Source: Chiloscyllium plagiosum (taxonomy: Eukaryota). From it: a stretch of 49,870 bases of DNA. Of the stretch, positions 1-49,870 are shown in pieces. The notes beneath the pieces are model-generated. The model was not told the origin of the DNA. It made no database searches and saw only the letters and a program-made list of their open reading frames with translations. Where the stretch lies: the NCBI RefSeq assembly GCF_004010195.1, contig NC_057758.1, positions 2,937,340 to 2,987,209 on the forward strand, given 5' to 3'. Position 1 is the stretch's first letter. Each line of letters opens with the position of its first letter. Both the position numbers and the translations under genes were made by a program.

Positions 1-297
1 AACACAGAACATGATGAAGGAGACTAATCCGGTGCTGGCTTTTAAGACAAGATAGACTGAACCTAAATGTGATCTTTCCGTTATACATGGGGTTGGGGTT
101 TCCTCAGCTGAAATATTGTGTGCGGTTCTGGGCTCCTTATTGAAAGATGGATGTAAATTTGTTGGAACTGGTGAAAAAGGCCGTTTCATGGATTGATTCC
201 CTGGAATGACCGTTTTGTTTGACGATATAAGGTTGGAGTGATTGTGCTTGCTCCCTCTGGTGTTTTGAGGAGTGAAGGGGAGTGGGGGAAAGGTTGT
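1..297 (+). mobile_element. Old CR1 LINE ORF2 3' fragment (paralogous to 40141-40435)
   Basis: Degenerate version of the LEYCVQFWSP region (gaaatattgtgtgcggttctgggctcc); colinear with 40141-40435. Confidence 0.7.
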
Positions 298-329
298 GTA
301 CTACCTCAAACTGAACCTTCCTTTGCAAT

Positions 330-1010
330 GTGTCTGAGATACTCGCAATGACCTGCTGTTAAATAAACGGCCCCAATCCCTTCTCTGTGTGGTACATCCT
401 TTCTCTCTCTCTCACCCCGCACCCTCCCACAAACACTACAACATTTACCTTCATCAGTTCCTGGACACCTTGTAACTAGGAAAGTGAGGCACCCAGCCAT
501 GGTCTAACTGAAACCCCGAATTTGGAGCACACACGACATTATTTTTGCTTTCCATCGGGACAGGTGGAATGAAAATCTGCCACTGTATCCTACCAACACT
601 GTTTGCCATACACTTTAAATGCACGTACAGCTTTCTTACGTATCATTTCAATCCTATTGCCTCTCTTACCCGTAACTATTAGTGGTCAGTATCTTTCAAT
701 TTTTTGAGATGAGGTTACCGCCCCTGAAATCATTCAGTGCGTCTTGTTGTTGATCTCCAAATGTTCACTCTGGGTCCATGCTTTTGACCAGTTGGTGAAA
801 ACCTGCCCACTGATAGGATCACATAAGCCGCACTGTATTTTGTCAAAGTGTATCTACTGGACAGTGTCCAGGTCACACCAGTGATATTGTTCCTTCACTC
901 GAAAGCACTCCATCTTGCTGTTGTGTTCGAGCCACATTTTTTGTTTTCTTTACTATTCTTCCTTCAATTGTGAGACTCATCAATCCTCCCTGCTACATTC
1001 TGATAGATAT
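330..1010 (-). mobile_element. Old CR1 LINE fragment, start of APE endonuclease plus upstream sequence (paralogous to ~41040-41720)
   Basis: The paralog's ORF 41074..41343(-) reads CLHMNARYVVNSVSEI...QDWVRHFPGYEIYRRD, resembling the CR1 APE N-terminus; this stretch aligns to it by eye. Confidence 0.6.
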
Positions 1011-2319
1011 GTAACAGATTCATCAGTATCAAACCATGACAGATCTGGCTCAGACCAAAGAGCATTAATTTAAGATGAAGGAGCAAGTGGTTTCTAGGAG
1101 ATCTGAGATGTTCTCTTCAACCGGGCATGTAGACAGTGGTGGATGCAGTTACTCTCACAAAACTTTAACACAATGTCTGGACGAGCACTTGACATATTGG
1201 GGCTTAACAGGCTCTGACTTCATGTTTAGTGCAAATTGAAAGAATATATTGGTATTACAGTAATATGGTCCTGTCCATCTCTATACGCTATTTCTGTAAT
1301 CAGCTCTCAATCAAATCAAACAAAAAAGCTCAGCATTATAAATTGAAAGACTTTGCTGTTTGCATGTTTGTTTTTTGTGAAGTCCTATTTTCAGGATTTC
1401 TCAATGGGAAAGCAAATGTTTTGTGATCTTGTGAGGACAAGTCGTGTTACTATAAGAGAGGTCACCAGAACTTATTTATTCAGAGACGACAAGTAAGGTC
1501 AGTCTCCAGGAGTCCTCGTTGTATCACTGGAGAGTTACTGTGTTCTCGTCATAAAGGCGACATTCCAAAGTATCATCTCATGGTATCAAAGAGAGCCATG
1601 AGCTGTGGCATGCAGGCGGATCAGTATCGGAAAAAAAGAGGGAGAGGAGTGATCAAAATCGGGGAAGGACACACTAGACTATTACAGCAATGGAACCGAA
1701 CTTGGAGATAGCGGACTGGAATTTCACAAAGATGGACAGAAGATTCCATTCGCAAATTAGCATTGGATGACAGTCTAATATCGAACACGATACGTTCTTC
1801 TGCTGCTTCAGCTCATTCCTTGCTTTTGTTGGTGTCTTAGATAAGTGTGTCGATACAGTAAACTTCGTTCACGAACTGGAAGTGAGGGGTCTATCAAATG
1901 AAGAGAGATCGATCAGTTTAGATGTTTCTTCTGCCTGTTATGGTCTGAGCTGACTGCGGAGATCCTGTGTGATGGACAGAGACACTCGCAACAGGTTTTC
2001 ATTTCCCACAACCCATGATGATCCCATCTTCCCAGCCTCTCCCCTTGTATTTTAAAACCTACGAAGACCAAATGAGCTTCAATACCACGATTGAAGCTCC
2101 TCTCTAGTGAAATGACTGTGCCTGGCTCATCCGTATCATTACCATCCTGACTTCTTGAACAAAGATCCTCCAGACCAGCTCGTTATCCCGCCTAATTAGT
2201 TTTGACCTGAAATTGCCCTCATCAAACCAAGTTACGTCAAACTTAGGCTTTTGACATTTGAAGCTTAATATCCTGGTTTGTGCACTCTCTTTCTCTAGAA
2301 CACAGGCATTCACTCCCTC

Positions 2320-2690
2320 AGACATCGATGCCTGGCCGCAGCAGCATGTGTTACTTATAGGATGCACTGCACAATTGCAACAAAAATAGTTAACCAGCAA
2401 TTTCCAATATCATGGCCACTTACACCTAAAAGGACAAGGACAGCAGATACATGGGAGCACCACCACAGCAAGTTCCCCTCCACGCCATTCACCGTCTATG
2501 ATTTGGAAATATATTGGCCATCAATTCAGTGTCACTGAGTCAAAATCTGGGAACTGCCTCGTTAACGACATCAATGTATGTGAATCCCACAAACTCCAGC
2601 AGTTTAAAAAGACAGCTCACCAGAACCATCTCACTGCATCAAATCGAGACCAGCAATAAAATGTGCTCACATACCATAAGTAAGAATAAT
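2320..2690 (+). mobile_element. 3' end of an old LINE (family not assigned); related copies at ~3380-3940(-), ~6930-7460(-), ~22020-22520(+)
   Basis: Shared motifs such as gcagatacatgggagcaccac and gacagctcaccagaacc recur at these loci in both orientations. Confidence 0.55.
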
Positions 2691-3067
2691 TCATGGATTG
2701 AAGATTGGAAATTGACATTGTAATGACTCTCACAGAATGTCCTTCTTCTTTCAGTAATGTGTGCTTTACTAGTCAAAATCTCTTTCCTGAAAAATGATTT
2801 TTGACGTTGCATCATTTCTCCTTGATTTTTTCAGCAAAAAGGAATTATTTGCGATTTTAGTCATTTGCCATCCTTTTTTGCCAAAACGCCCAAACGTCAT
2901 TGGCGTCTTCAGAAACTCGATTCCTCACTGCCTTACTCCTCATTCTTTTGCCCAACCGAATGTCATCCAAAAACATGCCTGTTATACAATAAACCCTTGT
3001 GAAACCTGCGATTGAGACTTGAGCCTGTCATTGACCCCTGATCAATAGGATGTCTTTGTATCCTAAG

Positions 3068-3332
3068 TTCAGAAGAAGGGTAACTGGATCTAAAATGCTG
3101 ACCTGCTTTCTCTGCACATGAGCTGGTAGATCTGCAAACCTTAGATTCTCCAGCAGTCTCTGCTTTCCTGACAGATTACCTTCTGTCAGCCCAACTAATA
3201 AACCAGAACTACTGCAATATTTTGGGAATCGGATTCATTAACAGCAAGTACTGCAAAAAGACAACATGTCTAGCAGCATCAGGAAACAAAAATCAGACTT
3301 AGCATTTCAGATAGAGCGACCCTTCTTCCGAT
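3068..3332. mobile_element. Pair of degenerate PLE pseudo-LTR fragments in opposite orientation (paralog at ~6424-6697)
   Basis: cagaagaagggtaactggatctaaaatg on + and atttcagatagagcgacccttcttccg on - resemble the ctgaagaagggtcactggacccgaaacg-type motif. Confidence 0.5.
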
Positions 3333-3959
3333 CCACTTCTCCTAATGTTGAAGGAAGAACCTTAATATGTCTTATTCGCTGCAACCATTACCAGGGACTG
3401 AGCCATCATTATAATGCCACTCAAGAAGAGTGTTGGTGAGCTGCCTTCTTGAAACGCCGCAGGTCCACATGCTATAGGGAGATGCACAATTCGCTGAGGA
3501 AGGCGATTCCAGGACTTGGATCCAGCCACACTGAAGAAACGGCCATTTTATTTCCAACTACACAATGGTGAGTGTCATGGAAGTGATTTTGCAGCTGATG
3601 GTGTTCCGATGCATCTGCTGCCTTTGTACTTCCAGAAGAAAATGTTTGTGAGTTTGGAAGGTGCTATTTAAGACTCTTTGGTGAATTTCTGTAGTACATC
3701 CTGCAGGTAGCACCCATCATTGCTATTGAGTGTTCTTAGTAATTTGAGTGGACGTTTGTCGATGTGGTGCCAATCAAGTGGGCGTCTTCTCTTCGGTAAT
3801 GTTGAATTCCTGGAGTTTTGTTGAATTTGCATTCAACAGGGTAATTGGGTGTATTGCATTATGCTCCAGACTTGTACCTTGTCGATGATGAATGGGGCTT
3901 TGGGGGGATTCAGGTGATGAGCGTCTCATTGTACGATTCCCACCCTCCACTTTCTGCGA

Positions 3960-6212
3960 CAGTGGGAGCAATGTGAGTGAAGATCGGGCTTGCTGGGAAA
4001 GTAAATTTCCCTCAAAAAGGACTGACCTCGAGAGTGAGTGAGCTCGAGTGTAGTAAAGGAGCACATGACGAATGCAAAAGGATAGCTGGTCTGAGGTGCA
4101 TTTGCTTTATTGCAAGAAGTATAGTAAGTAAGGCAGATGAATTTAGGGATTGGCTTAGTATCTGGGAGCATAATGCTATTGCTATAATGAAAACTTAGTT
4201 GAGGAAAGGGGAAGAACGGCAATTCGATATCGCAGGATATACATGATTCATGAAGGATAGAGATGAATGTATCAGAAAGGACCTCACAGCCCTGCTGAAG
4301 GAAGGCAGATAGAGGACTGGAGCAATGAGGTATTATAGGCAGAGCTTAAAAATAAAGAGCATGTGGTAACACTGTTGGCGCTGTATGACAGGCCAAACAA
4401 CGGTGAGTGTGAGATTGAAGTACAAATATATAAACAAATTATGGCTAGATGTAGGAGCAACAGTGTGGTGGTATTGGGAGATTTTAATTTTCCAGCATTG
4501 ATTCAGAGTCACTTCGTGTTAGAGTTCTACAAGGAGCAAAATTTGTAAGGAGCATCTAGGAGGGTTTTATATAGGAATATGCAAATAGTGCAACTCGGAA
4601 TTGGGTCATACTGGAACTGGGGTTGGTAAATTAACCCAGCCAGGTGATCGAAGCTTCAGTAGGGATTATTATGGGAATAGTGATCACAAATCCATAACTG
4701 TCAGAAGGCTCATGGACAAAAAGGAGAGTGGTTCTCAACGAAGAGTATTACATTGATGGAGGACCAAAGGCGGCAAAATTGGGCAGGAACTGGCGAATGC
4801 GGATTGAGAACAGCTCTTTGAGAGTAAATTCACATTTGAATTTGGGAGGCTTTTGAAGAGAGATTGAGTAGAGTGCAGGACATACATGTGCCTGTGAAAA
4901 TGAGGGCGAGAAATGGCGCAATAAGGGAACCATGGATGGAGAAATTGTGATACTAGCGAAGAGGACAAAGGAAGCAAACGTAAGGTCTAGGAGACTAAAT
5001 ACAGATGATGCTTTGGAAGAATATCAGGAAAGTAGGATAAATCTGAAACGAGGAATTAAGAGGTCTAAAGAGGATCATGAAATAGCTTGGGCAAACAGCA
5101 TTACGGAAAATCCCAAAGCTTTTTATTTGTATATAAGGGACAAGAGGGTAACTCGTCAAAGTGTTCGCCCGCTCATGGAGCAAGGGAGAAAGTTATGCAT
5201 ACAGTCAGATTCTTAATGAATACTTTGCATCGGCATTCTCTGAAGAGATGGATATTACGGATGTTGAAGTGAGGGATATATGTTTGTTTTCTCTAGATCA
5301 AGTTGCCGTTGGTAACGAAAAATTGTTGGCTTTTCTAAAGGGGATCAAGGTGGACAAGTCTTCAGTTTTTAATAGATTATATCCTCGGCTTCAGCGGGAT
5401 GTGAGACGGGAATTACCTGGAGGCTGAGCACATATCTTTGCACCATCATAGAACTCGTGTGAGGTCCTGGGGTTTCGGAGAATTACGAATGGCGTCCCTC
5501 TATTTAAAAAGGCTAGCAGGGATAGACTGGTCAGCCTGCCGTCAGTGGTGGGGAAAATGCTGGAAAAAGATACTGAGGCAGAGGATGTAATTTGGATTGG
5601 AAGAAAATGGGCTTATCAGTAAAAAAACAGCATTTTCTGTGTGGGGAAATTCATTTCTTACCAAATTAATAGAATTCTTTGACAAAGTGACAACGTTCAT
5701 TGACGAGGCATTTGATCATTTTCCCCACGACATGCTGGTGGAGAAAGTGAAGTTGCATGGCGTCCAGGATGTACCAGCTATATGAATCGAGAACTCGTTG
5801 GGCAGCAGGAGACAGAGAGTAGTAGTGGAAGGGAGTTTCTAAAAATGGAGATCAGTGGTGGTTCACAGGGATCCGTGTTGTGACCATTGCTGTTTGCGAT
5901 CCGCAGAAATGTATAAATGGTTTGATTAGTAGTTTTGCAGATGACAGGAAGATTGGTGGAGTAGCAGGTAGTAAAGTTGACTGTCCGAGAATGCAGCAGA
6001 ATATAGGTAGATTGGAGAGCTGGGCAGAGAAATGGCAGATGGAGTTCAATCCGGGCATGTACAAGGTGGCACATTTTGGAAGATTCAATTCAAAGCGAAC
6101 CATATGGTAAATGGAAAGGCTTTGAAGAAAATTGACGTCATGAGAGATGTCTGTATTCAGTTCCACTGTACCCTGAAGATGGCAAAGCAAATAGATAGAG
6201 TTTTCAAGAAGG
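3960..6212 (+). mobile_element. Old CR1 LINE (5' leader remnant plus ORF2 APE-RT), 3'-truncated at a tandem duplication junction
   Basis: ORF fragments LRCICFIARSIVSKADEF, VVVLGDFNFP, ENPKAFYLYI, ISSFADDRKIGGVA, WAEKWQMEFNP; many stops and frameshifts. Confidence 0.9.
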
Positions 6213-7479
6213 GTAATAAAATGCTGTCACAACCATAGATACTCACATCCCACAAATGAATAAGAATAATGCATGGAACGAAGTTTGGAAATTGACATTA
6301 TAATGCCTAAACATTTGCTATCCTAAATATTGCCTTTTATACCAGTAAACTCCCGGGAAACCAGTGATTGAGACTTGAGCCTGTCATTGTTCCGTGAGCA
6401 CCAGTAACTGTTTGTCTGCTGAGTTCGAATAAAGGTTCTCTGCACCAGAAAAGCTGACTCGGCTTTCTATACACCTATGCTAACCGACCTGCATGCTTCA
6501 GTTTCTCCAGCAACAGCTGATCTCATAAATGATGACCCTCTCACAGCCATACGACAGCACCAAACAAACCGGAAGAACTGCTTATTTTTGGAAATCAGAT
6601 ACACAAACATAAGGTACTGGAAAAACACAACACGACTGGCAGCATCAGTGAACAAAACTCAGACTTAACTTTTAAGATACAGTGACCCTTCCTCCGAGCC
6701 AGTGCTCCCACTGTTCAAGACAGAACGTCAATATCTCTTATTCTCTACAATGTTTACTATGGACCGGCATCCTAATTATGTTGTTGGTTCAATACCCAGT
6801 TGTATTCACTGATTCAAAATTCTTGAATTCAATTGAAACTTCCGTTTTGAGTCTTATTTTCCAGTCATCTTGCATTTTTCCCCCTGCTCTGGTGGAATGT
6901 GGATGTCAATGGCTAAGAGCAGAATTTATTGCTCGTCTGGTGCTGCCTCTCCATAAGATGTTGGTTAGCTGCCTTCCTGAAACGCTGCAAGTCCACATGC
7001 TCAAAGGTCAATATACAATTCTCTTATGGAGGGGATTCTGGACATGATCCAGCTACAATGAAGGAAAGGCCAATAGATTGCTAAGTCAGAGTGGCATAGA
7101 GGTAAACGTGCAGATCGTGGTGTTCCCATGTACCTGCTGCCGTTGTCCTTCGAAAATGAAAAGTTTGTGAGTCTGGAAGGGGCTGTCGAAGTAACTTTTG
7201 AAAAGTTGTGCAGTGCATCCTGCAGGGAGAACACATTATTGCTACTGAGCGTCATTAGTTAAGAGAGTGGACGTTTGTGAATGTGATGCCAATGAAGTTG
7301 ATTGTTTGTCTTCGACGATGATGAATTCCCTAACTGCTGTTGAAATTGCATCAAGCGATGCATTTGGGGAGTATTCCCTTATCATCCTGACTTGTGTCTT
7401 GTCGATTGAGAAGAGGGACTTGGTGGGATTCAGGAGGTGAGTGATACATTGCAGGATTCCCAGGGGCTATTTTCAGCAG

Positions 7480-10400
7480 TAGTGGCGGTAGTGAGAGCGA
7501 GGACTAGGGTTCGACCGGGAAGGTAAATTTTCTTCAAGGAGGGCTTACCTGGGAGCCAGTGGACCCGGGTAGTCAGGTTAACTGATATATCTTGTCTTTC
7601 TCGAAATGAAAGAATAGGCAGGATGAACGAATGACTTGAGAGTTGGTGCAGGAGACATGAGTGCAGACGTTTGGGACATTGGGACCGGTTGTGCGAGAGC
7701 TTTGACTATTTCAACTTGGACGGTTTGCACCTGGACTGGACTGGAGTCAATGTCGTTGAGTGTCCTTTCGCTAATGCTGTTGGGGAGGCTTTAAATGAAT
7801 GTATCAGGAGAGTGGGAACTAAATGAAGAAGTTAGAGGATAGTGAGGAGGTAGTAACTAAACACTGTAAGGAACGAGGTAATGAAGTAAGCGTGACTGTG
7901 TGGGGGAGTAGGAAGGAGAAAATGATGAACGCAAATTGTCAGCTCTTCTGAGTGCATTTGTTTTAATGGGAGATTTGTAAAAGTTAAGGCAGATAAATTT
8001 AGAACTTCAATTAGTACCTGGGAGTATAATGTCATTGATTTTACTGAGACTTGTTTGACGGAACAGCAAAATTGATAACTACATATCTCAGGATACAGAG
8101 GCTTCAGGTGGGATAGCGAAGGAGGCAAAGGGCGTGGAGAAGTTGCATTAATGGATGGAGAGAATATCATAGGCGTGCTGAAGGAGGGCATATGGAGGAC
8201 TCGAGCAGTGAGGCAACATTGATAGAGCTTAAAAGTAGGAAGGATGCGGTAACAATTTCGGAATAGTGATCACAATTCCATAAGCTTTAGAATATTGATT
8301 GACAAATTCGTGATTGGTCCTAAATTGAAATGCTAAATTGTGGGAAGGTCAACTACAGCTAAATTCAGCAAGTGCTGGGTGTGTTGATTTGGAGCACCTG
8401 TTTGAGGGTAAATCCACCTTTGATGTGTGGGAGGTTTATCAAGAGGGATTGATTAGAGTGCAGGACGAACGTGCCTGTGAAAAATGAGGAATAGAAATGA
8501 AAAGTTTAGGGAACCATGGATGACAGGAGGAACTGTGAGATTAGCTGAGAGGAAAAGGCATGCAGAGCTAATGTCTAGGCGCCTCAGAACAGATGAACCT
8601 TTGGGTGAATATCAGGATAGTAGGACCAATCAGAAACGAGGAATTAAGAAAGCTAAGAAGCGCAAACGGGCTTAAGCAAAATCCAAAAGCCATTTTGTCT
8701 CATATACGAAGCAAGAGGGTAAGTGGAGAAAGAATTGCGCAACTCAAAGAGAAAGGAGTGAAATTACGCTTGAAGCCACAGAAAATGGGTGAGACTGTTA
8801 ATGAGTTCTTTGCATCGGTATTCACTGAAGAGATTGACATGATGGATATTGAGGTTTGGGACAGATGTTTGATTACTCTCGGTAGTCGGCACAAGTATGG
8901 AGGAACTGTTGGGTGGTCTCAAACACGTAAACGTCGATAAGTCCCCAGGTTCGGTTGGGATCAAGCCCAGGATGCTGAGGGAAAGGAGAGAGGCAATAGC
9001 AGGGACATTTACAGATATCCCTGCAGCATCCTTCAACACTGGTGAGGTCCTGGAGGACTGGCAAATTGCTAATGGTGGCCGTGTGTTTTAGCAGTATAGT
9101 AGGGATAATCAAGATAACTATACATCAGCGATCCTGACGTCCGTGGTGAGTAAGCTGCTGGAGAACAAACTGTGGCACAGAAACTAATTAGATATCAGTG
9201 ACATTCAGCTTTGTTTTGTGCAGGGAAAGTAATGCCTTACAAACTTCATATAATTCACTGTGGAAATGATAAAGTTGATTGGTGAAAGAAGGACTGTAGA
9301 TGTCAAAAATATGTACTTTAGGAACGTGTCTGCTCAATTTCCCCATGGCAGTCTGATGGAGAATGTGAAGTCGCATGGGGTCCGGGGTGCACGAGCTATA
9401 TGGATAAGAGAACTGGCTGTGCAGCAGAAGACATAGAGCAGTAGTCGAAGGAAATGATTCAAAATGGAGAAAGGTGAAGAGTGGTGTTCCACGGTGATGC
9501 GTGTTGAGACCACTATTGTTTGTGATATATAAAAATGACCTGGAAGAAAGGAGATATTGTCTGATTAGCAAGTTTAAAGATAACACTAAGATTGATGGAG
9601 TAGCAGACAGCAAAAGGGAATGTCAAAGTATGCAGCAGAATATGGAAAACCTGGAGAGTTTGTAGGACAAATGGCAGATGGAGTTCAACCAGGCAGATGC
9701 ATGGTGAAACATTTTGGAAGATCCAGTACAAGAATGAACAATACGGTAAATGGAAATGGTCTGGGGAAAATTGATGACCAGAGAGATCTGCATGATCAGT
9801 TCCATTGTACCCTGAAGGTGGCAGGGCAGGTCTATAGAGTGGTCAAGAAGATATATGGATTGCTTTCCTTCATCAGACAGAGTACTGAGTACAAGAGTTG
9901 GGAGGTCATGTTACAGTTTTATAGGACTTTAGTTCCGCCACATTTGGTACAGTTATGGTACAATTCTGGCCGCCACATTATTAAAAGGATTCGGATGCTT
10001 TGGCGAGGGTGCAGAGGAAATTCACCACGATATTGCCTGATATATAGTGCGGAAGCCTTGAAAAGAGGTTGAGTTGGTTGGGATTACTTTCATTAGAATA
10101 ACAAAAGTTGGGGGAGGGAGGGGGGGTTGATTGAGATATACAAAATCGTGAGAGGTATACACGCGGTGAATACCAGGAAACATTTTTTTCACAGACTGCG
10201 GAACTCAGTTACTACGGATCATGAGTTCAAGATGAGACAGGAAACGTTTAAGAGAGAAATGGAAAATCATTTACGGAGTGAGTGGTGGATGCCTCAAACA
10301 CATTGACACTGGTGGTTGTAGAGGCAGGCATGATAGCGTCATTTAAGATGTATCTCGACAGACATATGAAGGGGCAGGGAACAGAGTGACACAGATACTT

Positions 10401-10515
10401 AGAAAATAGTTGACAGGGTTACATAGAGAATGTGGATCGGCACAGGCTTGGAGTGCCAAAGCGCCTGTTGCTGGGCAGGTTTTTTTTTTGTTGTTCATTG
10501 TTCGTTGTTCTTTGT
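7480..10515 (+). mobile_element. Old CR1 LINE (leader, ORF1 end remnant, ORF2, 3' tail)
   Basis: QNPKAILSHIRSKR, VDKSPGSVGIKPRMLRE, EYKSWEVMLQFYRTLV; ttgttc-type 3' tail near 10490-10515. Confidence 0.9.
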
Positions 10516-10871
10516 TATTTCTTTGAAGCCTTTTCACTTGTAAAGCTAGACTAAAACATTGTGGAAAATGACTTGGTCAGTGAAAAGCGGGTAGAGTCAA
10601 TGAGCATATTGGTGAATGCAGTCATTATGTCCAAAATTTCAATCTGAACACCTCGAACAAGCTGCTGTGCAGTTGCACTGATCTTTTCTCTTCTTCACAG
10701 TCCACGTCGAGGCAGCAGGCTTCCCCATTGAGGCATATATGTCTCAGGAAATGCCACAGACTTTCTGCAACATCAGCAAAGATGAAATAGTGCCAGCTAC
10801 GTCCTCTGTCCGAAACGGGAGTGGGTATAACAATCCCAGTTTCTGAAGAAGTGTGACTGGACCGGAAACGT

Positions 10872-11208
10872 GAAGAATAGAATCCTTACAGTGTGGAAAC
10901 AGATCCTTCGGCCCAACAAGTCCAGAATGGCCTTCTGAAGAGTACCGCACCCAGGCACATTCCCTGACCACTCTACACTTACCCCAGACTAATACAACTA
11001 ACCAACACATCCATGAACGCAATGAGTAACTTAGCATGGTCAGTTCAGGTATCCAGCACATCGTTCGACTGTGGGATAAAATTGGATGAAACCCACGCAG
11101 ATAGGAGAGAATGTGGAAACTCCAGACAAGCATTTGCACGAGGAAGGAATCGAAACCAATTTCCTGATGCTGTGAGGTAACAGTGCGACCCACTGAGCCA
11201 CTGTGCCA
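10872..11208 (-). mobile_element. HE1-type tRNA-derived SINE (older copy), inserted into a PLE pseudo-LTR
   Basis: Reverse-complement head ggcacagtggctcagtggg and tail ...cacactgtaaggattctatt; absent at the paralogous site ~43325. Confidence 0.85.
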
Positions 11209-11705
11209 TTAAGTCTGCTCCTCTCTCACCAGATTCTGTCAGACCTGGTGAGATTGCAAGCGATTTCTGCTTTTCATTTTAACTCTCAGCAGTTCGTCTC
11301 TGTCATTTGTATTATGCTAGTTATTCACCTCAGCAAATGGAGGCAGGGAGGGGAAAAGCACAGAAAGGCATAGCTTTTGAGAAATATTCATTGGAAAGAA
11401 ACATGTTCAATTTCATAGCTACACTTGTACACTTTGGCGAATCTAACAGTGAGAGGTGAAAAAAAAGCTCCAAAGGTGATTTAACAGGGGAACACAGAGG
11501 GGATTTTCTCTCATTCGATCAGCAAGCTTAAAACAGTGGGATAAATCTTGATTAAGTAAGGCTCTCAAGAGCAGGATCAACCAAATTGGAAAGACGGGGT
11601 ACAGTCTTTATGAAGAGTTGGTAATCCAGTACTTGTTTCACACTCAGCACGAGTAGCATGCGAGCGACAGCGCTGAGGTTTTCTGAAAGAAATGCGTGAG
11701 ATTGT

Positions 11706-11912
11706 GGGCGGCACGGTGGCACAGTGGTTAGCACTGCTGCCTCCCAGCGCCAGAGACCCGGGTTCAATTACCGACTCAGGCTCATTGCCTGTGTGGAGTT
11801 TGCACATTCTCCCCGTGTCTGCGTGGTGCTCCGGTTTCCTCCCACAGTCCAAAGATGTGCAGGTCAAGTGAATTGTAACGGGTAAATGTAGGGGTATGGG
11901 TGGGTAATCTAA
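11706..11912 (+). mobile_element. HE1-type tRNA-derived SINE with internal deletions
   Basis: ggcggcacggtggcacagtggttagcac (A box), ggttcaatta (B box), tgtgtggagtttgcacattctcccc body, aatcta tail; attg on both sides; absent at paralog ~43825. Confidence 0.92.
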
Positions 11913-12353
11913 TTGAGGATCTGCTGTTCCGCCAATATTCAGGTGTAATTCATGTAACAGGGAGTCCGTATTTGGCGAATACTCCCAACGTATACAGGCC
12001 TTAACAGGGTGCCAGAAGCAGTATATAGAATTCATAAGGTTTTTTTTCTGCCAGACGGTCCTCATTCATGTTCAGATTTGGTCTCTATTGCGTCCACATT
12101 TGCACGTCCTAAATCTATTCCAGCTTTGGGAGTAATTTTTAACTGCACCATTTGTGATGTAGTTCCAGACCATCAAAAATTATGTTCCAGTCTTATAAAA
12201 TCTCCTCATGTTTCTTTCGGTTGTCACTTAAGTGTGGGCACATTGCCTTACTTGAAATATTCACTGAGACCCTGCGAGTGTTTCTGTCAGGCCATTGATG
12301 CAGAGGATGTCAGATCAAACCTTAGAGAAGCTTAGTGGGTCTGAAAGTATCTG

Positions 12354-12355
<2 letters not shown>

Positions 12356-12389
<34 letters not shown>
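12356..12389. repeat. (GT)n microsatellite
   Basis: Uninterrupted gt run. Confidence 0.95.
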
Positions 12390-12391
<2 letters not shown>

Positions 12392-13149
12392 CACGCTGGC
12401 CTCAAGAGTAATCTGTGGCAACAAGTTCAAAGCTAAACAAAACTGAGTGAAGCCATTCATGCCATCTAATTTAGGTCCCTCTTTATTCTGAGACTCTGCT
12501 CCTCTGTGTACTGTAAGACGTAATGTGTACTTCTCAACTGCTGTTTAATTTACATGTTTTATTTTCCTTTCTTGCAGTTAACATACTGGCTATTGCAATT
12601 CTTTCTCGGGCTAAGTGTGGTCTATCAAAATGCATCGGTCGGTATCTGGTCGACATGCATCGGTCGGTATCTGGTGGATCTACTGGTCAACATCCTTAAC
12701 CTGACACTGAGGCATATTCCAATTGTATACAAAACAAAATTTCTGTTTGTGATGTCGACAGCTGTGTACAATGTCCATGCTATTCTTGTCCATGCAGCCA
12801 CAGACTGTTCTGTCTGGTTCAGTTGCTTTCACCTTTGATCGATTCGTTGCCAGAAACAGAAATGTAAATATTGCACTGTGAAAATTGCAACTGTCGTTTC
12901 GGGCATAGTGAGAGTACTGATCTGTTTAAAGAATATTATTTGGTATTTTATGATAACAGGTCAGTATCAGCTCAAGCACCTGCCTTGGTTTTGTAAGGTA
13001 AGATCAGGTGCTGAACAATCTTATTTCTGAGGAACATTTGAAATCGCTCATCATCATCTACCCCATGTTTGGCAATACTTTTGATTGTACTGTTCAATAC
13101 TAAGTTAAAAAATCACACAACAAAAGTCCAACAGGTTTAATTGGAAGTA

Positions 13150-13184
13150 CACTAGCTTTCGGAGCGCCGCTCCTTCATCAGGTT
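13150..13184 (-). ncRNA. Minimal hammerhead ribozyme motif in left PLE arm
   Basis: Reverse complement CTGATGA-A-GGAGC-ggc-GCTCC-GAAA-GC-TA; stem I reduced to about 2 bp. Confidence 0.65.
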
Positions 13185-13902
13185 ATAGTGGAGGACACAA
13201 TTCTAAGGCACAGAATTTATAGCAAAAAATTACAGTGTGATGGAACTGAAATTATACATTGAAAAATACCTTGTCTGTTGAGTCTTTCGTCTGTTCGAAT
13301 ACCATGATAGTTTCACTTCTTTCATGTGTAAATCACAAAACCTTTTTTAAAACGTTGCATTCTCAGTTTAGCTGTAACAATGGGCGTTAGCTAGACAATA
13401 TGTTGAAGGTGTTAGCCCCCTGTGTTCTCTGTCTATGCCATGATGTTTAGATTGATTCTAATCTAAAAAGTAAGAAAACAGAGCTCTATTTGAATTCATG
13501 CTATTTTTTGAGCTCAGAGTTTTACATGAATTCATGCAGTTTTTTGGAAAGTACAATGCACGTACAAAGTCACCCCACAAAATATCTGTGTGCATGTGAG
13601 TCTTTGTCTATCTGCGTGTGCGTGTTTGGGGTGGGGGCTTGTGAGTGTCTATGAGAGAGAGTGTATGTGTGTGTGTGCATGAGTGTAAAGTGGTCTAAGT
13701 CTCTGAGAGGATGCCTGTGTGGGCGTGGGAGTGTGTGTGTCTGTAAGGGCGTATTTGATTGTCTGTGTGCGTGTCTGTGTATATGTGTGTATGTGTGTCT
13801 ATAGGCGTGCCTTTGTGTGTGTGTGTGTGAGAGAGAGAGAGTGTGTGTAGGAGTGTCTGCGTGTGTGTATAGTGGTCACCTGTATTGTGACATGAACATA
13901 AG

Positions 13903-14366
13903 CTACCGGTTGAGGCCCTCCCTATGGGTATCAAACTTAGCTATCAGCCTCTGCTCTTTCACTTTTCGATGCTGCCTATCCCGAAGTCCGCCTTGGAGGA
14001 TGGTCACCCGAAGGTCCGATGTTGAATGTCCTGGATCACTGAAGTGTTCTCCCACTGGGAAAGAACACTCCTGTATGTTAATTGTTGTGCCGTGCCCATT
14101 CATCCATTGCTGTAGCCTTTGCTCGGTTTCCCCAGTGTACCTTGCCTCAGGGCATCCTTGCCTGCAACGTATAAGATAGACAACGTTGGCTGAGTCACAT
14201 AAATACCTGCCATGTACAAAGTGGGACGTGTCCCCACGTGTAATGGTGGTATTCATGTCCACACTCTGACACATCTTGCAGCGCCTACCGTGGCTGGGTT
14301 GTATGGAGTTGTCCTGAGAGCCGGGCAGCTTGCTAGGAACAATGATTTGTTTGATGTTTGGCGGTT
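13903..14366 (-). pseudogene. 5'-truncated PLE ORF: Cys-rich linker plus GIY-YIG endonuclease
   Basis: HGRRCKMC...NVVYLIRCRQGCPEARYTGETEQRL...PVGEHFS...EQRLIAKFDTHREGLNR. Confidence 0.9.
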
Positions 14367-15012
14367 GACACTCCTACACACACAGACACTCTTTCTCATA
14401 CACACGCGCGCACACACACACACCTATACACACATATACACACATATAGACAGACACATACACAGACACTCAGACACAGCCTTACAGACACACACATTCC
14501 CACACCCACACAGGCATCCTCTCAGAGACTTAGACCACTTTACAGTCTTGCACACACACATACACTCTCTCTCCCAGACACTCACAACCTCCCACCTCAG
14601 ACACGCACAAACAGACAGACAAAGATCCGCATGCACACATATATATTGTGGGGTGAATTTGTACTTGCAGAGTTAGATTGTACTTTACTAACAAACTGCA
14701 TGAATTCATGTAAAGCTCTGTTTTCTCGCTTTTTAGATTAGAATCAATCTAAACATCTTGGCATGGACAGAGAACACAGGGGGCTAACACCTTCACCATA
14801 TTGTGCAGCTAACGCCCATTGTTACAGCTAACCTGAGAATGCAACTTTTAAAAAAAAGGTTTTGTGATTTCCACATGAAAGAAGTGAAACTAACATGGTA
14901 TTCGAACAGATGGAAGACTCAACAGACAATCAAGGTATTTTTCAATTTCAGTTCCATCACACTGTAAATTTTTGCTATAAATTCTGTGCCTTAGAATTGT
15001 GTCCTCCACGAT

Positions 15013-15047
15013 CACCTGATGAAGGAGCGGCGCTCCGAAAGCTAGTG
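15013..15047 (+). ncRNA. Minimal hammerhead ribozyme motif in right PLE arm
   Basis: CAC-CTGATGA-A-GGAGC-ggc-GCTCC-GAAA-GC-TA-GTG: both conserved boxes, 5-bp stem II, palindromic AGCT stem III, 3-bp stem I. Confidence 0.75.
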
Positions 15048-15652
15048 TACTTCCAATTAAACCTGTTGGACTATGACCTGGTGTTGTGTGATTTTAACTT
15101 TGTACACCCCAGTCCAAAACTGGCATCTCCAAATCTGTTCAATACTGTTGCGTCAGGCTTATTTTACTGGCCAACAGTGCCCGCAGGAAACTGAAGACTC
15201 TCAGCAGAGGGAAAAGATGTCACATACCTAACAATGGAGACTCGATGGAAATCCATAATCTTGTTGTTTCTCATTTCAGCCAACTTTGTATGTAATGGGC
15301 AGCCTTTATGCTCCATTCTATATGGAAGAGTTTGTGGTGACTGGGACTGAAGACAATCTATCTCTATTATTTCGTGGCAGAAATTGGATTCTTCTGCCAG
15401 CTCTCCAGTTACCGTGTGAAATATTTGCATTTATACCTTGACATTGAGCAAATTCAGGAATCAGATGAAGAATGTGTTCAAATATCCAATTTCATTCTTA
15501 CTGAAATTTTTCAAAATTAAAAAGTTGTTAGAAAGAAAATAGGGAAGCAAAACCACTTCAGGATCAATTCGTTTCACGTTCACTTAGAGTCAGAAGAGAG
15601 GCCACAGGTGGTCAGTAAAGACACCTCGACATGTGAGAATCACGTAAAGTGG

Positions 15653-18600
15653 CGTTATGAAGTTGAAGACGTGTACTGTATCTTTCAGAAAGAGTGAAAG
15701 TTTAAAACCTGGCAAACACCAGGTTTGACTGACGGCTTGCACAAAGTGTGCTGGACAATTTGAAGACGTAACACTTAAGCTGTAACGAAGGTACACAACA
15801 ATTCGAATTCGACCAGGTAGTTATTATTATGCCTGACGTACGTATAAGTAACAATCAAACTTGAATTTTACCGTTTTGACAATATCAAACGAATGAGACA
15901 ATCCGATGTTTTAGGGTATACAAAGCAGGCATTTTGAACAGTTCGCAGAGAGCGACCACATGCCATTGTCATACAGATTCCCCAACACTTCTGTGTAAAA
16001 GATCCCCTTTTCATATGAATCACCTTTGGAGCAGAAAACCAAAGACGTACCATGGGAAATCTCCAAGCAGACGTAGTTTGACACCCGAAGGTGTCAACTG
16101 GTTTGGAGAACTGATTTACTTTAAATTTAATAGGGGCTTTAACAGATTGGCATGTTATAGAGTGGGAAGTAGACAACAAAATTTTAAGAGAAAGGAAGGT
16201 CATTGTTAGGAATAGGTGTTGTTTAATGTTCTCTTTTGGAGTGAAAGAATAAACAGAGGAATTTTTGTAGTTCTTTGTCACTCATACTTTAACAGATTAT
16301 GAGGCGAGGGGAGCTTTTCTGTATGTTTGGTATAATTAGGAGAAACACTTTTTAAAATTTTGGTTACTTGCAGTTGGTTAAATTAAACGTGGGAGAAATC
16401 ACTCTTAAAATTGTGAAGAGTTTCTCTAGTTTGAAGTTGTTACCCAAATTTGCCAAGAATGTTGAAAAAGAAACGACCATAATTTTAGAATTAGGGAAGA
16501 GGTTACAATTTTGTTTAAACAACGACAAAAGTGAAACTGAAATTGTACGGGAATTACTCAAACACTTTAGTGTGTCAGACAAACAAACAAGTGGAATTAG
16601 AAGATAAAGAAAGGAAGAGATAATGCAAAATGGAGAGAGAAGAAAGATAAAGAGAGGAAAAAGATATAGAAGGAGCTGAAAAAGAAATATGGAGAAGGTT
16701 ATTAGCTGAGCAAAAAGAGGGAGAAGAAAGGGAGAGAGAAGAAGAGAGAGAAAAGAGAAATGCAGACAGACATTCGACTTCAGACGTTGCGACTTACGAC
16801 AGTCAATTCTACAGGATGGAGATTAAGAGAGATGGTAATTATAGTACATGTATGACAAAACACTGCCACGTTTTGATGAGAAAGATGACGAAGCGTTCTG
16901 TATTACATTGGGAAAATCGGCGAGACACATGGAGTGGTCAGAGAACTTGTGGGTAATGTTAGTTTAGACTAAACTGTTAGGCAGAGCTAGTGAGGCACTT
17001 GCAGTTCTGGAAGATACGGACTCAAGAGAATATGGATAAGCCAAGCTGGCTATTTTGAGTGCGTATGAATTGGTACCAGGAACGTGTATACACGTTTTCC
17101 GAAACATAAAGAAGGAACCAGGTCAGACTTACAGTGAGTTTTAAAGAATTTAACGTCGTTATTTTAGTAGATGGGTGCGGGCCTTAAAACTAGATTAGAC
17201 CTATGAGGCTCAAAAAGAAATTATTGTGCTGGAGGAGTTTTTAAAAATCACCTCCAGAGGTGTTGAGAAGTCACGTGGATGTGCGGGAAGCTCAGGAAGT
17301 GAGAAGATCAGAAGAGATAGCAGACATACATGGGTGCATAAGGCAAAGATTAGCTTCTGGCAGGAATTTCATTCTGTGAGGGATAAAAATCGGAAGAACT
17401 GGAGATCCTACACTATGAAACAAAGAGCAGAAAACACTGGCAATTGTTTACCACAGATTAAAAAAAGCCCAAGAGGGTGGAACGGAGGTGAAATACCTCA
17501 GTATTTCCATTGTGTTAAATTGGGATACATAAAGTCACAGTACTAGTCGTAAAATAAATGTGCTGTGGGAAAAAGATGTGGAAAATTACGCTAAACCAAT
17601 GGCATTACTGAACGTAATTAAGGAAACCCCAAGAAAAATCGATGAGCTACAGGAAAGTGCACAACATATGCAGGGGCTAGGTACAATGTTAGTACGAATT
17701 GCAAAGAGTTTACTAAATCTCTGCAAACATTTCGCCTCTTTTGGGAAGGATTAATTTCTAAGATCTGATGGAGAATGGAAGGAAGTTATAACCCTTAAAG
17801 ATAAAAGATCTAACCAGTCTCTAATAATAAGAGAAGAACGTGATTGCACTCTTTCTGTAAAGTTAGCGCAGAGAGTGATAATTTGTGGAGTTGATGGAGA
17901 GAAATACAGCGTTTCCACTGTATAAAATCAGGTTGGAATGCCAACTCAAGGATTTCAAAAGTAACAGTGGGAGTGATTGACAAAGTGTTAGGTCAAGGAT
18001 TAGTTTGTTTTTGATTGCGATTTAGCAGGATCCACGGTGGGACTAACACCCATTGATGTGGACATCCCAAAGGAACACCAAAGAAATGAGGAGTGAAAAG
18101 AAAAATAACCTGTAAGTTTCCTGAACTGTGAAGTAAGAACATACCACTGTAAAACGTCACAACACGAAGCAAAATCTAATGTGAAATATGTAGTAGTTAA
18201 GTTTCACTTCAGACAGAAGTGTTTTGTCCTGAAACAATAATGGACTTACAACAGAAAATCGAGACAGCAGCAGACATATATGTTGATGTAAACTCCGAAA
18301 AGGATGCAGAGAATATTCATGAGGGTTATTATCTGACAGATAGAATCCTAAGACGAAAATGGAGAATACAGTAGGTTAGTGCAGAGGAGAAACAGGTAGA
18401 AGTGCAACAGATTATGCTCCCAGACGCTCACAGACACTAAGTGGAATGTGTCGCACCTGAACTTTCAGCAGTTTATCACCTTGATGTACGGAGGAGTCAG
18501 GCTAATGTACAAAAGCATTTCTGCTAGCTGCAACAAACCAGAATGTTGTTACATTTCTTCATCCGTGTCATACGTATCAAATGGTAGGTAAGCCATTGGA

Positions 18601-20260
18601 GCATTAAAACCAGCACCTTTGATTGTTTGTGTAGGTCCCCTCCCAAAAGTAGGAATCAGTACTTGCAAATCATAACGAATGTGTCGATCAGATTTCCTGA
18701 GGCAATTGCATTCCGGAGTATTGAGGCAGAAAGTGTGGGGGAGAAGTTAGTAACTTTCTTCACGTGGTCTTCGCGACCCAGATACATTCAAACAGACCAA
18801 AGACCTAATTTTACTGCTCCGCTGTTTAAGGAGATCATGGATCACCGAGGTACACAGCATTTTAAATCAATTGCGTATCGTCCTGAATCCCAGGGAACTT
18901 TCGAATCGTGTCATCAGGCCCTGAAGACCATGTTAAGATCCTACTATCAGAATTACCAGAAGGATTTCAATAAAGGTGTCCCATTTGAGTTGTTTGCCGT
19001 TACAGATGTCCCAAACGAATGTACTCTGTTCACTCCATTTGAGATGATATTCGAACATATGAAATGAGTTAATGAAAAATTGACAGGTCGACAATCGGAG
19101 GTCTCACACTTGAATTATACTTCAGAAATGATTGAGAGATTAAATCGAATAAGCTTAACAGCACCGAAAGACCGCACAGCAAAGCATGAAGCAGGTGTCA
19201 GAAAAATCGCTGACATCCGGAAGCTTTCCCTTGGGCATGACGTATTAGTATTGTGACCAGACAGAGGAAATCCCTTCAAAGCCAGGTTCAGTGGTCCCTG
19301 TCAAATTAAGGAAAAATTGAATCAGGTAATCTATATGATAAAGATGCCAGATAGAATATAATTTTATATCAAATACTTCATGTGAACTTGTTGAAAAATA
19401 TTATAATAGAGAGAAGGAGAGGGAGGAACAGGTAGTAGTTACTGCCCAGCACAATGACGAATCAAATCGAGGTGTTGTAGAGTTTGGTGTGCCTCAATAT
19501 ATGTTAAGCAACGAGGGCGTCCTTGGGGAGTAGGATAGGTTAGGAAACCACCTGCCTCTGGAACAAATAACGCAGCTGAAAGGTTTGTTACAGCACTATG
19601 AAGACATATGCAGGAATAAGATGCTATTGTACATGAGGTAGACATAGTGAATGCTATTCAAATACAACAACACCACTACAGCCTTAATAGTTTCAAAGAC
19701 AGACAGGAAGTGGATCCGATTCTCAACAAAGATATGATCGAACCGAGTCAGAGAGAGTGGAGTTCACCGATCATATTAGTTTCCAAACTTGGCGGAACTC
19801 AATGATTTTGTGAGTGCTATCGGAAGATCAGTGCCATAACAACATCGAACTCATAACCAATACCCAGTTTTGAAGAGTCTGAAGAAAATCTTGGACAAAC
19901 CAGTTTCATCACAATGAAGGACTTACTATGTGGTTACTGACAGATACCTTTGTTGGGTTAAGCAAAAGACGTTTCGGCATTTAGCGACCCAAACTGGCTA
20001 TATCAATTGCAAGTGATGCTCTTTTGAATGCAGAATGGGTGTGCACATTCAAAAGACTCATGCACAGTTATGTCGTTGGGTGAGCAGACTGTGGAATCTA
20101 TCGGGATGGTATACAGACCTTCACCGAGTCTTGGAAAGATTATATGGTGCAGCTAACAGTGCTCTTTGACCGACTAAGAGAAGGAAAATTGTTAAAACAC
20201 TTAAAGAAAACAGAATTTGCGAAATAAGCGGTGATGTTCTTGGGACATGTCAAGAATAAA
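15653..20260 (+). mobile_element. Degenerate Gmr1-like Gypsy LTR retrotransposon: LTR (~15653-16340), gag (~16500-17550), protease (~17780), integrase (~18300-19400), RT (~19630-20260)
   Basis: Gag FDEKDDEAF and degenerate zinc knuckle FHCVKLGYIKSQ; integrase RFPEAI...IQTDQRPNF...YRPESQG and ARFSGP; RT IEPSQREWSSPIILVSK; LTR homologous to 33493-34446. Confidence 0.88.
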
Positions 20261-20499
20261 AGAATGACTATATTAATTTTGGACCAGTCAAGGACATTAG
20301 TGGGACGTTGTGTGTGTGAATTCCGAGGACATGGGCAAAGCACTAAAAGAATTATTTTCGTTAGTATTCACAGAGTAATTGACAATGTTGTCGGTTTTGT
20401 GAGGAGTAGATCATGTGTCAACATATTGAGTTATTTGAGAATGTGACCAAACAAAATGGATCAGGGTAAAGCGTTGGATTGTTGTATGTGGAATTGAAG

Positions 20500-21757
20500 A
20501 GTGTGGTGCTGAAAAAGCACAGTCAGTCAAGTAGCATGCAAAGAATTTGAGAATCGAAATTTCAGGTCGAGGGTCTTCATCATGAATGAGGCATGTGTGC
20601 CAAGGAGGCTAATAGATACATGTGAGGAGAATGGGGTTGAGATAATGTAGCTGGGAATGCGATAATTCGATTAAGGTGGAGGTGAAATTGATGGGTCAGA
20701 GAGTAGAGTGGGTCAGATATGTGGGAAGGAAGATGGACAAGTAGGACAACAGGGTGATGCAGAGGTGGAAATTTGAGATTTAGGCAAGGTGGGGCGAGGA
20801 CAAATGGAGAAACTGTTGAAATCCACATTTATCCCGTGTGGTTTGAGCGTCCCAAGGCAGGAGACGTTCTTCCTCCATGCATCAGCTGGTTAGTGTTTGA
20901 TGATGATGCTGCCCCAGAACAAGCATATCCTCGGTGGAGTGGGAGTGGTGTTAAAGTGGTCAGTCACGGGGCGGTGGGGATGGTTATTGCATGTGTCCAA
21001 GAGATGTTCTCCGCACATTTCACAACATGGCATCCAGTCTCCACAATGTAGCGGGGACCAAACCGGGTGAAACTGGACCATCTCAGGCACATCCCCACTC
21101 TACTGGATCTCTCCATCTCGATTCCCGGTGACCGACTCAGAACAGCCATCCACTACAGACTCACTGTCTCTCACAGCTTCCTGGACAACAGCTCCTCTCA
21201 CCCTGCCTCCTGCAAAAAAGTGATATCCCTTCTTCCCAATTTGTTCCTTTCACCATATCAGCTCCCAGGCAAACCAATTCCACCATAGAACATGTCAGAT
21301 GGCCTGCTTCTTCGAAGACAAGAACTTCAGCTCAACAACGTGTGTCCTTCCATGCATCTGGTTCACTGACCACGCCCATACCTTTGAAATCCAACTCTCA
21401 TTTCGCAACAAGTGAAAAGCCCTGCTAGTACTCACTTTTCACCCACTGACCTCGGGATGCATAGCGTCATCTTCTGCCATTTCTGCCACCTCCAAATAAA
21501 CCTCACCAGCGCAGATATATTCCCTTCCCCTCCTCCGTCTGTGTTTAAGGGAGACCATTCACTCTGCGACTCCCCTGTCAGGTCGACATCCCTGACCAAT
21601 CCAACCATCCCTCCTGGCATCTTCCCCTGCCATCTCAAGAAGTGAAAAATCTGTGCCAGTACCTCCCTCTTCACCTCTAAGACCCCAAAGGTTCCTTCCT
21701 CATTCGACAGCAATTTATCTGTACTTCCACCAATGTCATCTCCTGCACCCGATGTGT
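20500..21757 (-). mobile_element. Neptune-type PLE with 5' inversion: pseudo-LTR plus GIY-YIG on - (20500-~21085), RT C-terminus and linker on + (~21090-21757)
   Basis: Minus: FGPRYIVETG, PHRPVTDHFN; plus: LLDLSISIPGDRLRTAIHYRLTVSHSFLDNSSSHPASCK, FPCHLKK*KIC; degenerate hammerhead motif ~20550-20590. Confidence 0.85.
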
Positions 21758-22819
21758 CGTTTAGATGAATAATTTTCCATCGTCAGTCACAACAGAAGTG
21801 CAGCAAAGAGCTTCAATCAGATAATTTTATAAGCAAGTACTTTCGGTCTAAACTCTGCATGATGCAGAGGTCACTTAATCCTGTACTCACAAATATCAAA
21901 GGATTTTAGTGTCACACAGTTTTCAGCAAAGAAGCAATTCCAAGAAAATGAAGTCAGACCGCTGCCCACTATCCCCACCTTGAAGTTCATTGACGTTCCC
22001 ATCGCTGAAATCTGTGTTGGGACATTCATGTATAGCTGACCCTAAATAACAACATATATACTGACGTTACATCAGCAGGACAGAGGCTGTGAATTCCATG
22101 GCATCAACATTTGATTCTGCCTCGGCAACACTCAGCAGTTGATGAATCATTTGTCAACCACTTGACCAAGAACTCTCTGCCCCATCACCATAGAAGCAGC
22201 ATTGTGCACCATGTACAATTCCCTTTGAAAGAACTCTCGCTCGTCATGATCAGCAAATAAAATTAACAGACACAGGAAATGCAGTGATACCTTTGTGTTC
22301 ACTTCTAAACCACAACAGTTCTATACTTGGAACTATATAACTGTTCCTTCACAATACTGGGGATGAAACTTTGTAAATTGCTTCCTGACAACACTGTCCC
22401 ATGTGCTTACCTCAGCAAGGCCTGCAGTGCCTCAGTGAGGGAGCTCATCACCACCTTCGAAAGGGCAATTCGTTTTATTATGTGATCCTTTTGAAAAGAC
22501 AGCACACTCATTAATAAACCAACACTGGCAGTGTCAAGTAGAACGAATAGGAATTTTGCCACACATGCTGACATATTACAGGATGTGATGTCATCCAAGT
22601 GAACGCTTGATACACAATCATTTGCAGAGCGATGGAATCTGCACTATTGATTGAGTTGTAAAGTGAGTTGAATCATTCGTTGAAAAACATGACGTAAATC
22701 ATGTAAGGCTCCACAGATTTCAGAGGCAGTAAATTCTTTGGTTCTTCCCGCTGCTTGATGCATTTAACCATTCGATTAAAGAACACCAACACAGCCTTTT
22801 TCTGTATATAATTTTAGTT

Positions 22820-22970
22820 ACATCACACTGTCAAATTTTGCACTAATTTCTGTGTCTTACAATCTTATACTCCGCAACCTCCTGAGGAAGAGGTCGCACG
22901 TCGAAAGCTAATTCTTCGCATTAAACCTATTGGACTATGACCTAGTGTTGCGTGATTTCTGGCTTTGTAT
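22820..22970 (+). mobile_element. Degenerate solo PLE pseudo-LTR of the same family as the 13102-15134 arms
   Basis: cacactgtcaaattttgc...cctgaggaag...cgaaagcta...ttaaacctattggactatgacctagtgttgcgtgattt parallels 14957-15100. Confidence 0.8.
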
Positions 22971-23610
22971 ATTCTTCAGTGCTCTCTGAACTTAGTCCAG
23001 TTAGGGCATTACGACAAGAGATTTTAAAAATCTTTTTTTTAATTACCATTCAACATGTGAATCATGAAGACCATTTTATGAGCAAGGTCAGAAATCAATA
23101 TGGGACTGCAACCAAGGTAATGCATGCATTTCATATCGAATAAATAATCAGCATTGTCCATATTAAGATAACATTCTCGGAGATAATAAAGAGTAAAATG
23201 ATTTATTTCCTTCAACTATTTTGTCTGCTACTGCTTAAATCACAGGGACAACCTCACGTGAAATAGCACAAAACTGTTCTGAGTCTCGAAAAACGTTAAT
23301 TGAAGCTCGAAACAATTGTCTAACCTGAGAAATTAACAAAAGTTGATTTTCCTCCAAAAAAAAGATAATTTTGCAGTTACATGGGAGGTGAGCAGAGGAT
23401 TGCAATATATCAGTTTAAACACGAGAGGAAAATAGAGAGACACAGAGAGATAGACAGAAAGAAACAGAGAGAGACAGAGATACTCAGCCTCAGATTCGTC
23501 ATGCTTTGAGTGTCAGCCTTAGATTCATCATGTTTTAAGTCATTCGTTTAAATTGTTTGCCATTGTTGGCAGATGAGGACTTTCCCTCTCTCTCTAACTC
23601 TCTCTCTCTA

Positions 23611-24262
23611 TGCTGTGGTTCTGTTCGCCGAGCTGGAAGTTTTTGTTGAAAACGTTTCGTCCCCTGGCTAGGCGACATCATCAGTGCTTGGGAGCCTCCT
23701 GCGAAGCGCTTCTTTGATGTTTCCTCCGGTGTTTATAGTGGTCTGTCCCTGCCGCTTCCGGTTGTCAGTTTCAGCTGTCCGCTGTAGTGGTTGGTATATT
23801 GGGTCCAGGTCGATGTGTTTGTTGATGGAGTTTGTGGATGAATGCCATGCCTCTAGGAATTCCCTGGCTGTTCTCTGTCTGGCTTGCCCTATGATAGTAG
23901 TGTTGTCCCAGTCGAATTCATATTGCTTGTTCCCAACACCAAGGAGAGGGAAGCACTGAAATCACTAAGAACCTAGAGGCATGGCATTCATCCACAAACT
24001 CCATCAACAAACACATCGACCTGGACTTTCTCTTAGGCATCTGTTGATGAAGTTGCGAGGGTATCCGTTTTTGGCGAATACCTTGTATAGGTGTTCCTCT
24101 TCTTCATTTTGCAGTTCTGGTGTACTGCAGTGTGTTGTGGCCCTTTTGAATAGTGTCCAAAAACGTTTTTCTCTTAGGCATCTGTTGATGAAGTTGCGCG
24201 GGTATCCGTTTTTGGACACTATTCAAAAGGGCCACAACACACTGCAATACACCAGAACTGCA
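23611..24262 (-). mobile_element. Penelope/Poseidon-type PLE 3' end followed by rearranged internal fragments
   Basis: Minus strand FDWDNTTIIGQARQRTAREFLEAWHSSTNSINKHIDLDPIY; also TLFKRATTHCSTPELQNEEEEHLYKVFAKNGYPRNFINRCL. Confidence 0.88.
23648..23688 (-). ncRNA. Minimal hammerhead ribozyme motif in PLE pseudo-LTR (stem I mismatched)
   Basis: Reverse complement gca-CTGATGA-t-GTC-gcctagccaggg-GAC-GAAA-CG-TT. Confidence 0.6.
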
Positions 24263-24309
24263 TGTTGCCTGGTCAGGAAGGAAGATGTTACGACGAAAGG
24301 CTGAGGAAC

Positions 24310-24716
24310 GTGAATCTGCTCTCATGGGACAGATGAAGGCTACAAGGGGATTTAAAAGAAACACACAAGATGATCAGACGATTAAATAGGGTCGACTCTG
24401 AGAGTCATATTCCTTGGATGATGACGTCAGCTTGTGCGAAGGGACATAGCTGTAAACGGAGGGATGATAGATTTAAGAGAGATGACACAGACAGGTTCTT
24501 TACTCAGAGAGTGGTAAGGGCGTGGAATGTCCTGCCTGCCAATGTAGTTAACTCAGTCACATTAGGGGCATTTAAGCAGTCCTTGTATAATATTACAGAG
24601 AATGACTGGATAGTGTATGGGGATGGGTTAAAATTAGTTCACTGGTCCGCACAACATAGAGGGTCGAAGGGCTTGTACTGTGCTGTAAAGTGCTATGTTC
24701 TATGTTTTATGTTCTA
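24310..24716 (+). mobile_element. CR1/HER1 LINE 3' end
   Basis: RFFTQRVVRAWNVLP; tail ctatgttctatgttttatgttcta. Confidence 0.9.
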
Positions 24717-24718
24717 AA

Positions 24719-24956
24719 TGTCTGTGTGCAGTTTGTACATTCTCCCGTGTCTGTGTGGGATTTCAATTAGTGCTCCGGTTTCCTCCCACATTCCAAAGAT
24801 GCGCCATTCAGGTGAGTTGGCCATGCTAAATTGTCCATAGTGTCGGGTGCATTATATAGTGGGAAATATGTCTGGGTGTGTTACTCTTCGATGGGTCGTT
24901 GTGGACTGGTGAGGACGAATGGCCTGTTTCCACAGAGGAGGGAATCTTATCTAATC
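24719..24956 (+). mobile_element. 5'-truncated HE1-type SINE
   Basis: tgctccggtttcctcccaca...ggccatgctaaattg...ggcctgtttccaca...atctaatct tail. Confidence 0.85.
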
Positions 24957-25815
24957 TGATCGAGTTTTTCTTGAAAAGCAACTATTCAGGTTAATGGGAA
25001 ATAATGTCGTGCAGCTGACAAATGTCTTGGAAGGAATAAAACTTTCAGAAGCATTGCAAAACGCCGAACACAAATGATAGAGGCATCTGGCAGGCATCAT
25101 GAGATTACAGAGCAGTCCACATATATATTATGCATTGATTGCAGTTTTATTGGACAAGATGTTTAGGTTTGTTGATGTGCCTTACAAGCATATCAATGTT
25201 GCGTTAGTTGTTGTACCATGAATGAAAGTAAAATGTTTTATTTCCCTGGGGAACCCAACGCATCATTCAAGCTTCTGATTTGTAGTCCAGCAAGTAGGTT
25301 AGCTGTTTGTCAAAATGTCCAAGAATGTAGGGAGGCTGTGGAGAAGGTAGCATTGACAGGGAATACTTGCGGACACAAAGATGGGTTCAAGTGTGTATAC
25401 TTTAACGCAAGGAGTATCAGAAATAAAGTGTGTGAACTTAAGGCGTGGATTGGTACCTGGGACTACGATGCTGTGGCCATCACGGAAACGTGGATAGAAG
25501 AGGGACGGGAATGGTTGTTGGAAGTTCCTGGTTACAGATGATTCAGTAAGATTAGGGAGGGTGGTAAAAAAGGAGAGGGGGTGGCGTTGCTAATTAGAAA
25601 TGGTATAACAGCTGCAGGAAGGCAGTTCGAGGGGGATCTGCCTTTGGAGGTAGTATGGGCTGAAGTCAGAAATAGGAAAGGAGCAGTCTCCTTGTTGGGT
25701 GTTTACTATAGGCCCCCCTAGCAGAGATGTGGAGAAACAGATTGGGAAACAGATTTTGGAAAGGTGCAGAAGCCATAGGGTAGTAGTCATGGGCGATTTC
25801 AACTTCCCAAATATT

Positions 25816-26119
25816 AGATTAGATTAGATTACAGTGTGGAAAAAGGCCCTTCGGCCCAACAAGTCCACACCAACCCGCCGAAGCGAAAAACAACCATACC
25901 CCTACATTTACCCCGTACGCAACATTACGGGCAATTTAGTATGGCCAATTCACCTGACCCTGCACATCTTTGGACTGTGGGAGGAAACCGGAGCACCCGG
26001 AGGAAACCCACGCAGACACGGGGAGAACGTGCAAACTCCACACAGTTAGTCGCCTGAGGCGGCGATTGAACCCAGGTCTCTGGCGCTGTGAGGCAGCAGT
26101 GCTAGCCACCGTGCCGCCC
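25816..26119 (-). mobile_element. HE1-type SINE inserted in the CR1 endonuclease domain
   Basis: agatt-repeat tail, head ccaccgtgccgccc; atatt duplicated at 25811-25815 and 26120-26124; removal restores NFPNIDW. Confidence 0.95.
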
Positions 26120-26513
26120 ATATTGATTGGAAGCATTTTAGATCAAGTAGATTGGATGGGGCGGTGTTTGCGCAGTGTGTCCAGGAAGCTTTTCTAACTC
26201 ACTATGTTGATTGTCCGACCAGAGAGGAGGCCATATTGGATTTGGTACTTGGTAACGAACCAGGACAAGTGATGGGCTTGTTAGTGGGTGAACATTTTGG
26301 TGATGGTGAACACAATTCTGTGACTTTCACCTTGGTTATGGAGATAGATAGGTCCGTCCAACAGGGTAGGTGTTACAATTGGGGGAGGAGTAAAAATGAT
26401 GCTGTAAGAAGGATCTGAGGAGCATAAATTGGGAGCATAGGCTGTCAGGGAAGGATGTCGTTGAAATGTGGAACTTTTTCAAGGAACAGATGCGACTTGT
26501 CCTTGATATGTAT

Positions 26514-26749
26514 GTACCTGTCCGGCAGGAAAGAGATGGCCGTGTGAGGGAACCTTGGTTGACGAGGGAGGTTGAATGTCTTGTAAAGAGGAAGAAAGAG
26601 GCTTACATAAGGTTGAGGAAACAAGGTTCAGGCACCTTTCAGTCAGAAAAGAGATGGTCGTGTGTGGGAACCTTGGTTGACGAGGGAGGTTGAATGTCTT
26701 GTAAAGAGGAAGAAGGAGGCTTACATAAGGTTGAGGAAACAAGGTTCAG
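26514..26749 (+). repeat. 118-bp tandem duplication inside CR1 ORF2
   Basis: aaccttggttgacgagggagg starts at 26551 and 26669; peptide EPWLTREVECLVKRKKEAYIRLRKQGS occurs twice in different frames. Confidence 0.92.
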
Positions 26750-27147
26750 ACAGAGCATTGGAGGGATACAGGAGAGCCAGAAGGGAGCTGAAGAAAGGGA
26801 TTAGGAGAGCTAAGAGAGGGCATGAAAAATCTTTGGCGGATAGGATCAAGGATAACCCCAAGGCCGTTTATGCGTATGTGAGAAACATGAGAATGACGAG
26901 AACGAGGGTAGGTCCGATCAAGGACAGTAGTGGGAGACTGCATTGATTCGGAAGAGATAGGAGAGGTCTTGAATGAGTACTTTTCTTCAGTATTTACAAA
27001 CGAGAGGCACTGTATTGTTGAAGAGGAGAGTGTGAAACGGACTGGTAAGCTCGAAGAGATACTTGTTAAGCAGGAAGATGTGTTAGACATTTTGAACAAC
27101 TTGAGGATAGACAGTCCCCCGGGCCTGATGGGATATATCCTAGGATT

Positions 27148-28311
27148 ATGTGTGAAGCAAGGCAGGAAATTGCAGAACCGTTGGCAGTGATCTTTTCGTC
27201 TTCACTGTCAACGGTGCTGGTACCAGCGGACTGGAGAGTGGCGAATGTTATGCCCCTGTTCAAAAAAGGGAATAGAGATAACCCAGGGAATTACAGGCCA
27301 GTTAGTCTTACTTCGGTGGTAGGCAAAGTAATGGAAAGAGTACTGATGGATAGGATTCATGAGTATCTGGAAAGACACTGCTTGATTAGGGACAGCCAGC
27401 ATGAAATTGTGAGTGGTAGGTCTTGCCTTACAAGTCTTATTGAATTCTTTGAGGAGGTGACCAAGCATGTGGATGAGGGTAGAGCAGTGGATGTAGCATA
27501 CATGGATTTTAATAAGGCATTTGATAAGGTTCCCCATGGTAGGCTTATGCGGAAAGTCAGGAGGCATGGGATAGAGGGAAATTTGGTCAGTTGGATAGAA
27601 AACTGGCTCACCGGTCGAAGTCAGAGAGTGGTGGTATATTGTAAATATTCAGCCTGGAGCCCAGTTACAAGTGGAGTTCCGCAGGGATCAGTTCTGGGTC
27701 CTCTGCTGTTTGTAATTTTTATTAATGACTTGGAAGAGGGAGTCGAAGGGTGGGTCAGTAAATTTGCAAATGATACGAAGATTGGTGGAGTTGTGGATAG
27801 TGAGGAGGGCTATTGTCGGCTGCAGAGGGACTTAGACATGATGCAGAGTTGGGCTGAGGAGTGGCAGATGGAGTTCAACCCTGTCAAGTGTGAGGTTGTC
27901 CATTTTGGAAGGACAAATAAGAATGCGGAATACAGGGTTAACGGTAGGGTTCTTAGTAAGGTGGAGGAGCAGAGGGATCTTGGGGTTTATGTTCATAGAT
28001 CTTTGAAAGTTGCCACTCAGGTGGATAGAGCTTGTAAGAAGGCCTATGATGTATTAGCGTTCATCAACAGAGGGATTGAATTCAAGAGTCGTGAGGTGAT
28101 GTTGCAACTATACAGGACTTTGGTTAGGCCACATTTGGAGTACTGTGTTCAGTTCTGGTCGCCCTACTTTAGGAAAGATGTGGAAGCTTTGGAGAGTGTG
28201 CAGAGAAGATTTACCAGGATGTTGCCTGGAATAGAGAAGAGGTCGTACGAGGATAGGTTGAGAGTGCTAGGCCTTTTCTCATTGGAACGGCGAAAGATGG
28301 GGCTCACTTGA
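27148..28311 (+). pseudogene. CR1 reverse transcriptase domain ORF (387 aa) with altered catalytic motif
   Basis: NYRPVSLTS, YMDFNKAFDKVPH, SGVPQGSVLGPLLF, KFANDTK in place of FADDTK. Confidence 0.93.
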
Positions 28312-28829
28312 TAGGGGTTTATAAGATGATCAGAGGAATAGATAGAGTAGACAGTCAGAAACTTTTCCCCCGGGTACAACAGAGTGTTACAATGGGACAT
28401 AAATTTAAGGTGAAGGGTAGAAGGTATAGGGGAGATGTCAGGGGTAGGTTCTTTACCCAGAGAGTGGTGGGGGCATGGAATGCGCTGCCTGTGGGAGTGG
28501 CAGAGTCAGAATCATTGGCGACCTTTAAGCGGCAATTGGATAGGAACATGGATGGGTGCTTAAGCTCGGACAAATGTTCGGTACAACATCGTGGGCCGAA
28601 GGGCCTGTTCTGTGCTGTATTGTTCGATGTTCTATGTTCTCTTTGAGTTGCTTTGAAGATGCACCCCGTGAAAGCCACTTCGGGGTAGTCTTTGGACTCT
28701 AACACATATGTGAAAATAGAGCTCTGAAGAGGCGAAGCACCACAGGAAGGAAGACTCTTCTTTGATATTTCTCCATATAATATATGCTTCTGTTTGGTTT
28801 GAGCTGCTCGAGCGTTATCCCGACAAGTC

Positions 28830-29145
28830 AGTGGGCAGCACTGCTCCCTCAGAGCGCCAGGGACCTGAGTTCAATTCCTGCCTCGGGCGACTGTCTGTGT
28901 GGAGTTTGCAGAATCTCCTGTGTCTGCGTGGGTTTCCTGCATGTGCTCCGGTTTGGTCACACAATCCAAAATATGCAGGTCAGGTGAATTGGCCATGCTA
29001 ATTTGCTCATAACAGGAGGTGCCCTTGTCAGGGATAAATATATGGTGGGAGAATGTTTTCAGCTGGGTGACTCTTTGGACGTTCGATGTGGACTTAATGG
29101 GCTGAAAGGCCTATTACCATTCTTTTGGGAATCTAATTTAATCTA
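28830..29145 (+). mobile_element. HE1-type SINE (older copy)
   Basis: agcactgctccctcagagcgccagggacctgagttcaattcc...tgtgtggagtttgc...aatctaatttaatcta. Confidence 0.85.
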
Positions 29146-31070
29146 CCCCTTCATCTAGAAACACATTCCATACAGGCAGCACAGGCAGCATGAAAACAAA
29201 TGTCTCTTAGGTCCCTTTCAACTCTATTTCCACTCACATTAAACTTAGCCCTTTTGAACTCCCTACCAGTGGGAAAAAATAGTTTTTCTATTCATCTTAC
29301 TTGCGACGCCCATGGTTTCATAAACCAGCATCAGGTCACTCCTCGGCCTTCAGTCTTGGAGAGTAAATAATAATCCAGCGTCTCCAGATATTTCAAACTT
29401 ACGATTCCCGGCAACGGTATTGTAAATATTTTCCGAATCCTGATATTAACATGTCAAGGGTCTCATCTGCAATCACAGTTTTGGCCAAAGCAGAACAGGA
29501 ATACTGGATTCTCAGAAAAACACGTGAGTGTAATAACCTTGACTTGAAATGGAGCAGAAATCCAGGATAAATCAGTGCATTCCCAAACAACTATCTATTC
29601 AATTGGTTGCGCATTCCCACCATGTCTGCAGGGTTTCAGCTGGTTGTACTGTTTTTCCCACATAGCTCAAAAATGTGCAGATCAGTTGGTTTAACCACCA
29701 GAAATGCGAGGATCGGGTGGGGAGTTGCGTTCTTCTGTGAAATTGGTGAAGGCACGGTGAGCTGAATGGCCTCTTCCTGTGTTCTCGAGATTCTATGTGA
29801 GCCCACTGTAACGAAAAGAAATGAAACTGCAACTTCAACTTTAGAATTGATATTAAAACCAATACTTTAACTGCAGAGCATTCTCGTATCCATTTTTCTC
29901 ACGGTCCAGCATAGATATTCCTCAGCTGTGGAACCTCTAACATACTTTTGTCACAGAGCACACACATGTCGAGACAAAGAAGGTGCAGGACTGATTTGAC
30001 GAGTGATAGACGGTTAAATCCTTTTTCCCGGCATCTTGCTAAATTTGGGGCAGAAATTCGTGCATTTGTGAAAATGCTCCCTGATATTTTTTTCAAACCT
30101 GAGAGAGAGGGAGGGTGCTGCTGAATAGTGATTTTAGTGAAATAAATCCGCTCAATGTGACAAGTATCTGAAACAATATCGCACAGCCACCAGGGGTGGT
30201 GTTTAGACAGAAATATCATATACAGTAACGCAAAACATGATGAATAATCAGTTTAAATCACCTCAGAGCCTCATGAAGCAATGAGAGGAATAATTCCCAA
30301 TTTTGGGGTCTGGCCTACATCAACACAATCCGTAGTGGTCTACGTTGGTCTATTTCTCAGACCAATCAGGTTCCCACGGCTCTGTTTAAATTTAAGCAAT
30401 CCTTGCTGTTGATTGTGACCCAACATCAATGGGTGTATTTCACACGCAAACGCTCCTCTCGATCAGATTCATACAGTCTTATTTCAATTTCGCCAAAGTC
30501 TGGTAGCTGTCAATCTGCATCAATGCGCATCTTGTCAGCAGGAACGCCTGACCTATCAGATGTTTGATGGAAGCTCAGCGTGTGTCTGAGAGTGAGTGTG
30601 CCGCAGTCAGTGGAACTCTGGGACAGCCTCTTCACTGGTTGGAGTTTTGCATTCTCTCAAAACCAATTTTGCATTCTCTGTAAATCTTCTTGATGCTTGC
30701 GATATTATGGTGACCATCAATGGACACAATCCTCCAACATTGGCCTAAAGAAAGGCCACCACATGAGAAGGCTGTATTTTGCTCATATTCTGCCTCCCGG
30801 TTCCTCTCTGTCATGATGTTAAGACACGGATTTGAATGTGTAATACGATATGACCACCGATGGCCTGCCAGTGTCGTCCATTTTTATCCACATGCCTGAT
30901 AACGCAGTGTTTCATGGCTCATTGAATTGACACAAACAAATGGAGTCTGAACTGCTGAGATGACAGATTTCTGTATTCACAAACACAAATGATTTCCCGC
31001 GTTGCATATTGCCTTTTCTTATTTGAGTAGAGACGAAGGAAAGCTGCAGATGATAGCATCCAGGATAGAC

Positions 31071-31222
31071 AAGCAGGAGGCTGGAAGAAGACCGCAGGCC
31101 AGGCAGTACCAGGAAGTGGAGAGGTCAACGTTTCGAGTGTAACCCTCCTTCATAGAACCGAAACGTGGACTTCTCGATCTCCTGATGCTGCCTGGTTTGC
31201 TGTGTTCTTCCATTCCTGCGTT
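31071..31222. mobile_element. Short inverted pair of PLE pseudo-LTR ends
   Basis: ggaagaagaccgcaggccaggcag...gtcaacgtttcg versus cgaaacgtggac...ctgcctggtttgctgtgttcttcc. Confidence 0.7.
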
Positions 31223-31529
31223 ATCACCTTTTCTTCTTTGATGTCTGAAAGGCGTTTTTCTGTGTTGTAATGCTCAATGATTTCTCCTGATTGGTTAACT
31301 GACCAAATCCTCTCAAAGTTGCTTGGTTTCAAGACAGATATCAAAGAAGGAGATATACATAGTTAATTTTCGAGAGGAGGTAACTGGCATAGAAAACGAA
31401 ACACTTGAGGCAGAATCTGCAATGGTAACATCATTAATGTAGCATCGAGCGCAGAAGGCCTGACTTGGAGGGGTTCATGAGGTTTCAGTATTCAACCAGT
31501 TGTAGTTATCAGATCAGTTATCAGATCCA

Positions 31530-31850
31530 AAGATGGAAGAGTACAAGTCGGCCATCCTCAACTGCAAGTCTGCTGTTCCATACAATGCGATCGTGGCTGT
31601 TCTGACTGTTCTCAATTCCACATTCTTCCATTTTCCTGTTAATTCCTCGATTCCCATCCTGATTAAAATTCTGTCTGCCTCTCTGATCACTGAACCCTCT
31701 CTGAATTACCTCCAATGCCAGCATATCTTTCCTCGACGAGGGACTGAAACGTGTTCTCACTATGTCAGCTGTGCTCTCCCTAGAGTTTTGGAGGGTTTTG
31801 GCAAAGCCTCCTGACTTTTGTACTTCGTTCCTTTTGAAATTAGGCAAAGC
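31530..31850 (-). mobile_element. Old CR1 3' fragments
   Basis: ORF 31521..31847(-) contains RFSPSSRKDMLALEVIQRGF. Confidence 0.6.
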
Positions 31851-32459
31851 GACAGATCTATTTCAAATCTCGTGAAGTTGTTTGCTAATCGACATGCTCA
31901 GAGATGGTTTTCCATACCTCTAGATCAGGTCAGACTTGCACACACTTCTTTCTGACTCAGAGACAGGGCCACTACGACTACATGACAAGAGCCCACCGTC
32001 ACTGTGACGCAGCATGTCAATGTGACAAATGAGAGGACAGGGAATTGTCGTTTAGTCATCATTTCTTGTAAGGAGAAACGGACTGAACACACCTGAACAG
32101 CAGCAAGCATCTCAAGTGTACAGAGGCCACTCCTGTACACCTTGATTTCCCTGATTGCAAATGGTGAGATGCACATTCCGCTGCAGTTAAGATTAACAGC
32201 TGAACATACCTTCTGTGGCGGATTCCATGAACAGCAGGGCTTCAAGCAACAAAAGCAATGTTGTCACATCAACGCTGTAATTCTGAGAGGGCGAATAATC
32301 AGACTGGAACACAGATTCTCTTTTCATGTGCTCACAGAGTAATCTGATAGTATTAAACATTGACACAATGATAACGGTTTCCACTTTGTCTTCTATTAAA
32401 ATGCAAATCACTAACTGAGACGGACATCAATTGGTAACAAATATTAAGGGTGTCTTTTG

Positions 32460-33110
32460 AACATTTACATCAAAACCCGAAAGGCTGATGGAATTTCCGA
32501 CCTTATTTCAATGAGATTGGAGGACAAGAGTGTGGAGGTCTCAGTGTAACTTTAAAAAGTGGTTGTACAATCATATCCGGAGTACCGTGAGCAGAACTGG
32601 TCCCTATTTTGCAGGAGAGATATCTTTTCATTGGAGGAACTTCAGAGAAAGTTCACGAGGATGATTGCTGATATGAAGTGCTGATCTTAAGAGCAAAACC
32701 TAAAGTTTTTACGACGCTACTTCCTGGAGTTTCTAAGATTGAGAGGTGTTCTGACGGTAAATGCATGGAATTCTTCAGGTGGCTTTTCATGGTAGATGTT
32801 GACATAATGCTATTCCTCACGGGGGAGTCAATGGCCAGAGTCTCAGAATAAAGGTGCACAAATTTAATACTGAGATGAGGAGGAAATTCTCACCTCACAG
32901 ATGCGATTGCTTGGAAAACCTTGCCAAAGAGAGCTGTGGACGCCAAATCTCTCCTTACCTTTATGGCGACGACAGAGAGAAACTTGATCTGTCACAGAAT
33001 CAAGGATAACAGAGAAAGGGCAGGAAAGTGGATGTAAAGAACATTTGAGCCGCCAAGATTCGGGTGAATAGCAGAGCAGATTTGAGGGGCCGTGCGGCCT
33101 TCTTCTCGTC
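32460..33110 (+). mobile_element. Old CR1 3' fragment
   Basis: cattggaggaacttcagagaaagttcacgagg (LEELQRKFTR) and gagatgaggaggaaattc. Confidence 0.7.
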
Positions 33111-33744
33111 CTAATTTTTAAAGTTTTCACTGAAATTAATCCTTCATTGTTCACACCTCTCTGCATCAGAAACCAGTCACTCGGCCGGCTCAGCTACTCA
33201 ACTACAACATTGAGAAAGCAGCAATGACATGATGATGCAAAACAGATATACCGGTGGCAAATGGTCGTATAAACATGTAGGGCAAGATTGAGCCAAAAAA
33301 ACAACTGAGCAACAGAAAGGCAGAGATTGTGGGAAACCTTAACAAGTACAAGATTCCATCCATCTCTCAGAGTTCAACAGAGGTTGCACTGTTCAGTAGT
33401 AAAGCCAGGAAACAACATCCAGCATCTGATTGTGTGCACAAACAGGGTGCACTCAATTGAGTGTCTAAAAATCAGTCCCCCAGACTGTAGACTGTTACGA
33501 CACGGTGATGAACCCTTCAGCTAATTAAATCAAACACACGGAAAAAACTGACTTTGCCTCATAATCTCTTAAATTATGAGTGACAAGGAACTCCCAAATT
33601 CAAATATTTAAAGAAAAACATTAATTTATTCATGAACTTTAAAAGCGAACATTAACCAATAACTATTTAAAAGTCTAAACCTCATTTTTCTTAAATGCTT
33701 GTTATCTGCCTCCAACTCGTTCACAACATATTGTTCCAATATAC

Positions 33745-33909
33745 TTTCCAACGCCTCTCCCCCAAGTCCCTCCTCCCTACCTTTTATCTTAGCCTGATGG
33801 ACACACTTTCCTTATTCCTGAAGAAGGGCGCATGCCCGAAACGTCGATTCTCCTGCTCCTTGGATGCTGCCTGACCTGCTGCGCTTTTCCAGCAACACAT
33901 TTTCAGCAC
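33745..33909 (+). mobile_element. Solo PLE pseudo-LTR inserted in the Gypsy LTR
   Basis: Flanked by tgttccaatatac (33732-33744) and tgttcaaatatac (33910-33922); same family as the 20500 end. Confidence 0.85.
33815..33848 (+). ncRNA. Minimal hammerhead ribozyme motif
   Basis: CTGAAGA-A-GGGC-gcat-GCCC-GAAA-CG-TC: GUC triplet, palindromic ACGT stem III, only about 2 bp of stem I. Confidence 0.7.
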
Positions 33910-35639
33910 TGTTCAAATATACACCCGCATTGAAATAACATCAACTTAATTTCTCAAGCACCGACCAGTCGTCGTTGGTACCTGTCTTCTTTTGGCTCAG
34001 ATCTCCCTGAGTTGTCTTCGGTCTTCTACTGCAAAGATGTTTCAGATGAAAAAGTACCTTTGTCAGTGAATGTTTTGAATGGCAATCTCTCTCCAGGTGG
34101 CAGTTACTCTCTCGATGGCAATTGGTCTCTGTCTAACTTTCCAAAATGTCTGCTTCTTTATACCGTAAACATCAGATTGTCTCATTTGTTCGAAATTGGC
34201 AAAAATAATACATTCAAACTCGATTGAGTTTTAGTATCCTGGAGCATCATTTCAACTCGTTGGTTAAAGTCGAATTGTTGTGAAAACAACAACCAAAATC
34301 CAGGACATTGTTTCACAACCAAATGCCACACATATTCAGACTTCCAGTGCACTCTGAGACAGCTGGCTAGTCACGTGACAGTTACCTGTTGGCTCGCTGT
34401 GCAAAACAGCTTTCACTCTCTTTTCAAAGCCTTCGACTGCATTACACCTTTCACCAGAATAAAAAATGAATTATCAAACTGAAAACATGGCTTATTTTTT
34501 TCTAATTCTTAACCCTCATTACAGAAAATACACAGAACATTAATCTAAATTCATATCAATTCCTGCACACGCATGCGTGCGTGCATGCTGACATACACAC
34601 ATACACACACAGAGACATACACACACACATATCTGTGTACAAGATAGCACATCTGCCATCACATTCTTATGAACCACAGCATGTAGAAGTTGTAAATTAA
34701 TAGTCTATAACATAGGACTCCAACGAAGTTGTCGCATATTGTTGTCTTTAAATCATGCCCAGATTGTAAGAGGTTTGTGATCGGTGCAAACAACTGTCTC
34801 TGGCCCACTATTTGCCAGATAAACACTACAGTTGCAGAGTCGCTAATTCCTTTTCGGTGGTAGAGTATTTTCTCTGGTGAGTGTTGAGTTCCTTCGTAAA
34901 GTAACCAATTGGCCGTTCAATGCCATCATCAGCTTCCTTTAGCATCATGGCTCCTGACTCCTTTACCACTTGCATCGATTGCAACTTTTCGGGGGGCTTC
35001 AAAATATTTGGTGCAGCCCAAACTGGTGCGATGCTTTCAATTTGAAAAATATCTCATGGCATTGTTCTATCCAACGAAATTTTGTGTTCTTTTTCTTTAC
35101 ATCTGTAACAATGCCAATGCGCTGCTGAATTTGGGAATAAACGTCTGGTGGAATCTGTTATGTCCCAACAATAGAAGCACATCTTTCTTCGAGATTGGTC
35201 GTGGAAATGGCCTTCATCTTTGCATTCCTTGGGATCAATCTTCCATTACCGATGTTATGTCCCAAGGACATCACCTCTGCCTTCATAATTCTGTTTGCTT
35301 TAAGCTTATGATCAGTTTTGAGCCTCTTCATCTTTCAAAGAGCTCTGCCAACTGCACCATGTGATCTGTTCATGATTCACAAAAGATCACGATATCATTC
35401 AGAGGGACTACACATTTTGTTTTCACAGCCACAACACTTTTCATGCATCTTTGGTGGTGCGGTTTTCTTTCCAAAACTGATCAATTCGATAAACGTGCTC
35501 TTCAAGAACCCCTCATCGTTATAGTTCATCTGGCATGACATGTCAAAAAGAAGAGCAAACATTGTTTCAACACCGAGCAACTGTAAAATTGGTTCGACGC
35601 TGTTTGAATATTGCAAAATTCCAGTCTCCCTCCTATCAG

Positions 35640-35930
35640 AAAGATATTGTGAATTTTGAAAGGATTCAGAAAAGATTTACAAAGATGCTGCTGGGATTAA
35701 AGTTGTAGGGAAAGGCTGCATAGTCTGGGGCTGGTTTCCCTGTAGTACGAGAGGCTGAACTGTGACCTTGTAGGAGTTAACAAAATCATGAGGCGCATGC
35801 TTATGGTAAATGGACGAGGTTTATGCCCTCTGGTCGTAGAGTCTGGAACAATAGTTTTAAGTTGAGAGTGCAAAAATGTAGAAGGGGCTAAATGGGCAAA
35901 CTTTCAAGCTGGAGTCGTGCATCTATAGAA
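35640..35930 (+). mobile_element. Old CR1 3' fragment
   Basis: gaaaggattcagaaaagatttacaaagatgctg (ERIQKRFTKML). Confidence 0.7.
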
Positions 35931-35953
35931 TGAGTCAGAAAAGAAATAGACGA

Positions 35954-36156
35954 CTACAAAATTCCATGCAACGACTGCCACAAATACTACGTAGGACAAA
36001 CAGGAAGAAAGTTAGCCACCAGGATACATGAACGCCAGTTAGCCACAAAAAGACACGACCCTCTATCCCTCGTAGCCCAATACACGGTGGAAAAAAACCA
36101 CCATTTCGACTGGGACAACACATCTATCCTGGGACAGACTAAGCAAAGACATGCCT
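35954..36156 (+). mobile_element. Penelope/Poseidon-type GIY-YIG fragment
   Basis: YKIPCNDCHKYYVGQTGRKLATRIHERQLATKRHDPLSLVA...HHFDWDNTSILGQ. Confidence 0.88.
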
Positions 36157-36159
36157 GGA

Positions 36160-39100
36160 TGACAGCTCTCGAGCTGTGGACGGACTCGTTTTGGACCATG
36201 TGAAATACTGAAGTGATTTGGATATCGCACGTTTAGTAGATTGGTCACTGCATATTCGCCGTTCCGAGGGAGAAAGGGAATAGGTGACCAAAAGGCGGGA
36301 AAAGAGCAGGAAGGTAGTGCCGGAGACCCCTACGGTCATTTTTCTCCAAAGCAGGTACACCGTTTTTGGATACTGATGGGGGAGATGGCTCACCAGGGCA
36401 AGGAAGAAATAGCCAGATTCATGGCACCATGGCTGGCGCTGCTGGTTAGAAGGGTGGGAAAAAGAGTGTCAAGGGTGTTGTCATAGTGGTTCAATTGGAA
36501 AGGGAGTAGATCGGCGATTGTGTGATCGAAAACGAGACGACTGAATGGAATATTGCCTCCCAGGTGCACGGATCAGTTCGGATGTAGAACATTGTAGAGG
36601 GGAAGGGTGAACAGCCAGTTTTCGTGATGCACAAAAGCACAGATGATACAGGTAAAATACGTGATGTGGTCCTACTAGCAGAATTTAGGGAATTAGGAGC
36701 CACGTGGAAAGGTAGGACTTTTGAGGTATTCATCCAACCTCAGTATTGCTACCGGTACCATGTGCTAGTCAGAGTAGAAATGAAAGTATACGCAGAATAA
36801 ATGCGTGGCTTGGGAGATGGTGCAGGAGGGAGGTGTTTTGATTTTCGGGACATTGGGACCGTTTCTGTTTGAGGTGGGACAATTTCAAGTTGGACGGTCT
36901 GTACCTGGGCAGGGCTGGAAACATTGCAATGCTGGAGAGATCATGGATAGCACGTTTAGCAAATTGGTTACAGCGGACATTAGGCTTGCTTAGGGAAAAA
37001 GGGAATAGGTGATAAAAGGGTTTTGCTAACGCAATTGGGGAGGGTTTAAACTAACGTGGCAGAGGGGTGAGAACCAAATAAGCAAATTGTAGAGCGTTAC
37101 GATGTAGTAACTAAAATGTGTTCAGAACAAGATAACAAATTCAACGTGACTGAGGCGAAGAGTAGGTATGGAGCAGTTGAAGAACGCAAAAGTAGAGGTG
37201 GTCTGAGTTGCACTTTTTAAAATGTGATAAGTGCAGTTGGTGAGTCAGATGATGTTAGGGAATGAATTGCACCTGGGAGTATGATGTCATTACTAGTACT
37301 GCGACATGCTTGATGGAAGATTTGTAACTAAGAATTAAAGGATAAAAAATTTACAAGCAGAATGAATTGTGATGTAAAAGGGGTGGAGAATTTTCACGAC
37401 TGTTCAGAGAGGATATCACAACTCTGCTGAAGGAATAGACTATAGAGGACACAAGCAGTGAGACAATATGGGCAGAGCTTAGGAACAGGAAATAGGAAGG
37501 GTGCGGTAAAAATGTTGGGGCTGGGCTGCAGGCCTCCCAACATTAGACATGAGATAGAGGTACAAATATATTAGCAGGCTATGGAAACGTGTATGAGCAA
37601 CAGGGTCGTGGTGACTGATGATTTTGATTTTCCCAACATTGACTTAGATTCAGTTAGTGCTGGAGGTCTAGTTGGAACAGAATTTCTAAGTAGAATCCAG
37701 GAGGGTACATAGATAGCCCAGGCGGGTATGTAAATAGTCCACTTGGGGAGGAGCCATTCTCGATATTTTGTTGGGAAATGAGGCGAGTAGGTGGTTGAAG
37801 TTTCAGTGGGGCATTATTTTGAGAATAATGATCACAATTACATAAGTTTTAGACGACTCATGGACAAAAACGAGAGTGGTCCTAAAGTAAGAGTTTTAAA
37901 TCGGGGGAAGGCCGACTGTAGGAAAATATGGGAGGAGCTGTGGAATGTGGATTGGAAACACCTGTTTGAAAGTAAATACACATTTGATATCTGGGGAGCC
38001 TTTAATGGTAGATTGATTAGAGCGCAGAACAGACATGCCCTGTGAAGAAGAGGATTAGAACTGGCAAAATCAGGGAACCAGGTATGACAGGTGAAATTGT
38101 GAGAATAGCGAAGAGAAAAAAGAAGCATAAATGTGGTGAGTCGACTGAAAACAGACGAAGATTTGGGAGAATGTCTGGAAAGTAGGAACAACCTGAAATG
38201 AGGCAGAAAGAGGGATAAAAGTGGTCATGAGATATCTTTACTGAACAGGGTTAAGGAAAATCCCAAAGCTTTTTATTGTTATATAATGAACAAGAGGGGA
38301 ACTCAATACAGGGTTGGCCCAGTCAAAGACAAAGGGGATAAGTTATGTGTGTGGTCTGACTAAATGAGTGAGATTCTTAATGAGCACATTGACTCGGTAT
38401 TCATCAAGGAGAGGGGTATGACAGTGTTGAGGTTATGGATAGATGTTGATTACTCTCGGTCAAGTCGGGTTAAGGAGGGAGGAAGTGTTGGATATTCCGA
38501 AACGCATTAAGGTGGACAAGTCCGAATGCGATCTATCCAAGAATACTGATGGAAGCGAGAGAGGAAATAGTTGGGTCCTTAACAAACGTATTTTCAGTAT
38601 CCTTGAAAACGGATGAGGCCCTGGGTGATTGGATAATTGCTAATGTTGCCCCCTTGCTTAAGAAGGGTCGCAAGGATCATCCAGGTAATTATTGACCGCT
38701 GAGCCTCATGTAAGTGGTAGCGAAGCGCTGGAAAATATACTGAAGAATGGGATTCATTTAATTTGTAAGAAAATACGCTTATTAGGGATCACAACACGTT
38801 TTTTATGCAGGAAGAAACATGTCTTACAGACATGTAACAGAATTCTTTGAGGACGTGTCAAAGTTCATTGATGAGGGAAAGGCTGTCAAATGCACGGTCT
38901 TTACTAAAGCATTTAATAATGTTCCACATGGTAGGCTGCTGGAAAAATTGAAGTCAAATGCGATCCATTGCGTACTAGCTATGTGGATCGAGAACTCGCT
39001 GGGAAGCAGGGGTCAGAGCGTAGTCGTCGAAAAGAGTTTCTCAGAATGTAAAACTGTCACCAGTGAGTTTTCCACAGGGATCTGTATTGGGACTATTCTT

Positions 39101-40040
39101 GTTTGTGATTTACATAAATGATCTGCAGAAAGGTGTAGTTGTTCTGATTAGCAAGTTTGCAGATGTCACCAAGATGTTTTGATTTGTAGACAGTGAAGGG
39201 GACTGTTAATGAATGCATTAGAATATAGATAAATTGGAGAGTTGGTCAGGGAAAAGGCAGGTGCAGTTCAATGTCGGCAAATGCGTGATGATGCAATTTC
39301 GAACATCCAATACAAGAGTGAATTATAAAGTTACTGGGAAAGCCCTGGGGAAAATTAACGTCCAGAGACATCTGCGTGTTCAGGTCCAGTGTTCCGTGAA
39401 GGTCACAACGCGGGTGATAGACTGGTCAAGGATACATACGGCATGCAGACGGTGTATTGAATACAAGGGTTGGCAGATCATGTTCCAGTTGTCTAGGAGT
39501 TTGGTAGGGCCAAAATTTGAACAGTGTGCACAGTTCTGGTAGCCACATTACCAAAACGATGTGGATGTTTTGGAGAGGATGCAGAGAAGGTCGACCAGGA
39601 TTTCACCTGGCATGTAGGGTGCGAGCTATGAAGAGAGTTTGAGAAGGTTGTTATTATTTTCATTAGAAAGAAGAGCGTTGAGGATGGACCCTATTGAGAT
39701 CTACAAAAGTCAGGAGAGGTAGAGACAGGGTGGATAGCAAGAAGCATTTTCTGTGAGTAGTGATCACAAGTTCAATATGACAGGGAAAGTAAAGGAAATC
39801 ATATATGGAATTTTCTTTATGCAGAAGGTGGTGGGTGCCTGGAACGCGTTGCCAGCAGAGCCAGTAGAGGTGGCACGACAGCATCATATAAGATATATCG
39901 AGACAGGTATATGCATAATCTGAGAGCAGGGCGATACAGATCCTTAGAAAATAGGCAACAGTTTTAAATAGAGGATTTGATTCAGCGCAGGCTTGGAGGT
40001 TGAAGGTCCGGTTCCTATGTTGTAATTCACTTTGTTCTTC
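36160..40040 (+). mobile_element. Old near-full-length CR1 LINE (ORF1 esterase-like remnant plus ORF2)
   Basis: ORF1-like VDRRLCD...YCLPGAR; ORF2 fragments GHYFENNDHNYISF, FTKAFNNVPHGRL, EQCAQFW; 3' tail ctttgttctt. Confidence 0.88.
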
Positions 40041-40059
40041 GATATGTTGTCAGCACGGA

Positions 40060-40860
40060 TGACTCGCACCAAAGGATGTCTTGAGGATTGGAGTGATTTC
40101 CGTCTTCAGGTGCACGAGTCCCAAGTAGTCCTTGAATAAGCAAAGAACATCATAAAAGAGGCTTTTGTGTTGCTGGCCTTTATGACAAGATGGATTGAAC
40201 TTTATTACAATCTTTCTGTTATGCAGGGTGCTAGAATTTCCTCATCTGGAATATCGTGTGCGATTCTGGGCCCTTTATTGAAAGATACATGTAAGTTTGT
40301 TGGAACTTGTGAAGAAGGCGGTTTCATGGCTGATTCCCTGAAATGAGAGATTTCTTTGACGAGATAACGTTGGACTTATTGCGCTTGCTCCCTCTGGAGT
40401 TTTGGGAAGTGAAGGAGAGTTGGGGGAAGGTTGTGAGCTGATTGATGAGTGTAAGATACTGAACAATCTTGTAAAAGCAAACATGAGACGAGATGTCTCC
40501 TGCCATGGGTCAGCATGGAATGAGAGACGAACGGATTTACAATTGGGGGAGGACCAGATTAGGAGGTCGACCATTCAGGTCGCAAGTGAAAATTCTTTCT
40601 TTCTCTCTCTGAGGAAACTTGTATGTGACTGTGACACTCTGTGCGCTCGCAAGGTGGTGCAGATGGTATATGGAAGATTTTTGAAGACTGCAGTGAACAG
40701 ATTCTTGTTCACAGAGAAATGGAAAGTTACTGAACGCGGATAGGGCAATGTGAAACTTCAAAGCCAGCAGAATTAGCCATGATCATTCTGAATGATGGAG
40801 AAGCCTCGAGGTAGCCGAATGCATTATGGTCTGCTCCTGTCTGCTATCTCCTGTGATTGT
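40060..40860 (+). mobile_element. Old CR1 3' fragment
   Basis: catctggaatatcgtgtgcgattctggg and ttagccatgatcattctgaatgatggag 3' motifs. Confidence 0.7.
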
Positions 40861-42290
40861 GACTGAACGAAATGTTAGTTAAACACATTCCGTGGATATG
40901 TGAGCAATTAACCTCAGAAACGTTATGTCCTGTTTTTCTCGGCGAGATGCCTTCTCACTTCATTCATCCTGAAGCCCTCCTGGGTATTCACAGTTTGCAC
41001 TGTACTATCCCAAACTGAACCTTTTGGTATAATGTGACTCAGTTCTCCGCAATGACATGCTGCTAACACACGGTCACAATCTCCTGTCTGTGTTGACTAT
41101 CCACTCTCTCTCTGTCTCATTCTCGCAAGCACTGCAACATTTACCTTCAACAATTTTCTTATCTCTCCTGTATATCTCGTAACCAGGAAAATGGCGCACC
41201 CAGTCCTGCTCCAACTGAAACCCAAACTTTGGAGCCCACACAACATTAGTTTGCTTTCTATTGGGCACAGGTGGAGTGAAAATCTGAAAGTTTATCTCGC
41301 TAACACTGTTTACCACGTACCTTGCATTCATGTGCAGACACATTATGTTTTTATTTCCATGTTATTGTCTCTCTTACCCCAAACTATGAGTGGCCAATAT
41401 TTTTCAGTTTCCTGAGGTGGGGTTACTGCCCCTGAAATCATTCGATGTGTCTGGTTGTTGCTCTCTGAATGTTCACTCAGAGTCCACGCTCCTGACAGGT
41501 CAGGTAAAAGCTTGCCCAGTACGAGAATAACATCAGCTGCACTGCAGTCTGTTGAAGTGTATCCGCTCAAAAGTCCACAGGTCATATCATTCTCATCATT
41601 CTTGATATTGTCCTTTCCCTGTGAAGCACCCATTTTGCTGTACTGTTCTACCCTTTGTTTTGTTTTCTTTCCTATTCTTCCTTCAACTGTGAGACTCATC
41701 AATTGTCTCTGCTACTTTCTGAAAAATATGTAACATGTTCATCATTATAGAACCATGGCAGATCTGTGTCAGAGTAGAGGGCATCAATGTAAGGTGAAGG
41801 AGCAAGTGGTGTCGCGGAGATATGAGATTTTCTTTTCACCCAGAGATGTGTAATGTGCTACCCGAGATAGTGGAGGGATCAGATACTCTCTCAACATTTT
41901 TAAAAGTGTCTGGTCGACCATTTTCTATATTGGGGCTTAGCAACCTCTGACTCCATGTATTGGGCAAATTGGAAGAATGTGTTTGCATTACAAAAATACG
42001 GTCCTGTCCCTCCCTGTACACGATTGCTGAAACTGAGCTTAGAGGAGTGCACATACATGGTTTATGACTGCCATTATCTTATTCAGAGCTAAACGATTGG
42101 CATAACCACCTCTCGATCAATTCAAGGGAAAAAGCTCAGAATTACAAAATTGAAATATTTTGCTGTTTTTGTGTTTTTTTTTGTAAAGTCCTGTTTTCAG
42201 GATATCTCAATAGGAACGTGAATGTTTTGTGATTTTCTGAGAGCAAGACATGTTGCTCTGACAGACGTCAGCAGAAGTCTGCATGTTCAG

Positions 42291-42955
42291 GTATCCTGAA
42301 AGTGGCAAAACAGATCGGCAGAGTGATCAGTAAATCATATTGCTTGCTTTCCTATATCGGTCAGGGTATTGAGTACAAGAGTTGGCAGGTCATGTTGCAG
42401 TTGTACAGGAATAGCGGAATAATGTGTACTGGTCGCCGTGTTATCAAAAGGATTGGATGCTTTTGAAAGGATGCAGAGGAGGTACACCAGGCGTTTGCCT
42501 GATATGGAGGGAGGGAGCTATGAATAAAAGTTGAGTGGGTTGGGAGTATTTTCATTAGAAAGGCAGAGGTTGGGATGTGAAATTGATTGAGGTATTCCAA
42601 ATCATGAGAGGTAGCCACGTGGTGGATAGTACGGAGCTTTCTTCCCAGTTGGCAGAATCAATTACTGGGCATCACGAGTTCATGGCGAGAGGGGAAAATG
42701 TTGAGGGAAATATCTTGGAAAATTCCTTACACAGATGGTGGTGGATGCCTGGAACACATTGCCAGCGGAGCTGGTAGATACAGGCACAATAGTGTAATTT
42801 ATGATACGTCTAGGTAGATATACAAATGGGCAGGGAGCAGAGGAATATAGATGTTAAGAAAATAGGTGACAGATTTAAATAGAATATCTGAACTGGTGCT
42901 GGCTTAGAGGACCGAAGGACCTGCGCCAGTCATTTTTTGTTCTTTGTTCTTTTTT
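42291..42955 (+). mobile_element. Old CR1 3' end, paralog of ~9806-10515
   Basis: gagtacaagagttggcaggtcatgtt matches 9887-9912; same tail and same downstream flank. Confidence 0.85.
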
Positions 42956-44714
42956 ATTCTTGTGCAGCCATTGCATTTATACAGCGAGATCAGATCAGTG
43001 TTGGTTTAAACACTATAGCCAGCCAAAAGCAGGAACAATGAAACAATACAGCAATGATTGCATTCAATATGTCCAAAAGGTCAATCTGGGCCTCCTCAAA
43101 CCTGTATCCAATTCGAATCTGCTGTGCAGTTTCTCTGATGTTTTCACTTCTTCAAAGTCTACTTAGAGGCAGGGGGCTTCCCCATTGAGGCATAACACTC
43201 TCACTTCATACCACAGGCGCTTCGCAACATCAGCAGAGATGAAGCAGTGCCAGTCGAATCCTTTATGCAAAATGGGAAAAGGGACAACCGACCCATTTTC
43301 TGAAGAAAGGTGACTGGACCCGAAATACTATCTCTGTTCCAAACTCCCCAGATGCTGTCAGACCTGCTGATATTTTCCAGCCATTTTTGCTTTGGATTCA
43401 GACTCCCAGCTGGTCGTTGCTATTAATTTTACTATCCGAAATATTCACCTGCACAAATGTAGGTAAGAAGTGGGCAAACACAGGAATAGAAGGAATGGGT
43501 GGTGAGAGATATTCATTGAAAAAGTAAGTGTTCAATTTCCATGCTACGCTTGTATTTGGAGATTCTAACAGGCAGAGGCAAAATATAAAGGCTCCAAAGT
43601 GAACTTGAAAGCGTGAATTTTGAAGTGATCTTCGCTCATTCGATCATCGAGCTCAAAGCAAGAAACTAAATCTTCATTAATGGAGACGTTCAAGAGTAGG
43701 ATCACGCAAATCAAAACTACGAACTGCAGGCTTAATTAAGAGACCCAATCCAGGATTTATTTCATAACCAGCACGAGTGCATGACAGCGACAGATCTGAG
43801 TCATTCCCAAAGAAACGTTTGAGATTTAAGAACTGTTGTTTCGCCAACATCCAGTTGTAAACGATGGCGGGCAATGGAAATAGCATCCGAGGCTCTGGTC
43901 GTTTCGAATATCCCCGTCTTATACAGTTCTGCACAGGATGTCAGAAGCAATCTGAAGCATTCCTAAGCTTATTCTGCCAGTCGTGCCTCATAGCTATTCG
44001 GTCCTCACCTCCATTGAGTCCACATTTGCAAGTCCAAAATCTATTCCAGCTTTTGGAATAATTATACTGGCTGAAAGAACTAGCTGCACAGTTCGTGATG
44101 CTGCTTCAGTCCAAAGAAATTCCTCTACCGGTCTTATCTAATCCCGTCAGTGTTCTTTCGTGTCAGCTAAGTGTTGGCACATTGCTTTCACTGAAATGTT
44201 CACTGAGGTCCAGCGAGTGATCTTCTCGGGCCATTGATACAGAGGTCATCAGGGCAAACCTTGGAGAAGCTCAGCAGATCTGGCAGCAGCTGTGTAGAGA
44301 GAGGAAGAGAGAGAGAGAGAGAATCAGAGTTCACGTTTCATTTCACTCCTATGCCAAAACTTGGACTGTCACCACACTTATTCCCGTTCCTGGTGCTTCT
44401 GGTCATCTGGAATATTCGTCCTGCGTTTACCCTGCTGACTTCAGTTTCGAGTCCAGTGTTGGTATTCTTCAGGACAGCATTTGTGGAGGTAGGAGGAGGG
44501 TGAACATTTTAAGCCCAATGTGACTTATGCACAAAATGAGTCTGGTCCCAAAGGTTATCAGTGGCAAGGGGTTCAAAGGTACACAAAACTGAATGAAGCC
44601 ATCCATCCCATCTCAAGTAGCTGCCTCTATATTCTGAGCCTCTGCTCCTCTGTGCTCTGTCAAATATAATGTGTACTTTTCAACTGATGGATAATTTACA
44701 GGGTTTTTTTGCAG

Positions 44715-45623
44715 TTAACGGACTGGCTATTGAAATCCTCTCTCGGACTAAGTGTGGCCTATCAAAATGTATCAACCAGTATCTGGTGTATATGTGAGTG
44801 GCAGATCTGCTGGTCAACATCCATGACCTGATACTGAAGCATATTCCAATTGTGTATAATGCAAAATTTCTGTTAATGAAGTCAATCCCTGCGTGCAACA
44901 TCCACGCCGTTCTTGTCCATGCAGCCACAGACTGTTCTGTCTGGTTCACTGTTGCTTTCAACTTTGATCGATTTGTGGCTATCTGTTGCCAAAAACTGAA
45001 ACGTAAATATTGCAACGAGAAAATTACATCTGTAATTTTAGGAAGAGTGACAATACTGAGCTGTTTAAAGAATATTAGTTGATATTTTATGCTAACAAGT
45101 CAGTATCGGCTAAATAATCTCCCTTGATTTTGTCATGAAAAGTCAGGCATTGGCCAATCTCATTTCTGGGGAACATTCGAAATCATTCATTATCTACTAA
45201 TCCCATGTTTGGCAATTCTTTTGACTGTGCTATTCAATGCATTTTGTGTCAGGCGTATCGTACTTGCCCACAGAGCCCGCAGGAGACTGAAGACACACAG
45301 CAGAGGGGAAAATGCCACAGACCCAAAAAATGGAGAATCGAAGAGAGTCCATAATCTTGTTGTTTCTTATTTCAGCCAATTTGGTGCTATCATGGGCAGC
45401 TTTTATGCTCCACTCAATATGGAAACGTATGTGGTGATTGGGACTAAAGGCAATCTATCTCCATTATTTTGTGGCAGAAATTGGATACATCTGCCAGCTC
45501 ACCAGTTACTGTACAAACATTTGTATTTATGCCCTAACATTGAGCAAATTCAAGGATCAGTTGAAGAGTGTGCTCAAATATCCAATTTCACTCTCATTAA
45601 AGTTGCTTAAAAATAAAATGTAG
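44715..45623 (+). pseudogene. Rhodopsin-class GPCR pseudogene exon (GPR139/142-like), second paralog
   Basis: Acceptor ttttttgcag at 44714; LAIEILSRTKCGLSKC, ADLLVNI, TDCSVWFTVAFNFDRFVAICCQKLKRKYC, CTNICIYALTLSKFKDQLK; in-frame TGA at 44795 and 45080, more stops and a frameshift near 45325. Confidence 0.92.
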
Positions 45624-45641
45624 TCGAAAAAATAGTGCAGT

Positions 45642-46320
45642 TGAGGATCTAAAGTTTGAATTTAGACTTTTGTCAGTAGCAACAAGCACATGCAGATTTC
45701 TATTAATCACAAAATGGCTTTTCAATTTAAAATAACACACAATATGGCTGCAAGTAATGATTTGACTCTGTGAGCTTGAATTGGTGCTTTAGTTGTTTTT
45801 AGAGATAAGAGACAATAATGGATTTCTTTTTTCATAATATGAACCATAAGATAGTGATTTGGTATTCGAACTAACCTTGAACTGCTATCATTAGATGGTG
45901 ATCTACGTAAATTGAGAACCCATTCCCAGGGAATATCCTTGGATTAGGCTGTTGTCAATCATGTCACCATATGACAGTTTATTGGACTTTTCTTGTAATT
46001 AAGAACTCTTTCCCAGGAAATATCATTGGATTAACCTGCTGTAAATCATGTCACCTTATAATATGTGATTGGTCTTTTCTTGTAATTAAGGTTGTACTGT
46101 TTCTTAAAAAACATATCAATAATGTGTAATTTTCGAATGCAATTGCGCCATTTCTCGACGTAAGCTTTTAACCTCCGTATTGCTGGACAAATCTGTGCTG
46201 GTCTGCCTTAATTTATGAAACTGGTGACCTTGCTTCAAACAGATTGTGCTTCTAGTAATTCTTTTGACCGGTCTCGAACACATTTGGAGGGGTTTAAATC
46301 TTCATTTGGTGCCGTGACTC
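45642..46320 (+). mobile_element. Probable ERV-type 5' LTR (45642-46304) plus tRNA-His primer-binding site (46307-46320)
   Basis: Starts TGAGGATCT, ends AAATCTTCA (imperfect inverted termini), followed by TGGTGCCGTGACTC; homology to the other GPCR paralog's 3' flank stops at ~45640. Confidence 0.72.
45923..46090 (+). repeat. Two ~80-bp direct repeats with ATTGG (reverse CCAAT) motifs inside the LTR
   Basis: ttcccagg.aatatc.ttggatta...aatcatgtcacc...attgg.cttttcttgtaattaag twice. Confidence 0.85.
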
Positions 46321-46693
46321 TTGGTTCGGCATGGGCAGATAGCAGACAATGGTTTAAGAGTCCTTGAGTCCTTCATTGTTGAGGGTTGAGGAGTGCAGCC
46401 GGCCAGAAATGAGTGTTTGTTTTTTCTTCTCATTCAATTTGCGTCTGACCTGACACCTCGCTATCTATTTTCTAGTCCAGCCCACAAGGATCGGTCTTAG
46501 CAAGGGAAGGATTAAGGGAACTCTATATTACAAGGGGGGAGAGATTAACTGAAGCTGGGGTTTATTTTTGTACTTCTGGACAGTGATATCCTAAAAAATT
46601 GCTGAACTCTGAGGGAAGTCTTCAACTCTCATTTCTCAAGCTTCGTTAATTTATGAAGTTAAATAAAAAATCTCCTCGACAATTTTCGCAGCC

Positions 46694-46833
46694 TGGTGGC
46701 CTCAACATTTTAATACAGGCAGTTAACATTTACGGAGGCTGGTGGCCCCAATATTTTGACTATTATAGAGGAAGATGGCCCCGATATTTTTGATGATTAC
46801 GGAGACAGGTGGCCTCGATATTTTAATACAGGC
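46694..46833 (+). repeat. Four degenerate tandem units (g.tggcc.c.a.atttt...)
   Basis: ggtggcctcaacatttt, ggtggccccaatatttt, gatggccccgatatttt, ggtggcctcgatatttt. Confidence 0.8.
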
Positions 46834-47752
46834 GTTTGATCGTGGTTTTAAGGTATACTGACTAAGATTGATCTGCGTAAACTAGGTAGAAAGGAGGTCT
46901 GAAACCTTCTCAGAGTTAAGAAAACCTGATTTGGTTGGATTAACGTTGTCTAAATTAATACCTAAATTGTTCCGTGAAATAAAGAAGTATCATGGTATAT
47001 TATAACAAAACTGTAAGTGTTTTAGATAGTCGAGAATATTCTGCAGAATATTAGTCTTGTTTCTTGTTTTCAGGCTGTTGATTAATGTTAGTTTAATGTC
47101 AAGTTTATTTCTGTCGTTCTGTTCGGCTTGGCTTGTCTTGCTTTGCTGCTTTTGGTGTTTCATTTCTGTTCATTTTGGTGTTTTCTGTTTATGAAATGTG
47201 GAAGGTATTTGATGCCACAAAAGCTGGCTAGGTACAAAAAGTGCTGTTAGAAAAACTGATACAATTATTGCTACTCAGCTACAACATGCTAGTGTGGGTA
47301 GTCAAGAGTTTCCTAGTGTATGGACAGAAAGATCTTATAAAAGAATCTTAAGATTTATAAAATTAGTAATAGAGAATGTGCTTATCCCATGGTTATGATA
47401 CGTGCAACCCCATTGGAAAAACCCTGGACCCACACTGGGAAACGCGTCATGCTTCAAGATGTCCCCGATCCATTCGAGGACCCAATATTAGTTTTAGTTG
47501 GCTAGTATAAATCTGCTGTGGACTTTAATGTATTTGGCAGTTAGGACACATTGGGCAACTATTAAAGACACTAATGTATTTCCCCTGGGTTGTAGCCGAA
47601 CGCAGAGGCACGAAAAACTTGCCTTGATTATACTTTTAAAATCACAAATGGAAGGGCTGAGAGGTATTTAGATTTGACACACTTTGTGAAGGAACAATGT
47701 GCCACAGCCAGGATTTTTGAGACTAAACTCCAAAGCTAAACACTCAGTTATC

Positions 47753-47766
47753 GTGTGTGTGTGCGT

Positions 47767-47797
<31 letters not shown>

Positions 47798-47803
47798 GGA
47801 GAG
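47753..47803. repeat. Compound (GT)n(GA)n microsatellite
   Basis: Direct reading. Confidence 0.9.
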
Positions 47804-49422
47804 GAAAGCCCTGTAGCTCGTAGCAAGTTTAACCCTTTGTGATTCGGTTTGAATACACTTTTGTTTGGTGATTGAATGTTTGTCCTTTATTCCCTGGAAC
47901 TCGAGATCAGAGATGATTTGCATTTTGGAAATTTAACATGAATCATTTTAAGGTTAAGGATCCTTCAGTGATTTTGAAATAAAATATAAGCTCCTGTTAT
48001 TTATGCAGGTCATGACTGCCCTATTGTCAGTTTCTATACCAATTTCTATTGTCAGTTTTTATCCTTACATGAAAGCCAAACTAATTCGATTTTAAATTAG
48101 TTTAATACGGAAGTAGACAACATAATAAATATTTTGCTGTTTCAGGCTCATTTGTTTCCACTTAATTTTAAGACTGTTGTGTTTTGTTGGTGATTATTAG
48201 TAAGGACGGTTGTAGTCTTATTGAGGGACCCCCTCCCTCAATGACAGTTGAAGTTTCAGTTCAACATTAGGTTGTGATAACTCATATTTAAAAAAAAAAA
48301 TCCTGTGGTTATTATCTGTGTCTTTGGATTCGTCCATTATTTGTGCATGAGAAGTTTTTTCTTCATTTGATTAGACAAAATCTTTTAAGGCAGCTCCAAT
48401 TATTTCACGGCCTATAGCATTGTAATTGAGCAATGACTGGTCAGGACCACTTAAGAAACCTAATCTTGGATTTAAATTAAGGGACTAAAATCAGGTAATT
48501 ATAGTGGATTTCAAAGTTGCAGACTGTAAAAAAAATGCATTTTAACTATTAAATACTGAATAAATGAATTTCCAATTTATCTTGATGACTGTAAGAAAAT
48601 AAAATGCTGCATGTTATTCAGACGCATATTGTAAAAGTAATGACCATTGATATATCACCACAGAGGAGATTTGCTCTCTAAACAAGATAAAGAGAATTGA
48701 GTTGTGTTGATTCGCCAATGCCAACAAAAATAAATGAAAACTTATTTTCAGCTGGATCCGCACTCAGTAATGCATTACGTATGCTTGGTACCACTCCACT
48801 CAGTGCTATCCCCAAAATCCAAACTGAATTATATCCATATCATTAGGGGTCCCTAACATACGGAAAACGACTACTGCCTGACTTGGGCAGGCGCTGCTGT
48901 CACCCAGCATTGCAACCTTTAGACAGTCGGGACAGCCAAACATATTGCGGAATAGGGGGGTAAATCAATCAACGTTTCTTTTGTAGCATCACTGCTCCAT
49001 TGCCATGGAGTTAGTAGGCTCCATGGTGTCACAGCTATGTGATAAATTGACGAGGACAAGTGAAAGAGACAAATCTCCTGTTTAGTTATTCTCCTCCTGC
49101 AATTTTTGGTTAGTTGAAAATTCAAATCCTAAAACTAGCTTTCAGATTATTGACAATCAAGATTCCAAAATGTATAGTTAGGAACAGGCTTTAAAGTTAG
49201 CAAACATAAATTGATAAATTGGTTAAATGAGGTTAAAATGAAAATAGAGGCAAGGAGATCAACTACAGAATCGAAGAGAATGATGCAATAAGAATAATAA
49301 AGCAGCAGAGAACAGTTCTTAAAATGTCTTAATCACTTGTTGGGTTCCCATCCCCAATTACAGATAATGAATATTTATTTATTATTTAATCATATATTAT
49401 AGAATTTATAATAATCAATTGT

Positions 49423-49870
49423 ATTTGAGTGGGAGCAGCGGCCGAGTAAAGGCGAACCCGGGAGACTACAGCTAAGGTAAGACAGTTTGTTTCAAAATTA
49501 CTTACCTGTAGCGGGCAGCGGTTTTTTTTTTTCCTCTCTTCACAAAAAGAGCGGGAGCAGCAGAGGAAGTGACGGCAAACAGAGGGGCAGCCGGGAAGGA
49601 GAACTGTGAGTATAAATACTCACCCTTTAATCACCAACGGTCATTTGAGAGGGAGCAGCGGAAGTGAGGTTGGAGTGCATAGCTGGGTGGGAAGGTAAGT
49701 GATTAGTATTTGAGTGGGTGTGTTCTAGACCCCAGGTAAGTGACTCAGTGTTATTGACTCAGTGTTCTTGTTTCTGGAGAAAGTGTACAGTCATGGCAGC
49801 GCAGGCAGTGGAATGTTCCTCCTGCAGGATGTTTGAGGTAGGGGTAACCACCGATACTCCTGCCGACTTC
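49423..49870 (+). mobile_element. 5' end of a CR1 LINE: 5' UTR plus ORF1 start at 49793, running off the window
   Basis: Abrupt AT-to-GC shift; repeated atttgag.gggagcagcgg units; MAAQAVECSSCRMFEVGVTTDTPADF resembles the CR1 ORF1 N-terminal CxxC finger. Confidence 0.8.

Follow-up and report, generated by a model that had tools for sequence, protein, structure and literature searches.

What is the palindromic insertion that splits a receptor-like exon in the shark Chiloscyllium plagiosum, and how were its two opposed arms formed? The window, the whole 49,870-nucleotide stretch of contig NC_057758.1 that we analysed, carries this element at positions 13102-15134. The locus is almost certainly a single, old and inert insertion of a high-copy shark Penelope-like element (PLE) of Neptune type in a GPR139-like pseudogene, in the known form of a truncated copy and an inverted truncated copy with a one-sided tail and a target-site duplication (TSD). 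Its features are as follows.

12579..13101, plus strand: pseudogene of a GPR139-like receptor (rhodopsin family), the 5' part of its long coding exon; a splice acceptor immediately precedes 12579
13090..13101, unstranded: left TSD copy, 12 bp, from the exact repeat and comparison with an empty-site paralog
13102..13857, minus strand: left arm, made up of the longer PLE copy's 3' UTR and pseudo-LTR; its tail-less end is at 13102
13150..13184, minus strand: left-arm hammerhead core (minimal, type I), in which C-to-A at 13184 leaves a stem I of 2 bp
13858..14366, minus strand: spacer, C-terminal GIY-YIG endonuclease and start of the 3' UTR, from homolog searches
14367..14367, unstranded: central head-to-head junction, where one G fits both sides and no palindrome is centred
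14367..15100, plus strand: right arm, the shorter 5'-truncated inverted copy, 3' UTR then pseudo-LTR, with a CA-rich tract at ~14376-14650
15013..15047, plus strand: minimal type-I hammerhead of the right arm, predicted cut between 15044 and 15045
15056..15074, plus strand: poly(A) signal and family poly(A) site at 15073-15074, the site from RNA run X21 (433 + 567 of 3,432 reads)
15101..15134, plus strand: tail, 34 bp, on the right arm only, from the arm comparison
15135..15146, unstranded: right TSD copy, 12 bp, from the exact repeat and the empty-site paralog
15147..15494, plus strand: remainder (3' part) of the GPR139-like pseudo-exon, carrying additional stops and 1-bp indels

The 12-bp sequence CTGTTCAATACT is exact at both 13090-13101 and 15135-15146; an exact 12-mer at a given offset has a chance probability of ~1.5e-7, and none of 200,000 random pairs matched. 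Removal of the element and one repeat copy leaves flanks that are collinear, without a large gap, with a paralog elsewhere in the window (~44710-45610; 850 matches, 197 mismatches, 81% identity), and the repeat is therefore a true duplication; in the paralog it is single. Between the two copies, the endonuclease end and 3' repeat of a 5'-truncated PLE copy are joined to a shorter inverted copy. The left arm is the 3' continuation of the spacer's copy, and the right arm is a second copy running in the opposite direction. At the tail-less left end, 13102, three of the next four bases fit the target too. The element has both the inverted pseudo-LTRs with a 30-40-bp tail at one end and the short TSD that mark PLEs. 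The initial annotation had described a 12-bp TSD, inverted arms of ~750 bp and a 34-bp tail on one side, and all three are borne out, the arms (13102-13857 and 14367-15100) being reverse complements in our alignment; its attribution to a Penelope-like element, from the inverted pseudo-LTR form, the tail and the minimal hammerheads, is likewise supported.

The insertion had also been placed in a GPCR exon. The host sequence is indeed the long coding exon of a GPR139-like gene, but it is a pseudogene broken on both sides: tblastn with six intact proteins reveals frameshifts and stops either side of the insertion. The 5' part contains a 25-bp tandem duplication (12625-12674), deletions of 2, 10 and 1 bp, and a TGA at 13028-13030. 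The paralog at 44710-45610 is dead as well, with three stops in 211 codons followed by a frameshift. With a piece of this paralog as query, 699 of 713 candidate proteins matched; of the 120 listed, most bear the name probable GPR139 and come from sharks and rays. The GPR139-like copies in the window are members of a large receptor family in sharks. Neither of the two GPCR pieces on the left flank was detected by Pfam, which at E 0.1 also assigned the spacer alone to no family, GIY-YIG included; both were therefore identified through homolog searches. A small minus-strand fragment of a third GPR139-like copy lies at 23134-23289.

tblastn comparisons place the minus-strand product of the spacer at the C-terminal end of RT+GIY-YIG proteins, covering their final ~166 residues. 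It is 67% identical to residues 477-642 of protein P0026 (E 5.5e-64) and 52% identical to P0029, both of which carry RVT_1, and a close homolog, P0008, hits PF01541 above the cut-off. Among 8,000 scored candidates there were 97 hits to such RT+GIY-YIG relatives, the best of them in sharks. Judged from these homologs, the predicted GIY-YIG domain lies C-terminal to a PLE RT, as in EN+ PLEs; the RT is absent at the locus itself, removed by 5' truncation. The spacer had been described as an open GIY-YIG fragment. It does encode the C-terminal GIY-YIG endonuclease, and 154 codons are open from the junction, but a premature TAG follows at 13903-13905; homology extends to ~13882, the natural stop is at 13876-13878, and the end of the spacer, 13858-13875, is 3' UTR. 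The motif YLIRCRQGC...YTG, both His, the Glu and the Asn are kept, as expected for the CCHH motif of EN+ PLEs with its two Cys inside the GIY-YIG core. The position of the catalytic Arg, Arg in both P0026 and P0029, is Trp here (14104-14106), a change attributable to decay of this copy. Synonymous changes make up 7 of the 16 spacer differences listed, a share not significantly above neutral (p 0.095).

A CX2-5CxxC linker upstream of the GIY-YIG domain marks Neptune and is absent in Penelope/Poseidon (PMC8557442), and Neptune and Poseidon are both listed for vertebrates (preprint 10.64898/2026.07.22.740005). The homologs have a C-x4-C-xx-C linker, which reads S-x4-C-xx-C at the locus (first Cys to Ser, 14293-14295), and family letters restore the Cys. 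Because of this linker we assign the element to the Neptune type and not to Penelope/Poseidon; the putative assignment rests on the linker motif, which Nematis has likewise. Pieces of the spacer endonuclease also occur in several annotated shark host proteins (P0019, P0028, P0032-P0034), namely FAM210B, NOXP20-like, septin 5a, PPP1R12A-like and XRCC5 isoforms, and are either exonised PLE fragments or annotation errors.

Two hammerhead cores had been claimed. Each arm has one, but stem I of the left is damaged. The right core consists of stem I (CAC/GUG), CUGAUGA, an unpaired A, stem II, GAAA and a palindromic AGCU that replaces helix III. Both cores, with C3 at 15016 (plus strand) and 13181 (minus strand), have the unpaired base before stem II and the AGCU; stem I is 3 bp in the right core and has lost one pair in the left. 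Of the two cores, the right (49 nt) adopts the expected fold, with z = 0.0, and the left fails to; z-scores for folding are close to zero across the hammerhead and tail regions. A descriptor scan of both strands of the window gave four hits, two of them the arm cores. Of the other two, the one at 15191 falls within GPCR sequence, probably by chance, and the descriptor by itself is therefore not specific. Rfam at E 1 over 12000-16500 reported no hammerhead family; its three matches are all low-complexity and far below the cut-off. An ATG inside the hammerhead core is followed by a stop after seven codons.

The cores resemble the minimal hammerheads of metazoan PLEs (PMC4209133) in the core itself, the unpaired base before stem II, the G10.1-C11.1 pair, the short helix I and the palindromic remnant of helix III. 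Opposite-strand pairs lie ~100-700 bp apart in that report and 1.8 kb apart here, where stem II is 4-5 bp. A lone minimal hammerhead did not self-cleave in vitro (Cervera & de la Pena 2014, PMC4209133); activity needs a dimer or help from protein, and the two cores of this locus cannot make a dimer in one RNA because they are on opposite strands. In the anole element, the hammerhead motif is protein-dependent and dispensable for insertion in vitro (PMC11167929). Another minimal hammerhead-like core (CTGAAGA, stem II, GAAAC) is present in a different repeat at 33810-33860.

We compared the locus with its family using positions 13871-15560 (spacer, right arm and right flank) as query, at 85% likeness and with 14392-14578 masked, against three DNA contig sets (X1, X5, X9) and one RNA run (X21), four of the 24 runs listed. 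The query matched 51,014 (X1), 39,301 (X5) and 40,740 (X9) contigs, and such numbers, ~39,000-51,000 per run, indicate a very abundant family. Loose ends cluster at two positions, 15095 and 15135, with 1,694 and 1,112 in X1, 1,061 and 531 in X5, and 1,526 and 1,092 in X9. At 15095 the loose part tracks the element for ~8 letters before agreement falls to 0.43-0.45; at 15135 the loose letters share an ATGACT, past which agreement is 0.39. The two clusters are the tail-less and tailed end classes, family-wide, although a one-base indel may have caused some tailed copies to be clipped and counted at 15095.

The poly(A) signal is ATTAAA at the locus and AATAAA in the loose-end consensus of other copies. 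In X21, poly(A) begins at 15073-15074, 12-13 nt past the hexamer, in 1,000 of the 3,432 matched reads. The family poly(A) site thus lies upstream of both genomic ends, the tail-less and the tailed, so polyadenylated RNA 3' ends cannot template either of them; this position agrees with reverse transcription starting internally, as mapped in PMC11167929. Host transcripts that include PLE fragments, rather than transposing RNA, may be the source of the poly(A) reads. As an observation in its own right, the pseudo-LTR is an often-used poly(A) site in the transcripts of this shark, given these 1,000 reads, and may end many host transcripts.

The family contigs have a further recurrent 5' boundary at 15013, right at stem I of the hammerhead (loose ends: 272, 184 and 244), and head-to-tail joints from 15135 to 15013. 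Joints between opposite strands at 15013/15050, in 9, 8 and 9 contigs, fall within ~5 nt of the predicted cut at 15044/15045; they might mark copies of cleaved RNA, a reading confounded by a 2-nt indel at 15048. An older solo pseudo-LTR of the same family at 22797-22969 (plus strand, ~77% alike) has a decayed hammerhead, apparently ends shortly past the tail-less site, and has no clear TSD or inverted partner.

The arms had been proposed to act as an insertion clock. They differ at 53 of 704 aligned columns and by 13 gap runs, with uneven divergence: 20/428 outside the CA-rich tract (4.7%, 95% interval 2.9-7.1%) and 33/276 (12%) inside it (Fisher p 0.0006). We checked the arms against the family at the 15 right-arm positions among the 40 differences listed, of 175 in all. 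At these positions the left arm has the family letter in 10, the right arm's letter in 4 and a gap in 1. Ten of the 15 differences are thus private to the right arm, which is what a clock needs and fits decay after insertion, while the letters common to both arms fit a common source copy; two of the four are weak (one a CpG, one beside an ambiguous gap). A 36-bp extra unit of the left arm resembles an insertion at the same place in other family contigs. The spacer has no indel relative to its homologs, and the non-CA part of the arms has nine gap runs; the Poisson p for this contrast is ~0.007 if all are counted as post-insertion and 0.11 if only ~2 per arm are counted. Some arm differences may therefore predate the insertion. 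Owing to the CA-tract divergence, the family-variant indel and the indel-free spacer, whole-arm identity overstates the age, and gene conversion between the arms could lead to its understatement. The pedigree rate of the epaulette shark, 7e-10 per generation (PMC10587355), gives ~3.4e7 generations (range 1.7e7-1.7e8), a range too broad, and a date probably too old, to be of use. The clock is valid in part: most right-arm differences are private, but it is weakened by uneven divergence, the family-variant indel and the want of a usable calibration. A contig of X9 (record 23) aligns over 15179-15560 with 20 differences in 384 and represents an ortholog or a close paralog.

Summed contig depth over the spacer and arm is 1e4-1e6. 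In the bin just past the central junction it is 1.49 (X1), 0 (X5) and 3.37 (X9), and back-calculation over the 8-9 unmasked bases (the mask starts at 14392) gives a junction depth of ~9-11 in X1 and 21-24 in X9, against a single-copy depth of 10-14. This suggests, if indirectly, that the central junction is real and single-copy; record 11 of the contig rows ends at 14367. The 14366/14367 junction has no second copy in the window, and no empty allele appears among the contig rows listed. A mobile non-autonomous palindrome, copied widely as a unit, is consequently highly improbable: each arm does have a pseudo-LTR end with a hammerhead and a poly(A) signal, and PLE proteins move sequences between pseudo-LTRs in trans (PMC3846280), but the depth collapses just past the junction to near the single-copy level. 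An assembly artefact is extremely improbable. None of the contigs listed spans the whole of 13871-15560 or bridges a junction with at least 31 letters on both sides, and inverted structures are known to trouble assemblers (PMC8557442). Against this, record 7 of X1 covers 15109-15278 with one difference and so reaches 26 letters into the element past the right junction, the exact TSD restores the gene, and the 53 substitutions and 13 indels between the arms are not what a chimeric fold-back read would show. A history in which two separate insertions hit one site, or in which an inversion or duplication came afterwards, is as improbable as a mobile unit. The very high copy number of the family and the excess of arm indels over those of the spacer would favour such a history; however, one TSD encloses both copies without an internal duplication, non-majority letters are common to both arms, and the inverted form is recurrent in PLEs (PMC8557442, PMC3846280).

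For the formation of the single insertion, we lean, by a little, towards two-ended target priming with internal RT starts followed by a central join, as inferred for this locus; the full account, identity and two-ended priming together, we consider reasonably likely and the best explanation as a whole. The PLE endonuclease would nick the two target strands 12 nt apart, and both 3' ends would prime reverse transcription, each starting inside the pseudo-LTR region of the element RNA. At the left end, synthesis would start at the tail-less site (15100-equivalent) and copy ~1,266 nt; at the right end it would start at the tailed site and copy ~768 nt. Both cDNAs would stop early; a head-to-head join using one base of microhomology would connect them, and the TSD would result once the stagger was filled. 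A single source copy probably gave rise to both, in which case the arms would have been nearly identical at first and decayed since. In vitro, the anole Poseidon protein, for which a dimer is predicted, cuts and extends both strands, and two internal start sites bound the tail (PMC11167929). The cut sites of the target at our locus do not match the ATT preference given there for the anole element.

Alternatively, the inverted arm may be the product of self-priming (or of fold-back) using either an antisense template or the nascent cDNA; the endonuclease would then have resolved the intermediate and taken the tail off one end. Self-priming on an antisense template was favoured in PMC3846280 from palindromes at inverted junctions, and PMC8557442 suggests that the tail arises by endonuclease resolution; such a route could give the same product if the tail were trimmed from one end, and would explain the up to four non-majority letters common to both arms. 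At our locus, however, the best inverted repeat near the central junction is 5 bp and none is centred there, only 3 of 20 bases match in the fold-back register, and the short arm has 34 bp absent from the long arm. The right arm is for these reasons not a simple fold-back copy of the left. In PMC11167929, moreover, the tail is accounted for by two RT start sites, with no trimming. We therefore regard self-priming as unlikely, though a serious contender, and retain two-ended priming as the preferred reading, with the proviso that one locus cannot show the order of events.

The shark family may record two-ended priming in tens of thousands of copies, with internal starts downstream of the RNA poly(A) position; we hold this tentatively, as a real possibility that falls somewhat short of probable. 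If this is true, what was shown in vitro for the anole would also hold in vivo for the Neptune clade, inverted-plus-tail insertions would be explained without self-priming, and shark genomes would offer a large test set. The origin of the tandem and inverted structures of PLEs is described as unresolved in PMC8557442. The locus is a clean worked example; a genome-wide count in sharks could test the PLE mechanism, which a single insertion cannot. A literature search in which subscription titles were thinly covered found no report tying Penelope to twin priming and inverted GIY-YIG copies, which does not imply absence from print.

The initial annotation further foresaw a read-through RNA folding into a long hairpin, with possible ADAR editing. 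The arms would pair strongly (predicted duplex -1117 kcal/mol; longest perfect runs 59, 41 and 40 bp), but X21, one single-cell poly(A) library of which ~2% was read, shows no locus-specific RNA: 3 of its 3,432 matched reads are at least 99% alike to the locus, and there is no depth on the right flank, 15182-15560. Nor does it bear out the editing, the A>G and T>C site counts being 18 and 23 in this RNA library (~2% read) and 16-17 and 20-23 in the DNA runs, with no excess. Among sequencing runs retrieved by a sequence search, none listed was RNA, a result uninformative on expression. That the locus yields a functional RNA, a GPCR read-through with a ~750-bp hairpin that is edited, diced or cut by the sense hammerhead, is very unlikely. 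The strong predicted duplex would favour it, as would the siRNAs produced by inverted Penelope copies in transgenic Drosophila (PMC3681739) and the right arm, with its intact core and a poly(A) signal ending a plus-strand transcript after most of the hairpin. The host gene is dead, however, the arms and cores are decaying with no sign of selection on pairing, monomeric minimal hammerheads are inactive in vitro (PMC4209133), and the missing flank depth and A>G excess add to this, weakly as an absence in a single ~2%-read library. The Drosophila copies share the long inverted repeats and possible dsRNA, and siRNAs match their inverted regions; they are young and transcribed, whereas no locus-specific transcription was seen for the shark locus in X21.

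The inverted arms with tail and TSD, the opposite-strand hammerhead pairs and the siRNA from inverted Penelope copies are all already in print. Arkhipova et al. (2013, PMC3846280) described truncated copies that have inverted pLTRs on their flanks, optionally a 31-bp tail, and TSDs of 8-10 bp, and Craig et al. (2021, PMC8557442) generalised this form to PLEs. The complex insertions of EN+ PLEs in these reports have the same head-to-head arrangement of a 5'-truncated and an inverted truncated copy, a 30-40-bp tail at one end and a short TSD. They differ in that the TSD is 8-10 bp and the pLTR arm ~200 bp, compared with 12 bp and 734 bp plus tail here, where the arm includes most of the 3' UTR; unlike the insertions described there, the locus has no direct upstream pLTR and no junction palindrome, and its host is a shark. 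The Poseidon element of Anolis carolinensis (Frangieh et al. 2024, PMC11167929) has the same two ends bounding a 30-40-nt tail downstream of the hammerhead, and both strands can be extended; it is an active member of the Penelope/Poseidon clade, whereas the shark copy, with the CX4CxxC linker of the Neptune type, is dead. The locus is thus real but ordinary, a dead copy of an abundant element in a dead copy of a large receptor family, and the part with some value is the family-level pattern of ends and poly(A) site only.

Other repeats are present in the window. Rearranged and duplicated pieces of a different PLE lie at 23614-24250, with no Pfam hit; from the endonuclease end motif, we take them to be Poseidon-type. 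A fragment at 18588-19067 matches an integrase core (rve, E 0.004, below the cut-off) and is probably a decayed LTR retrotransposon. At 27070-28311, a LINE retains an open reverse transcriptase frame of 413 codons (RVT_1, E 2e-32), presumably CR1-like, and has many decayed relatives across the window.
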